A DNA stretch of 64,000 nt. It comes from Candidatus Latescibacterota bacterium. Its GTDB lineage: Bacteria > Latescibacterota > UBA2968. A model generated the notes under the pieces. It was not told the origin of the DNA. It saw nothing but the letters and a program-made list of their open reading frames with translations, and did not search any database. The stretch's first letter is position 1. Every line of letters begins with the position of its first letter. Below are positions 1 to 64,000 of the stretch, in pieces. Location of the stretch: NCBI GenBank assembly GCA_965116885.1, contig OZ220741.1, positions 544,001 through 608,000 on the forward strand. The letters are read 5' to 3'. Position numbers and translations under genes: made by a program.

Positions 1-141
1 GACGGCACTGCCAAAGGAGGTGTCGTCATCGCCATTGCCGACGAACTCGACCTGCCCGTGCGCTATGTTGGCCTGGGAGAAGGCGTTGAGGACCTGCACG
101 ACTTCGACCCCGAAAACTTTGTCAGAGCCCTATTTGATTAA
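1..141 (+). CDS. ftsY: Signal recognition particle receptor FtsY, C-terminal part (runs off window)
   Basis: Manual translation of frame 1: [53 protein letters not shown] and G.GE...DL..F are SRP-GTPase motifs. Confidence 0.9.
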
Positions 142-179
142 TTGACGCCAATGAGAAATCGGGTATATTCAGAAAAACG

Positions 180-237
180 CGAATAGACGAACCCTGCCCA
201 ACCTCCCAACGGGCGGGCACAGGGGCACCGCCCCTAC
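180..237 (+). repeat. REP-like palindromic element, copy 1 (CGAATAGACGAA...GGGCGGGCACAGGGGCACCGCCCCTAC)
   Basis: Same ~27-bp core at 211, 12600, 49117 and 62343, with a variant at 18953. The reverse complement starts with GTAG, like GTAG-family REPs. Confidence 0.85.
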
Positions 238-267
238 GGTTTCACACTTCTCACTTCACACTTCTTC

Positions 268-1428
268 ATGCCTACCCAACTGCCCATATATCTCGACAAC
301 AACGCCACCACACCCATAGATGAACGGGTGCTCAACGCGATGTTGCCCTATCTCAAAGACCGATTTGGCAATGCCGCCAGCCGCACACACACCTTTGGGT
401 GGCATGCCGAAGATGCCGTTGATCTGGCGCGGGAACAAATAGCCAGCCTCATCAACGCACAGCCCAAAGACATCGTCTTCACCAGCGGTGCCACAGAATC
501 TGACAACCTCGCCATCAAAGGCGTGGCAGCCGCAGCCACCAACGCGCACATCATCACGCAAGCCACCGAGCACCACGCCGTGCTCGACTCTTGCCGCGCG
601 CTGGAACGCGACAGCGTCTCGATCACAATCTTGCCCGTAGATTCACACGGTATTACCGACCCATCAGACATCGCAAACGCCATCACAGACAACACCGCAC
701 TCGTCTCCATCATGGCGGCCAACAACGAAATCGGCACCTGCCAGGCCATTGAAGAAATCGGAGCGATATGTCGCACAAAAAACATCTATTTTCACACAGA
801 TGCAGCACAGGCCATTGGCAAATACCCGATCGATGTCGAAGCCATGCACATTGACCTCCTCTCCATCTCTGCCCACAAACTCTACGGACCCAAAGGCGCA
901 GGCGCGCTCTATGTGCGCAGTCGCCCGCGCGTTCGCCTCGTCGGCCAAATAGACGGCGGGGGCCATGAAAAAGGCATGCGCTCTGGCACGCTCAATGTAC
1001 CGGGCATTGTGGGCATGGGAGAAGCCTGCGCACTTGCACAAAAACACATCGAAACCGAAGCAAAACACAGTGAAAACTTGCGCCATCGCCTGCAAAAACA
1101 CCTCTTCAATGCGCTGCCCCAGATACAACTCAACGGCCACCCCGAACAACGCCTGCCGGGCAACCTCAACATCAGCTTTGCCGGTGTGGATGGCGAAAGC
1201 CTGCTCATGAGCTTGCAAGACATAGCTCTCTCATCCGGATCGGCGTGTACATCCGCATCTCTCGAACCGTCTTACGTACTCAAAGCCATTGGCGTCAGCA
1301 ATGACATGGCCCAGTGCAGCATACGCTTTGGCATTGGTCGATTCAACACCGAAGTAGAAATCGACTATGTTGCAGAGCGCGTAATTCAAGAAGTCAATCG
1401 CCTGCGCGAAATATCGCCGAACTATTAA
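268..1428 (+). CDS. iscS: Cysteine desulfurase (IscS/NifS group I)
   Basis: [30 protein letters not shown] (PLP lysine) and SSGSACTS (catalytic Cys). Confidence 0.95.
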
Positions 1429-1447
1429 ATTTATCCCCGGAGCCACC

Positions 1448-2257
1448 ATGCCAACCCCAGACCGTCCCCAACGCCCCGAAATCTTACCCGAAGTCAAAAA
1501 CATCGTCGCAGTATCCAGCGGCAAAGGCGGCGTGGGCAAAACAACGGTTAGTGTAAACCTCGCGGTCTCACTCGCCAAACAGGGCGCGACAGTTGGCTTG
1601 CTCGACGCGGATATTTACGGTCCCAATGTGCCGATCATGATGGGCAGTATGGCGCAACCCAGGTCAATAGGCCAAAAAATACTGCCCCTTGAAAATCACA
1701 ATGTCAAATTCATGTCCCTCGGCCTCATCGCCGGAGAAAATGCCCCCATTATATGGCGCGGTCCCATCGTGGGCAGAATGATACAGCAATTCATGGTTGA
1801 CGTAATATGGGGCGCGCTCGACTACCTCGTCGTCGATCTACCCCCCGGCACGGGTGATGCACAACTCACCCTTGCCCAAACCGTGCCACTCAGCGGTGCG
1901 GTCATAGTCACCACCCCGCAAAATGTCGCTCTCGAAGACGTACATCGCGGCATAGAAATGTTCCGCAAAGTCGAAGTCCCCATCCTCGGCGTTGTCGAAA
2001 ACATGAGCTATTTTCTCTGCCCGTGTTGTGGAGATCGCACGCCCCTCTTCGGCGAAGGCGGGGGGCAACACCTCGCCGATGCTTATGGCCTGCCCCTGCT
2101 CGGACAAATCCCCATCCAGCCCAATATTCGCGAAGGCGGCGACACGGGTGCGCCCATCGCAACAGGTGAAAACAATGCTTTCCCCGAAATCGCCCGTCGC
2201 ATTACCGACGCACTGGCAGAAAGAGAAAGCGACCTGCCCGAAATCACAATTGTCTAA
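1448..2257 (+). CDS. apbC: Mrp/ApbC/NBP35 Fe-S cluster carrier ATPase
   Basis: SGKGGVGKTT, DADIYGP, WRGP, DLPPGTGD, GVVENMS, CxxC. Confidence 0.93.
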   Translation: MPTPDRPQRPEILPEVKNIVAVSSGKGGVGKTTVSVNLAVSLAKQGATVGLLDADIYGPNVPIMMGSMAQPRSIGQKILPLENHNVKFMSLGLIAGENAPIIWRGPIVGRMIQQFMVDVIWGALDYLVVDLPPGTGDAQLTLAQTVPLSGAVIVTTPQNVALEDVHRGIEMFRKVEVPILGVVENMSYFLCPCCGDRTPLFGEGGGQHLADAYGLPLLGQIPIQPNIREGGDTGAPIATGENNAFPEIARRITDALAERESDLPEITIV

Positions 2258-2343
2258 CTTTTCGGGCTTGCGAACAAAAAAAAATCCCTTACATTAAATT
2301 CCCGTGACCACTCAAATCCAAACACCAACCTGAAAGGCATGCC

Positions 2344-3522
2344 ATGAGTGCAACTTACGAAACGCTCGTCGCACGGGCAGAGGCCAACACAACAGGGCTT
2401 TCTCCAGAACGCGCACAGGAGAAAATCCATACAAATGGCACATTGCTCATAGACGTGCGCGAGCGTGAAAACTATATCGAAGGATATATCCCGGGCGCAG
2501 AAAATGTGCCGCGTGGCTTTCTCGAACTCCGCATAGAAAGCATGGACAACGACCGCGACCGCGCAATCATTATCTATGGTGCTCAGGGCCAGGGCGCATT
2601 AGCCGCACAGGCGCTTCAAGACATGGGCTATTCCGATGTCGCGTATATCCAGGGCGACATCGATTCCTGGAAAAACGCCGGTCTCGACATCAACCAGGAC
2701 CGCGCGCTCGACAAAGCCGAAGTACAGCGCTACTCCCGTCACCTCCTCATCCCCGAAGTGGGAGAACGCGGACAGGGCAAACTCCTCGACGCCAAAGTCC
2801 TGCTCATCGGCGCAGGCGGATTGGGCAGCCCAACCGGACTTTATCTCGCCGCAACTGGCATTGGGACACTGGGAATTGTCGATGCCGACATCGTCGATGT
2901 CACCAACTTGCAACGCCAGATACTACACGGCACATCTGACCTGGGTCGTCTCAAAGCCATCTCGGCTTACGAAACCCTCAAAGAAATTAACCCCGGCTGC
3001 GATGTGGTGCCACACACCGACTATCTCACATCCGACAACATCATGGACATCCTCCCCGAATACGACATCATCGTCAACGGATGCGACAACTTCCCAACGC
3101 GCTATCTCGTCAACGATGCGTGTGTCTTCCTCAAAAAACCCATCGTGGATGGCAGCATCTTCCGCTTTGAAGGTCAGGTCACGGTGTACACGTGCGACGG
3201 TGAGGGGCCTTGCTACCGCTGCCTCTACCCAGCGCCACCGCCGGCAGACCTGGCACCATCGTGAGACGAAGCAGGCGTGCTGGGTGTTCTGCCCGGCACA
3301 GTTGGCCTCGTGCAGGCCACAGAAGTTGTCAAACTCATACTCGGTCAGGGGGATCCACTCATCGGTCGCTTACTGATGTACGACGCCCTGCAAATGAACT
3401 TCAACACATTCAAAATTCGCCGCGACAAAAATTGCCCTGTATGCGGCGACAACCCGACCATCACCGAACTCATGGACTATCAGGCATTCTGCGCCATGGA
3501 TCACAGCGACGCGGCGGATTAA
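2344..3522 (+). CDS. moeB: Rhodanese-MoeB/ThiF (MoeZ-like) sulfur-carrier adenylyltransferase, probable selenoprotein (TGA at 3262-3264, codon 307); 392 aa if read through
   Basis: ORFs 2344..3264 and 3277..3522 are in the same frame and join as CYRC...APS*DEAGVLG...CPVC, matching the MoeB PSC.EAGVLG motif. RYSRH and GAGGLG are present. A SECIS-like hairpin follows, and selC/selD are in the window. Confidence 0.88.
3277..3299 (+). promoter_or_regulatory. Candidate bacterial SECIS element
   Basis: GTGCTGGGT-GTTCT-GCCCGGCAC: 9-bp stem (two G-U pairs) with a 5-nt loop starting with G, 21 nt after the TGA. Confidence 0.7.
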
Positions 3523-3542
3523 CCGTCGCAGCACAAAAACAC

Positions 3543-3582
3543 AAAGGGGTGAAACCACCAATCGGTTTCACCCCTTTTGTTT
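3543..3582 (+). terminator. Rho-independent terminator (possibly bidirectional)
   Basis: AAAGGGGTGAAACC-accaatc-GGTTTCACCCCTTTT between convergent genes. Confidence 0.8.
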
Positions 3583-3624
3583 GACCTACCCCCCTAGCCC
3601 CCCTTCCTGCGAGGAAGGGGGGAA
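3583..3624 (+). repeat. Palindromic intergenic repeat, family 2
   Basis: GACCTACCCCCCTAGCCCCCTTCCTGCGAGGAAGGGGGGA resembles 20770-20810. Confidence 0.65.
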
Positions 3625-3661
3625 CCAGGTCTCCCCCTCGCCTTTCATCTGTGAAAAACAC

Positions 3662-4759
3662 TCAAATTACTCGCGTTTTTTTCTGCGTCATCTGCGGATG
3701 ATAATGCCCCCTATCTCTATCCTCCACAATACGATCATCTACAGGCACCTCGAAGCGATCCGCCCATTCGCCAATTTGCTGATTAATCGTATCGGGTATC
3801 TCAATGCCGTGTTTGAGGCGGTGTCTGCGGTTGCGGTACTCAAAATCCCCCGGGACCAGAACTTCATCTACCCCATCGGCGGGTTCGGTCGTCTTCATCG
3901 CATCTAAAAATGCGCGAATATCCTGTTGATAACTATCCAGGTCTGTAAATGTACTGATATCAATAACCTGCATAAACGCGCCCCCAGAACGCCGGCCCTC
4001 CCTTTGGGCTCCTGAAAGCAGCCCCATCAAACAGATCATCAGCGAAAGCGCGTAGCCCTTGTGCTCTCCAAAAGTACGCAAAAATCCACCATCGTAAAAA
4101 TCGAGAGGATTGGTTGACGGCTTGTTATGCTTATCCACAATAAAAGTATCGGGAATCGACGCATTCTTGCTTCGCGCGACCTGGAGCTTGCCCTCGGCGA
4201 CCATGGCAGTGGCAAAATCGATTACAAAAGGCGCCTCATCGCCAGTGGGAACACCCACCGCAATGGGATTGGTACCCAGACTTCCCTTCTTCCCTCCAAA
4301 AGGCAGAACTTTCATCGTATTGGGCGAACCCCCACCAACCATGCAAATACCGATAAAACCCCCGCGCGCGGCAATCTCAACATATTCTCCCAGACGTCCA
4401 ATATGTGCAACCCGCGTGAATGAAACCGAACAAATTTCAGAAGTTCGCGCTTTTTCCATCGCCTGATGGACCGCGCGATAAGCCGTAAGATGCCCCAGCC
4501 CCCCGTTGCCGTCCAGAACCAGTGTAGTAGCCGATTCCCGCGCCGTAGTCGGTTCAGCCGCCGGATTCATCCCCCCCTCGGAGATATTAGTGAGATACAG
4601 GGGGATGCGGAGAACACCGTGAGAATCGTGACCTGCGAGATTGGCATTCACCAGAATCTTCGCCACAATACCTGCAATATCAGGTGTCGCACCAGAAGCT
4701 TCAAACAAACGTCTCGTAAGCGCGTGAAGATGTGCGGGTTGATACGTGTGCATTTGCAT
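3662..4759 (-). CDS. Ldh_2 family (malate/L-lactate/ureidoglycolate-type) oxidoreductase
   Basis: GHDSHG, HIGRLGEY, GTNPIA, DFAT, GEHKGYAL, VLVPGD. Start moved to the ATG at 4759, which has a GGAG RBS. Confidence 0.9.
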   Translation of the reverse strand: MQMHTYQPAHLHALTRRLFEASGATPDIAGIVAKILVNANLAGHDSHGVLRIPLYLTNISEGGMNPAAEPTTARESATTLVLDGNGGLGHLTAYRAVHQAMEKARTSEICSVSFTRVAHIGRLGEYVEIAARGGFIGICMVGGGSPNTMKVLPFGGKKGSLGTNPIAVGVPTGDEAPFVIDFATAMVAEGKLQVARSKNASIPDTFIVDKHNKPSTNPLDFYDGGFLRTFGEHKGYALSLMICLMGLLSGAQREGRRSGGAFMQVIDISTFTDLDSYQQDIRAFLDAMKTTEPADGVDEVLVPGDFEYRNRRHRLKHGIEIPDTINQQIGEWADRFEVPVDDRIVEDRDRGHYHPQMTQKKTRVI

Positions 4760-4769
4760 AAAAAATCTC

Positions 4770-5702
4770 CTAAAGCCCTGCGGCGAAAAACTCTTCGAAC
4801 ACCTCATCGGAAACCGTTGCACACGCCGCGCGCACATTGGCTTCGAGTTGCGCCTTATTCAGACTGCCGAGCGGATTGCCGTGAATGCGAGACTCTCGGA
4901 TGGAAAATTGCAACGTCAACTCGAGCAAGTTATACCCGCGTTCCTCGCACCACAGGCGCATATTCTCGGCGCGCTCGTGATCTTCTCGCCAGCGATCACG
5001 GGGCACAAAATTTTCCAACGGCACACCCGTGAGATAACCTCGCATAATCGACCAGCCATTCATCACACCCAGATCGTGCTCCGCCGCAGCGGGCAAAATA
5101 TCTTCGCTAATGGTCTGCCGCAAAAGATTGTGATCCCCAAAACACAGAAAACAATCCGTACGCCCCGATTCGATCTGCGCCAGATGAAAATCGTGGGGCC
5201 GCATCCCGTATCCAATAAAATTGACCCACCCCCGTTCCCGCGCCTTTTCCAATCCCTCAAGCGTACCACCCGCAACCAGCGTAGCCTCGATACTCCACGG
5301 ATCGTGAATAAAAAGCACATCGAAATAATCAATCCCCAAAATCTCAAGCTGATCTTCTATATCGGCAAGCGCGTGCTCGGTTGAGTAATCCGGGTCTCCA
5401 TCTCCATATCCCCCCCACTTCGCGGCACTGTGACAGCAAACGCGCCCACTAATAATGATCTCATCGCGCTCGACAACGCCCTGCTTAATCGCAAGACCGA
5501 GCTTTCGAAGCGAATCGCCATAACACCGCGCACAATCGAAGTGATTGACCCCAATATCCACCGCAAACCGAATGAGGTCTGCGGCTTCATCATCGGTAAC
5601 AGGACCAAAATTATTGCCAAACCCCTGCGTACCAAAGGGAATAACGGGAATAGAAAGTTCCGTTTTGCCCCAGCGACGACGTGGGACTTGTTTTTCAATC
5701 AT
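4770..5702 (-). CDS. Aldo/keto reductase
   Basis: RRRWGKTELSI, GVNHFDCARCYG, LGIDYFDVLFIHDP. Confidence 0.88.
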   Translation of the reverse strand: MIEKQVPRRRWGKTELSIPVIPFGTQGFGNNFGPVTDDEAADLIRFAVDIGVNHFDCARCYGDSLRKLGLAIKQGVVERDEIIISGRVCCHSAAKWGGYGDGDPDYSTEHALADIEDQLEILGIDYFDVLFIHDPWSIEATLVAGGTLEGLEKARERGWVNFIGYGMRPHDFHLAQIESGRTDCFLCFGDHNLLRQTISEDILPAAAEHDLGVMNGWSIMRGYLTGVPLENFVPRDRWREDHERAENMRLWCEERGYNLLELTLQFSIRESRIHGNPLGSLNKAQLEANVRAACATVSDEVFEEFFAAGL

Positions 5703-6088
5703 GTCAAAGAGTCTCCATTATCCAGTGCATATTCCTTCAGCGTATCCAAATCGACAAACTCAAGCGTGGAAATATGCGTACCCGAAAGATAAACGGGAGG
5801 AGCAAAACCCGCATTGAGAGCTTCAACCCAGCGCTGAACACACAAACACCAGCGATCGCCCGGCACAAGACCGGGAAAGCGCAATTCGGGCACAGGCGTA
5901 CTCAGGTCATTGCCCGCAGACTGGGAAAAAGCCAAAAATTCTTCCGTCATCTCCGCACAGAGAATATGCAACCCCAAATCACCCGGCCCCGTGCGACAAC
6001 ATCCATCTCTAAAAAAACCCGTCATAGGATCAGTACAACAATCCTCGAGTTCCTCGCCCAAAACATTTTTACCGCGATTCATTTTCAC
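5699..6088 (-). CDS. DUF2237 family protein
   Basis: NVLGEEL..CC..PMTGFFRDGCC, GNDLSTP, PGDRWCLC. Confidence 0.88.
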   Translation of the reverse strand: MKMNRGKNVLGEELEDCCTDPMTGFFRDGCCRTGPGDLGLHILCAEMTEEFLAFSQSAGNDLSTPVPELRFPGLVPGDRWCLCVQRWVEALNAGFAPPVYLSGTHISTLEFVDLDTLKEYALDNGDSLT

Positions 6089-6096
6089 TCCAAAAT

Positions 6097-7437
6097 TTAA
6101 TTCGTATAAGGCACAGTACCGCTCTCATTCACCGTATATCCCCACTGCCGAATATAATCTGCACCGGGCAAAAATTCATCGCCTTGTGCATCGAGGCGGC
6201 GTTGGAGCCAGACATCCAAATCGCTGCACAAATCCGCGCATTCGGGATCGTCAACGAGATTATTCAACTGAAAGGGATCGGCCTCGTTATCATACAGCAA
6301 CCACGGTCCATCGAGCGAGCGAACATACGTATATTGCCCCGTCCGCAAGCCGCGATACTCGCGCGCGCCCCTATCGCGCGTCCACTGCCCAAAAGGCTGC
6401 GGACATTGTAAAAGCGCGGCACCATCAGAAGGATTCTCACCGCCGTTGAGATAGGCCGAAAAATCCAGCCCCTCAACCGTATCGGGAATATCGATCCCAC
6501 AAAGCCCCAAAAGCGTGGGCATAATGTCCGGTATATCAATGGGATCATGGACCTCCCGCCCCTCCAACCCAAATTGCGCCGGCCATCGCAACAAAAACGG
6601 AATGCGAATAGACTCCTCCCAGGGCTGTTGCTTTTTCGCACTCCCCTGTGAGCCGAGCATATCGCCGTGATCCGAAAAAAAGAGCAAAAGCGTATCGTCG
6701 GCTATCCCTTTATCGTCCAGCGTCTGGAGCAAATCGCCCATACAATCGTCCAGCGCCGTGCAGTGGGCGTAATAGCCCGCAATCCATTCTCGGGCATTTG
6801 CTTCGGATTCTGGCGGCACATTCCCGCGTAAAGGCACATCATCGGGGCGATACATCGCGCGGTATTTTTCCGGCGCAGTCTCATAAGGCGCGTGCGGTGG
6901 CCCCCACGAAAGCACGAGCAAAAAGGGATTCTCCGAGTCGTGATTCTGGATGTACTCTTGCACATCGCGCGTCTGTGCAATCGCGTCGTATCCCTTCCAC
7001 GTGAGCTTCTCGTCAGAATCATTCGCATAATAAAAAGAATTATTGTAATTGTGCGTACACTCCAGCACCTTCCAATAGTCAAACCCCTGCCGATTTTCGG
7101 GCGGAATATAATTGGATCGCCCATTTGCATTTACATGCCATTTGCCGACATAAGCGGTATCGTATCCCGCACTCTTAAAAGCCTGTGCCAGACTAACAGC
7201 CCTATCGCTCAAATGGACATCATTGACAAAAACACCATGCGTCAGCGGATATTGCCCCGTCAGCAGAGACGCCCGCGCCGGGCAACAAACCGAACAACCC
7301 GAAACCGCGTGTGTCGCATTGATACTTTGAGAAGCGAGACGATCGATATTCGGCGTCTGCACACAGGAATTGCCGGCATAACCAAACGCCTGTGCGCGCC
7401 ACTGGTCGCCAAAAATGAGAATGACATTACTGGCCAT
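6097..7437 (-). CDS. Sulfatase (Cys-type, formylglycine-dependent)
   Basis: CCPARASLLTG (CxPxR), GKWH, SDHG. Confidence 0.93.
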   Translation of the reverse strand: MASNVILIFGDQWRAQAFGYAGNSCVQTPNIDRLASQSINATHAVSGCSVCCPARASLLTGQYPLTHGVFVNDVHLSDRAVSLAQAFKSAGYDTAYVGKWHVNANGRSNYIPPENRQGFDYWKVLECTHNYNNSFYYANDSDEKLTWKGYDAIAQTRDVQEYIQNHDSENPFLLVLSWGPPHAPYETAPEKYRAMYRPDDVPLRGNVPPESEANAREWIAGYYAHCTALDDCMGDLLQTLDDKGIADDTLLLFFSDHGDMLGSQGSAKKQQPWEESIRIPFLLRWPAQFGLEGREVHDPIDIPDIMPTLLGLCGIDIPDTVEGLDFSAYLNGGENPSDGAALLQCPQPFGQWTRDRGAREYRGLRTGQYTYVRSLDGPWLLYDNEADPFQLNNLVDDPECADLCSDLDVWLQRRLDAQGDEFLPGADYIRQWGYTVNESGTVPYTN

Positions 7438-7556
7438 AAAAAATCCTTTGCATTAAAAAGTGATCCCACAAAAAACCGCGACAATATTATAAACCAAAAA
7501 GCCTCTTGTCAATGTATCTGACAAGAGGTAAAAATGATGCGTTATTCACAACCCCC

Positions 7557-9932
7557 TCAAAACCGCACAAATCCAACACTCACAAAAAATCCCGGCGCAT
7601 ACAATCGCTTTGTGAAATCCAATCGGAATAAATCAAATAGCCCGTTAATCGACACACCTAATTCGTGGTGAAAACCGTCTGAATATTGCGGCGCGTAATC
7701 CAACCCCTTCAACGTACCATCTCCAAACCACGTGCGCCCGTGTCCGCCGTGAACAATCAAACCAATATTGCGCTCCGCAGCCCACCGCCAGCCCATCAAC
7801 TCAAACGGAACCGTGCGAAAATTGTGTTCCCAGAACATTCCCAGCACCTTCTCCCCTTCATAAGGGCGGTTCACAAGTGTGCGAAATGTCCCAAATGTCG
7901 AGAACCCGTCCAGCAGCCCGGCATCCAAAATCTCAAAACGCTGCCTGGGCAGCGTCCCTGCAAACACACTGCCGACAACGCGCACATCGAGCACATTGGG
8001 CAACAAACGCCGCTTAAACAGCGTCTCAATACGCCAATCCAACAGCATCCGAACCTGTGTAAAATCAAAATCACTACCAAATCCCGGCCGACTGTGTTCA
8101 ATCTCCAATATAATTCTTCGTTGCCTGAAAATAAACGCGAGTCCCGAATTTCTATCCTCGATATCCGCGTGCAAAAACACAGAACGCAAATTGCCCGGAT
8201 CAATCTTCGGATTGGGCCGTTGCACATCAATATCCCCACTCAAATGCCAATCCGTCGTCTTCTCCACCGACATGTGTTGCGCGACATTAATCCCACCGCT
8301 CAACAGCACACCCGACCTTCGCGGACGACCAAACCGATAGCCCGCCGTTCCTCTTACACCCTCGCGCCAGAAAAAATCAAAATAATCCTCTAAACCTTCA
8401 ATCTGCTGAAAACTGGCCTTAAACCGGCTATATAATCTCGACCGATAGCGCGTATCTGTCCCGCGAAATCCCTCAAGCGAAACAAATCCCTTTTTGTCCG
8501 CTCCCCAGCGCACCGTTGCCTTGCCGTCAAAAGACCATCGTTTCAAACCAAAATTATACGCACCTCCACCTTCAAAAACCGATCGGCTTTGACGCGATCT
8601 CGAAGAAATTTTTGAACCCAGATGCCCACCATCCACGCGATTGAACCACACCTCGGGTTTGAATCGAAACGGCAATTTGCGTCCCTTCTTACCATCCTCC
8701 TCATTCTTCTTTTCCTCATCCTCCCTCACAAAACGCACCAAAAACCCCTTAGGCTCATACGCTTTGTCCAGCGTCATCGTGCTGTCAATGCGCGCATAAG
8801 CCTCTTGCTCGATATCATCCAACGGCACGGCGAGTGCTGTTTGAACCAACAAACTATCCTGTTCCACACGCGCGGAATCCACCACCACAATGCGATCCTG
8901 ATCATAAAGCGAATCGGGCAACGCGACATTCACCTCATACCCCGTCAAACGAGAAATGCGCTGTCTCTCAAAAGGCGGAAATTTTAAACCAACCATTCCA
9001 ACTTTAACATTTATATCCGACTGATAGCCCACCGGCAAATAGTAATCACCGCCGAAATTGCTAAACTGCTGGCGCATAGTAATATTCAATTCGCGAATAG
9101 GCGGTGGAAACAAAAACGCCCGATTTGGCGTCAATTCCACCTCCACGAGCGCGTACACACTATCGAGCACAGCTACGCGACCATTAAAAGCCGTCTTGAG
9201 ACTGTGTTTGGGTTTCACATCAATATCGTAAATAATGCGATCATCCATTTTGCGACGGCCTGTGAGCACAAAATCATAGTGCGCCAGTGCATCGGGATGC
9301 GTAACGCCGATCAAATGATGACCGAAGAGTCCAGTTTCATCATCGTACAAATTCACACCTGCAGCCGCGGGCAAAGCAAAATCCAAATCCAAATTTTCTG
9401 TCTCGCGTTTATCTACCACGACCTCCCGCCATCCCTTTTTTTTATCCCAAAAACCATCGGACAAGCTCTCGATAATCGCGACAATCTCAGTATCCTTGTA
9501 CAAAACAAACCGCGAATAAGCCTCAACGCTAACCGTCTCCAGACTATCCCACCACGTCTGCTTCTGCGCGATGACCTTACGCATAATATTCGGCCCCATA
9601 TCCTCAGCCGTCACCACGAGTGCCTCCATCTCAATCGGCACTGGCTCCAGAGCAAAATTATGCACATCGGCTGCGTCCTCCGTCACATGATACTGCTGCG
9701 ACCGGTAGCCGATATAGCGCACCTCCACCACCGCGGGAAGAGAGCGCAAAGACAGCACATACTTGCCCTCGGTATTCGAAATTGTGCCATCATAAGCCCC
9801 CAGCACCTGCACCGTCGCAGCGGGAAGCGGCTCTCCTGTTGACGCATCGGTCACAGTACCCTGAATCACCTTTGCCTCCACCTGCGCAGCCGATAAAAGA
9901 ACGACAAATAACCACATCCATTGCATTGTCAT
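7557..9932 (-). CDS. Outer-membrane protein with a carboxypeptidase-regulatory-like N-domain (DUF5686-like)
   Basis: Signal peptide, IQGTVTDASTGEPLPAATV...YIGY domain, beta-rich C-terminus ending in Phe. Confidence 0.7.
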   Translation of the reverse strand: MTMQWMWLFVVLLSAAQVEAKVIQGTVTDASTGEPLPAATVQVLGAYDGTISNTEGKYVLSLRSLPAVVEVRYIGYRSQQYHVTEDAADVHNFALEPVPIEMEALVVTAEDMGPNIMRKVIAQKQTWWDSLETVSVEAYSRFVLYKDTEIVAIIESLSDGFWDKKKGWREVVVDKRETENLDLDFALPAAAGVNLYDDETGLFGHHLIGVTHPDALAHYDFVLTGRRKMDDRIIYDIDVKPKHSLKTAFNGRVAVLDSVYALVEVELTPNRAFLFPPPIRELNITMRQQFSNFGGDYYLPVGYQSDINVKVGMVGLKFPPFERQRISRLTGYEVNVALPDSLYDQDRIVVVDSARVEQDSLLVQTALAVPLDDIEQEAYARIDSTMTLDKAYEPKGFLVRFVREDEEKKNEEDGKKGRKLPFRFKPEVWFNRVDGGHLGSKISSRSRQSRSVFEGGGAYNFGLKRWSFDGKATVRWGADKKGFVSLEGFRGTDTRYRSRLYSRFKASFQQIEGLEDYFDFFWREGVRGTAGYRFGRPRRSGVLLSGGINVAQHMSVEKTTDWHLSGDIDVQRPNPKIDPGNLRSVFLHADIEDRNSGLAFIFRQRRIILEIEHSRPGFGSDFDFTQVRMLLDWRIETLFKRRLLPNVLDVRVVGSVFAGTLPRQRFEILDAGLLDGFSTFGTFRTLVNRPYEGEKVLGMFWEHNFRTVPFELMGWRWAAERNIGLIVHGGHGRTWFGDGTLKGLDYAPQYSDGFHHELGVSINGLFDLFRLDFTKRLYAPGFFVSVGFVRF

Positions 9933-9974
9933 AGTCTGTTTTTTTAACTCTTCTCCTTTTTATGCCTTCGGCGA

Positions 9975-10964
9975 CTATTTAAGCAATTGTATTGCCATCT
10001 CTATAACCGAGTCTCTCCCCATAACACTATCCGAAGGTGAGACCGCAACGTGAATATCTGGCGGAACACCAATGTCTTCATATAGAACATTGTCAGCCGA
10101 AGACCACTTTCCCGTGGAGACTTTATATTCCCAACCATTGGGCAATTTCTTACGGGTAGGACTCCCCTGGCCTCCAAATGTCGTGTCCCCTACTGTCCTG
10201 ACATAAGGGAATCGCTTCATCGCCAATACGAAATATTCTCCAGAACTTATTACTTGTCTATCCGTGAGGACAATAATGGGTTTGGTAAATTGTTTGTCTC
10301 CAGCAGGTTTGACATATTTTTTTATAATACGACCAAAATCTGAATGTTGAGGCCCATCGCGCCTTTGTACAAGGGCGGACACTCTTTTTTTGTCTGCAAA
10401 GCGTCCCACTATTGCATCCACGTTGCGGCTACTTCCTCCGTTATTGCCTCTTACATCCACAATTAAACCCTTATGATCAAAAAATTCGTTCACAATGGGG
10501 TCTATCGCCTCTACCCAAGCACTACCATTCCTGATGCTAAAAGACGCGATGTGTAAATAGCCTATTGCATCAGAAATTTGACCAGAAATAAAAAGACCAT
10601 TCCCTGTGGTTTGAAATCCAGCACTCAAGTATTTACGCTTCACAAAATCCAAATTTAGAGTTCCTTCGGGTCGTCTATTTGCAGAGTTGAAATTCTTGAA
10701 CGGCGTGATTAGAGTAACATGAACATCGTTTAAGTGAGTTAGCATTGAAGATAAAATATCAAAAAGCTCAGAATTATCTGTCTGGTCGGTAACCTGCGGC
10801 GCGTATATGTCATACAGAGCTTGCCAATTGACATTTTTGGACAGAAAAAAAACATAATGGCGGTCAAATTCGTTCCATAAAATTTGTAAATTTTTCTCAG
10901 GATCAGAGTCAACCTGAGTTTCGTTAAGCAACATAGGCAATCATATGTGTGTGGGCTTGTTCAT
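9975..10964 (-). CDS. S41 family peptidase; N-terminus probably interrupted by a TGA at 10941-10943
   Basis: IGYLHIASF, IVDVRGNNGG, SSGEYF, GDTTFGG, GVPPDI. The ATG at 10964 overlaps the upstream stop and is in frame, but codon 8 is TGA. Confidence 0.8.
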
Positions 10965-11573
10965 AGTTGCTCGGCGGCCTTGCGAACCCACTTTACAGCC
11001 TCCTCTCGGTCTCGCTCTACACCCCAGCCCTTGTAATACATATGGCCAAGAAGGTACTGCGCTCTGTCTAATCCTTGCTCGGCAGCCTTGTGAACCCACT
11101 TCACAGCCTCCTCTTCATCTTGTCCCACAGTCTTAACTTTGTAATACATTTCGCCGAGGTAAAACTGGGCTTTGGCATGGCCTTGCTCGGCAGCCTTGCG
11201 AAGCCACTTCTGTGCTTCCTCACTGTCTTGACCTACGCCCTGGCCTTTGTAACACATATAGCCAAGAAGGTACTGAGCTTTGACATCTCCTTGTTCGGCA
11301 GCATGGCGAAGCCACTTCACGGCCTCTGCACCATTTTGAACTACACCTTGACCTTTGTAATACATATAGCCAATGAAGTACTGTGCTCCGGCATGACCTT
11401 GCTCCGCAAGAGGTAGCAATTCTTTGAGTGCCGTCGCGTAGTCACCCCGGTTATATGCCTTCCTGCCATCCTGCCACACCCCGGTTATATGCCTTCCTGC
11501 CATCCTGATAGTCCCCCCACGCCGATGGCGCAATGATCAGACACAGCGCCAGAATGAAAAGCAAGCGCCGCAA
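10961..11573 (-). pseudogene. Sel1-repeat (TPR-like) secreted protein, frameshifted by a 34-bp tandem duplication
   Basis: Repeats of AQYxLGxMYYKGQGVxQDxEEAVKWxRKAAEQG. The signal peptide LRRLLFILALCLIIAPSAWG is in another frame. Duplicated 31-mer at 11443 and 11477. Confidence 0.75.
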
Positions 11574-11689
11574 GATTGCATGATACGCAGGGGATTCAGT
11601 TCGCCGTTCATTCTCAGTCATCGCAAAACTCCCCTATTTTGAGGTTGGGATTTTGGCAGATTCCCGATGGTAGTTGCACAACTTGGAAT

Positions 11690-12520
11690 TTATATTTCCG
11701 CGCGTTTTTCATACATCACAAGCCCAATGATCATAAAGATGACACCCATCAGAATGGTATAAAAATAAGGAGCTACACTCGTTTCCAGAAAAATGAACCT
11801 TCCATTATAAGTAAAAGGAAGCGCCTGCATCTGTAAAATTGTAAAAACCCTCAGACCTTCAAGCGCGAAGAATCCAAAAAGAAAAAATACAAGAAAAGAA
11901 GCAACCGCAGCCAGTCTCCGATACCGCTTAACTGAAAACTTCACTCCCTCCATCCCTATCACAATGCCAAAAATAAAAATCATATAAATCACGAGTATCA
12001 AACTCGCTATAGGAACAAAATCAAAAAATGGCATACGCTCTACTCCAAATATAAACTTAGCCTCTGACGCTATCAGCAGGTCGGCGATATGTGTCATCGA
12101 TAAATACACACTGCCAATAACAATCCCACCCCCCACAAAGCCTACACTCGCGACCGCAGCGACCTTTGCCAGAATCACCGTGTATTGCGAAACTGGAAGG
12201 GCAAACATCTGATAATGCGTTTCGGATTGCCATTCGGCGTTACAGGTGTGCGCCAGCAAAAAAGGCAGACTCAGAACGAGGATAGTTTTTGCCAGACTGA
12301 CGGGCCACATAATACCTATCAGGGAGTTGCTGATCTGAATATATCTTTGTATGAATTCGTCAGACGCAATATTTTCTTCCGAAACAAAACGTTCAGACGA
12401 AACATTTGCCACTCGGATAAGCCCATAAGTATTCATTCCAAAAACTAAAAGAAGCAAAAAGAAAAAACGGATTTTATGTGCCTTAAGTTCCTTCACATAT
12501 AATGCAAAAAATGGTTTCAT
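11690..12520 (-). CDS. ABC-2 type transporter permease-like membrane protein
   Basis: About 6 TM segments, EW..ETHYQMFALPV...AKV motif, next to an ABC ATPase; paralog of 13751..14545. Confidence 0.75.
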   Translation of the reverse strand: MKPFFALYVKELKAHKIRFFFLLLLVFGMNTYGLIRVANVSSERFVSEENIASDEFIQRYIQISNSLIGIMWPVSLAKTILVLSLPFLLAHTCNAEWQSETHYQMFALPVSQYTVILAKVAAVASVGFVGGGIVIGSVYLSMTHIADLLIASEAKFIFGVERMPFFDFVPIASLILVIYMIFIFGIVIGMEGVKFSVKRYRRLAAVASFLVFFLFGFFALEGLRVFTILQMQALPFTYNGRFIFLETSVAPYFYTILMGVIFMIIGLVMYEKRAEI

Positions 12521-12541
12521 GGCATATTCCTTGAATGCACT

Positions 12542-12626
12542 GGATCGCGGTCCAAGCATGCCTCTGCACGTTTTAAGCAGGGGACATGCCGCGAATGACG
12601 GGCGGGCACGGGGGCACCGCCCCTAC
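12542..12626 (+). repeat. Composite repeat: family-3 hairpin (GGATCGCGG...CATGCCGCGAATGAC) plus REP-like copy 2
   Basis: Matches 63381-63410 and the REP core. Confidence 0.75.
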
Positions 12627-12648
12627 ATTGGACTGAGATAGAGATCCC

Positions 12649-13341
12649 CTACATCGCCACCATCTCAAACATCTCTGAAAGCGACTCTCCGCGTTCCTCT
12701 CTCAGCGCATCTGCATTGCCAGAAAGCGCGATCTCGCCCTCTTTCATAAACATTACATCTTCGATATACTCGCCCACTTCATGGACCAGATGCGTCGAAA
12801 TCAAAATCGTCTGCTCGCCAAAGCGAAACTCGCTAAACGAGGCTTCGATAAGGCGTTTGCGCGACGGGGGATCAATACCGGATAGCGGTTCATCCAGCAA
12901 AACCAGATCACTGGGCCAGGAAAACGCACACACCACCTTGAGCCGTCCTTTTTGCCCCCGCGAAAGCGCGCCCACCTTCTTATCGCCATCCAGCCCCATA
13001 AAACTCAGCAAACTGCGCGACTTATCCATATCCCACCTGGGATAAAAACGCGCCAGAAATTCCACCTGCTCCATCACCTTCATCCAATCGTAAAACGGAT
13101 TGACCTCCGCCAAATAAGCCACATGCTGTCGGGTCTTCACACTCACCTCTTGCCCCATCACCTCCGCGGTTCCCCGAGACGGGCGGGTCAAACCAGCCAG
13201 AATGCGAAACAAAGTACTCTTCCCACTCCCATTCTCGCCCAACACACCTTGCACGCGCCCGCGCTCAACCTGAAAAGAAACACCGCGCAGTGCCCACGCG
13301 CCCGGATATCGCTTCCACACATCTCGAACATCGATCATCAT
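12649..13341 (-). CDS. ABC transporter ATP-binding protein (YtrB-like)
   Basis: GENGSGKST, LSRGQ, LLDEP, ISTH. Confidence 0.93.
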   Translation of the reverse strand: MMIDVRDVWKRYPGAWALRGVSFQVERGRVQGVLGENGSGKSTLFRILAGLTRPSRGTAEVMGQEVSVKTRQHVAYLAEVNPFYDWMKVMEQVEFLARFYPRWDMDKSRSLLSFMGLDGDKKVGALSRGQKGRLKVVCAFSWPSDLVLLDEPLSGIDPPSRKRLIEASFSEFRFGEQTILISTHLVHEVGEYIEDVMFMKEGEIALSGNADALREERGESLSEMFEMVAM

Positions 13342-13709
13342 GTCAAACCCTCCTCTATCTCGTGCAACAAATCGGCAATTTGCCCGCTGGAAAGATCCAA
13401 TTCTCCAACCTCTGCAACAAACCGCGCTACAGCACTCTGTACCAACGCCCGCTTCTCAGCCTCAATCTTTTTCCCATCCTCCGTAACAAACGAACCCTGC
13501 CCGCGCCGCGTAAAAACAAACCCCTCCCGCTCAAGCTCTGCATAAGCCCGCGCCATCGTATTGGGATTCACGCCCATTTCCTTCGCCATATCCCGCACCG
13601 AAGGCAACTTTGAACCCGGCGAATAAACCCCACGCACAGAACGCTTTTTGATCTCGCCGATAATTTGCAGATAAATAGGTGCATTTGGATCAAACTCATA
13701 AGGTGGCAT
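13338..13709 (-). CDS. GntR family regulator, YtrA subfamily
   Basis: PIYLQI, LPSVRDMA...VNPNTMARAY..LE.EG...RRGQGSFV; short C-terminus. Confidence 0.92.
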   Translation of the reverse strand: MPPYEFDPNAPIYLQIIGEIKKRSVRGVYSPGSKLPSVRDMAKEMGVNPNTMARAYAELEREGFVFTRRGQGSFVTEDGKKIEAEKRALVQSAVARFVAEVGELDLSSGQIADLLHEIEEGLT

Positions 13710-13750
13710 ACAAATGCCTCCTGATTCTTTGTACGGTCATAGATCGGACC

Positions 13751-14545
13751 TCATATTTCCGCGCGTTTTTCATACACAACAAGTCCAATGATCATAAAGA
13801 TAATACCCATCAGAATTGTATAGACAAAAGGTGCTAAACCAATTGTAAAGTTAGCAGGAGTAGGCATTGAAATTTGCCCTGAAAATTCAAAAAACTTTAT
13901 GCCTTGTGGTAAAAGCTGGCCATATAAAAACACGGCAATTAAAAAAAAAGTAATCGCAGTCAATCCCCGATACCGCTTAACCGCGAACTTCACTCCCTCC
14001 ATCCCGGTCACAACACCCAGAATGAAAACTATAGATGTCACAAAAATCAAGCCAATCACCAAAGCAACACGCGGAACTGACATCAACTCCATTGTGCTGT
14101 CTAAAAATCCGACCTTACGCCCTATCCATAAATACAAGCAGCCAATCACAAGCCCTACACCTACACCTACAATGCCCTTACTCGCAACCACAGCGACTTT
14201 TGCCAGATTCACTATGTATTGTGGAACCGGCAGTGCAAACATCTGATAATGCGTTTCGGATTTCCATTCGGTATTGAAGGCATGCGCCAGCAAAAAGGGC
14301 AGACTAAAAATAAGGATAAAAGCAGCCAGCATTGACATTGGTCCCCAAAAATAAGAGAAATTGTTGGACTGAAAAACCTGGGGATCAATATCGCCGAAGG
14401 ACTTTATTATGTACAGAATGTGCAAAAAATATTCCAATTGAATCAACCCATAAGCATTCATCCCCACAATCAAAAGAAAAAAGAAGAAAAAAAGGATTTT
14501 ATGCGCTTTGAGTTCCTTTACATACAGCACAAAAAATGGTTTCAT
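13751..14545 (-). CDS. ABC-2 type transporter permease-like membrane protein (paralog)
   Basis: Starts MKPFFVLYVKELKAHKI and ends YEKRAEI, like 11690..12520; GGAG RBS before 14545. Confidence 0.75.
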   Translation of the reverse strand: MKPFFVLYVKELKAHKILFFFFFLLIVGMNAYGLIQLEYFLHILYIIKSFGDIDPQVFQSNNFSYFWGPMSMLAAFILIFSLPFLLAHAFNTEWKSETHYQMFALPVPQYIVNLAKVAVVASKGIVGVGVGLVIGCLYLWIGRKVGFLDSTMELMSVPRVALVIGLIFVTSIVFILGVVTGMEGVKFAVKRYRGLTAITFFLIAVFLYGQLLPQGIKFFEFSGQISMPTPANFTIGLAPFVYTILMGIIFMIIGLVVYEKRAEI

Positions 14546-14596
14546 GTCAAACTCCATTGAAATCGGTGAAACGTGAGACGTTAAAGGCATTCCCTC

Positions 14597-14800
14597 TTAC
14601 TTCTTACCGTCCTTCAACAATTCAAGGACTACGTTGAGCAACAAATCATGATACTTTGGTTCGTCGGGAAATTCAACGTGAACATCAGGTGATATACCCT
14701 TCCCCTCAAACGGGTCTCCATCGGCGTCAAAGCCACCCCTGACGAAATATAGGTCACACCATTCGACAAGTGTACGGGTTTCGAATCGCCCAAACTGCTT
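14597..14800 (-). pseudogene. C-terminal remnant of an S41-like peptidase
   Basis: DADGDPFEGKGISPDVHV...LELLK resembles the tail of 9975..10940; GDSKPVHLSNGVTY lies just upstream in a different frame. Confidence 0.5.
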
Positions 14801-14973
14801 AGGATAAATTTCCGGAGAGAAGAGTAGAGGGATCAATATATTGACCAGGAGAAGGCCAAGGCGTTGCACATCAAGTGAGGACGTGCATTCTATGTGGTCG
14901 AGGAACGCCGGGCAGACGGGAGTAGGGTACGGTCCTAAGTGGTGGGGGCCACACCACTCCAGCACCTATAACA

Positions 14974-15543
14974 TTAGGGGATGCCTGGCAAGTTCACAGG
15001 AATAGCCAACCCAACCGAACCAGAGAGTTGTTTATGCTGGATATGGTCGCCAAGATATGACTGGTTCACCGTAACGTATCTTGTCTTGAAAGTCAGCAGC
15101 CAGCCTTTCCACAGATTGTAGCCGAACCCTGCGCCGAAACCCAGGCCCGCAAGTGAAAGAGAAGTTTCCTTGTGATCAAAGCCTATAATAGAAAATCCAT
15201 ATTCGAGAAAACCGGTCCATGAATTAGTTAATTCAAAGGAATGATAAACGAGGAGATGTGTTAGCAGAATCATTGTGTCGCCTTCCCTGATCAGGCTATT
15301 TGGGCGAACCGAGGTTTTGGCTCCGCCGTGGGCTAAATAAATACCAGTGGTACTTCTATCCCCGATAACGAAAGGTTTCCACACACCGAATTCGATCGTA
15401 AGAGACTGCCCGGTGGATTGCTTGAAGCTGGATAAAGCACCCGCTCCCATTGAAAAATAAAAGTCGCTTCGCTCTTCTGCTAAGACGCTTCCGGATACAA
15501 CAAGCCCAAGGAGGGAAATAAGTCCTTTTCTGATCGCTTTCAT
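14974..15543 (-). CDS. Putative outer-membrane beta-barrel protein
   Basis: Signal peptide and amphipathic strands (GLGFGAGFGYNL). Confidence 0.6.
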   Translation of the reverse strand: MKAIRKGLISLLGLVVSGSVLAEERSDFYFSMGAGALSSFKQSTGQSLTIEFGVWKPFVIGDRSTTGIYLAHGGAKTSVRPNSLIREGDTMILLTHLLVYHSFELTNSWTGFLEYGFSIIGFDHKETSLSLAGLGFGAGFGYNLWKGWLLTFKTRYVTVNQSYLGDHIQHKQLSGSVGLAIPVNLPGIP

Positions 15544-15557
15544 TGAATAAATCCCCT

Positions 15558-15790
15558 TTTGCTCACCGGGCGATCAGCATCATCACTCGATGCAGCTCGG
15601 TGGTAGATGAATAATGCATGAGGATATCCTGCTTGCCGTCCTTGTTGAGGTCCACCAGCCAGATCGGGGTAGATACCACCTTCCAGGCGGTAGAAGTCGA
15701 GATCCATCGACACGGAACGAGTCAGCAACGCCCCGGCAATCATGCGGATGGTCTTGAAGAACCCGACCTTGATGGTTGTGAACATCACCC
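15558..15790 (-). pseudogene. Internally deleted remnant of the FG-GAP gene
   Basis: 15558-15661 resembles 16521-16624, and 15690-15790 resembles 16886-16985. Confidence 0.75.
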
Positions 15791-15873
15791 AATGGTGAGC
15801 GTTTGAAACTCCTATCCGTTCCCTCAAAGGGTGCCATCGCTTCTCGCGGCACTGCCCCACTTCCGCTCTCCAG

Positions 15874-16497
15874 CTACGGCCACCAAGAAACACCGACGGT
15901 GAGCCGGGCCGATTCAGCGTGAATGTCGAGAAATTTGTGCAAATGTTCGCTCGTCCCGCCATCCAAGATATTGTCAACTTCGACATCTTTGAAATATCCC
16001 TTGCCCAACTTGAAGTTCACCTCGAAGGCCCACGCCTTAGACAGATAGATGGCGAGTCCGCCTCCCAGGCTGAAGGACGGTAAACCACTGAAGTCAGTGG
16101 TGGTCTGTTCCCCGTTCTTGAGAACGTCGCTCACGGGCCAAAATGTAAGGGCAAGATCGCCATAGGGAACCCACCGACGGCTATTGACCAGGTGCAGCCT
16201 CACCCCATAGTCAACGTGGGCGAATGTCACTTTGTCGAACGCATCGAATTCCTGGACATTGATGTCCGCATACGAACCGGACGCGTACAGTGTGACGATT
16301 CTGTTGAAGCTATAGCCGAACCGAGGGCCCACCAGTACTCCTCTGTCACTCGGCTTGTTCTCGAAGGAGACGGCCGCCCCTCCGAGATCAAAACCGAATA
16401 CCCACCCTTGAGGCGTGGACTGCTGAGCGCTGCCGTCGATAACGGACCCGAGGCAGAGCAGGACCGAGAACAGCATTGTAGCGAGTGCCTTGATCAT
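15874..16497 (-). CDS. Outer-membrane beta-barrel protein (OmpA-like 8-strand type)
   Basis: Signal peptide, alternating strands, aromatic C-terminus (VGVSWWP). Confidence 0.7.
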   Translation of the reverse strand: MIKALATMLFSVLLCLGSVIDGSAQQSTPQGWVFGFDLGGAAVSFENKPSDRGVLVGPRFGYSFNRIVTLYASGSYADINVQEFDAFDKVTFAHVDYGVRLHLVNSRRWVPYGDLALTFWPVSDVLKNGEQTTTDFSGLPSFSLGGGLAIYLSKAWAFEVNFKLGKGYFKDVEVDNILDGGTSEHLHKFLDIHAESARLTVGVSWWP

Positions 16498-16525
16498 ATG
16501 CGTTATTCCTCCGTGCGCTTTTTGC

Positions 16526-18127
16526 TCACCGGGCGATCAGCATCGTCACTCGATGCGGCTCGGTGGTAGATGGGTAATGTAAGAGCATATCCTGCTTACC
16601 GTCCTTGTTGAGGTCCTCCAGCCAGGCATATTCCTCGTTGGGCATGGTGACCGACACTTTTTGAGGCCGCCGGGAGAACAAGTCCGGCCCTGGCACGCCG
16701 AGAAAGACGCGCAGTTCTTTCCGGCCCTGCTGTACCAACAGGTCCGAGTGTCTGTCGCCGTTCACATCTCCAATCAGCACGGTTGGAAAGTGTGCCGCCG
16801 CTTTTTCCCCTGACTCGCCGAGCGAGGTCGTTCTAATTTTTCGTCTGGCGTTCGGTTTGTCGGGATAGGTAGCATCTTCCATGCAGTAGAAGTGGAGATC
16901 CATCGACACGGAACGAGTCAGCAACGCGCTGACAAGCATGCCGATAGTCTTAAATATTCCGGGATTGATGATGGTGAACATCACGTCGGTCTGGCCGTCA
17001 TGGTCGATATCGTGCGGCTCCAGTCCGAACGGGATGCCGTCTGAGTGAATCACGGCACCGATATCTGGCGAGAAGAGAGTGCGGTCATGCGTCAGCGCGC
17101 CGAAATGCACCTCATAGGTGGAATGCATGCTCCACAGTTCGGATGTCTGTCCCAAGAAGCGGTTGCTCCCGCTCTCCAGCGAAAAAACTACGAGGTCTGC
17201 GACGCTGTCGCCATTCATGTCGGTTAGCGAGTGCAGCACCCGCCCTGTCATGTCTCCGCTCGCTGCGTGATCTTTACGCCGCTGGCGAACCCCCTCTGGC
17301 GCAACGAGCGAACCGAGATCATCGGAGTCGAATGATACATCGGTAGTGAAGATTATGGGCACCGATGCAAACAGCCCACGCTTGTCCTGAAGATGAACCT
17401 TGAAGTGGTCCTCATTCCAGAACACCAGGTCGCCAAGGCTATCTTGGTTGTAGTCCACTTCGTGGACACGTCCCTGAGCCCAGGGATTGTATCGATATCC
17501 GTCGTCCCCGTAGATTCTATCCATCTCAATAGAAGGACCGATCTTCACTGGATCAGCGAACGCACCGTCGCTCATCTGGATGAACACCCAGAAGCCATCG
17601 ACATCCGGCACGACCAGATCGTCGCGTTCGTCTCCATTCACATCCCGTGTGACATCTATATGGGAGATTTGGCCCTGGAGAGGAGGATTGAAGTTTGAAG
17701 TAATCTTCATCAGTGCGCGTTCTGTCGCCGATTCGGGATCGAACCAGTTCAGGCGGCCGGGCTCGTACGTAATCAACCGATCATGTCCACCGATGTTGGC
17801 TACATCGACGAACAACACTTCGGAACGCAACGTTGCGTCGAGTATCGGCACCCAAGTGTCGTCGCCGAACGCGTAGATGTGCAAACGGCGGTCGTTGTTT
17901 TCGTCTATGTTCACCACGACAAGTTCCGCGATGGTGCTACCGAGAAGAAATCCTGTCAAAACGGTTCGGTGTTTCGCAGAGCCGATGACGACCTCGTACT
18001 GCTCGAAAGTGAATTCGCTGGCAACAGGCTGTATCGGCTTGACCTCTTCGCTGAACAGACCCGAGTATCCCGATAAGAATACAGCAAAAAAAGACAGACT
18101 CTGAAGAAAAAATCTAAAAATAGGCAT
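16526..18127 (-). CDS. Secreted FG-GAP/VCBS repeat protein
   Basis: Several DxNGDxxxDL motifs (DVNGDERDDLV, DMNGDSVADLV, DVNGDRHSDLL, DLNKDGKQDM). Confidence 0.85.
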   Translation of the reverse strand: MPIFRFFLQSLSFFAVFLSGYSGLFSEEVKPIQPVASEFTFEQYEVVIGSAKHRTVLTGFLLGSTIAELVVVNIDENNDRRLHIYAFGDDTWVPILDATLRSEVLFVDVANIGGHDRLITYEPGRLNWFDPESATERALMKITSNFNPPLQGQISHIDVTRDVNGDERDDLVVPDVDGFWVFIQMSDGAFADPVKIGPSIEMDRIYGDDGYRYNPWAQGRVHEVDYNQDSLGDLVFWNEDHFKVHLQDKRGLFASVPIIFTTDVSFDSDDLGSLVAPEGVRQRRKDHAASGDMTGRVLHSLTDMNGDSVADLVVFSLESGSNRFLGQTSELWSMHSTYEVHFGALTHDRTLFSPDIGAVIHSDGIPFGLEPHDIDHDGQTDVMFTIINPGIFKTIGMLVSALLTRSVSMDLHFYCMEDATYPDKPNARRKIRTTSLGESGEKAAAHFPTVLIGDVNGDRHSDLLVQQGRKELRVFLGVPGPDLFSRRPQKVSVTMPNEEYAWLEDLNKDGKQDMLLHYPSTTEPHRVTMLIAR

Positions 18128-18641
18128 GTATTCCTCCTCCTAAGTAAACGCCTGCAAGATCCTTAGTTTGAGATCGGATTTTTTTCCTACCAAATCCTTG
18201 ACCAATTTCCACATTTAGGCCGAGCGGAATTCCCCCAAGTGAAAACACAAGTTCGCCTCCAAAAGCAAGTCCACCTGCTAATGTTGTGGATTTGACAATC
18301 TCTTGACTCAGATCTTGCTCTTTTTTATCTCGCCAGCCACCTTCTAAAGTGAAATAAAGTCGAGATATAATCCACCTGCTTTGATGATCAAATATAGCAT
18401 ATGAAACGCCAGCACCTAACATATGGTCACTATCCTGACCATTGAGAATAAAACGTCCAACGGTTTGAAGATATACAGGTGCCAGTCCGGTATAGCGAAT
18501 ACTGATTCCACCAAATGCGGGTGTAGCTCCCTGAAGTCCGATACCGAAACTTTTGGTAAGATCAGTTTTTTGCGCCTGAGCCGAAAAACTGAAGATAAAA
18601 ATAAAGCAAAGGCAGATTAGGCAAGAAATTGAGCGTAGCAT
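18114..18641 (-). CDS. Putative outer-membrane beta-barrel protein
   Basis: Signal peptide, beta-strand pattern, ends GIHAYF. Confidence 0.65.
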   Translation of the reverse strand: MLRSISCLICLCFIFIFSFSAQAQKTDLTKSFGIGLQGATPAFGGISIRYTGLAPVYLQTVGRFILNGQDSDHMLGAGVSYAIFDHQSRWIISRLYFTLEGGWRDKKEQDLSQEIVKSTTLAGGLAFGGELVFSLGGIPLGLNVEIGQGFGRKKIRSQTKDLAGVYLGGGIHAYF

Positions 18642-18892
18642 TGCATCCCCTCCGTCTATTTGAATAGATGAAAATCCGTTAGAAGCAGTTTTAAAAATCC
18701 TGACTATCTTTGAACAATTGATCGGTGTCTGCCATCCGTCCGACCGGAATTAGTACGCGATCAGATCTGCAGGACTAAAAAATATCGAGCAGTCATTTGA
18801 CCCTCCAATCGAGTGAAAAACCAGCGGTGTCTTAGTGTTCTACCTAAATAATACACTCAAACAATTCATCTGTCAAGCAGAAAAATAAAAAC

Positions 18893-18920
18893 TCCTCAAA
18901 ACTTGAAAGCTTTGAGGAGT
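18893..18920 (-). terminator. Probable terminator
   Basis: ACTCCTCAAA...TTTGAGGAGT hairpin followed by a T-run on the minus strand. Confidence 0.6.
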
Positions 18921-18952
18921 TAATTATCGATCTATTTGCCGCGATGACACAC

Positions 18953-18978
18953 GGGACGGCACAGGGGCCGTCCCCTAC
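18953..18978 (+). repeat. REP-like element, variant copy 3
   Basis: GGGACGGC-ACAGGG-GCCGTCCC-CTAC: same loop and CTAC end, different but perfect stem. Confidence 0.8.
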
Positions 18979-19010
18979 AACAACATACCACGATGACAGC
19001 ACTAATTATA

Positions 19011-20372
19011 TCATTGCTCTTGCCACATCCTGGCCCGGGTCATGAAAACTGAGGGATCTTGTCGCCACTCTCCATAGCCGATACGCTGGTCATCCGTTAG
19101 ATAATTGATCTTATCATCGATACATGCAGCCAAATCCGCATCTTCCACACCAAGGGTAAAACCGCCATACTCAACCGCCGCATCCAGCGCCGTCACCACA
19201 AACGCACCACCCGAAGCGTGAACCGCATCGCGGTTGCCGATCTCTCCTCGCGCCAGGGCATCTACCCTACCAGACGCAAGCGCACCGAGTAATTCCTCTT
19301 CCCTCAGATAAACCACCTGCGGCATCGTATCTACAGCCGGGAAAATGCGCTGCCTGCCCTCGAGGTTCGGCGACGCGCCAGCAGCAGTAATAAAATAATC
19401 TGCACTCCCATCGACGACCACCGTGTCCATTTGCGTTTCAACGCGCACACCCTCAGCGAGTACACCATCGGCATTGACCAGACCCGTCAACACCAGCAAA
19501 CGGGCCTCCCCCGTCGTACTCGCCAGCACGCCCACGCGCACATCGCTCGTCAAATCATCGTGACTCGCCCAGCGCGCCCCATCTTCGGCACGCACCAGAA
19601 GCGACTGCCGAAACGCAATATGCCCCGAAGTAAACGTCACCACCTGATTGCCCATCTCATCCCGGGTTCGAGAATCCAGAATCGTAATCCCACCGCCGAC
19701 AACATCGTATTCTGCGTCAGCCGACAGCAGCCAGATATTGGGCCATATATCAATACCCCGCCGAGAAAACGACAACCCCGCACCATCCATCGCTTCGAGA
19801 GCCGTCAACAAATCCGCCTCATAACCCACATGCGTATTAAACCCCGCAGAATTCGGATCGGGATCAGCACTGGAACTAACCGGCGCAAAAAAAGCGAAAA
19901 AACCAAAATTAAGCACGCGATCCGCGCAAGCCGAAGACGGAGACATCACATTCGCCCTCCCTCCAACGGGCAAATTGACCACCACCTCATCACCGGCATT
20001 AATCGGAATACTCGTCCACAACCCAATCACGCTACCACCCTGCGATACACGCGCTTGATAATAACCCGTCGCATCGCCCGCAATCTCCAACCGCGCCCGA
20101 CCCTCTTCATCCGTCATCCCCGACCACGCATACTCTGCCGCCTGACCCGCAATAGAACGCGCAAATTCTACCATTGCACCACTCACCGGCGCATCATCCC
20201 GTCGCACAGACGCCACCACCACAGCCCCCGACGCATTGTCTTGCACCGCCAGCTTACTCAGCGGCTGCCCAACCTGCTCATCCACCGCCATCATCACGCG
20301 CTCGTCGCCACAGTGCCACATCAATCCCGCGACAAGGACCAGCACAAACACACTGCCAAACCTTCTGAACAT
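19011..20372 (-). CDS. Probable lipoprotein: Ig-like domain fused to a polar-amino-acid substrate-binding domain
   Basis: Lipoprotein-like signal (..LMWHC); GYEADLL, GGGITI..SR, VGVLASTTGE, ALASGRVDA are SBP_bac_3-like. Confidence 0.65.
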   Translation of the reverse strand: MFRRFGSVFVLVLVAGLMWHCGDERVMMAVDEQVGQPLSKLAVQDNASGAVVVASVRRDDAPVSGAMVEFARSIAGQAAEYAWSGMTDEEGRARLEIAGDATGYYQARVSQGGSVIGLWTSIPINAGDEVVVNLPVGGRANVMSPSSACADRVLNFGFFAFFAPVSSSADPDPNSAGFNTHVGYEADLLTALEAMDGAGLSFSRRGIDIWPNIWLLSADAEYDVVGGGITILDSRTRDEMGNQVVTFTSGHIAFRQSLLVRAEDGARWASHDDLTSDVRVGVLASTTGEARLLVLTGLVNADGVLAEGVRVETQMDTVVVDGSADYFITAAGASPNLEGRQRIFPAVDTMPQVVYLREEELLGALASGRVDALARGEIGNRDAVHASGGAFVVTALDAAVEYGGFTLGVEDADLAACIDDKINYLTDDQRIGYGEWRQDPSVFMTRARMWQEQ

Positions 20373-20394
20373 AATCCTTATTCCCCCGCTATAT

Positions 20395-20592
20395 TTACTC
20401 ATCTCTCTTGTGCTTCATCCTTTGATAGCGCGTCACCTGATTCTTATTTTTTACAAAAGCAACCACAACGATCACCACAAACACACCAACAGCCAACAGA
20501 CTTCCCACCTCTTTTTTGGGATGATCCATCCACCACGCCAGAGCAATCACCGCCCCAACGGATATGCCAGCCATTACAATCTCGCGTATCAT
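20395..20592 (-). CDS. Small two-TM hypothetical protein
   Basis: Two hydrophobic segments and a basic tail; AAGGGG RBS-like sequence upstream. Confidence 0.45.
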   Translation of the reverse strand: MIREIVMAGISVGAVIALAWWMDHPKKEVGSLLAVGVFVVIVVVAFVKNKNQVTRYQRMKHKRDE

Positions 20593-20769
20593 TTGCTTGC
20601 CCCTTCATAAATGTAATACCCTTCAAACACCCAACACCACGCATCCATCAAAAAATACACCATCGACAAATTCCAGTCCACACAAAAAGACTGACATAGG
20701 CACAGGCACAAGTAACACTATCTTCTTAATGATTTTCTGTGTATCTTAACAAATATTGGTCAGCGATCT

Positions 20770-20853
20770 GACCTCTCCCCCCGGCCCCCTCTCCTGAAAG
20801 GAAAGGGGGAGTGTATAGCGAAGTGGCGCGAGTAACGAACCGGGGGGTAGATC
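20770..20853 (+). repeat. Palindromic intergenic repeat, family 2
   Basis: GACCTCTCCCCCCGGCCCCCTCTCCTGAAAGGAAAGGGGGA...GGGGGGTAGATC resembles 3583-3624. Confidence 0.65.
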
Positions 20854-20888
20854 TGTTCTCACTTCACACTTCTTACTTCACACTTCAC

Positions 20889-22250
20889 ATGCTCTTAACC
20901 ATCACAACCACATACAACCCCGCAACCGACCTGGGCTATCTGTTACACAAACATCCCGGACGCGCACAAACGTTTGACTTGTCTTTTGGTCGCGCACATG
21001 TATTTTATCCCGAAGCCACAGATGAAAAATGCACGGCTGCTCTATTGCTCGACCTCGACACCATTGGCCTCAAACGCCGTCGCCAAAACACCTTTGCACT
21101 TCGCGATTACGTCACCGACCGGCCCTATGTCGCCTCCTCGTTCACCAGCGTAGCCATCGCCCGCGTATATGGCAGCGCGCTCAAAGGCCAGTGCGCCGAC
21201 CGACCCGACCTCGTTACCCGGTCCATCCCCTTGCGCGCAGAAATCCACGTTCTCCCTTGTCGCGGTGGCGACCAGCTACTCAACGACCTGTTTCAGCCAT
21301 TGGGATATAAAGTCACAGCCAAACCGCACCGTCTCGACGAAAAATTCTCAGAATGGGGGTACAGCCCGTATTACACCGTCGCACTCGAAGCAAACATCCC
21401 ACTAAAAAACCTGCTCACCCATCTCTACGTCCTTATCCCCGTACTCGACGACGACAAACACTACTTCGTCAGCCAGTCAGAAATCGACACCCTGATGCGC
21501 CGCGGCGAAGGCTGGTTATCAGACCACCCCAAACGCGACCTCATCATAGACCGATACCTCAGACACCAGCGCATCCTCACCCAGGAAGCCTATCGCCTTA
21601 TGGATGAACAGCCCTTAGAGCGCAACATCAAAGACAACGAACTCGTCGTCGAAAACAACCTCAGGCTGAACCAGCAACGGCACAATGCCGTACTCAAAGA
21701 ACTCGAAATCAGCGGCGCACAACGCGTACTCGACCTCGGCTGCGGTGAAGGTCACTTCACACAAGTCTTGTCAGAACACCCCCAATTTACCAAAATCCTC
21801 GGCCTGGAAGTTTCACACTATGCCTTGAGCCGCGCTCATAAACGCCTTGAGCAACCCATACAGCGCAACCGCGTAGAACTCATTCACGGATCGCTATTCT
21901 ACCGCGACACGCGCCTCGATGGCTATGACGCCGCAGTACTCCTGGAAGTTATCGAACACCTCGACCCATCGCGATTGCCCGTCTTCGAACGCGTCATATT
22001 TGAATATGCCCAACCCAACACCGTCATCATCACCACCCCAAATGCCGACTTCAACGTGCGCTGGGAATCTCTCCCTGCCGGACAATTTCGCCACCCCGAC
22101 CACCGGTTCGAATGGTCGCGCAAACAATTTCAACACTGGACACAAAGCGTCGAAAAAAAATTCAACTACAGTACAACAATCAAACCCATCGGTCCCGTAG
22201 ATCCCAAAGCAGGCCCGCCAACGCAAATGGCCGTATTCAATAAAAAATAA
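20889..22250 (+). CDS. hen1: 3' terminal RNA ribose 2'-O-methyltransferase Hen1
   Basis: MLLTITTT..PATDLGYLLHKHP, YVTDRPYVASS, VLDLGCGEG, EVIEHL, FRHPDHRFEW; directly upstream of pnkp. Confidence 0.95.
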   Translation: MLLTITTTYNPATDLGYLLHKHPGRAQTFDLSFGRAHVFYPEATDEKCTAALLLDLDTIGLKRRRQNTFALRDYVTDRPYVASSFTSVAIARVYGSALKGQCADRPDLVTRSIPLRAEIHVLPCRGGDQLLNDLFQPLGYKVTAKPHRLDEKFSEWGYSPYYTVALEANIPLKNLLTHLYVLIPVLDDDKHYFVSQSEIDTLMRRGEGWLSDHPKRDLIIDRYLRHQRILTQEAYRLMDEQPLERNIKDNELVVENNLRLNQQRHNAVLKELEISGAQRVLDLGCGEGHFTQVLSEHPQFTKILGLEVSHYALSRAHKRLEQPIQRNRVELIHGSLFYRDTRLDGYDAAVLLEVIEHLDPSRLPVFERVIFEYAQPNTVIITTPNADFNVRWESLPAGQFRHPDHRFEWSRKQFQHWTQSVEKKFNYSTTIKPIGPVDPKAGPPTQMAVFNKK

Positions 22251-22253
22251 ACC

Positions 22254-24785
22254 ATGAACATCACAATCCCCGAAATCGCACTCGTCGTCCTTATCGGCGT
22301 ATCTGGCTCTGGCAAATCCACATTTGCCAAAACCCACTTCAAACCGACCGAAGTCCTCTCCTCCGACTATTTCCGCGGACTCATAAGCGACGACGAAACC
22401 GACCAGACCATCACAAAAGAGGCATTTGAAACCCTCCACTACGTGGCCGCCAAACGCCTCGCCAATTACAAACTCACCGTTATCGACGCCACCAGCGTAC
22501 AGGAAAGCGCCCGCAAACCCCTCGTCGCACTGGCCAAACAACATCACGTCTTCCCCATCGCCATCGTCCTCGACATGCCCGAAGACCTCTGCCGCGAGCG
22601 CAACAAACACCGCCCAGACCGCAACTTTGCACATCGCGTCATCGCGCAACAACGCCATCAACTCCGCCGCTCGTTCAAACGCCTCAAACGCGAAGGATTT
22701 CGCCGCATCTACACCCTGCGCTCGGAAAACGAGGTCCAGCGCGCGTGCATCACACGCGAAAAAGTTTGGCCCAACCGCCGCGACGACCACGGGCCCTTTG
22801 ACATCATTGGCGATGTACACGGCTGTTACGACGAACTCCTCGCGCTACTCGACAAACTCGGCTACGACATTCAGCCCAACCACATAACACCACCGCCAGG
22901 GCGCAAAGCCATCTTCCTCGGCGATCTCGTAGATCGCGGTCCCAAAACACCCCAGGTACTCGACCTCGTCATGCAAATGGTCAATTCCGGCGCCGCCCTC
23001 TGCATCCCCGGCAATCACGACACGCGCCTCGTTCGCGCGCTACAGGGCAAAAAGGTCAGACCCACTTATGGTCTTTCCGAAACCCTCGAACAACTCGAAC
23101 TATATCCCACTGAAGACCACAAACGCTATGCAAAATTCCTCGACAACCTCGTCAGCCACTACATACTCGACGACGGCAACCTCATCGTTGCACACGCCGG
23201 AATGAAAGAAGAACTGGCCGGACGCACCTCGGGCACCGTACGCGCCTTCGCACTATACGGCGAAACCACGGGCGAAACCGACGAATATGGCCTGCCCGTC
23301 CGCATCAACTGGGCAGCGCAATACCGCGGCAAAGCCACCGTCGTCTATGGACATACCCCCGTATCCCATCCCGAATGGCTCAACAACACCATCAACATCG
23401 ACACGGGCTGCACCTATGGCGGCGCACTCACTGCCCTGCGCTATCCCGAAAAAGAATGCGTCTCCGTACCCGCGCTCAAAACATATAGCAAACCCGCGCG
23501 CCCTCTTACCTCTAAGACCTCCCGCTCTGCACAGCAAACACACGACGACATGCTCGACATCGACGACGTCAACGGCAAACGCGCTGTAGATACCTTTCTC
23601 ATCCCGCGCATCACCATCCGCGAAGAACACGCCATTGCCGCACTCGAAATCATGAGCCGCTACGCCATCGATCCCAAATGGCTGATCTACCTGCCGCCGA
23701 CCATGTCCCCATCAAAACCCAGTCCGCGTCCCAATATCCTCGAACACCCCGACGAAGCCTATGCCTACTATCGGGAAAACGACATCACCAGGGTCATAGC
23801 CGAAGAAAAACACATGGGATCCCGCGCCATTGTCATCCTGTGCAAAAATGACGATATTGCCCGCACGCGTTTTGGCCTATCCGAACCCGCACCCGGCGCG
23901 TGTTATACCCGAACGGGCCGTTCCTTCTTTGACGACACACGCCTCGAAATCGCATTCCTTAAACGCCTCCAAAACGCCGTCTCCAAAGCCGACCTCTGGA
24001 AAAGCCTCAACACCACCTGGATAGCCCTCGACTGCGAACTCATGCCCTGGTCTGCCCGCGCACAACAACTGTTGCAAGAACAATACGCGGCTGTCGGCGC
24101 ATCTGCCCGCGCATCTCTAAACGCCACCATCGAGGCCCTCAACGCCAACAGCAACATCGACGTCGCCGATTGGCTCGCCAAATACAAAGATCGCTCACAG
24201 CGCATCGACCGCTATATCCACGCGTACCGCGCCTACTGCTGGCCCGTTCACAATCTCACAGACCTCAAACTCGCGCCCTTTCACATCCTCGCCACAGAAG
24301 GAAGCGTTCATCACAATCAGCCCCACACCTATCACATGGAAACCCTCTCAAAACTGTGCACGGCCGATCCCGAACTCTTCCATACCACATCATATCGCAT
24401 CGTCGATCTCAACGACGCGCAAAGTTGTGCCAACACCACTGCCTGGTGGAAAGAAAAAACAGCAGAGGGAAGCGAAGGCATGGTCGTCAAACCCCTGAAT
24501 TTCATCGCGCGGAACAAAAAAGACAGGCTGATTCAGCCCGCCATCAAATGCCGAGGCCGCGAATACCTCCGCATCATCTACGGTCCCGAATACACCACCC
24601 CCGAAAATCTCGAAAAATTGCGCTGGCGCAATGTCAAAACCAAGCAATCCCTCGCCCTGCGCGAATTTGCCCTGGGCCTCGAAGCCCTCAGCCGCTTCGT
24701 TCAAAACGAGCCCCTGCGCCGCATCCACGAATGCGTCTTCGGCGTTCTCGCGCTCGAAACAGAACCCGTGGATCCGCGGCTGTAG
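22254..24785 (+). CDS. pnkp: Polynucleotide kinase-phosphatase-ligase Pnkp
   Basis: P-loop GVSGSGKST; phosphoesterase GDVHG/GDLVDRG/GNHD; ligase EEKHMGSR, EGMVVKP, KCRGREYLRIIYG; ends PVDPRL. Confidence 0.95.
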   Translation: MNITIPEIALVVLIGVSGSGKSTFAKTHFKPTEVLSSDYFRGLISDDETDQTITKEAFETLHYVAAKRLANYKLTVIDATSVQESARKPLVALAKQHHVFPIAIVLDMPEDLCRERNKHRPDRNFAHRVIAQQRHQLRRSFKRLKREGFRRIYTLRSENEVQRACITREKVWPNRRDDHGPFDIIGDVHGCYDELLALLDKLGYDIQPNHITPPPGRKAIFLGDLVDRGPKTPQVLDLVMQMVNSGAALCIPGNHDTRLVRALQGKKVRPTYGLSETLEQLELYPTEDHKRYAKFLDNLVSHYILDDGNLIVAHAGMKEELAGRTSGTVRAFALYGETTGETDEYGLPVRINWAAQYRGKATVVYGHTPVSHPEWLNNTINIDTGCTYGGALTALRYPEKECVSVPALKTYSKPARPLTSKTSRSAQQTHDDMLDIDDVNGKRAVDTFLIPRITIREEHAIAALEIMSRYAIDPKWLIYLPPTMSPSKPSPRPNILEHPDEAYAYYRENDITRVIAEEKHMGSRAIVILCKNDDIARTRFGLSEPAPGACYTRTGRSFFDDTRLEIAFLKRLQNAVSKADLWKSLNTTWIALDCELMPWSARAQQLLQEQYAAVGASARASLNATIEALNANSNIDVADWLAKYKDRSQRIDRYIHAYRAYCWPVHNLTDLKLAPFHILATEGSVHHNQPHTYHMETLSKLCTADPELFHTTSYRIVDLNDAQSCANTTAWWKEKTAEGSEGMVVKPLNFIARNKKDRLIQPAIKCRGREYLRIIYGPEYTTPENLEKLRWRNVKTKQSLALREFALGLEALSRFVQNEPLRRIHECVFGVLALETEPVDPRL

Positions 24786-24803
24786 TCAGGAAGGAGTGTT
24801 GCC

Positions 24804-25958
24804 ATGTTTTTAAAAAAAGGAATCCTGTTTAGTATCGCCCTTGCATTACTGGCCTTTGTGAGTCAAGCCTCTGCCGGTCCCAATGCAAATGCAACATTAT
24901 CGCTTGATCTCATTCCCGATGGGGGGCCAGGCAATCAAACAGATGAGGGTGTGACCTCAGGCACAGTCTCTGGGCAGGGCACAAAAATTGCCGTTGAAAT
25001 CTTCGCAAAAGGTGTAACCACACCTCTCGCCGGGGTGATAGTCATATTTGACTTTGATCCTGCTATTTTAACGTTTGACAAAGCCGAGAACAGTGCATTT
25101 CAATTTCCTGTTCCAGAACCAGACTCGACTGGCACAAACTTCGCCACACATCCCCCTGTCACCTTGCCGGAATCCGGTTTTCTGGCACGCGCTGAATTTA
25201 CCACTGCAATGGATGTAACGGATAAGACATTTACCCTTGGCATTAAAATGGTTTCACTTGCTCAAAGCGTAGCAGTAATCGACGAAATCACAACGACAAA
25301 TGTCATATCGTTTAACGAGCCTGTAATCGACGAATTTAAAGGCCTGCAACTCCACCTCGACACACAAATTGAAACGCCCACTACACAGAACAACAAGCTG
25401 ATCATTCCCGAACAAACAGCTGGCGATACAATACAATTTCAACTATTTATTCCAATGGCCGCAGGCAAACAAACTTATGGTTACGAAATAGAACTCGACC
25501 TGCCCGGCAAGACGTTTTCCGACTACATCGGCAGCATATCGGGCACGAGCTTTACGGACGCACCTCTGCGCCAAACACCGGATCGCCCTATCCTGTCCGC
25601 ACTGCTCATCTCTACTCCTGCTGTGCCTGAAAATGGTTATATCGGCCAGATTGACTTGCAAGTGACCAATACCCTTGAAGTGGAGACAACGCTCATTGTC
25701 AAAACCGCTTCAATGGCCGGTCTCAGTGGACAACAGGACTCATTGGATGTGTCCAACGCCGTGATCACTGTTACTATCATTTCCGGCGATTTCGATGGCG
25801 ACCTCGACGTTGACTTTGCCGATTTTCTCGCCTTTACCGGCGTTTTTGGATTATCGTCATCAGATGCAAATTACGATGCCCGTATGGATATGAACGATGA
25901 TGGTGTTATTAACTTTGCCGATTTTCTCATCTTTGTTGACGTTTTTGGCACCACGTAA
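24804..25958 (+). CDS. Secreted protein with two cohesin-like beta domains and a C-terminal dockerin/EF-hand-like pair
   Basis: Signal peptide; GDFDGDLDVDFADFLAF...DMNDDGVINFADFLIF. Confidence 0.7.
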   Translation: MFLKKGILFSIALALLAFVSQASAGPNANATLSLDLIPDGGPGNQTDEGVTSGTVSGQGTKIAVEIFAKGVTTPLAGVIVIFDFDPAILTFDKAENSAFQFPVPEPDSTGTNFATHPPVTLPESGFLARAEFTTAMDVTDKTFTLGIKMVSLAQSVAVIDEITTTNVISFNEPVIDEFKGLQLHLDTQIETPTTQNNKLIIPEQTAGDTIQFQLFIPMAAGKQTYGYEIELDLPGKTFSDYIGSISGTSFTDAPLRQTPDRPILSALLISTPAVPENGYIGQIDLQVTNTLEVETTLIVKTASMAGLSGQQDSLDVSNAVITVTIISGDFDGDLDVDFADFLAFTGVFGLSSSDANYDARMDMNDDGVINFADFLIFVDVFGTT

Positions 25959-26029
25959 ATAGACGAAGTCCGATTTCTTGCGATCAACTTAAACCATCGA
26001 GCTACGGCTCGCTACAAAAAGGAGCTCTC

Positions 26030-27319
26030 ATGCCAGATCGTCCCAATATCCTCTTCATCATCACCGACCAGCAATACGCCGGGGCCATGTCCTGCGCGGG
26101 CAACCCCGATGTACACACCCCCAATATGGACAGCCTCGCCGAAACCGGCGTGCGCTTCACCCGCGCCTATTGCACGCATCCCCTGTGCGGTCCCCAGCGC
26201 GCCAGCTATATGACGGGCCTCTATCCCCATCAAAACGGCGCAACGAGCAACGGCACCCCGATCAAAGCCGAATACAAAGGCCAAACCCTCAGCAACTTTC
26301 TCAAAAACGCGAACTACGATTGCGCCCTCTCCGGCAAATGGCATGTCCCGGGCACCACACCCGAAGAAAGCGGCCTCGAAGTCATCTGCGGCAACCGCGA
26401 CGACGAAGTGCCCCTTCGCGCCATCGAATTTATGAAACGCGACCGCGACAACCCCTTCTTCCTCATCGCGTCATTCCTCAACCCCCACGACATCTGTCAG
26501 GTCGCCCGCAGTCAGCCGCTCCCCCAAGGTCCTGTGCCAGAACCAGCAACCGTAGAAGAATGCCCGAACCTGCCCGCGAACTTCGCCATCCCGCCCTATT
26601 CACCCGACATCCTGCAAATGCTGCGCCAGGCCAACCGCCGCGTCTATCCCACCATCGAATACACCGAAGACGATTGGCGACAACTCCGCTTCCTCTATTA
26701 CCGCCTGTGCGAAAAAGTCGATGCCGAAATCGGCGTCCTCCTCAACGGCTTGCGCGACCTGGACCTCGAAGAAGATACGTATATCGTCTTCACCTCAGAT
26801 CACGGCGACGGACACGGCGCACACAACTGGAATCAAAAAACCAGCCTCTACGAAGAAGTCATCAACATCCCATTCATCATCAGCCACAAAGGCGTCACGC
26901 AACCCGGCGGCGTCAACGACACGCATCTCGTCTCCCTCGGCCTCGACCTGTTGCCCACCTTATGCGACATCGGCGGTGCGAACACTCCCGATGGCCTCGA
27001 CGGATTGAGCCTGCGGTCTCTCGCAGAAGGCAACACAGCCGGTGAATGGCGCGACGACCTCGTCGTTGAAACCATCATCGACCTCGGTTCTGGTCCAGGC
27101 GGCAGCGGTGCTTCGCGCGCCGTCCTCACCGACCGCTACAAATACAGTGCCTTTCCCATGGGCCGCAACCGCGAACAACTCATCGACCTCCAGGACGACC
27201 CCGGCGAAATGGTCAACCTCGCCGTCAACGCGCGCTTCAAAAATGAACTCGACGACCACCGCCGCCGCCTGCGCGACTGGTGCGAAAAAACAAATGATAG
27301 GTCTTTTACAGGTGTATAG
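26030..27319 (+). CDS. Sulfatase
   Basis: PNILFIITDQ, CGPQRAS, GKWH, SDHG. Confidence 0.93.
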   Translation: MPDRPNILFIITDQQYAGAMSCAGNPDVHTPNMDSLAETGVRFTRAYCTHPLCGPQRASYMTGLYPHQNGATSNGTPIKAEYKGQTLSNFLKNANYDCALSGKWHVPGTTPEESGLEVICGNRDDEVPLRAIEFMKRDRDNPFFLIASFLNPHDICQVARSQPLPQGPVPEPATVEECPNLPANFAIPPYSPDILQMLRQANRRVYPTIEYTEDDWRQLRFLYYRLCEKVDAEIGVLLNGLRDLDLEEDTYIVFTSDHGDGHGAHNWNQKTSLYEEVINIPFIISHKGVTQPGGVNDTHLVSLGLDLLPTLCDIGGANTPDGLDGLSLRSLAEGNTAGEWRDDLVVETIIDLGSGPGGSGASRAVLTDRYKYSAFPMGRNREQLIDLQDDPGEMVNLAVNARFKNELDDHRRRLRDWCEKTNDRSFTGV

Positions 27320-27358
27320 TTTTACCGCTTAAATCTTTACCTTAACAGGAGTTCCAAA

Positions 27359-28120
27359 ATGGCTGAAAACCTGCTCAAGAACAAACTCTCCAATGGCGAC
27401 GTTGCCATCGGGCCTTTCGTCAACCTCAGCTCTGGTGCGCTCATCGAAATCGCGGCATACAGCGGATTTGACTTTGTCATCCTCGACACCGAACACGGGC
27501 CGCTCGACATACCCACCTGCGAAGACCTCTGCCGCGTTGCACACGGCGTCGATATCACACCCATAGTCAGAGTGCGAGAAAATGACCCCGCACAAATCCT
27601 GCGCGCCCTCGACATCGGCGCTGGCGGCGTACAGGTACCGCAAATCTGCAACAAAGCCGATGCCGAAGCCGTAGTACGAGCCGCCAAATATTCACCGCTG
27701 GGCATGCGGGGCGTCTCGCCCTATACCCGGGCAGCCCGTTATTTTGCAGATGGTGGCGCCATCTTTGAACGCCTCAATGCCTCATCGATGATACTCATCC
27801 ACATCGAAGGCGTGGAAGGCCTTGAAAACCTCGAAGAAATCATCTCCGTTCCAGGTCTCGACGTCATCTTCCTGGGACCTTATGACCTGTCGCAATCTCT
27901 CGGCATACCCGGTCAGGTCAACGACCCGCGCGTGGTTGACCGAATGCGCGAAGCCGCAAACTTAATCAACGACGCCGGACTCACCGTCGGCACATTTGCC
28001 GACTCCCCCGAAGCCGCCAACCGCTGGATTGACGCGGGCGTGGGCTACATCTCGCTCTCCGTTGACACGGGCATCTACCTCTACGGCTGCCGCCACATCC
28101 TTCGTGAAATCCGCACCTGA
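27359..28120 (+). CDS. HpcH/HpaI aldolase family protein
   Basis: GFDFVILDTEHG, ALDIGAGG, YSPLGMRG, FLGPYDLS. Confidence 0.92.
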   Translation: MAENLLKNKLSNGDVAIGPFVNLSSGALIEIAAYSGFDFVILDTEHGPLDIPTCEDLCRVAHGVDITPIVRVRENDPAQILRALDIGAGGVQVPQICNKADAEAVVRAAKYSPLGMRGVSPYTRAARYFADGGAIFERLNASSMILIHIEGVEGLENLEEIISVPGLDVIFLGPYDLSQSLGIPGQVNDPRVVDRMREAANLINDAGLTVGTFADSPEAANRWIDAGVGYISLSVDTGIYLYGCRHILREIRT

Positions 28121-28142
28121 TCCATCATCGCAAAAAAAGAAT

Positions 28143-28168
28143 AAGGAGATACCATCCGGTATCTCCAT
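28143..28168. terminator. Terminator-like hairpin; related copies at 28834-28863 and 44445-44478
   Basis: GGAGATACC-atcc-GGTATCTCC versus GGAGACACC-atct-GGTATCTCC. Confidence 0.6.
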
Positions 28169-28212
28169 ACACATCAAGCTAAGGGGTGAAAAAGAGATAG
28201 TCAGCAATTTAT

Positions 28213-28275
28213 AAAAAAAGACAGTCAAGGGGAGACCTTGCTCCCGCGGTCCAATAGGTCAGACCTCTCGACTGT
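28213..28275 (-). ncRNA. Candidate three-way-junction small RNA
   Basis: Minus strand: ACAGTCGAG/CTTGACTGT, GGTCTGA/TTGGACC and GGGAG/CTCCC stems, then a T7 run; TAAAAT lies 7 nt upstream. Confidence 0.45.
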
Positions 28276-28343
28276 GCTGACAATTTTACTCAAAATCTAT
28301 GTTCAATTCCCGTTTTCCAACGGGAAGGGCTTAGGAAAATTGC

Positions 28344-28694
28344 TTAACCCTTGATGTAGGTCATAAAACTGAGGATAATAACCGCGACTGCAATGAGCAA
28401 AGACAACCATTTTATGGTTTGCCCTTCGACGCGGTTAATATCGCTTTTTAAATTGGTCTCTACGCGGTTAATATCGCTTTTTAAGGTACTTTCCAGGCGA
28501 TTAAAGCCCGCGTTCATCTGGGTGATCAGTTGCTCAAAACGGTTGATCGTCTGATCTTCTATACGGTTAATATCTTTTGTGTTCTGTTCGGTCTGGTCGT
28601 CAAGCCCAACCCCATTTTTTTCAATATTAATTAACCGCTGGTCTTGTTCGGCCACTTTCTTTTCAAGCCGTGCTATCTTCTCGGAATCTGTCAT
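28344..28694 (-). CDS. Small coiled-coil protein with a C-terminal TM helix (DUF1640/CCDC90-like)
   Basis: 11-aa repeat LKSDINRVE twice (33-bp DNA repeat), then IKWLSLLIAVAVII. Confidence 0.7.
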   Translation of the reverse strand: MTDSEKIARLEKKVAEQDQRLINIEKNGVGLDDQTEQNTKDINRIEDQTINRFEQLITQMNAGFNRLESTLKSDINRVETNLKSDINRVEGQTIKWLSLLIAVAVIILSFMTYIKG

Positions 28695-28995
28695 GACAAT
28701 TTATCTTCCCTTTTTGTTTTGATACCCCTGATTTGACCACCCATACAGGTTAGACCTCTTGACTATGTGATAATTTTACTCAAAATCTACATGCAAATCA
28801 AGGGCGATTGCAATAAATATTTGGAAATGCAAAAAGGAGACACCATCTGGTATCTCCTATTTTTATTTATTCTGCATGGACGACTTCGGCGTCACGCCAG
28901 GAGTAACAGATAAATATCATGCGTCACCATCTTCCGTTTGATGATGCTTGTGAACCAGGTAGTAACCGTCCATCGCAACGACCAGTGCGTTCATC

Positions 28996-30294
28996 TCAAT
29001 CACTCCCACCCGTGAAATAACTCTTGGTACCCTTGGCTTGCACTGCATCGCCGATTCGGTTCAAAGCGTGGACATAAGCCGCGGTACGCTGGGAAATACC
29101 CTGTGTCTGGGCAATATCCCAAATGTGCTCTGTCTCCTCGACCATCTTCTGTTTCAGCCGTTGATTGACCTCATCCAGCGTCCAGTACAACCCCTGGCGG
29201 TTCTGCACCCACTCAAAATAACTCACCGTCACCCCACCGGCATTGACCAGAATATCGGGAAACACCACCACATCTCGTCCGCGCAAAATCTCGTCCGCCT
29301 CCGGAGTCGTCGGACCATTTGCCAGTTCGTATACCGCCTTCGCCTTAATATCGCGGGCATTCGACGCTGTAATCTGGTTCTCCAGCGCCGCTGGCGCCAG
29401 AATATCGACATCGAGCGTGAGCAATTCCTCATTGGTAATCGTCTCGTGATCGACCGCATTGCACACACTACCCTCGCAGTAAACAGCTTTAAGCGCGCGG
29501 GTCGAATCCTTGAACTGCCGCACACTGGGAATATCGAGACCCTCTCGCCGATATATCCCACCCTGAGAATCACTCACCGCCACAACCTTATAACCAGCAT
29601 TAAAAAGCAACTCGGCGATAATAGCCCCGGCATTGCCAAAGCCCTGTACTGCCACAGTCGTCGTAGCGGGCGAGCCACTCAACCCGAGCCTGGGCAAAGT
29701 CGCCTCCATCGTAAAAAAGGCGCCCATCGCAGTCGCCTTATCCCTCCCCAGACTCCCTCCCATAGTCAAAGGCTTGCCGGTAATCACCGCAGGCGCAATC
29801 TGCCGCTTAATAATACCATACTGATCCACCATCCAGCCCATAATCATCTCATTGGTATAAACATCCGGCGCTGGAATATCGACATCCGGACCGATAAAAT
29901 CGGCCACCGCGTCGATATAACCCCGACTGAGCCGCTCCAGTTCAAACGGAGACAGCGACTTGGGATCAACCGTTATGCCGCCTTTCCCCCCACCAAAGGG
30001 CAAATTGGCCACCGCACATTTAAAAGTCATCCAAAAAGCCAGAGACTGCACCTCGTCAATAGACACATCTGGATGGAAGCGAATGCCCCCTTTGGTGGGA
30101 CCTCGCGTATCGTCGTAGCGCACCCGGTACCCCGGAAAAATACGCAACTCGCCGTTATCCATCCGCACCGGGATAGAAACTTTCAAACTCGACCTGGGCA
30201 ATTTGAGCCGCTCAATCGCCTCCTCGGAAATAGAAGCATACGCCAGAGCTTCATCGAGCCGTTGGCTGGCATCGCTGAACAATGATTCGGACAT
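28996..30294 (-). CDS. gdhA: Glu/Leu/Phe/Val dehydrogenase (glutamate dehydrogenase)
   Basis: GPTKGGIRFHP, GGGKGG, DIPAPD, QGFGNAG, ANGPTT, NAGGVTVSYFEW. Confidence 0.93.
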   Translation of the reverse strand: MSESLFSDASQRLDEALAYASISEEAIERLKLPRSSLKVSIPVRMDNGELRIFPGYRVRYDDTRGPTKGGIRFHPDVSIDEVQSLAFWMTFKCAVANLPFGGGKGGITVDPKSLSPFELERLSRGYIDAVADFIGPDVDIPAPDVYTNEMIMGWMVDQYGIIKRQIAPAVITGKPLTMGGSLGRDKATAMGAFFTMEATLPRLGLSGSPATTTVAVQGFGNAGAIIAELLFNAGYKVVAVSDSQGGIYRREGLDIPSVRQFKDSTRALKAVYCEGSVCNAVDHETITNEELLTLDVDILAPAALENQITASNARDIKAKAVYELANGPTTPEADEILRGRDVVVFPDILVNAGGVTVSYFEWVQNRQGLYWTLDEVNQRLKQKMVEETEHIWDIAQTQGISQRTAAYVHALNRIGDAVQAKGTKSYFTGGSD

Positions 30295-30365
30295 GGATCC
30301 CCCTCAAACAGAAAGCCGTCAGGGATATATCCTGACGGCTATGAAATCACTAAAAAATTTCAGAA

Positions 30366-30806
30366 TTACTCATCATCATCTGTAGAAATAGGCAAATCTT
30401 CGCGCTTCAAAACGCGGCGACGGGGCCGACTAAGCTGTTGGGGTGTACGCTCGAGCCGTTCCTGAACCTGCACCGTATAACGCGCCGTGGGCATAGCCTC
30501 GAGCCGCAAGGGATGAATGGGTTCACCGGATTCTTCGCAAAACCCATAAGATCCATTTTCAATTTTTTGTAAGGCATTGTCAATCTCTGCCAATTCGCGT
30601 CGCTCGTGATTCCCCAGCGACGTCATCAACTCCAGCGACGACGCATTGCCAGCCGCATCGAGCGGATCGGCTGCGACATCGCCTCTAATTTCGTCAAGGT
30701 CTTCATCTTGATTGAGCACTTGCTTGAGCAACTCGCGCTTGCGCTCAGTCAAAATTTTTTTATAAAACGCGAGCTGTTCATCACTCAAAGGTTCATGCTT
30801 TGTCAT
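30366..30806 (-). CDS. dksA: DksA/TraR family RNA-polymerase-binding factor
   Basis: Coiled coil with a DPLDAA tip; ALQKIENGSYGFCEESGEPI...RLEAMPTA. Confidence 0.8.
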   Translation of the reverse strand: MTKHEPLSDEQLAFYKKILTERKRELLKQVLNQDEDLDEIRGDVAADPLDAAGNASSLELMTSLGNHERRELAEIDNALQKIENGSYGFCEESGEPIHPLRLEAMPTARYTVQVQERLERTPQQLSRPRRRVLKREDLPISTDDDE

Positions 30807-30939
30807 TACTTATCGGTCCTTTTTTATTTTATTTGTCAATACGCAGGGAGGGGTGCTTCCGCCCCTGTGAAAATTTGTCCGCAATTATATGTCAGCGGCA
30901 AAATAATGTCAAGTCTTGCAAAACAAAAAATTAGACGTT

Positions 30940-32649
30940 CTATCCCCCAAGCACAGCCAAAAAATCTTCTACAGAAAGTGCATTGAGCACACCATCAGCC
31001 GTCAGACCCCCCTTTCTGGCAATCCCCAACCCAAAGCACATATCTTTCAGTCCCTCAGTACTGTGGGCATCTGTATTAATCGGAATCTGAACACCCTTCT
31101 CCTGCGCATAAGATAAAAATCGCCAATCCAACTCCAAACGCGCGGGATTGGCATTGATCTCAATTGCCGTACGCGCCTCGGCCGCAGCATCAATCACAGC
31201 CTTCATATTGAGCGGATAACCCTCACGGGACAATAACAAACGGCCTGATGGATGCCCCAAAATATCGACATGAGGATTTAGAACCGCGCGAATCAACCGA
31301 TCAGTAGCCTCCTTTTCAGTCATTGAAAACTTCGAATGCACAGACGCAACCACCAAATCGAACTCAGACAAAAATTCATCGTCAAAATCTAACCGCCCAT
31401 CGCTAAAAATATCCACCTCAATACCCTTCAACACCCGAATACCTTCCACGGCATCGTTGACCCGATCAATCTCATCCCACTGCAACCGCACGCGATCTTC
31501 ATTCAGCCCATTGGCATAAGCCGCGGCCTTGCTGTGATCGCAAATACCGATATACGCATAACCCAGCACCTTTGCCGCCCGTGCCATATCCTCCACGCTA
31601 TGCCGCCCATCGCTATACGTCGTGTGAACATGAAGCGTACCCTTCAGATCGGATTGCGCGACCAACCCGGGCAGTGGCGCTCGTTCTGCGCGTTCGATCT
31701 CATCCCGTCCCTCGCGCAACTCGGGCGGAATATAATGCAAACCCAACGCGGCAAATAACGCTTTCTCATCGGCACATACCGCGTTTTCATCCCCCTTGAA
31801 CAAACCGTATTCATTGAGCTTCATACCCCGGTCTTTTGCCCGCTGCCGCATCGCGGTATTGTGTTCTTTGCTCCCCGTAAAATGGTGCAATGCATAGGGA
31901 AACGCCGCATCCGGCACAATCCTCAAATCCGCGCGCATGCCCGAATCCAACACAACACTCACCTTTGTCTCCCCGCGCCCTGTAACCTCCGCCACGCCGG
32001 GATACGCGACAAAAGCCTCGGCAAGCGCGCCCCCATCTTTCGCGCTCGCAACAATATCCACATCCTTACTCGTCTCCATACATCGCCGCACACTGCCCGC
32101 CACCGATAGGCGAATCACCCCCGGTTGATCTGACAGATAAGCGCGCAACGCCTCTGCTTCATCCCGCGCCGTACGGCTCAAAAAACGCCCGCGGTGTTGC
32201 TGCAAATAAGACACCCCGCGCAAAATACTCTCAGCGGTCTTCTTCCCGAACCCACGCAATTTTTCGACCTCACCCGCCTCGCACGCCTTTGCCAGCGCAT
32301 CCACATCGGCAATCCCCAACTGCTCGTAAATAGACCGCACCCGCTTCGCGCCCAAACCGGGTACCTCAATCATCTCCAATAATCCTTCGGGCAGCGCGGA
32401 ACGCAAATCGCCCATACCCGGCAACTGCCCCGTCTCAATAAGTACTGCGATATTTTGCGCCATCTTCGCGCCAATACCGCGCACAGATTCCAATTCACCG
32501 CGCGTGCTCAAATTCGAAGCAGACTCTTGCAACAGCTCAATCTGCCGCGCTGCATTGACATAAGACCGAATGCGAAATGCATTTTCGCCATTCAGTTCCA
32601 TCAACGTGGTCATATCTTCCAATGCCGCGGCAATATCTTTATTATCCAT
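30940..32649 (-). CDS. polX: DNA polymerase X with a PHP domain
   Basis: HhH motifs, AGSVRR..ETSKDVDI, HFTGSKEHN; PHP motifs HVHTTYSDG, CDHS, NTDAH. Confidence 0.95.
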   Translation of the reverse strand: MDNKDIAAALEDMTTLMELNGENAFRIRSYVNAARQIELLQESASNLSTRGELESVRGIGAKMAQNIAVLIETGQLPGMGDLRSALPEGLLEMIEVPGLGAKRVRSIYEQLGIADVDALAKACEAGEVEKLRGFGKKTAESILRGVSYLQQHRGRFLSRTARDEAEALRAYLSDQPGVIRLSVAGSVRRCMETSKDVDIVASAKDGGALAEAFVAYPGVAEVTGRGETKVSVVLDSGMRADLRIVPDAAFPYALHHFTGSKEHNTAMRQRAKDRGMKLNEYGLFKGDENAVCADEKALFAALGLHYIPPELREGRDEIERAERAPLPGLVAQSDLKGTLHVHTTYSDGRHSVEDMARAAKVLGYAYIGICDHSKAAAYANGLNEDRVRLQWDEIDRVNDAVEGIRVLKGIEVDIFSDGRLDFDDEFLSEFDLVVASVHSKFSMTEKEATDRLIRAVLNPHVDILGHPSGRLLLSREGYPLNMKAVIDAAAEARTAIEINANPARLELDWRFLSYAQEKGVQIPINTDAHSTEGLKDMCFGLGIARKGGLTADGVLNALSVEDFLAVLGG

Positions 32650-32760
32650 TCAAAACCACCGGGGAATGTAGTGGACATTTGACAATTCACATGGTTATTT
32701 TAACTTCAATCGCCTGCATCAAAATTTCGGAGAATATAGATACAGAATGGAGCTAAGTCA

Positions 32761-33789
32761 ATGAATCAAACCACAAAAATCGCCATCGTCGGACTGGGGC
32801 GCATCGGCTGGCGATTTCACTTTCAGCAAGCCCTGTCATCCGACCAATTCGAACTCACCGCCGTCGTCGATCCCCTGCCCGAACGCTTATCCGAAGCACG
32901 CGCAGCAGCGGGTTGTGAAACCCATACCGATTTTGAATCGCTCTGGTCCGGCCCATTGCCCGATGTGGTCGCCATTGCCACCCCCACCACATTGCACGAA
33001 GACATGACCATTCGCGCCCTCAACGAAGGGTGTCACGTCATCCTCGAAAAACCCATGACCACCTCCCTCGCCTCGGCAGATCGCATGATCGCCCAGGCCG
33101 AAAAGAACAACCGCCGCATCTTTCTCTATCAGCCCCACCGCCTCACACCCGAAACACAAACCGCGCGAGAAATTATCCAAAGCGGCAAGCTGGGACCCAT
33201 CTACGCCATACACCGGGGCGTCTATCGCTATGTTCGCCGAAACGACTGGCAGAGCTTGCGGAAAAACGGCGGCGGCATGCTCAACAACTACGGCGCGCAT
33301 TACCTCGACCAACTCATCTATCTCTCCGACGACTCGGCAATCACAGAAGTCGATTGCAAACGCTGGGCAATAGCCACCCGCGGCGACGCCGACGACGTGG
33401 TCAAAGCCTGGGTCAAAAAAGACTCTGGACAGCTCTTAGACGTGCAAATCAATCAGGCCTCTGCCTATACAATGCCCCTCTGGCATATTTGCGGGAAATA
33501 CGGCACAGCCATTCGCGAGGACAACGTATTCAAAGTGCGATATTACGACCCCGCAGAAGCACCTCCGCTCAACGTCGTCGAAGGCGCAGCCCCCGAACGC
33601 AGCTACGATAATAAGGACCGACTGCCCTGGCGGGAAGAAGACATCCCCATTACCCGGGACAAACAGCGCGACTTCTACGCCAACATCTACGACGTAATCG
33701 TCAACAACGCCACCCCGTATATTCGCATAGAAGAGTCGCGCGAACTCATGCGCGTCATGGACTTATGCCGCCAGAGTGCCAAATTCTGA
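32761..33789 (+). CDS. Gfo/Idh/MocA oxidoreductase
   Basis: IAIVGLGRIG, HVILEKP, GGGML..YGAHYLD. Confidence 0.92.
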   Translation: MNQTTKIAIVGLGRIGWRFHFQQALSSDQFELTAVVDPLPERLSEARAAAGCETHTDFESLWSGPLPDVVAIATPTTLHEDMTIRALNEGCHVILEKPMTTSLASADRMIAQAEKNNRRIFLYQPHRLTPETQTAREIIQSGKLGPIYAIHRGVYRYVRRNDWQSLRKNGGGMLNNYGAHYLDQLIYLSDDSAITEVDCKRWAIATRGDADDVVKAWVKKDSGQLLDVQINQASAYTMPLWHICGKYGTAIREDNVFKVRYYDPAEAPPLNVVEGAAPERSYDNKDRLPWREEDIPITRDKQRDFYANIYDVIVNNATPYIRIEESRELMRVMDLCRQSAKF

Positions 33790-33871
33790 TCAGGATGTGC
33801 CGGATTAAAGGATATACAGGATAAAATCCGTAGATCGAACCAACGATACAATCAAACTATCAGGAGACACG

Positions 33872-34726
33872 ATGAAACTTTCACTCACCTCTGTCATGCT
33901 TCCCCGATGGGATTTGGAAACCACATTCAAAAAATTGGAAAAACACGGTTACGAAGGCATTGAACTCCGCTGCCGATACAATCCCGAAGACCCCAATGCC
34001 GAATTGTTCTATTGGGGACGCCACCTCACGGATGTCAGCCCAGACAATATCCTGGACAAGGCAGCGCAGATACGCGACCTCTCAAACCAAACCGGCGTGC
34101 GCGTTTGCACCCTCGCATCCAATTTCACTTATGATCGGACTGATATCATCGAAAAAATATTCAAAGGCGCGCGTGCAATCGACTCCGATAACCCACCCCT
34201 CATTCGCGTTGGTGCCCAGAGCCACGACCGCCAGGCGCCCTATATTCCCCAATTCCTCAAAGCGCGTGTCGGTTTTGCCGACCTCGTTGAAATGGCGCGC
34301 GATTACGGCGTCAAAATCATCTATGAAATTCACGTTGGCACCATCGCTGTGAGCGCATCTCGCACCATCGCCCTCTTAGAAAATCTCGATCCCAATCACA
34401 TCGGTGCCATCTGGGATGTGCCCAACATGATCCGCGTGGGACTTGAAGACAGCAAAATGGGCCTCGAACTACTCGGCCCGTATCTCGCCCATGTACACAT
34501 CGGCAATGCCACACCCGTGCAAACCGAGCGCGACGAGACCGGAAGCATGCAATGGGAATGGGATTTTAGCGACCTGCGAGAAGGCATGGCAGATATTCCC
34601 CAAATTATCCAGGACCTCAAAGACGTCGGATATTGGGGTTATATCTCACTCGAAGAATTTGGTCCCGGCGATGACGAAGAAAAAATCAGTTCCCAGGGCA
34701 ACTATTTGAAATCCCTCATCAATTAA
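33872..34726 (+). CDS. Sugar phosphate isomerase/epimerase (xylose-isomerase-like TIM barrel)
   Basis: GYEGIEL, YEIH, WDVPN, HVHI, GYISLE. Confidence 0.85.
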   Translation: MKLSLTSVMLPRWDLETTFKKLEKHGYEGIELRCRYNPEDPNAELFYWGRHLTDVSPDNILDKAAQIRDLSNQTGVRVCTLASNFTYDRTDIIEKIFKGARAIDSDNPPLIRVGAQSHDRQAPYIPQFLKARVGFADLVEMARDYGVKIIYEIHVGTIAVSASRTIALLENLDPNHIGAIWDVPNMIRVGLEDSKMGLELLGPYLAHVHIGNATPVQTERDETGSMQWEWDFSDLREGMADIPQIIQDLKDVGYWGYISLEEFGPGDDEEKISSQGNYLKSLIN

Positions 34727-34739
34727 CAAGGAGCATACT

Positions 34740-35624
34740 ATGGTCCCCCTCATCAGCAGCCTCGTCTATGGCCCACTCGGCGCGTGTCAATTGCCCCGCA
34801 CATGGTGGAAAGTCCTCACGCGCAACGCCGGTATTTTAGACGACGAATATCCCGACATGACAGATAATGGCCTCGACCCCCGCGTACTGCGCGCATTAAA
34901 CCTGGATATCGACACCACATTGGCCTACTTGCGCGAAAACATGCCCTCATACCTCGAATTTGAAGCGTGGATACTCGAACAAAGAGGCGACGACTTCTGG
35001 GGCTTTGAACAGCAAGACGCCATCGTCCGATGGAACACGTTTATTCGCGCACGGCGACACCGCGGAGAAAAAATTGAAGAAACGTACACAGACACGGGCC
35101 TGCCGCGAGATGCGGGCATTGATTCTGCAACCGTACTCAACAGCCTTCAGGACTGGCAGTTATTTTACAAGCGCGACCTGCCCAAACTCAGCGGAAACAT
35201 CGTCCCCCTCATCGCCACAATCGACTTCGGTCCCCTCGGCGTGCGCCAGTTGCCCCGCACATGGTACAAAATCCTCCTCCGCGCAAAAGGACTGCTCCAC
35301 CCCGACTATCCCGACATGACGGATAGTGGCCTGGACCCCCGCGTACTGCACGCATTAAATCTGGACATCGACGCCACATTAAACTACATCCGCACAAACC
35401 TCCCGTCCTATCTCGAATTTGAAGGCTGGGTGCTCGAACAGTGCGGCGGTCAAATTCCCGTACAAGCCGTTGACGAATGGAATGACTACCTGTGCAATCG
35501 CATCCACAACGACGCCAAACGCGCAGAAATCCGCGCAACCGTGGGATGTGGCGACATATCCTCAGCCGTCGTACTCAACCACATCGAAGACTGGCATCTG
35601 GCACATCAGTGGCTCTCAATGTGA
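34740..35624 (+). CDS. Hypothetical protein made of two tandem homologous domains (DUF5069-like)
   Basis: GPLG..QLPRTW.K...YPDMTD.GLDPRVL.ALNLDID...PSYLEFE.W occurs twice. Confidence 0.7.
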   Translation: MVPLISSLVYGPLGACQLPRTWWKVLTRNAGILDDEYPDMTDNGLDPRVLRALNLDIDTTLAYLRENMPSYLEFEAWILEQRGDDFWGFEQQDAIVRWNTFIRARRHRGEKIEETYTDTGLPRDAGIDSATVLNSLQDWQLFYKRDLPKLSGNIVPLIATIDFGPLGVRQLPRTWYKILLRAKGLLHPDYPDMTDSGLDPRVLHALNLDIDATLNYIRTNLPSYLEFEGWVLEQCGGQIPVQAVDEWNDYLCNRIHNDAKRAEIRATVGCGDISSAVVLNHIEDWHLAHQWLSM

Positions 35625-35639
35625 AAAGGAGAAAAGAAA

Positions 35640-36749
35640 ATGTCCATCGAACTCGGCGAAATGTCCAATGGCGTGTCACTAACACAAGTGACCACAGACA
35701 CGCTTGAAAAATCCAACATCTACTGTGAACTACCCTACTGCTCTGCTGACTCGCGCGTCTTTGTCTATGAGCAGAAAAATTCAGACACCGCGCCCAACAC
35801 CACCGAATATATCGCCTGTGAATTTGGCACATGGGAAACCGAAATAATCGGTCGCGGTCTGGGCGGACCTGGCATGACCCACAGCGGCATCTTCTTTTAT
35901 CGGCGTATTGTCCCCAACAAATGCCAGGAACTCGTGCGCGTTGACCTGCGCACGGGCAAACAGCGCGTCATCCATGAATTTCCCGAAGACCTTCAAACGC
36001 GCGGCCTGGGTACCCTATCGCCCGATGAGCGCTATTACGCCTATGGCGTCACCATCAGCTATCATCCCAAAATGTTTGGCATAGAACTCGTCGATCTCGA
36101 AAAGGGAACGCGAGAAATCATCAACACCGACCCCGACATCTGCAATCCCCACACGCAATTTGAACCCACAGAAGGCAAACAAATTATGGTTCAACACAAC
36201 CGGGGCTGCGAATTTAAACCCGATGGCACCCGCCTCAAACTCGTCGGCGACGAAGGCGCCACCGAATACCTCGTCGATATACCCGACGGCAAAGTCACGC
36301 GCCTTCAGGTCGGACTACCCCATACGCCGAGCATCACCGGACACGAAGCCTGGATCGCGGGCGCGAATGAAATCCTCCTATCCGTCCGCGCCGAAGGGGA
36401 GTACGCACCCGACAAGGGCAACCTCGTCAAAGTATCCGCAAACAACCCTCCAGAGCGCGTCGGCACGCCGGGCTATCGCTTCAATCACGTCGGCACCTCC
36501 CCCTGTGGTCAATACTTTTTCTGCGACGACTGGCAGGGCGCCAGCAAACTCGTCGTCGGCAATATCCAGACCGGCAAAACCGCGGTTGTATGCGAAGCCC
36601 ATACATCCATGAGCACCGCGCAAAACACACACGGGCATCCCTATCTCTCGCCCGACCTCAAATGGCTCGTCTTCAACTCTGACCGCTCGGGACATCCCCA
36701 AATCCACGTCGCATCTGTGCCGTTTGATCTTATTGCTCGGTTGAATTAG
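35640..36749 (+). CDS. Oligogalacturonate-lyase-like / TolB-like beta-propeller
   Basis: HTQFEP, GHEAW, HGHPYLSPDLKWLVFNSDRSG. Confidence 0.7.
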   Translation: MSIELGEMSNGVSLTQVTTDTLEKSNIYCELPYCSADSRVFVYEQKNSDTAPNTTEYIACEFGTWETEIIGRGLGGPGMTHSGIFFYRRIVPNKCQELVRVDLRTGKQRVIHEFPEDLQTRGLGTLSPDERYYAYGVTISYHPKMFGIELVDLEKGTREIINTDPDICNPHTQFEPTEGKQIMVQHNRGCEFKPDGTRLKLVGDEGATEYLVDIPDGKVTRLQVGLPHTPSITGHEAWIAGANEILLSVRAEGEYAPDKGNLVKVSANNPPERVGTPGYRFNHVGTSPCGQYFFCDDWQGASKLVVGNIQTGKTAVVCEAHTSMSTAQNTHGHPYLSPDLKWLVFNSDRSGHPQIHVASVPFDLIARLN

Positions 36750-36810
36750 GAGTGTGCATAATTCATTTGTTGTGGTGTAACGATGTATAGAGATTTTTTT
36801 ACTATTTTTC

Positions 36811-37025
36811 TTTTTATGCCTTCGGCGACCTACTTTTTGTCACCAGCAACAAAAAGTAGGCAAAAAATGCCGCTCTCAAACGCCGAGGGGCTATGCACAG
36901 CGCAAATCGTTCTTGTAGTAATACGCCATGCTGTGGCCTGCACAGTTGGAATGCCATAAAGATGTCCGCTGCGAGACGGACTCACACGCTGTGCATAATG
37001 GCCTTGATTGATGGCGTTTTGTGAG
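36811..37025. repeat. Structured intergenic element (MITE-like)
   Basis: CCTACTTTTTGT/ACAAAAAGTAGG hairpin and TATGCACAGCG/CGCTGTGCATA long-range inverted repeat; its left end TTTTATGCCTTCGGCGAC recurs at ~9958-9975. Confidence 0.55.
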
Positions 37026-37227
37026 GGTGTGTTTTTGTGATGGCTTATCTGAAGTACTGCGTAATATCAGTCACAAATTCAACAGGCACATGGAAGTCAA
37101 AACAATGTGCCTGTTTTTTTATAAAGTGTTCATTTTCGGACACCACTGTATCAAAATCGGACACTTATTACAAGGCGTTCATAACGCGAATTTTCATAAC
37201 TACTTGTAAAACATAGAAAAGAAACTT

Positions 37228-37242
37228 TGGCACAGAAATTGC
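37228..37242 (+). promoter_or_regulatory. Sigma-54 (-24/-12) promoter
   Basis: TGGCAC-AGAAA-TTGC, 55 bp before the permease ORF. Confidence 0.7.
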
Positions 37243-37297
37243 GTACCTGTTTCCCACACATTCACTCTACTCTATGAATCATTGCAGAGGATAACCG

Positions 37298-39784
37298 ATG
37301 ATTGCCAATTATTTTCGAACATGGTTTCGCAATGTCCTCAAGTATAGAACCTATGCCGCTATTAACCTGCTGGGTTTGGGGATCGGGATTGCCTGCTGCT
37401 ATCTTTGCGTTCTTTACCTTCTTTACGATTGGAGTTTTGACAGGTTTCACAAAGACCATCATCGCATACACCGCGTTACGGGGAAGGTAATGCGTGACAA
37501 AAGAATAGGTGGTTCTATGGCGGGTACATGGGCTGAGACAGTCCATTTTCCGGTTCCATTGGCATCGGTGATGCCTGCTGAGATCCCAGAAATCGAGATT
37601 GCCACCAGTATAAAAGATATCAATTCTCCTCTAAATAAGACGACGTGGCGCGTGGGTACTCACAAAAATTCTCTGCGGGATATAGAAGATGTCGTATTCG
37701 TAGATAGCAATTTTGTAGAGATTTTTTCATTTCCTATCATCAATGGTACATTTCCTTCAACCCCGGGGCAAGTCGTGATCACACGCGCATTCGCCCAGAC
37801 ACTTTCCAACGATATTGACAGTTTGGTAGGCCAGGTTTTATGGATGCAACCTCCTGAGCGACCGTTTTCCAGAAACCAGCCAAATGCAGTCTCAGTTGAA
37901 ATCGGAAGCATTGTGGAAACCCCTCCCCGCAATTCAAGCCTGACATTCGAGATTCTTGTGCCTTTTACTATGTATTCAACCTTTCGTACAACAAGAAAGC
38001 GAGAATGGGATTGGATCTTTAGTGCCAATCATTACATCCGCCTGTCAGAAGAATCGCCTGTAAATGTCGTAGAGGAAAAGCTCACGCAGGTCATCCAAAA
38101 GCGATCCGCTTTCAATTCGCTATGGGATGTATCTACCTTTGAGGCCAAACTGCAACCTATCACGGATCTACACCATATAGGTGAGGGAAGCGGTGGTGAT
38201 GGCGTGCGTCCTGGTACCAACCCGATATATGGCTACATTCTCGGCGGTATGGGTATTCTGGTGCTGTCTGTCGCGTGTCTGAATTACGTGCTGCTCTACG
38301 TAGCGCGGTTCAATTCGCGTACCAAAGAACTGGGCATAAGACAAATTTTTGGCGCAAACCGACGGCAACTCCGATACCAGCTATTGGTCGAATGCTTTGG
38401 ATACAGCATGTTGGCTTGCATCATAGGCCTGGCAGTCGCAGAATTGGCATCAGGTCCTCTTGAAGGCGTTTTGAAAACCTCACTCGTGTCCTCAACAGAC
38501 CCCATTCAGACCGCGCTCATTCTCCTATCGCTTGCCTGTCTAATAGGTCTGGGCACAGCCCTTTACCCGGCAGCCTTTATGTCGTCTGTTTCTGCGGTCA
38601 GCATTCTAAACAAAACAGCAAAAGCCGCCAGGTCTGGACCTTTCTTAAAAATATTAATGGCCATCCAATCCGGTGTGACATTGGTATTTGTGTTTTGCAC
38701 AATCATTATCTTTCAACAGACCTATTTCGTTGTCACAGCAGATCCAGGATTTGAACCCGCGAATCTGGTCAGACTCAGTATCAGAGGATTGACAAAAAAT
38801 GAGGTTGGCCGTCTGCAAGCATCTTTATCTGAGCATCCACTCGTAGCCACATGCGTCCGGGAGGTTGGATCTGCAGGAGTACAGATGAAGGATAGCAATG
38901 GCAACTTGATTGATGAGGTGATTACCTATGAAGCAGATGGTGACTTTCTCAAGACTTTGGGGTTGAAACTCTTACAGGGAAAATCCCTGTACCCAAACCC
39001 CACTCAGGGTGATGTGGTCGTAAATGAAGCCTTCCTGAAACGCTTGGCATCCGCAGAAGCTCTTGGACAGGAAATCACTCAGGAGGATGAAAATACAAGC
39101 TCACGAGTGTTTGGGCGCAATGTCAGTGGCCGCATCGTCGGTGTGGTCAAAGACTTTCACTTCCGAGACTTGCGCCACACAGCCTCGCCTACCGTCATCG
39201 CCATTGCCGATGATGCGACCACATATTTATTTAAGGAAAAATATATCACGGGAGAAATATTAATTCGCATCCAGGAGAACAGTGCCGATGAATTTGTCCC
39301 TTACCTCGAAAAGCTCTGGAAAGACCTGAAAATTGGTGGGTCACTGACATTTTCCTTCGAAGAAGATGAAAGGCAACACTTTTACGCCAAAGAAATCAGT
39401 TGGAGCAAAATCGTCTCTGGCGCAGCCCTGTGTGCTGTCCTCATCGCGTCAATGGGTGCTCTGGGCATGATCTCTCTATCCGTGGCGCGCAGAAGAAAGG
39501 AAATCGCCATCCGCAGGGTCATGGGTGCCATACCATCCAAAATAGCCAGCGGTATAGTGCTGAACTACGCGCTGCCCGGATTTATAGCCGCTGTCATCGC
39601 ACTTCCGCTCTCCTACTTCTTTATGGACGAATGGCTCTCGATATTTGCCTACCGCTTTCAATTCAGCGTTATTACTATATTGGTGGCGATCTTGTTGGGC
39701 ATCCTGCTTCCGCTCACAGGCGGTTTCTTACACGCGCTAAAGATCGCTTCCGAAAGTCCGAGTGCTGCCCTACGGGAGGACTGA
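37298..39784 (+). CDS. MacB/FtsX-like ABC transporter permease (double module)
   Basis: N-terminal TM, RTKELGIRQIFGA, GVVKDFHF, RRKEIAIRRVMGA, WLSIFAYR. Confidence 0.9.
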   Translation: MIANYFRTWFRNVLKYRTYAAINLLGLGIGIACCYLCVLYLLYDWSFDRFHKDHHRIHRVTGKVMRDKRIGGSMAGTWAETVHFPVPLASVMPAEIPEIEIATSIKDINSPLNKTTWRVGTHKNSLRDIEDVVFVDSNFVEIFSFPIINGTFPSTPGQVVITRAFAQTLSNDIDSLVGQVLWMQPPERPFSRNQPNAVSVEIGSIVETPPRNSSLTFEILVPFTMYSTFRTTRKREWDWIFSANHYIRLSEESPVNVVEEKLTQVIQKRSAFNSLWDVSTFEAKLQPITDLHHIGEGSGGDGVRPGTNPIYGYILGGMGILVLSVACLNYVLLYVARFNSRTKELGIRQIFGANRRQLRYQLLVECFGYSMLACIIGLAVAELASGPLEGVLKTSLVSSTDPIQTALILLSLACLIGLGTALYPAAFMSSVSAVSILNKTAKAARSGPFLKILMAIQSGVTLVFVFCTIIIFQQTYFVVTADPGFEPANLVRLSIRGLTKNEVGRLQASLSEHPLVATCVREVGSAGVQMKDSNGNLIDEVITYEADGDFLKTLGLKLLQGKSLYPNPTQGDVVVNEAFLKRLASAEALGQEITQEDENTSSRVFGRNVSGRIVGVVKDFHFRDLRHTASPTVIAIADDATTYLFKEKYITGEILIRIQENSADEFVPYLEKLWKDLKIGGSLTFSFEEDERQHFYAKEISWSKIVSGAALCAVLIASMGALGMISLSVARRRKEIAIRRVMGAIPSKIASGIVLNYALPGFIAAVIALPLSYFFMDEWLSIFAYRFQFSVITILVAILLGILLPLTGGFLHALKIASESPSAALRED

Positions 39785-39868
39785 TACGCGAATATATACA
39801 TGTTTTTTTCAGGGAAAATGGGAGGAAAGAATAATTTGGCCTACCATACTACACCAAAAAGAAAGACT

Positions 39869-41602
39869 ATGCAGAATTGCATCTCAATAATTTTTATTTT
39901 CATCGCGCTTGCGTTGACAGTTCACCCTCTTCCTACTAAATATATTTTTGCCCGGGCAGAAGATAATCAGGTGCATATCCCGGATGTCAACCTGCGAGCG
40001 GTGATTCTGCAAACGATAAATGCAAAAAGCGAGGCCCCAGACGCGATAATCACGCAGGCAGAAATGTCAACCTTAACTGGCCTTTCTGCATCGAATGCGC
40101 TTGAGACATCAAATACGAAGATCAGCGATTTGTCCGGGCTGGAGTATGCAACCGGTCTAAAACGGCTGTTTCTCAGCAGTAACAACATTTCTGACATTAC
40201 ACCACTATCTGGATTGAGCAACCTGACAGACCTGTGGCTTGACCACAATAGTATCTCGGACATTAAACCGCTATCTGGATTAACCAGTCTGACACAGCTA
40301 CGTCTTGACACCACCACCATCTCGAACATCACGCCACTATCTGGCCTAAAAAATCTGACAGATCTGCATCTCAGTAACAACACCATCTCAAACATCGCAC
40401 CATTATCTGGATTGACCAATCTAAAAGCATTGCATCTTGACACCAACACCATCTCAGACATCACATCACTATCTAAATTGAACAACCTGATAGACCTGCG
40501 GCTCTACGACAACAGCATCTCAGACCTCGCGCCCCTATCTAAATTAACCAACCTGACACGGATAAATCTTGACGACAACAGCATCTCGGACCTCGCGCCA
40601 CTATCCCAATTGACCAACCTGAAAACACTATCTCTTTACCGCAACCGCATCTCGGACATTACACCATTATCTGGCGTAAAAAATCTGGCAGACCTGCGAC
40701 TTGACAACAATAACATCTCGGATATTACACCCCTATCAGAGTTAAATGGGCTGATACGGCTCTATCTTTCCACCAACAATATCTCGGACCTCACACCACT
40801 ATCTGGCCTAAACGGGCTGACAGACCTGCATCTCGACAACAACAGCATCTCAATCATTACACCCCTATCTAAATTGAACAACCTGAGGGTGCTGTCCCTT
40901 TACAATAACACAATCTCGGATATCACATCGCTGTCTGAGTTAAAAAGCCTGGGAGAACTGGATATTTCTCACAACAGCATCTCGAACCTCACGCCACTAT
41001 CTAAATTGAACAATCTGGCAGACCTGCGGCTTGACAATAACAACATCTCGGATATCACGCCATTATCCGAGTTAAATATCTTGACGTGGCTGGGACTATC
41101 CCACAACAGCATCTTAGACATCACACCCCTATCTAAATTGACCAACCTGACACGAATAAATCTTGACGACAACAGCATCTCAGACATCACACCCCTATCT
41201 AAATTATACATCTTGACATGGCTGGGGCTTTCCGACAACAGCATCTCGGATCTCGCACCACTATCTGGTTTAAACCTTCTAATGGGGTTGGATCTTTCCG
41301 ACAACAGTATCTCGAACCTTACATCATTATCTGGCGTAAAAAATCTGGCAGACCTGCGGCTTGACAACAACAATATCTCGGACATTACATCACTATCTGA
41401 ATTAACCGGCCTGAAAGGGCTGCGTCTTTACAACAACAAAATCTCGGATCTTTCGCCTCTGGTTGCAAACCCGGGGTTGGTCAATGGAGACGGGGTTGAT
41501 ATAGGTAATAATCCTTTGAGTGCCACATCACTCAATACACACATTCCTGCCCTGAGAGCCAGGGGGGTTACGGTAGAGATATATTCAAAAGTGGATGAAT
41601 AA
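39869..41602 (+). CDS. Secreted internalin-like leucine-rich-repeat protein (20 x 22-aa LRR)
   Basis: Signal peptide, IPDVNLR cap, 20 counted LxxLxLxxNxISDIxPLSxLxN units. Confidence 0.92.
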   Translation: MQNCISIIFIFIALALTVHPLPTKYIFARAEDNQVHIPDVNLRAVILQTINAKSEAPDAIITQAEMSTLTGLSASNALETSNTKISDLSGLEYATGLKRLFLSSNNISDITPLSGLSNLTDLWLDHNSISDIKPLSGLTSLTQLRLDTTTISNITPLSGLKNLTDLHLSNNTISNIAPLSGLTNLKALHLDTNTISDITSLSKLNNLIDLRLYDNSISDLAPLSKLTNLTRINLDDNSISDLAPLSQLTNLKTLSLYRNRISDITPLSGVKNLADLRLDNNNISDITPLSELNGLIRLYLSTNNISDLTPLSGLNGLTDLHLDNNSISIITPLSKLNNLRVLSLYNNTISDITSLSELKSLGELDISHNSISNLTPLSKLNNLADLRLDNNNISDITPLSELNILTWLGLSHNSILDITPLSKLTNLTRINLDDNSISDITPLSKLYILTWLGLSDNSISDLAPLSGLNLLMGLDLSDNSISNLTSLSGVKNLADLRLDNNNISDITSLSELTGLKGLRLYNNKISDLSPLVANPGLVNGDGVDIGNNPLSATSLNTHIPALRARGVTVEIYSKVDE

Positions 41603-41617
41603 AAGAAAGGAGCACAC

Positions 41618-43021
41618 ATGAGCGAAAGACCCAATATTCTATTCATCATGACCGATGACCATGCATCGCATGCCATGAGTTGTTATAACAGTCGGATTAA
41701 CGAAACGCCCAACCTGGACCGCATCGCAGAAGGTGGCATGCGCTTTAACAACTGCTTTTGCACCAACTCGATCTGCGCGCCGAGCCGGGCGGTAATCTTA
41801 ACCGGCACGTACAATCACATCAACGGCGTAACCACATTGCGCACGAACCTGGACGGGCGACAGGTCACATTTCCCAAACTCCTGCAAGCAGCGGGATACC
41901 AGACTGCAATGGTGGGAAAATGGCATCTCGGGCACGGCGGACACAACGACCCCACCGGATTTGACTACTGGAACGTACTCCCCGGCCAAGGCGCGTATCA
42001 CAACCCCATGATGTACGACATGGGCAAAGAAGTACATTACGAGGGATACACCACAGACATCATAACCGACCTCGCACTGGACTGGCTAAAAGACCGCGAC
42101 AAAAACAAACCCTTCATGCTCATGTATCACCACAAAGCACCCCATCGCCCCTGGGAGCCAGACGACAAACACGCGGACATGTACGAAGACATCGACATCC
42201 CCGAACCCGAAACCCTGTGGGACGACTACAGCAACCGCGCCACAGCGGCATCTCAGGCCGAAATGCGCGTCAACCGCGACCTGAACCCCCGCGACCTGAA
42301 ACAACCCGTCCCCGAAGGTTTAAGTCCCGAAGAAGACATGAGATGGAAATACCAGCGCTACATCAAAGACTACCTGCGCTGTGTGGCATCCGTTGATGAC
42401 AATGTCGGCCGCGTACTGGACTACCTGGACGAAGAAGGACTGACCAACAACACCATCGTCGTCTATACATCGGACCAGGGCTTTTACCTCGGCGACCACG
42501 GCTGGTACGACAAACGCTTTATGTACGAAGAATCCCTCCGCATGCCATTCCTCATTCGGTACCCCAAAGAAATCAAAGCGGGAAGTGTCTGCGACGACAT
42601 GATCCTCAACGTGGATTTCGCATCCACATTCCTGGACTACGCCGGCATAAACATCCCCAGCCATTTTCAGGGACACAGCATGCGCCCCCTGTTAAACGGG
42701 GACCGCCCCGCCTACTGGCGCACCTCAATGTATTACCGCTATTGGATGCACCTGAACGGACACAATATCTACGCGCACTACGGCGTCAGAACGCATCGGC
42801 ACAAACTCATCTACTACTACGCCGACGGATGTGGGCAAGAAGGCGCCTCGGACGACGCCCGAGAACCAGAATGGGAATTATTTGACCTGGACAAAGACCC
42901 GTATGAACTGAACAGCGTCTATCACAACCCGGAATACGCAGAAATAGTCGCCGAACTAAAAGACGAACTCCACCGCTTGCAGGACGAAGTGGGAGATGAG
43001 CGATACGAAAAAGACGTATAA
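41618..43021 (+). CDS. Sulfatase
   Basis: [32 protein letters not shown]. Confidence 0.95.
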
Positions 43022-43033
43022 GAGGAGCGATTA

Positions 43034-44380
43034 ATGCCCAATGTCGTATTCATGATGACCGACAACCAGGGGGCCTGGACCCTGGGCTGTTATGGCAACC
43101 CGGACATCCGAACCCCCAACATCGACAGACTTGCAAACGAGGGAATTCGGTTCTCAAACGCCTATTGCGTAAACTCGGTTTGCTCGCCCAGCCGCGCCAC
43201 ATTCATGACCGGACTGATCCCCTCTCAGCACGGCGTACACTGCTACCTCGGCGGAGAAAAACCAGATGCACAAATGGGACCAGACGCGTACTGCACCATT
43301 CGGGAATTTGCAAACCTCCCCCGCGTCATGGCAGACGCGGGCTATGTATGCGGACTGAGCGGAAAATGGCACCTGGGAGACAGCCTGCGGCCCCAGGAAG
43401 GATTTTCATACTGGTTTACCCGACCAAAGGGACACACCACGACATTTTACGACGACGAATGGATCTGGCAGAACCGGGTTTACACAGAACCGCGATACAC
43501 AACCGAAGCCATAACAGAACACGCCCTCGAATTCCTGCGGCAAAACCACCATCAGCCATTTTTTCTCTACGTAGCGTACAACGGTCCCTATGGCCTGGGC
43601 CAGAGCATGCTGGAAACACATCTCAACCAACATACCGAATATTACGCAGACAAAGAACTGCCGAGCTTCCCCAGAGAACCAGTACATCCCTGGCTACGCA
43701 GCAATCGGGACATGATCAACAACCCGGTGAGCATTCGCGGATATGCCGCAGCGGTCAGCGGCGTAGATGACGGGATAGGCGAAATAACAAACGCCTTAAA
43801 AGAATACGACCTGGAAGAAGACACCCTGGTAATTTTCACAGCAGATCAGGGCTGGTGCGGAGGGCATCACGGAATGTGGGGCATGGGAGACCACGCCCGA
43901 CCCCTGCATACTTATGAAGAAACCATCCATATCCCGCTGATATTCCGCCAGCCCGGGCAGATACCGTCGGGCAGGGTATTTGAAGGGCGAACATGCAACT
44001 ACGATTTCTTCCCCTCCGTACTGGACCATCTGGAATTGCGGGAACGAATCGCCGACAACCCCAATCTCCCAGGCACAAGTTATGCCCCGGCACTTATAGG
44101 AGAGGAAATGGCATGGAACAATGAGATATTCCACGAATTTGAAAACACGCGCCTGGTGCGAAATGACCGCTGGAAATACACCTGGCGTCATCCAGATGGC
44201 CCGGATGAGCTATACGACATGCAGGCAGATCCCGGAGAACGCAACAACCTGACGAACCGCTCCCACGCAACAGTCATCAACGAATGTCGCAACCGCATCC
44301 AGAACTTCTTTAACCAGTACGCAGACCCTCAGTACGACCTGTGGCGCGGCGGGCACTCCAAAGCGGGGCGAATCGGATAA
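43034..44380 (+). CDS. Sulfatase
   Basis: PNVVFMMTDNQ, CSPSRA, GKWH, ADQG. Confidence 0.93.
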   Translation: MPNVVFMMTDNQGAWTLGCYGNPDIRTPNIDRLANEGIRFSNAYCVNSVCSPSRATFMTGLIPSQHGVHCYLGGEKPDAQMGPDAYCTIREFANLPRVMADAGYVCGLSGKWHLGDSLRPQEGFSYWFTRPKGHTTTFYDDEWIWQNRVYTEPRYTTEAITEHALEFLRQNHHQPFFLYVAYNGPYGLGQSMLETHLNQHTEYYADKELPSFPREPVHPWLRSNRDMINNPVSIRGYAAAVSGVDDGIGEITNALKEYDLEEDTLVIFTADQGWCGGHHGMWGMGDHARPLHTYEETIHIPLIFRQPGQIPSGRVFEGRTCNYDFFPSVLDHLELRERIADNPNLPGTSYAPALIGEEMAWNNEIFHEFENTRLVRNDRWKYTWRHPDGPDELYDMQADPGERNNLTNRSHATVINECRNRIQNFFNQYADPQYDLWRGGHSKAGRIG

Positions 44381-44444
44381 CGGGACCTCATCCCGGTTAA
44401 ATGAGATCTGGTCAGCACCCAGGGTCCAAAGGGTAAAGCACCAC

Positions 44445-44478
44445 AAAAAAAGACACCGATATATGGTGTCTTTTTTTC
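44445..44478. terminator. Bidirectional terminator
   Basis: A-run-GACACC-gatatat-GGTGTC-T-run between convergent genes. Confidence 0.8.
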
Positions 44479-44496
44479 TATCAACCGTAAAACGCC

Positions 44497-47400
44497 TTAG
44501 TCGGCCGCCTGCGCGTCCATTCCTCCAGTGGGTCGTGCTCGGGGGAAAGCCACCACCGCGACCTGTCGCAATATCCCCCTCAGATCGTCCAGAAAGGTGT
44601 AGAAAAGCGGTACCACAAACAGAGTGAGAAGCGTAGAACAGAGCAGCCCGCCCATCATGGTGCGACCCAGAGGCGCGTAAGGTGTCCCCAGCATAGAACT
44701 GTTCCCCAGTGCCATGGGCATCAAACCAAACACCGTGGTAAACGTCGTCATCAAAATCGGCCGGAACCGATTAAACCCGGCCTCCAGAATGGCCTCGTCA
44801 CGTGCCATCCCCTCCGCGCGAAGTCGATTAATCATATCCACCAGTACAATGGCATTGTTCACCACGACCCCAATCAATACAATAAGTCCCACCTGCGCCA
44901 TGGGATTCATCGCTGTATCCCACAAGTAGAGCGTCCAATAGACCCCCAGAAAGGAAAACGGGACAGCCAGTAATACAGAAAAGGGCAGGACAATGGATTC
45001 GAAGAGCACCCCCATGAGCAAAAATACGAAGATGATGGCCAGAAAGATTGCAAAATTCATCATGTCATTTTCTTCTCGATACCGCTGTCCCTCCGTACCC
45101 CGATCCCAGCTATACCCATAGGGAAGCGACATGCCGTCCATCACCCGATCAATATCTGTGAAGAGCGTCTTTAGATCATCCTCCATGGTAAAACACTTCA
45201 GCCTAATTCGCATCTTTCCGTCAATCCGCCGAATGGTTCCTGGCCCTTCGGTCACCTTGAATGAAGCAAAGGCGGACAGGGGAATACTCTGCCCGTCCCT
45301 GGAGGTAAACATATAATTTTTCAACTGCGCCACCTGCTGTCGGTCCGCCTCTCGCAACCGAAGCCGAACTTCCACTTCCCGGTCGTCCGACTTGTAACGC
45401 GGCAGAAAGGTCCCCCGAAGTTGAAATCCGATACTCTGCCCTACTTCCTGCGCATTAATCCCGTATTTTTTAGCCCGATCCCGATCGATCACGACCTGCA
45501 CCTCCGGTTCGGCCCGCTCCAGATCGTTTTCGATGTTCACAATCTCAGGGATGGTCTGTAGCCGACGTTCCGCCTCCTCCACCAGGGGGATCAGCCCCTC
45601 CTGATCTTCACCGTAGAGAAACACCTTGATATTGGCATCGGTGTTCACCGCCTGTGAATTGTTGGTATTCACAGACCTTCGGACGCCCACATGCTTGGGG
45701 AAGTTCTCCTTCATATCATTGATCACGTCCTTTTTGCTCATGCGCTGGTCCAGAGGAAAGCCAATTTTCGCCCTCGCATCTCGATAGACTGTGTACCACC
45801 ATTCCTCGGCGTCCTGATGATGGAGAAAAGCCTGGATACGCAGACCCGTTTTCCAGTAACTCAGCCGGATCGTTCGAACCCCATAGAGTTCCCGTCTGGC
45901 TTCAAAATAGGCCTCGTATTCGGCCCCCAGCTTGCTGATATCCTCAAAGGTGAAAAAAGGCGGCGGATAGGCCCGAACATAGACCTCGTTGAGGTTAAAT
46001 CCGCCCGCGTTGGCCATCTTCACCTTTTCCAGCGGATAAAGCATGGTGGCCATCATCCCCACCACAATCAAGGTCGTATCTCGCCGGTGTGTCACGGTCC
46101 AGGATAACATGCGGTGATAAGTGTCTCGCATCCAGCGAATCACCCCCAGATCTGCCTTAATATCGCACCCGCCAAATCGCTTGGCCGCAAGTGGGATAAA
46201 CAACAGGGCGACAAACAAAGACCCGACAAGAGCCACCACCACAGGCATTCCGATGCGGGCGAGTTGGAAGGTGAGGTTCCTGCTTCCACCCATTAAGATC
46301 AGGGGCAAAAACACGACCACGGTGGTTAAGGTGGCCATTGTAATGGCCAACCCCACCTCGCTGGCACCACCAATAGACGCTTCGTGGGGCGCGTCACCCT
46401 TTGCCCGCCTCCGGTAGATATTTTCAACAATCACAATCGCATTATCGACCACCATCCCCACCCCCACCATCAGCCCCATCATCGTGAAGAGATTGAGCGT
46501 CCATCCCACAAAATACAACGCCGTCGTCGTGATCATCAAACAAAGCGGAATAGCCAGCGTGATCAACGCAGTCATGCGCATAGACCGAAGGAATAACAGC
46601 AGCACCAGGGCGGCGAAAAACCCACCCCAGAGGCCGGTGTTCCGCAGATTGCGGATCGACTCTCCGACCACCTTGCCCTGGTTAAAAAAAGCGTCAAATT
46701 CGATATCCGTTCTGCCCTCGATCTGGTCTAAAGCGGCCTGTACCCGGTTGCACACATCCACCAAATTTTCGCCGGGTTCCCGAAACACGCCAAGATTGAT
46801 AGCGGGCTTGCCGTCGATGCGCTGATACCACTGCCGATCGGGCACATCGTAAGCCACTCGGGCCACATCTTTTAAGCGAACTTCGCTGTCCTGGGTCGGG
46901 ATCAGGATATTTTCTATCTCCGACAGGCTGTGGTATTTCGCCATGGAGCGGACGAAAAATTTCTTGCCACCTTCCTGGACATAGCCTCCCGTGAGCGCGA
47001 AATTGTCTGATCGCAGCCCCATCACCAGTTGGAAGGGCTGCACCCCTCGCGTCACCATCTTTTCCACATCGATCTCCACCAGTACCTCGTTGCGATTCAC
47101 CCCCCACAACTGAACCTGAGCTACCCCTTTCAGTCGCTCCAGGGGCCTTTTGATGTGGAGATCGGAAAAATAATACGGATCTTCTATCCCATCGGGCAGT
47201 GCCACCCCCACCCACATCACCTCCATGTCGGTATCTGGATTCCACTTCCACACAAAGGTGTGATCCCGCACCTCCTCGGGCAGGTCGATCTTGGCCCGAT
47301 CCAGGCGATCCACCAGTTGATTATAAGCCAGTTGCATATTTGCATCTTCCCGCAGCCAGACCCCCATCCACAGGCCCCACTGAGAACTTGCGAAACTTTC

Positions 47401-47658
47401 AAAGCCTCTGACCCCCTTCACCGTGCGGATGTGCTCCTCAACGGGCCTCCGAATTTGCCGGTCAATCTCCTGGGGCGCCAGGCCCGGAAAATCTACCCCG
47501 ACCCAGAGCCATCGGTTTTCCCAGCCACTGGGGAAGGCCTGTGCCTGAAGTCGAACATAAGACACCAGACCCACCACCAGCAACGCCACAAGCGTCACCG
47601 TGACCATCACCGGACGCGTGACCGAGATGCGCGGCAGAAAAGAGGAATGGGTTTTCAA
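44497..47658 (-). CDS. RND efflux transporter, AcrB/AcrD/AcrF family
   Basis: 1053 aa; GMVVDNAIVIVENI, TLTTVVVFLP, GVVVNNAIVLVD, RFRPILMTT. Confidence 0.93.
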   Translation of the reverse strand: MKTHSSFLPRISVTRPVMVTVTLVALLVVGLVSYVRLQAQAFPSGWENRWLWVGVDFPGLAPQEIDRQIRRPVEEHIRTVKGVRGFESFASSQWGLWMGVWLREDANMQLAYNQLVDRLDRAKIDLPEEVRDHTFVWKWNPDTDMEVMWVGVALPDGIEDPYYFSDLHIKRPLERLKGVAQVQLWGVNRNEVLVEIDVEKMVTRGVQPFQLVMGLRSDNFALTGGYVQEGGKKFFVRSMAKYHSLSEIENILIPTQDSEVRLKDVARVAYDVPDRQWYQRIDGKPAINLGVFREPGENLVDVCNRVQAALDQIEGRTDIEFDAFFNQGKVVGESIRNLRNTGLWGGFFAALVLLLFLRSMRMTALITLAIPLCLMITTTALYFVGWTLNLFTMMGLMVGVGMVVDNAIVIVENIYRRRAKGDAPHEASIGGASEVGLAITMATLTTVVVFLPLILMGGSRNLTFQLARIGMPVVVALVGSLFVALLFIPLAAKRFGGCDIKADLGVIRWMRDTYHRMLSWTVTHRRDTTLIVVGMMATMLYPLEKVKMANAGGFNLNEVYVRAYPPPFFTFEDISKLGAEYEAYFEARRELYGVRTIRLSYWKTGLRIQAFLHHQDAEEWWYTVYRDARAKIGFPLDQRMSKKDVINDMKENFPKHVGVRRSVNTNNSQAVNTDANIKVFLYGEDQEGLIPLVEEAERRLQTIPEIVNIENDLERAEPEVQVVIDRDRAKKYGINAQEVGQSIGFQLRGTFLPRYKSDDREVEVRLRLREADRQQVAQLKNYMFTSRDGQSIPLSAFASFKVTEGPGTIRRIDGKMRIRLKCFTMEDDLKTLFTDIDRVMDGMSLPYGYSWDRGTEGQRYREENDMMNFAIFLAIIFVFLLMGVLFESIVLPFSVLLAVPFSFLGVYWTLYLWDTAMNPMAQVGLIVLIGVVVNNAIVLVDMINRLRAEGMARDEAILEAGFNRFRPILMTTFTTVFGLMPMALGNSSMLGTPYAPLGRTMMGGLLCSTLLTLFVVPLFYTFLDDLRGILRQVAVVAFPRARPTGGMDAQAAD

Positions 47659-47888
47659 GGCATTTCTCCTTAGTCCAGGGCCTGGTTTTCTGACCTATCT
47701 ATTCATCCGACAAAGTAATACATCCAAAAGTTTCGCAATCATGCCATTTACATCAGCTTTCTGGATGCATCCTACTTCAATAAGGAGAAAAAAGAAAAAC
47801 CCATTATTAAATGGGTTGTGTAAAATACCTCTGATATGGATAGGCCAGACCAATGGGTCTGCCCTTTTTGATGGGCGCAGGCGCCCCT

Positions 47889-49058
47889 TTACGCCTCCCA
47901 AATCAGCGCCAGCGCGCCCGTATAGCTATGCACAAAATTGCGCCCGCCCACAGGAGCCAACTCTGAATTGCCAAAAAAGCCAGCCATCGGAAAAGCGCCC
48001 AGATGTTTTCGAATCACCAGAACATCGTGATCGGGCTGTCCGTAAAGCCCAAATCCGCGTCCCATACAGTTAAAATACAAACCACATGTATTGGACGGGC
48101 GCCCGACAGACTGCCGCAACTCCTGCATCACCTTCACCATATCTTCATGCCCTGCCTGGGGCGTGCGCCGATTAAATTGAATGGTCTGTCCCACAGACAC
48201 CTGTTCATTAACCGCAATCGCGCCCGACTGCTCGTCGATATGCGTCAAACTGCGAATTAAAAAATCGCCTCGCCCCCGTTCAATTGCGTATTCATCCATC
48301 GCCAGACCCACGAAAATATTGTAGCGCAAATCGGCCTTTTCCTCTGCCGAAAGCGTATTGAGCGCCTCCTTCAGCGCATCCACAGCCGGAACAAATGCAA
48401 TCTGCTGAATTACATTGCCCTCGGCTCTGGTAATCGCATAAGCCTGTCCAAACGGTTGGCAACCTTGTGCCACCCCCGTAGCCACCTTTACCCCGGACAG
48501 CAACGCCCCCACCACGCCGTGTTCACCAATCCACCGTCCACACCATTGCAATGTCTGCGGCGACGCCGATCCCCACGGATTGCCCGATGCGACGCCCCCC
48601 ACAATGGGCACATCGCCAGCCATCTCGGCAATCTGTTCCAGACAAATCGCCGGATTGGAGTAAATCCCACACATAAGCACCAGCAACGCATCCTCTGTTC
48701 CCTGGGCTGCCACGCGCTCGCCAATCATAACCCCGGCATCGGCACCCTCTGCCACAAGAGGTGTCACCTCGAGATGATCTCCGCCCAAAACCAGCACCGC
48801 CACCCCAGGCTCGCGATCATTTTCTCGGGCATCTGTCAAAACCCCCATGCCACTACATCCAAACACAGCCTCTGTCTCCACCCGATCAATAACAACATCC
48901 ACCATAGCAGCCGCATCGCCCATGTGGTGATAGGTCAAAAAAAGAAACGCAGCATCAATCGCAACATCGCCCAGCCCCTTCATAGCTTCTGACAAAGCGG
49001 CCTCAACAGCGTACATGCCCTCGGCTTCATTTGAATGTCCAGCCCCGGATCGCAACAT
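47889..49058 (-). CDS. FIST domain protein
   Basis: GCSGMGV, VGGVASG, VAQGCQP, CMGRG..LYG, GFFGNSE. Confidence 0.88.
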   Translation of the reverse strand: MLRSGAGHSNEAEGMYAVEAALSEAMKGLGDVAIDAAFLFLTYHHMGDAAAMVDVVIDRVETEAVFGCSGMGVLTDARENDREPGVAVLVLGGDHLEVTPLVAEGADAGVMIGERVAAQGTEDALLVLMCGIYSNPAICLEQIAEMAGDVPIVGGVASGNPWGSASPQTLQWCGRWIGEHGVVGALLSGVKVATGVAQGCQPFGQAYAITRAEGNVIQQIAFVPAVDALKEALNTLSAEEKADLRYNIFVGLAMDEYAIERGRGDFLIRSLTHIDEQSGAIAVNEQVSVGQTIQFNRRTPQAGHEDMVKVMQELRQSVGRPSNTCGLYFNCMGRGFGLYGQPDHDVLVIRKHLGAFPMAGFFGNSELAPVGGRNFVHSYTGALALIWEA

Positions 49059-49077
49059 ATCTTCTCCATAAGAAGCG

Positions 49078-49143
49078 CGAATAGACGAATAGACGAACCC
49101 CGCCCCACCACCTAACGGGCGGGCACAGGGGCACCGCCCCTAC
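49078..49143 (+). repeat. REP-like element, copy 4, with a (CGAATAGA)n leader
   Basis: Identical core at 49117-49143. Confidence 0.85.
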
Positions 49144-49378
49144 ATTGATGAACTGGCCTGACACCAGTTGTACCCCGTTCCGCTGATTCTCAATATAGAG
49201 GCAAAAAACCGCAGATCAAACAATTTCCGAACCGACCTTTTTTAGCAAACGTATTGGATTTGCTCTCCTTGCTTTATTATTAGAACAATACTTGCCACAC
49301 CCATGTAAATACCTTATATTAAATTGCTCTAAAATTATAGCTCTAAACCCCTCTAAAATCACCCCAAGAGCCTTCCCA

Positions 49379-49846
49379 ATGAATCTGAATTACAGCCTCC
49401 ACAACGACACAGTAAAACACGTTGATCTCTCCTTTTACGTCGAAGTACAAAAAGACAATTCCGTTGATCAGGTCATCACCAAAATGCAGACCAGCCAGCG
49501 CAAATGCGCGCTGGTCATGGACCAGGGCAAACTAATCGGCATCTTTACAGCACACGATATTGCCCGCCGCGTAATCGACCAATCCAAAGTACTCAACGAG
49601 CCTATAGAAGCGATCATGACCCCCGATCCACTCACTCTGCAATCGGATACCACACTGATCGAAGCCATCCGATTTATGAGCGACAAGCCCCACCGCTACA
49701 TGCCCGTTGTAGATGCAGAAGGGCGCGTATTGGGCACACTGACACACTATGCCATCATCAAATACATGAGCGATCACTTCCCAGAAGAAATCTACAACTT
49801 ACCGCCAACCCCCGACCATTTTGCCAGCGCTCGGGCTGGTGCCTAA
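49379..49846 (+). CDS. CBS-pair protein
   Basis: LIGIFTAHDI, IMTPDPLTL, RYMPVVDAEGRVLG. Confidence 0.85.
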   Translation: MNLNYSLHNDTVKHVDLSFYVEVQKDNSVDQVITKMQTSQRKCALVMDQGKLIGIFTAHDIARRVIDQSKVLNEPIEAIMTPDPLTLQSDTTLIEAIRFMSDKPHRYMPVVDAEGRVLGTLTHYAIIKYMSDHFPEEIYNLPPTPDHFASARAGA

Positions 49847-49864
49847 AATACTTCAGGAGGATTT

Positions 49865-51757
49865 ATGGCCGAAATAGACATCGAAGAAACGGCCGAATCG
49901 GCGCTTTTTGAACTGTCCGAAATCGAATCGATTGCCATTCGCTTTGCAGGTGATTCCGGCGACGGCAGTCAGCTCATCGGCAACGAATTTGCCAACACCT
50001 CGGCAATCGTCGGCAATGACATCAGTACCCTGCCGGACTTCCCCGCTGAAATCCGCGCACCTGCCGGCACATTGCCCGGCGTTAGCGGGTTTCAAATCCA
50101 CATATCCAGCGAAGAAATATATACGCCCGGCGATGAACCCCAGGTCCTCGTGGCGATGAACCCGGCAGCACTCAAAGCCAATATCAACGACCTTCCAAAC
50201 GGCGGCATCGTCATTGCCAACACAGACAACTTCACGCGCAACAACCTGCGCAAAGCCGGATACGACGGCGATCCCCTCGAAGGCAATGAACTCTCCAATT
50301 ACCGCGTAGTCAAAGTTCCCCTCACCACGCTGCACAAAGAAGCTGTCGCACACGTTGAGGGCCTGAGCAATCGCCAGATTGACATGATGAAAAACTTCTT
50401 CGCACTGGGCCTGTCCTACTGGATATTTGACCGCCCGATCGAGCCGACCATTCGCATGCTCGAAAAGAAATTTCAGGGCAAAGACGAAATCATCGACGGC
50501 AATGTGAGCACCCTGAAAGCCGGCTACAACTTTGGTGAAACAGTCGAAGAATTTCAGGTTCAGTACCAGGTTAAAAAAGCCGTCGTCGCACCGGGCACTT
50601 ATCGCGCTGTCACGGGTACACAAGCCACGGCAATAGGCATGGTCACCGCCGCTCACAAAGCGGGCAAAACCCTCTTTTACGGCAGCTATCCCATCACGCC
50701 GGCCAGCGCAGTACTCGAGGAATTGGCCGCATTGAAAAATTTTGACGTGCGAACCTTCCAGGCAGAAGATGAAATTTCCGCACTGGGCTCGGGTATTGGT
50801 GCTGCTTTTGGAGGCGCATTTGCCGCCACGGGCACCAGCGGCCCCGGCATCGCACTGAAAAGCGAAGCCATGAACCTCGCCCTGATGATGGAATTGCCCC
50901 TCGTCATCTGCGACTTTCAGCGCGGCGGTCCCAGCACGGGTATGCCCACCAAAACAGAGCAATCGGACCTGCTCCAATGCATGTTTGGTCGCAATGGCGA
51001 CAGCCCCATCCCCATTGTCTCACCGGCCACGCCCTCAGACTGCTTTGACATGATCATCGAAGCGTTTCGCATCGCCGTTGAAACCATGAGCCCGGTCATT
51101 TTCCTCTCCGATGGATACCTCAACACCAGCGCTGAACCGTGGAAAATTCCCGATCCGGATGATATTCCGACCATTTCAGTCGAGCACAGAACCGATCCCG
51201 AGGGCTTCTTGCCCTATCTGCGAGATCCAAAAACGCTATCTCGTCCCTGGGTACTGCCGGGCACGCCGGGCCTTGAACACAGATTGGGTGGACTGGGCAA
51301 AGAAGACGGCACAGGCAATGTATCCTACGACCCGGATGACAACCAGCACATGGCCAACATACGCGCCGAACGCCTGGCACGCATCGCCGACCGCATTCCA
51401 CTCCAGCACGTCATGGGTCCCAAATCGGGCGATTTGCTCGTCCTGGGCTGGGGATGTACTTATGGCTCAATCCGCTCAGCAGTGCGTAGAATGCGACAGC
51501 AAGGCTATTCGGTAGCCGCGGCGCATCTGCGCTACCTCAACCCATTCCCCAAAAACCTGGGCGCGATATTATCGAGTTACAAAACCGTACTCGTTCCCGA
51601 ACTCAACATGGGACAGTTGTCTTTGCTGCTTCAGGCCAAATATCCCTCACAGGTCATCGTTCCCTTCAATAAAGTTCAGGGATTGCCCTTCAAAATTACA
51701 GAAATCTCCGGCAAAATTGCCGAAATACTGGGTGCTCCAAAGAGCGCATCGTTATAG
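49865..51757 (+). CDS. korA: 2-oxoacid:ferredoxin oxidoreductase alpha subunit
   Basis: RFAGDSGDG, YPITP, QAEDE, TSGPG, QRGGPSTGMPTKTEQSD. Confidence 0.92.
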   Translation: MAEIDIEETAESALFELSEIESIAIRFAGDSGDGSQLIGNEFANTSAIVGNDISTLPDFPAEIRAPAGTLPGVSGFQIHISSEEIYTPGDEPQVLVAMNPAALKANINDLPNGGIVIANTDNFTRNNLRKAGYDGDPLEGNELSNYRVVKVPLTTLHKEAVAHVEGLSNRQIDMMKNFFALGLSYWIFDRPIEPTIRMLEKKFQGKDEIIDGNVSTLKAGYNFGETVEEFQVQYQVKKAVVAPGTYRAVTGTQATAIGMVTAAHKAGKTLFYGSYPITPASAVLEELAALKNFDVRTFQAEDEISALGSGIGAAFGGAFAATGTSGPGIALKSEAMNLALMMELPLVICDFQRGGPSTGMPTKTEQSDLLQCMFGRNGDSPIPIVSPATPSDCFDMIIEAFRIAVETMSPVIFLSDGYLNTSAEPWKIPDPDDIPTISVEHRTDPEGFLPYLRDPKTLSRPWVLPGTPGLEHRLGGLGKEDGTGNVSYDPDDNQHMANIRAERLARIADRIPLQHVMGPKSGDLLVLGWGCTYGSIRSAVRRMRQQGYSVAAAHLRYLNPFPKNLGAILSSYKTVLVPELNMGQLSLLLQAKYPSQVIVPFNKVQGLPFKITEISGKIAEILGAPKSASL

Positions 51758-51769
51758 AGGAATCCAAAC

Positions 51770-53311
51770 ATGGCAGACGCTATTGAAACACTGACGCGAA
51801 AAGACTTCGTATCCGACCAGGAAGTGCGCTGGTGCCCCGGTTGTGGCGATTACGCCATCCTCGCACAGATGCAGCGCGTGTTGCCCGAAATGGGCATTGC
51901 GCGAGAAGATATGGTCTTTATATCGGGCATCGGTTGCTCCAGCCGCTTCCCCTATTACATGAACACGTACGGTCTGCACACCATTCACGGTCGTGCGGCA
52001 ACCGTGGCGACTGGCCTCAAAGTGGCCAATCCCGACCTCCACGTATGGGTAATAACCGGCGATGGCGACAGCCTATCCATTGGCGGCAATCACCTGTTGC
52101 ATGTGCTGCGTCGCAATGTCGATCTCAACATCATACTCTTCAACAATGCGATCTACGGCCTCACCAAAGGACAATACTCACCCACATCGCCACCGGGCAC
52201 GCGCACCTATTCGTCGCCCATGGGCTCTGTGGAACAGGACTTCAATGCCATCTCCGTTGCCCTGGCAGCCGAAGCCACCTTTGTCGCCCGCAGTGTTGAC
52301 CGCAACACCAAGCACATGGCCGAGATTCTCAAACGCGCCACAGAACATCGGGGCACATCCTTTGTCGAAATTTACCAGAACTGCAACATCTACAACGACG
52401 GTGCCTGGTTTTTTGCCACCGAGGCAGATGTCAAAGACGATCAAACCGTGATCCTCGAACACGGCCAACCCATCATTTTTGGCAAAGACCGCGACAAAGG
52501 CATCCGCGTCAATGGACTCGCGCCCGAAGTCGTCACCCTGGGCAATGGCGTTTCGGAAAGTGACTTGCTCACACACGACGAAACCCTGGACAATCCAGCC
52601 CATGCGTATTTGCTCAGCCGCCTCACACATCCGGAATATCCCGTACCATTCGGCGTATTTCGCTGTGTCGAACGTCCAATTTACGAAGAGCAAATCATCG
52701 CACAGGGCCGCCAGGCAGTTGAAGACCGCGGCGCAGGCGACCTCAATGCACTGTATCACGCGGCAGACACCTGGATTGTTCCCGAAGGTCCCGACGCCGA
52801 AACCGTGCAAGAAGTCCACGAAGAATTGCCCACATCAAATATCATTCCCGATATCGATCAAGAAGACCCCATGGCACCGCGCACCGCGCTTCAGCAACTG
52901 CTCTACGATCCGATCTCATCGCTCGATCTGCCAGCACCCGAATGCGTATCCGCCGAGACCTCGGTAGCCGATGCCGTCGAGATCATGCGCAGCAAAAATC
53001 TGGGATGTTTGCTGGTCGTTAACAAACAGGGCTTGTTGCGCGGCATATTCGCACAGGGCGATCTCTTTGAAAAAGTTGCCGGGCGCGATATAGACCTGAC
53101 AAAAATAACGGTCGATAGCCTGATGACCAAAGATCCCACTGCATTGAAAACATCTGATCCCATCGGTCATCTCCTGCACCTGATGTCTCTGCACGGCTTC
53201 CGCCACATACCCATTGTAGATCCCGATGGGCGTCCCGTGGGCCTGGCATCCTTCAAAGTCATGCTCAAGTTCACCGGCGGCCTCTTCTCAGAAGACATAT
53301 CCCCCAACTAA
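51770..53311 (+). CDS. korB: 2-oxoacid:ferredoxin oxidoreductase beta subunit fused to a C-terminal CBS pair
   Basis: WCPGCGD, SGIGCS, GDGD...NN (TPP motif); then an acidic linker and CBS motifs (LRGIF, LMTKDP, FRHIPIVD). Confidence 0.9.
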   Translation: MADAIETLTRKDFVSDQEVRWCPGCGDYAILAQMQRVLPEMGIAREDMVFISGIGCSSRFPYYMNTYGLHTIHGRAATVATGLKVANPDLHVWVITGDGDSLSIGGNHLLHVLRRNVDLNIILFNNAIYGLTKGQYSPTSPPGTRTYSSPMGSVEQDFNAISVALAAEATFVARSVDRNTKHMAEILKRATEHRGTSFVEIYQNCNIYNDGAWFFATEADVKDDQTVILEHGQPIIFGKDRDKGIRVNGLAPEVVTLGNGVSESDLLTHDETLDNPAHAYLLSRLTHPEYPVPFGVFRCVERPIYEEQIIAQGRQAVEDRGAGDLNALYHAADTWIVPEGPDAETVQEVHEELPTSNIIPDIDQEDPMAPRTALQQLLYDPISSLDLPAPECVSAETSVADAVEIMRSKNLGCLLVVNKQGLLRGIFAQGDLFEKVAGRDIDLTKITVDSLMTKDPTALKTSDPIGHLLHLMSLHGFRHIPIVDPDGRPVGLASFKVMLKFTGGLFSEDISPN

Positions 53312-53332
53312 CGCGCGTCAACATCACAGCGC

Positions 53333-53369
53333 AAAAAGAGTCCGCAAGCACCTCGCGGACTCTTTTTTT
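53333..53369 (+). terminator. Rho-independent terminator
   Basis: AAAAAGAGTCCGC...GCGGACTCTTTTTTT. Confidence 0.85.
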
Positions 53370-53386
53370 ATGAAGGAGAGCACGTC

Positions 53387-54194
53387 GTGAGCACCGCTGC
53401 CGAACGCGACTATCTGTACAAATGACGAGGAACTGCGCCGCCTGCAAGCACAACACAATACATGGCGGGCCGAGACCACAGACTTGTGGGACCGCGTCGG
53501 TTTTCGCGCTGGGCAAACGATTCTCGACCTCGGTTGTGGCCCTGGCTCTACGAGTTTAGAACTGGGCGAGCGCGTGGGCGCGGGTGGGCGCGTTCTGGCC
53601 GTGGATGGATCAAAAAAATTCGCAGATATACTCCGACACCGCGCTACATCAGCCAGTATGACGCAAATCGAGGTCGTCGTAGCGGATGTCCGCACCCTTG
53701 ACCTGCCAGCCGCTTCTATAGACGCTGCGTTCGCTCGTTGGCTACTCTGCTTCATAGAAGAGCCACAAAAAGTAATTGAGCAGGTGGCCCGTACGCTTAA
53801 AAAGGGCGGACGCCTGCTCGTTATGGATTACTGCGCTTATGGCGCATTTGTCGCCCAGATCGAATATCCCCACTTGCGGCGCGTGCTGCAGGCGGTACAC
53901 AGGAGCTTCGGCGACGGGCTCGAAATCGGCGATAAGCTACCGCAACTCCTGGAACGTTGTGGCCTGGCGGTCGTGGAGATCGTTCCTATCAGCGGCATTG
54001 CCCGCCCGGGCAACCGCATCTGGTGCTGGATAGAAGATTTCTTGCGCATGTATTTGCCCGAACTCGTGGCACGCGGCGCATTGCGCGAAGAAGATTGCGC
54101 GGCGCATTGGGAAGAATGGCAAACAAATGCCCGCGATCCACAAACCACTATTTCATCGCCATCAATGACCGGCGTAATTGGCGTCAAGGTCTAA
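53387..54194 (+). pseudogene. Class I SAM methyltransferase with an apparent frameshift near codon 10
   Basis: ILDLGCGPG motif. The RBS plus GTG at 53387 (MSTAAERDYL) is out of frame with TNDEELRRL.. from 53418. Confidence 0.65.
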
Positions 54195-54207
54195 GTTTGG
54201 AGGAAAA

Positions 54208-55182
54208 ATGAACGACATTCGCATTGGCATCATCGGCTCAGGCGGTATGGCGAGCCGCCACGCCCAGAGTTTCTCTCAAACAGACGGCTTTGAACTCATT
54301 GCCATTGCTGCGCGAAACACAGAAACCGGGCCAGCACTCGCCAACAAATACGCCGTAGATTACTTACCGACCTATCGGGACATACTCAAACGCGACGACA
54401 TCGACGCCATTGCGATATGCACCTACAACAATACCCACAGTGAAATCGCCCTTGCCGCGCTCGATGCAAACAAACACGTTTTTACCGAATATCCCGCAAC
54501 GCGCAATAGCGATGAAGCGCGGCAACTACTTTCCAGAATCGACCAGTCGTCCCACGTCCTCCGCGTGGGACACAACGAAGTACTCTCACCCTCTCACCGG
54601 GCACTAAAACGACAAACAGCCCAAACGGGAAATCTCATAACCGCACTATTCACCCGCCTCACCCCGGGCCGAGGTCAACGCCCTGAAATCCTCTTTAATA
54701 TTTCCATATCGGGTCCACCAGCCCTCTTTTTTGTCTATAACATCTATCCACTCGTCGATTGTTTTGGTCCCGCCACCTGGGTTGAAGCCGCTGCCCACTA
54801 TGAAAATCTGCGCCATGACAGCACCTATGATAGCTTTGCAAATTCCGTCACAGTCGGTTTTGAAAACGGCGGTATTGGGCAGTGGAACTGGACCGGTGGC
54901 ATTGAAATTTCTCAGGCCGAAGAATACCGTCACATCGTCATGACAGACGGGACGCTCATCAACAGAGGCGATGGCTGGCACCTATCGACAAAATCGGGCG
55001 AACGCGACCTGCCCGCAGCCGAACCATCGGACATCACAATCCAAACCCAATTCCTCAACGACATCCACAATGGCAACTGGCAAACCGACGCCCGCACGGC
55101 CCTCAACGCCGCGCTGATCGGTCTCGCAGCCGAACGATCAATGCAAGAAAATCGCCGCATAACCCTATCAGAACTTCTGTAA
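54208..55182 (+). CDS. Gfo/Idh/MocA oxidoreductase
   Basis: IRIGIIGSGGMA, KHVFTEYP; GGAGG RBS before 54208. Confidence 0.85.
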   Translation: MNDIRIGIIGSGGMASRHAQSFSQTDGFELIAIAARNTETGPALANKYAVDYLPTYRDILKRDDIDAIAICTYNNTHSEIALAALDANKHVFTEYPATRNSDEARQLLSRIDQSSHVLRVGHNEVLSPSHRALKRQTAQTGNLITALFTRLTPGRGQRPEILFNISISGPPALFFVYNIYPLVDCFGPATWVEAAAHYENLRHDSTYDSFANSVTVGFENGGIGQWNWTGGIEISQAEEYRHIVMTDGTLINRGDGWHLSTKSGERDLPAAEPSDITIQTQFLNDIHNGNWQTDARTALNAALIGLAAERSMQENRRITLSELL

Positions 55183-55266
55183 AAGCACAAAATATGCGTG
55201 ACAGTTTGCGTTACTTCGCGTATCATAAAAGCCTAAATACCTTCTCCACAACTTTGAGAAAAAACA

Positions 55267-56133
55267 ATGACCCAAACCATTTCCTTACGCGACCTGGACT
55301 TCCAGTCCAAAGACATCGACATACAACGTGCAGCCGAGGCATTCAAAGCGCATGGCGCGATAGTCGTGCGGGGATTGCTCCGCGAATACATCGACGCGCT
55401 TAACCGCGACATCGAAGCCACAGCCACGCAATCTCTCGCCCTCCTCGATCAAGCCAGCGCAATACCCGAAGGATGGCGCACGCCCAACAACACCCTCTTC
55501 ATACCCGCGCCTGAAAATTACGAACGCGACCGACAAATCATGGTCCTGGGCATCAACTACAACACCAGCGCCACCTTCTTGCGCTCGGCATTTCACCCCC
55601 CCACCCTCGACATCGTCGAAGCCATCCTCGGCCCCAACATCGAAATCTACGGCAACGGGCAATGCCTCTACAAAGAACCCGTCGGAGGCCACCCCAAACA
55701 CCTGCATCAGGACTCGGCCTATTTCGAACACCGGTACGAAGGACCCGTTGGCATCCTCACCTACGTCGTCCCCACCGACCTCAACAACGGTGCCCTCCAC
55801 GTCGTCCCCGGCTCTCACAAACTGGGGCAACTCGACCACATCGACACCTTCTCGCACCTGGGACTCGCAGACCGCGAATGGCCCTGGGAGCGTGCCCTCC
55901 CAATACCCGGTCAACCCGGTGACGCCATCTTCTTCCACGTCAAAACCGTTCACGGCTCCAAACAGAACCACTCGAACAAACCCCGCCCCGTCTTCATACA
56001 CCGCTACCGCAGAGCAGATGACTATGTCGTCATACGCGGCACCACCACAAAAAACCGCGCAGAATCGTCAAAGCGTCCGGTGGAAATAAAAAAAGAAAAT
56101 GGATTTATGGTGCGCGGCTTTCGGCCATATTAA
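55267..56133 (+). CDS. Phytanoyl-CoA dioxygenase (PhyH) family
   Basis: HQD, NGALHVVPGSH, GDAIFFH...HGS..N...R. Confidence 0.92.
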   Translation: MTQTISLRDLDFQSKDIDIQRAAEAFKAHGAIVVRGLLREYIDALNRDIEATATQSLALLDQASAIPEGWRTPNNTLFIPAPENYERDRQIMVLGINYNTSATFLRSAFHPPTLDIVEAILGPNIEIYGNGQCLYKEPVGGHPKHLHQDSAYFEHRYEGPVGILTYVVPTDLNNGALHVVPGSHKLGQLDHIDTFSHLGLADREWPWERALPIPGQPGDAIFFHVKTVHGSKQNHSNKPRPVFIHRYRRADDYVVIRGTTTKNRAESSKRPVEIKKENGFMVRGFRPY

Positions 56134-56242
56134 AAAAGCGCGGGACATAATCCCACGCTTTATCTTTCAAACAAAAGTCCCTTCACACCACACCCTTCCC
56201 CTCTTGTCTCTCGCCTTTCATCTGCGTTCATCTGCGGATAAA

Positions 56243-56343
56243 CATTAGCCTCCACCATCACCTCAACAGCCGCCAGATGCGCTGCAACGCGCACATCCAT
56301 CGGCTGTGCCGTCGGGCTTTCTGACGTCACCAAATGCCCGTAT
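56243..56343 (-). repeat. ~100-bp direct repeat of the 3' end of the M14 peptidase gene (second copy 59694-59795)
   Basis: Both copies encode GHLVTSESPTAQPMDVRVAAHL.AVEVMVEAN, with few substitutions. Confidence 0.9.
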
Positions 56344-56537
56344 TCCCACCCCGCGCTTCCGCTAATTCCTATCACGTTTACAAAACTTTTCGGACTTGAC
56401 TTTATTGCTTAATCTATATATCGTCCATAGTCTATATATCGTCTTTTATAGAGTCTGCTTATGCACGCCCTTCATCTATATAGGGCCACCGCAAGTTTTA
56501 AAAGATTTTTCGTCATAGTAGATATAGAAACACATAC

Positions 56538-58505
56538 ATGCTGAGATTTGCTGAAGAAATACTACTGCTCCTCCACGACGAAGACCGGGGCGATTTCGCA
56601 CCCGGTCTTGCACAGCACGCGTTGAATATCGCTCTTGCCGGGGCCGTATTGATGGATTTGGCCCTGGAAAACCGCATCGATACCGATCTCGAGCATCTCT
56701 TTTTGGCTGATGCCACGCCTCTTGAAGACGACCTGCTCGATCCCACCCTTGCCGACATCGCACGCGATACGGACACACGAGACACCAACTATTGGCTCGC
56801 ACAAACGACCAAACGGGGCGACGAAATCCGCGATAAAGCACTTACGCGTTTGGTCAACCGGGGCATATTGGAAGCTGAGTCCGAAGATATCTTTCTCCTC
56901 TCTCGCCTGGTGTCGCGCTCCCGCCGCTATCCAACCATTGATGGAAAAACATTAGAAGAAGTCCGGTTGCGCATTATGCGCGTACTGTTCACCGATGAAA
57001 TTCCGGACCCACGCGACATCGTCATTATCTGTCTGGCGGATGCCTGCGGCGTTTTCAAGAATATTTTATCCCAGTCAGAACTATCGGAGGTACAAGAACG
57101 GATCGAACTGATTCGCAAAATGGACCTGATCGGCCAATCGGTTACCAAAGCGATCCGCGAGCATGAGCCTCCTACCCCTGTCCCTACTCCACGCAAAGAG
57201 ATACCTCAGGCACCGGGGTTGCCGCTTATTGGCAACACCATCGGCATGACGCGCGATTTGGGCTCGCTTCTCGTCAAACAATACCGAAACTTAGGTCCGA
57301 TTTTTCGCATCAAGGCATTCAATCGCCGTTTCGTCGTCCTCGTAGGTCCCGAGGCGAATACCTTCGTAAAGCGAGGGGGTAAGTACCTGCGCACGCTTGA
57401 AAACTGGGTGGATTACAACAAAGCTGGGGGCGTCGGACGTAGCATAATCAGCATGGATGGTCCCGACCATATTCGCCTGCGCAAAGAACTGGCGGATGTG
57501 TACACCCACCGCCTCATTGAAGGTCGTGTGGGAGACGCTGTCCACGTTCTTCAACAAGATATCGCCGGATGGCCCCAGGACAAGCCGCTGCCGGGCTTAT
57601 ACACCTGGCAGCGCATCGTCTTAGATCAGATCGGTGTACTGGCTCTCAGCATGCCTGTACACGACTACTTAGACGACATTATGATTTATTTTCAAAGCAA
57701 GATGAAAACCTATGTCATGCGGCAGCAACCCAGGCTGATGTTATATCGACCACGCGTCCGGCGTGCCTTCAAGCGAGTGGAAGAACTGGCTCAGCGCATT
57801 CTGGCAGATCACGAACCAGAAAAACGCCGCAACAAGCCACCGGATGCCATTGACCATTTGCTGGAACTGCACCGCAGGGATCCGCAATTTCTTCCCGAGA
57901 CCGATTTAGACATGTTGGGACCTCTCTCGGCCGGTCTCGATACCGTGGCAAATATCTGTGCCTTCATGTTCTACGAATTATTGAAGCGACCGGATCTGCG
58001 CGAGCAGGTAATTGCTGAAGCAGACGCCCTCTTTGATCAGGGTATGCCTACCGTGAACGATCTGCGTCAACTCGACGTCCTGCACCGCACGACAATGGAA
58101 ATAATACGCCTCTATCCCCTTGCGCCAGTAATGTCATTGCGCACAGTAGCCAACTCATTTGAATTTGAGGGCTATAAGGTCCCCGCTGGCGAGACCCTTC
58201 TGATTGGATTCACAATACCGCACCGGATGCCGGAATATTTCCCCAATCCGGAGCGCTTCGATATCGACCGCTACACCGCAGAACGCGCTGAGCACCGCCA
58301 GCACGGGGTCTATGTCCCCTTCGGCTTAGGAGCGCATCGGTGCCCAGGCAACAGGCTCGCCGAGGTGCTCATTGCGCTCAACATGGCGACCGTCCTCCGC
58401 GAAGCCGAATTGGTTCTCCATCCGCCCGATTGCGAATTGAAGACCAAACGAAGCTATGCCCTCCTACCCAACTACAAGTTCCGCCTGGTGCGTCGGCACC
58501 GATAG
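56538..58505 (+). CDS. GPP34 (GOLPH3/Vps74-like) domain fused to cytochrome P450
   Basis: N-terminal AEEILLLL, LAGAVLMDLALENRI, LVNRGIL, RRYP; P450 motifs AGLDT, EIIR, PERF, FGLGAHRCPG. Confidence 0.85.
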   Translation: MLRFAEEILLLLHDEDRGDFAPGLAQHALNIALAGAVLMDLALENRIDTDLEHLFLADATPLEDDLLDPTLADIARDTDTRDTNYWLAQTTKRGDEIRDKALTRLVNRGILEAESEDIFLLSRLVSRSRRYPTIDGKTLEEVRLRIMRVLFTDEIPDPRDIVIICLADACGVFKNILSQSELSEVQERIELIRKMDLIGQSVTKAIREHEPPTPVPTPRKEIPQAPGLPLIGNTIGMTRDLGSLLVKQYRNLGPIFRIKAFNRRFVVLVGPEANTFVKRGGKYLRTLENWVDYNKAGGVGRSIISMDGPDHIRLRKELADVYTHRLIEGRVGDAVHVLQQDIAGWPQDKPLPGLYTWQRIVLDQIGVLALSMPVHDYLDDIMIYFQSKMKTYVMRQQPRLMLYRPRVRRAFKRVEELAQRILADHEPEKRRNKPPDAIDHLLELHRRDPQFLPETDLDMLGPLSAGLDTVANICAFMFYELLKRPDLREQVIAEADALFDQGMPTVNDLRQLDVLHRTTMEIIRLYPLAPVMSLRTVANSFEFEGYKVPAGETLLIGFTIPHRMPEYFPNPERFDIDRYTAERAEHRQHGVYVPFGLGAHRCPGNRLAEVLIALNMATVLREAELVLHPPDCELKTKRSYALLPNYKFRLVRRHR

Positions 58506-58522
58506 CGAAATGGAGTGTCAAA

Positions 58523-59641
58523 ATGCCCACTAAGAAGCCACGCGCTCACCCAAATACGACCGCACCGTTGCGCGTTTGGGCGAAGCTACTCTGGGGCCAG
58601 GACGGGGTGAGGGTTGCGCCCCAGCACCGGGGACGAGTAAGGCGAATTCTCCTTGGCTCGGCCCTGATGGTACCGCTACGCTTGATCGAAAAGATGCGCT
58701 ACGGGCGCGCCGTAGCTCGGACGAAAATTGCGCATCCACCGATCTTTATCATCGGCCATGCCCGCTCGGGCACGACGCACTTGCACTATCTCCTGACGCG
58801 CGATCCGCAGTTCGCAATCGTCTCGTTGTTCCAATCCATCGCCCCGACATTCTTTCTGATCGGCCGTGGTTGGATCAAGCGTTTCATGGCCAAACAGCTC
58901 AAGCCAAAACGTCCGCAGGATGATGTCGAACTGGCGATGGACCTGCCGAATGAGGAGGAATTCGCGATTGCCAATTCCTCTGAGCTATCCAACGTTCACT
59001 TCCTTACATTCCCATCCAGGACGACGGAATACTTTGAAAAATATATCTTCATGAGGGGGCTGACTGAGCGGCAACAGGCGCGCTGGGATGCCGTCATCAC
59101 GGACATCATTAAAAAAGCCACCCTTGCGGGCGGTGGAAAACAGTTGGTACTCAAAAGCCCCTCCAACACCGGCCGAATTCCCCACCTCCTGCGCCTTTTC
59201 CCCAATGCCAGGTTCATTCATATCGCAAGAAATCCAGGCGATGTCTATTACTCGACAAACCATACATTAAGAAAGATGTTTGAGTTGTTCCTGCTGGAGG
59301 AGCATCCGGGCGATTTTTCGGATTTCGTCATCACCGAGTACAAGGCTCTAATGGAACAATACCTGAAAGACAGAGCTTTGATCCCAGAAGGCAATCTGGC
59401 GGAAGTGAAGTACGAGGACCTCGTAGCTGATCCACTGGGCGAAATGGAACGCATCTACGCGGCACTCGGATTGTCTGGTTGGGAAAGCGGAGGAAAGCAG
59501 GCTGTGGTCGAATACCTGAACACGCTTTCGGACTACCAAAAAAATACATTTGAACCGGACCCCGCCGCTATGGAGCGCGTCTCACGGGCCTGGCGATTTG
59601 CTTTCGAAGAATGGAATTATGAACTACCGGTGAAGCCATAG
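58523..59641 (+). CDS. Sulfotransferase family protein
   Basis: PIFIIGHARSGTTHL (PAPS loop), LKSP, FIHIARNP...S, YEDLVADP. Confidence 0.9.
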   Translation: MPTKKPRAHPNTTAPLRVWAKLLWGQDGVRVAPQHRGRVRRILLGSALMVPLRLIEKMRYGRAVARTKIAHPPIFIIGHARSGTTHLHYLLTRDPQFAIVSLFQSIAPTFFLIGRGWIKRFMAKQLKPKRPQDDVELAMDLPNEEEFAIANSSELSNVHFLTFPSRTTEYFEKYIFMRGLTERQQARWDAVITDIIKKATLAGGGKQLVLKSPSNTGRIPHLLRLFPNARFIHIARNPGDVYYSTNHTLRKMFELFLLEEHPGDFSDFVITEYKALMEQYLKDRALIPEGNLAEVKYEDLVADPLGEMERIYAALGLSGWESGGKQAVVEYLNTLSDYQKNTFEPDPAAMERVSRAWRFAFEEWNYELPVKP

Positions 59642-59679
59642 ACTGGCCCAACCTATGTGCCAGTTTTAGATGAATTACT

Positions 59680-60420
59680 CTAAAAATCCCTCGCATTAGC
59701 CTCCACCATCACCTCAACAGCTACCAGATGCGCTGCAACGCGCACATCCATCGGTTGTGCAGTCGGGCTTTCTGACGTCACCAGATGACCCGTATGCCCT
59801 CTCTGATACAAAGCAATCGGTATGCCCTCCCCGTACTTCCGCCTCGACACCTCCATATTGGGATGAATCACCCCATTGACCGCAACCTCGCCCTCAATCT
59901 CGGCCTCTTTGTTAATCGGACACACCTGTGCCACCCGCTTCACCATCTCCCGTCCCAGGGATTCTCTGTCCCCAAACATCTCGTACAGATAAAACCCCGG
60001 ACTCTCCCAATCCTCGTGCAAATCGATCACACCCGCAAAAACCCGTCCTTCCACAAACCCCTTCAAAATCTCAATCTCGGGCACATCATCGCGCAAAAAC
60101 GCCCAATTCACATCCACCTCCTGTGCATTGAGCCGCGCATTGTGAACATAGCTCCACGGGCACAAACACGGAACAACCTCAAAACGCACCCGATCAGCCC
60201 AGCGTTCCCATCCCCCCTCCAAAAAAGCCAGCGCAGCCTCCACGCCAGCCGGTTCATCGCCGTGCGTCCCCCCATTGATATACACAACAGGTGTGTCTCC
60301 CTTGCCAGCAGACACGCGCAAAACCGGCAAACCTTCAACCTCCCCCAACTCGTACACATCAACACCAGACACAGCTTCCACGCGCTTAACAACAGCATCG
60401 TAATCCCGTTGACCCATCAC
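59680..60420 (-). CDS. M14-like zinc carboxypeptidase / succinylglutamate desuccinylase-aspartoacylase family
   Basis: GGTHGDEPAG, R.N...DVN, IDLHED, TSE. Confidence 0.85.
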   Translation of the reverse strand: MMGQRDYDAVVKRVEAVSGVDVYELGEVEGLPVLRVSAGKGDTPVVYINGGTHGDEPAGVEAALAFLEGGWERWADRVRFEVVPCLCPWSYVHNARLNAQEVDVNWAFLRDDVPEIEILKGFVEGRVFAGVIDLHEDWESPGFYLYEMFGDRESLGREMVKRVAQVCPINKEAEIEGEVAVNGVIHPNMEVSRRKYGEGIPIALYQRGHTGHLVTSESPTAQPMDVRVAAHLVAVEVMVEANARDF

Positions 60421-61376
60421 ATATCCCGAAGCGCGTCAATCACCCGCGCGTGAATCTCGCGGGCACTCACCACCACCCCACGATTGTCCTCCATCTGAGC
60501 AGCAGACGAAAAATCCAGCGGCCTACCAAACATATCGCTCACCTCTCCACCGGCTTCCTCAACAATAAGAGCACCCGCAGCGTGATCCCAGATATTCTCG
60601 CGATAGCCCGGAGATTCTGGCGACGGCAACCTCAAATACAACGCCGCATCGCCGCGAGCCACCGCGCCGTATTTCACCTGACTATCCATCCTGAGCGACG
60701 GCGAAACAATCCCAACCGCACGAGCCACCGCTTGCTGTGCATCGAAATCGCAGTGTGACGGCTCCACGCTCTCCGCAAACCGCCATGCAGGGTCATCAAT
60801 GTGAATATCAACACCATCCCCACCTGCAAGAGACATCGCTCGTGTGCCCTCTCCCCGCACCGCCACAAATAACACCCCACAATCACCCTCCACCTCCTCC
60901 ATATCCACGGGCAGAGCCGGACACGCCAGCGCGGCAACCTTCACCTCCTCGCAATCGACGAGCGCCAGAGCCACCGCATATTGATCTCCGCGCAAAAAGC
61001 CCTTTGTGCCATCAATGGGATCGAGCGTCCAGAAACGCTCTGCAACATCCCCATTACCCGCATCAATCCAGTCGCAAATGGTATTTTCATCCGCCTGTGC
61101 ATACGTCCGAACAAACCCGCACACAGTCTTCCGCATCGCAGCTTGCTCCGCACCCCGAAGCACCGACGCATCTTCCTCTGCCACAATCGGATCATTGGGA
61201 AAAACCGACTTTAATCGCCGGCACACAAGCGCCTGCGAGCCAAAATCCGCAACCGTCACCGGACTGCGATCCTCCTTCTCCATCGCTCCAACAAGTGATT
61301 TTCGCACATCGACACAAAGCCGAGCCGCCTCGCGCACAGCCTCAACAGCGACCTCGCGCTCCCGATCATATCCCAT
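60417..61376 (-). CDS. 3'(2'),5'-bisphosphate nucleotidase (HAL2-like PAP phosphatase)
   Basis: KEDRSPVTVADF, AEED, DPIDGTKGFLRG.QYA, DSQVKY, ENIWDHAAG. Confidence 0.9.
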   Translation of the reverse strand: MGYDREREVAVEAVREAARLCVDVRKSLVGAMEKEDRSPVTVADFGSQALVCRRLKSVFPNDPIVAEEDASVLRGAEQAAMRKTVCGFVRTYAQADENTICDWIDAGNGDVAERFWTLDPIDGTKGFLRGDQYAVALALVDCEEVKVAALACPALPVDMEEVEGDCGVLFVAVRGEGTRAMSLAGGDGVDIHIDDPAWRFAESVEPSHCDFDAQQAVARAVGIVSPSLRMDSQVKYGAVARGDAALYLRLPSPESPGYRENIWDHAAGALIVEEAGGEVSDMFGRPLDFSSAAQMEDNRGVVVSAREIHARVIDALRDM

Positions 61377-61384
61377 AAACACCC

Positions 61385-62284
61385 CTATTTCTTTTTTTCA
61401 CCAAAATGATCCATCTCGCCGCGATCAATCCAACCCGGCAACCTGATCTTCTCCGACATCTTCCACGCCGTCAAATAAAGTGAAACTGTAAAACCCGCCG
61501 CCCGCTTTGCATGCATCTCCGCAAATGTACGCACCGCAGGCTCATTCTTCCAATCTATATCCTTTGGAATCAGAAACTGCTCCATAGACAGCGCAGACTC
61601 AACCTCATCAAAACTCTCGTGCATCTGTGCCACAATACCCACCATCAAACTATCCACAGGCGCAGCAGTCAAACCCTCGGCAATATCTTCGGGTCTCAAA
61701 TCCAAATTTTGAAGCAACCCATCAATCTTTTCGTGAATACGCGTCATCGACGACTTGCCATCTACAACCCGACCATTCCAGTGAATCGTCAAATTCAGAG
61801 GTTGACAAATCTCCTGAGCAAAATGCGCCACATACCCGGCGTATATCAGACACTTATTCTGGATAAACGGACTCTCGGGCCACTTGCGAAACTCTGCAAA
61901 TGCCAGAGCCAGTTGCCCGGTATATTCCGCCGTCACGTACGGCAACAAACCCACCTGTTCTGGCCTCTTCCCCAACTCTGCACAGCGTCTTGCAAACGCG
62001 TACCGAGACGCGGGCAAATCCTCCGCCTCAAACAACTCCATATTAAAATAATGAACCGGATGACCAGCCTTTTCCAGATGAAGCGTACCGCGATTCTTTG
62101 CAACATCCGGATCAACAGCCGCATGAGCCACCATACCTGTGCCAGCCCTGAGAAAAGCAGGCGCATCTGCCGGAAGCGCCTGAACAGCCGCCCGCGTCAA
62201 AATGCCATGCCCTCGCGGCCACCAGCCCCAGGCGGACGACCCGAATACAAATAGAATAAGTAATACCATACCTAATCGACGCAT
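61385..62284 (-). CDS. Secreted S1/P1 nuclease / Zn-phospholipase C-like protein
   Basis: Signal peptide then WWPRGH; DPD, HYF, HFAQEICQPLN, HEKID. Confidence 0.7.
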   Translation of the reverse strand: MRRLGMVLLILFVFGSSAWGWWPRGHGILTRAAVQALPADAPAFLRAGTGMVAHAAVDPDVAKNRGTLHLEKAGHPVHYFNMELFEAEDLPASRYAFARRCAELGKRPEQVGLLPYVTAEYTGQLALAFAEFRKWPESPFIQNKCLIYAGYVAHFAQEICQPLNLTIHWNGRVVDGKSSMTRIHEKIDGLLQNLDLRPEDIAEGLTAAPVDSLMVGIVAQMHESFDEVESALSMEQFLIPKDIDWKNEPAVRTFAEMHAKRAAGFTVSLYLTAWKMSEKIRLPGWIDRGEMDHFGEKKK

Positions 62285-62300
62285 TGAAAATCTCCTTGAA

Positions 62301-62369
62301 CGAATAGACGAATAGACGAATCGAACTCCGCCCCACACCCACGGGCGGGCACAGGGGCACCGCCCCTAC
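62301..62369 (+). repeat. REP-like element, copy 5, with a (CGAATAGA)n leader
   Basis: Identical core at 62343-62369. Confidence 0.85.
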
Positions 62370-62413
62370 ATTGATGAACCGGCATGAACCAGTTATACAC
62401 CGCTCCGCGTTTT

Positions 62414-63307
62414 TTACTTCCCGTCCCAAATCTCTCGCTTCACATAATCTGCAATCTCCAAACGCTCGGACAGTCGCCAGGCAGTCAAATAAAGCCGCGC
62501 AGTAAACCGCGTCGCAGCCCGGGCGCGATCTTTTGCAAAAGCGATCACCTCGGCATTCGGTACCCAATTCTCCTCATCATATCTGGGAATATTCGGCCCC
62601 ATTTCATAAACCCGATCAACCAGTGCAAACCCCTCCTCAAACTCCCGCATAATCTCAGACATCACATCATCAAAAGGGGTCACATCCTGATCGCGCGACA
62701 AATCCCCTGGCTCCATCTTCAAAAACTGCACCAGACCATCCACCTTCTGGTGAATACCCCTCTGCAACTTCTCGCCCCCCTCCTGCACGCGCCCATCGTA
62801 GTGAATCGTCAAATGCAAAGGCTGACACATATCCTCGGCATAATGCGCGAGAAAACCCGCATAAATCAGGCACTTACTCTGAATATGCGGATTATCGGGC
62901 CACTTGCGAAACTCTGCAAAAGCCACCGCTAAGCGCTCTGTCCACTCATTCACCGCATAAGGCACAAAACCCATCTTCTCGGGCGACACCCCGTGCTCAT
63001 AACACAACTTGACAAACGCGTATCGACTCGCTGGCAACGTCTCCACATCGAGCATCTCGCGATCCAAAAAATGCTCGGGATACTCTGCCCCTCGCACCTG
63101 CGGCGTACCCCGATTCTTGCCCATATCGGGGTCAATACTCAAATGCGCCACCGTCTTTGCCCCCTGCCTGAAAAACGCCGGAACTTCATCGGGCAAAGCC
63201 GCCACAGCGGACAAAGTCAAAATATGGTGCCCTTCCAGCAACCAGCCTCGAGCGGGAGAACACAACCCTGCCAAAAGCAAAACAGAAATAGCAAATCGTT
63301 TGAACAT
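62414..63307 (-). CDS. Secreted S1/P1 nuclease / Zn-phospholipase C-like protein (paralog)
   Basis: Signal peptide then WLLEGH; DPD, HFLD, HYAEDMCQPLH, HQKVD. Confidence 0.75.
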   Translation of the reverse strand: MFKRFAISVLLLAGLCSPARGWLLEGHHILTLSAVAALPDEVPAFFRQGAKTVAHLSIDPDMGKNRGTPQVRGAEYPEHFLDREMLDVETLPASRYAFVKLCYEHGVSPEKMGFVPYAVNEWTERLAVAFAEFRKWPDNPHIQSKCLIYAGFLAHYAEDMCQPLHLTIHYDGRVQEGGEKLQRGIHQKVDGLVQFLKMEPGDLSRDQDVTPFDDVMSEIMREFEEGFALVDRVYEMGPNIPRYDEENWVPNAEVIAFAKDRARAATRFTARLYLTAWRLSERLEIADYVKREIWDGK

Positions 63308-63464
63308 TAATACCTCCTGTAAATGCATAGGCAACCACAAATGGACACTGATGAACACAGAGGGAAAGGCAAAACCTTCTGGATCGCGGCTAACAGCATG
63401 CCGCGATGACGGCTTTTATGTACTGCATAGACCGCTGACTGCTTATTCACACATAAAGAAAGAC

Positions 63465-63493
63465 AGCGGAGAAACTCAGAAAGTTTCTCCGCT
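63465..63493 (-). terminator. Hairpin terminator after selC
   Basis: AGCGGAGAAACT-cagaa-AGTTTCTCCGCT. Confidence 0.7.
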
Positions 63494-63501
63494 ATCAAAA
63501 A

Positions 63502-63599
63502 TGGCGGGAATGTGTGGGAATCGAACCCACCAAGCGTGGGGTTAGCACGCAACAACGGGTTTGAAGCCCGCGGGGGACACCAGTTCCCCATCCACTCCC
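63502..63599 (-). tRNA. selC: tRNA-Sec (anticodon TCA)
   Basis: 98 nt; GGGAGTG/CATTCCC-GCCA acceptor, long D stem with TGGT loop, CTTCAAA anticodon loop, long variable arm, GTGGG-TTCGATT-CCCAC; directly after selD. Confidence 0.95.
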
Positions 63600-63601
63600 A
63601 A

Positions 63602-64000
63602 TCACGCTCGTACCTCAATCTCACCGGGATATTCTGCAACCACCTCGCCAATATCTCGAGCCATCACACCGCGATCGTCCAACGACTCAAGAAAAGCATC
63701 AGCCACATCGGGCGCAAGTGCAATCAACAGACCGCCAGAAGTCTGCGGATCAAAAAACAAACGCCTCAAAGCCTCATCAACATCATCGGCAAATCGCACC
63801 GCATGCCCGCGCGCCGCCCGATTGCGCCGCAAACCCCCGCCCTCGCGCCCCTCTGCAATCTGCAAAGCCAGATCAAAACGCGGCACATCAGAAGCACGTA
63901 TGCGAATCCCAACGCCACTCGCCTGCGCCATCTCCAACCCATGCCCCAGCAACCCAAACCCGGTAATATCCGTACATCCACCCGCATTATATGCAACCAT
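63602..64000 (-). CDS. selD: Selenophosphate synthetase, C-terminal part (runs off window)
   Basis: TDITGFGLLGH..EMA and DPQTSGGLL. Confidence 0.95.
   Translation of the reverse strand: MVAYNAGGCTDITGFGLLGHGLEMAQASGVGIRIRASDVPRFDLALQIAEGREGGGLRRNRAARGHAVRFADDVDEALRRLFFDPQTSGGLLIALAPDVADAFLESLDDRGVMARDIGEVVAEYPGEIEVRA

Follow-up and report, generated by a model that had tools for sequence, protein, structure and literature searches.

Enzymes of the ThiF/MoeB family adenylate Gly-Gly carrier proteins and hold a pair of CxxC motifs whose zinc role is established for the family (PMC12596934). In Uba4 and mycobacterial MoeZR, a C-terminal rhodanese domain gives the persulfide in cis (PMC11662940, PMC3227635), and MoeZR serves both the Moco and the cysteine pathways (PMC3227635). 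Escherichia coli MoeB and ThiF carry no rhodanese fusion, keep a Cys in the crossover loop and work with one enzyme per carrier; their sulfur arrives in trans, with IscS as the donor for MoaD (PMC11662940, PMC3227635). Selenocysteine (Sec) forms of MoeB have been predicted from sequence, with 11 reported from the Sargasso Sea in 2005 (PMC1088965) and 19 from GOS in 2008 (PMC2398784). The family is filed under "predicted" in PMC9312934 and appears again in a 2026 review (PMC13188914), MBT7809913.1 being the representative named in these reviews, and no MoeB selenoprotein features in the dataset of PMC1976440 as given in its available text. The initial annotation of the present locus had correctly stated that such homologs were predicted computationally. 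Our literature searches, in which subscription journals are thinly covered, returned no experimental work on any Sec-MoeB, and nothing relevant on a Cys-less rhodanese-MoeB or on selenoproteins of Latescibacterota or sponge symbionts.

The locus described here lies in a Candidatus Latescibacterota genome, in a stretch of 64,000 nucleotides that was analysed as a whole (the window); most sequencing runs that contain the stretch are labelled sponge metagenome. It is a well-supported further member of the 2005 family, set apart by its Cys-less rhodanese domain and by a probable independent origin. All 11 Sargasso entries read PS-u-xVxGVLGVLPG and share with it the predicted Sec at the same crossover-loop position, the PF00899 domain and a hairpin 3' of the UGA (PMC1088965). 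Among the entries of the 2005 supplement, those that are long enough have a C-terminal rhodanese with its Cys, whereas the rhodanese of the Latescibacterota gene is N-terminal and Cys-less.

The gene occupies positions 2344–3522 (+ strand). Re-reading the frame bore out that two open reading frames join across a single TGA (3262–3264; codon 307), with no other internal stop before the terminal TAA (3520–3522). The TGA stands in the context CYRCLYPAPPPADLAPS-*-DEAGVLGVLPG...CPVC, and the product translated with read-through has 392 aa. With C substituted for U in scoring, this product matched the rhodanese-MoeB model PRK08762 over its full length (515.8 bits against a cut-off of 449), with the same order of N-terminal rhodanese and ThiF domains; it differs in having predicted Sec307 for Cys and Gly for the rhodanese Cys. 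A rhodanese-fold domain spans aa 20–112 (2401–2679, + strand; PF00581, E = 2e-17) and a ThiF/MoeB adenylation domain aa 130–366 (2731–3441, + strand; PF00899, COG0476, positions 1–238 of 238, E = 5.5e-81). The latter is complete only with read-through: the 85 codons 3' of the TGA match PF00899 positions 179–238 and also supply the second CxxC and a YQAFC motif. Across 43 aligned sequences the Gly-rich ATP loop, the conserved Arg, Asp and Lys and both zinc motifs are invariant, the first CxxC being C290/C293 (3211–3222, + strand) and the second C364/C367 (3433–3444, + strand, 3' of the TGA). A structure model (mean pLDDT 87.5, below 50 at residues 306–309) found its best fold matches in MoeB, ThiF and Uba4, with E. 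coli MoeB (1JW9) and ThiF (1ZUD) on top at a target TM-score of 0.95; the crossover loop is likewise unresolved in apo Uba4 (PMC7527816). With Uba4/MOCS3 (PDB 6YUB) the enzyme shares the adenylation domain, the position of the crossover-loop nucleophile Cys202 and a Tyr301/Cys305-like motif, in which Cys383 of YQAFC (3490–3492, + strand) is a candidate resolving cysteine. A terminator-like 15-bp inverted repeat lies 3' of the stop (3543–3577, called on the - strand), in a scan that as a whole returned no more sites than shuffled sequence.

In alignments, codon 307 falls on Cys202 of Chaetomium Uba4. It also falls on the crossover-loop Cys in MoeB and ThiF from E. coli, the correspondence that the initial annotation had proposed. 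Among 41 genomes, the match contained one TGA in 21, no internal stop in 19 and was a fragment in one. Where the codon itself was read (n = 30 loci), it was TGA in 21 and TGC in nine; additional loci gave TGC or TGT in nine and TGA in two. In a survey of the phylum, 136 of 168 genomes matched at 1e-70, and an internal TGA was present in 24, all from three genera (g1, g5 and g9); a 25th (G104) turned out to be the terminal stop. The TGA is found in every full-length copy of the genus (20/20) and is kept in all three genera, at identities as low as 75% and together with a conserved downstream part, while the relatives read at the site carry Cys. One sequence with Cys at the site (P0008; 90% identical) was set aside as an apparent chimera, since past CYRCL it changes to a different sequence. 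Two other runs, X3 (possibly DNA) and X10 (an RNA library, whose contig is no proof of transcription), have contigs that span the TGA, and among their differences, all of which were listed, none falls at the codon; in a contig of run X7 none of the differences seen (12 of 14) falls there. The TGA is not a sequencing slip, which the genus copies and the contigs of other runs exclude. Comparing the window gene with 20 other TGA genes, which are kin rather than independent samples, we counted 641 synonymous and 71 replacement differences over the 175 codons before the TGA, and 199 synonymous and 36 replacement differences over the 76 codons after it. These counts support purifying selection acting past the TGA, and they contradict the decaying downstream half that the initial annotation had named as a possible objection.

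A hairpin with a G-starting loop had been noted 21 nt downstream. Folding confirmed it at 3277–3299 (+ strand), with the loop GUUCU at 3286–3290; the 21 nt is the distance from UGA to loop, and the stem begins 12 nt 3' of the UGA. The stem has 9 bp including a U-G closing pair; the folding energy over 50 nt is -24.4 kcal/mol (z = -3.06), a stability reached by 2 of 200 shuffles. The bacterial SECIS consensus asks for a loop of 3–9 nt, a stem of 4–16 bp, a G in the first two loop positions, 16–37 nt from the UGA and at most -7.5 kcal/mol (PMC13188914); the hairpin has a 5-nt loop, 9 bp, G first, 21 nt and -16.4 kcal/mol over 39 nt. Under our re-implementation of this rule, 55 of 400 ordinary TGA ends also qualify, and 7 of 400 do so when the stem must reach at least 9 bp. 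Eight stem pairs are intact in all 21 TGA genes and in none of the nine Cys genes; in two later additions from g9 one pair is broken. Four stem third positions are invariant, against 20 of 90 fourfold sites elsewhere, and the loop third positions vary. The encoded peptide accounts for part of the hairpin's strength, with 22 of 200 synonymous recodings folding as strongly, and five of the nine Cys genes have one of their own strongest hairpins at the same place. Covariation was not above shuffles (198/500; 97% paired). The energy of the hairpin was therefore discarded as stand-alone proof of a SECIS, given that synonymous recodings often match it and covariation is absent. Given the alignment, the alternation of TGA and TGC in orthologs, the complete Sec machinery (see below), purifying selection past the TGA and the stem-specific codon conservation, we infer that the TGA almost certainly encodes selenocysteine at the reactive-Cys position of MoeB. 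SelB bound to the 3277–3299 hairpin would, with strong likelihood, deliver Sec-tRNA to UGA 307.

The rhodanese domain has Gly79 (GGT; 2578–2580, + strand) at the position of its catalytic Cys (YGAQG-QG against YCAGGNRS), and the Arg-Ser that follows this position is also changed, so the loop lacks the catalytic Cys that the six-residue loop of an active rhodanese holds. This loss, as read from the alignment, was missed in the initial annotation. All 29 orthologs aligned have YG, whether they are Sec or Cys forms; outgroup homologs keep the Cys. Among the matches listed, 51 of the 58 Sec-MoeB loci with an N-terminal extension keep YC, and the seven with YG all belong to the Latescibacterota lineage. 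A coupling of the Sec gain to the loss of the rhodanese Cys is not supported, given that Cys orthologs of the order are also YG and 51 of 58 N-terminal Sec-MoeBs keep YC. Since the catalytic Cys is absent, the fused rhodanese cannot relay a persulfide through that residue as Uba4 and MoeZR do (PMC11662940, PMC3227635).

Upstream of the gene, in an iscS-mrp-moeB run, lie an iscS-type cysteine desulfurase (268–1428, + strand; PRK14012, 580 bits against a cut-off of 548), which is a candidate sulfur donor, and an Mrp/ApbC P-loop ATPase of an Fe-S carrier family (1448–2257, + strand; PF10609, E = 7e-99). iscS adjoins moeB in relatives of the order and class and in three of the four more distant YC relatives checked; on this ground we rejected an entry of iscS into the operon upon loss of the rhodanese Cys. 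In the genome (98% complete, single contig), moeB is the only PF00899 match, alongside four ThiS-family (PF02597) carriers: one in moaD-moaE, one in thiO-thiS-thiG-thiE, one in an operon with a GGCSF carrier and one beside a xanthine-dehydrogenase-like gene. The GGCSF operon (L046:4562–8496, + strand) runs cysH-cysM-JAMM-carrier-Rrf2-cysK and resembles a carrier-dependent cysteine pathway without an E1 of its own; "CysO-like" is used here as a label by analogy with PMC3227635. The dimeric enzyme would adenylate the Gly-Gly ends of MoaD, ThiS, the CysO-like carrier after JAMM trimming and the fourth carrier in the molybdo-enzyme operon, as family knowledge and the motifs present suggest. Taken jointly, Sec decoding and carrier activation make this very probably an intact gene for a general sulfur-carrier-activating enzyme with a predicted Sec at the crossover-loop catalytic position. 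It would resemble MoeZR in serving more than one pathway (PMC3227635). It differs from E. coli MoeB and ThiF in being fused, in its predicted Sec and in having four candidate carriers.

In the mechanism we propose, Sec307 would capture the acyl-adenylate as a selenoester, as Cys202 of Uba4 does with sulfur, a step for which analogy gives slightly better than an even chance. Sulfur would be supplied in trans because the fused rhodanese lacks its Cys. The persulfide would come most plausibly from IscS, two genes upstream, and yield the carrier thiocarboxylate, a route resembling that of E. coli MoeB and ThiF (PMC11662940, PMC3227635). We consider IscS a reasonably likely donor. Two points count against this explanation: iscS and moeB were already linked before the rhodanese Cys disappeared, and further desulfurase-family and rhodanese genes are present in the genome. 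A model of the rhodanese domain in complex with the IscS dimer scored 0.00 and weighs neither way. Cys383, the equivalent of Uba4 Cys305, may resolve the mixed intermediate. A selenol is a better nucleophile than a thiol and resists over-oxidation. Sec307 might instead be inserted and form no selenoester, serving in a ThiF-like acyl-S-Se exchange from a donor persulfide, or mainly as a guard against oxidation or self-conjugation. This alternative, which touches the selenoester step only, we judge a serious possibility a little short of even. In ThiF, an acyl-disulfide adduct arises on Cys184 following ThiI (PMC12596934), and in Uba4 it is Cys202 that resolves reactive intermediates during oxidative stress (PMC7527816). 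Moreover, MoeB Cys187 and ThiF Cys184 were reported in 2026 to form no thioesters (PMC13139853), which weighs against selenoester capture on Sec307, and most further Sec candidates in the genome are thiol-redox proteins. Against it, a thioester is documented in Uba4 (PMC11662940, PMC7527816), and among solved structures the sequence is closest to Uba4, with the Tyr301/Cys305-like motif kept. The lineage offers a clean comparison: Sec and Cys orthologs are about 70% identical, share the same operon and both lack the rhodanese Cys, so that one could isolate what the crossover-loop residue does, its role not being the same in MoeB, ThiF and Uba4.

Sec-containing MoeB homologs had been described as rare, which did not hold: the DNA pattern PxUxxxGVLGVLPG hit at least 120 loci across many phyla in the genome collection, so they are not rare in uncultured phyla. 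All 120 pattern loci listed translate as MoeB crossover loops, and 113 of these lie outside the Latescibacterota lineage, mostly in Poribacteria, Actinomycetota, Verrucomicrobiota and Rokubacteria. Where flanks were available (n = 80 listed loci), 58 had an N-terminal extension, 16 a C-terminal one and six were stand-alone or partial. We built a quick LG+G4 tree from a chosen subset of 78 rows, using residues before the site and counting 12 "truncated" rows as Sec from their end position. The 17 Sec or truncated rows of the lineage formed one group (SH-aLRT 91) within a 38-row YG clade (100), apart from SAR324-type sequences, and a single clade for all Sec rows was rejected (p-AU = 1e-81; six long rows dropped). 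Among the matches listed, Sec-MoeB genes of other phyla mostly use a stem register shifted by one base relative to the Latescibacterota lineage, at levels above their own synonymous controls. As the Sec forms nest among Cys forms, a separate Cys-to-Sec gain in the lineage is the simplest reading and a likely one. The change would have followed the loss of the rhodanese Cys, and may have been eased by the hairpin into which GVLGVLPG codons readily fold.

Conversely, the Sec form could be ancestral or transferred from another Sec-MoeB lineage, with the Cys relatives as reversions, which we regard as improbable. Sec-MoeB is widespread, three of the nine Cys genes contain the full hairpin register of other phyla, and without a root, change counts cannot separate gain from loss. 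The Cys-bearing relatives all keep selA and tRNA-Sec, which fits this reading and disposes of the idea that they lack Sec machinery. It requires at least three reversions on supported branches; the rejection of a single Sec clade and the one-base offset of the lineage's register also stand against it, as does the description of Sec-to-Cys change as rare in bacteria (2026 review, PMC13188914). Returning to an independent gain, the nested tree position and the shifted register would make this a usable case of a bacterial SECIS arising within coding sequence. A broader scenario, which we consider rather unlikely in its entirety, is that the rhodanese was disabled first and Sec gained independently, Sec307 becoming the sulfur relay point for all four carriers, through a selenenyl-sulfide from IscS or a carrier selenoester. 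The site would then be a hot spot of repeated Cys-to-Sec gain, with GVLGVLPG codons already forming a hairpin at SECIS distance that different phyla perfected in two registers. If Sec307 is such a relay, Moco, thiamine and carrier-dependent cysteine synthesis would hang on one selenoprotein.

The window contains a whole tRNA-Sec with anticodon UCA (63506–63599, - strand; 70.1 bits, gathering 47), as had been claimed for it; of selD, claimed alongside, only the 3' part is inside (63602–64000, - strand), the gene running beyond the window with an in-frame TGA of its own just outside. Both are 60 kb from moeB, and sharing a window is therefore not linkage. A search for selA and selB elsewhere found them side by side outside the window, and all three genes scored above cut-off (selA 580.5, selB 384.7 and selD 369.1 bits). 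Among the 41 genomes, selA was present in 40 and a strong tRNA-Sec in 40, and both exceptions are TGA-bearing: our searches did not find selA in G012 (430 contigs) or a strong tRNA-Sec in G008. A variant code or leaky read-through that placed another residue, Trp or Cys, at the UGA would suit the Cys that orthologs carry at the site. We consider such a reading very unlikely: the tRNA-Sec is the only one of 48 tRNAs with a UCA anticodon, 1310 long frames (shadow frames included) end in TGA, and the in-frame TGA is confined to the catalytic Cys column in a genome with selABD.

Among the best 120 public predicted proteins, 32 end exactly one residue before the site, among them 27 of the 29 that are more than 75% identical, bearing out the expectation that annotation pipelines would misread the gene. 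A pseudogene, a real-stop truncation or an assembly error would account for the 306 aa at which standard translation halts and public gene calls end, and can be set aside as extremely improbable, given that the genome, which holds moaD-moaE, thiS-thiG and a CysO-like operon, has no second ThiF-family gene, that truncation would lose profile positions 179–238 and half of the zinc site, and that the TGA is fixed in three genera with the downstream part conserved and other runs giving the same codon. With predicted Sec307 restored, the annotation can be corrected; close public homologs are recorded as fragments of 305–307 aa, from which the genome's only sulfur-carrier activator would look broken.

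A coding-score screen of the genome gave ten further candidates with an in-frame TGA, the majority from named redox families; the screen is rough, and its final list missed both moeB and selD, hence it does not represent a full selenoproteome. Two candidates (G000 4830870 and 613716) were dropped as ordinary stops, and a third (G000 2623655) had no family match. One candidate is a tandem-rhodanese sulfurtransferase (L200:1459–2319, - strand; G000:C1 near 237400); its TGA stands at the catalytic position (PY-U-QGGYR), and the protein might donate sulfur in trans. A ResA-like WAxxUGC candidate (L193:6–770, - strand; G000:C1 near 609244) lies just past the window end, directly upstream of selD and tRNA-Sec. 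Further candidates (L052, L053, L054, L057, L194 and L195) include deiodinase-like, two peroxiredoxin-like, ArsC-like and Spx-like proteins, and in one a thioredoxin-like domain is combined with Ig-like repeats and an OS_HP2 domain in a single fusion.

A 92-aa DUF5069 protein outside the window (L055:291–569, - strand; G000:C1:1744693–1744968) has an in-frame TGA in YVYP-U-PAD and a 7-bp SECIS-like hairpin. One TGA occurs in 35 of its 37 matches among the 41 relatives, and the site codons read were TGA at four loci and TGC at two. DUF5069 is not named in the text of the 2026 review (PMC13188914) or in the literature searched, and it has no NCBIfam match; the protein is a candidate for an unlisted selenoprotein family. 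Within the window, another protein, of greater length, matches DUF5069 at a borderline level and has no internal stop (34740–35624, + strand).

Elsewhere in the window, we observed a Hen1-Pnkp RNA repair gene pair (20811–24785, + strand) and a fusion of a GPP34 domain with a cytochrome P450, after which comes a sulfotransferase (56538–59641, + strand). The intergenic stretches 201–240 and 3583–3700 draw many contigs in depth spikes and are probably dispersed small repeats. An Rfam DUF3800-VI RNA match (28222–28274, - strand; 40.2 bits, gathering 35) lies just 3' of a 116-aa open reading frame with a weak, below-cut-off match to XhlA.
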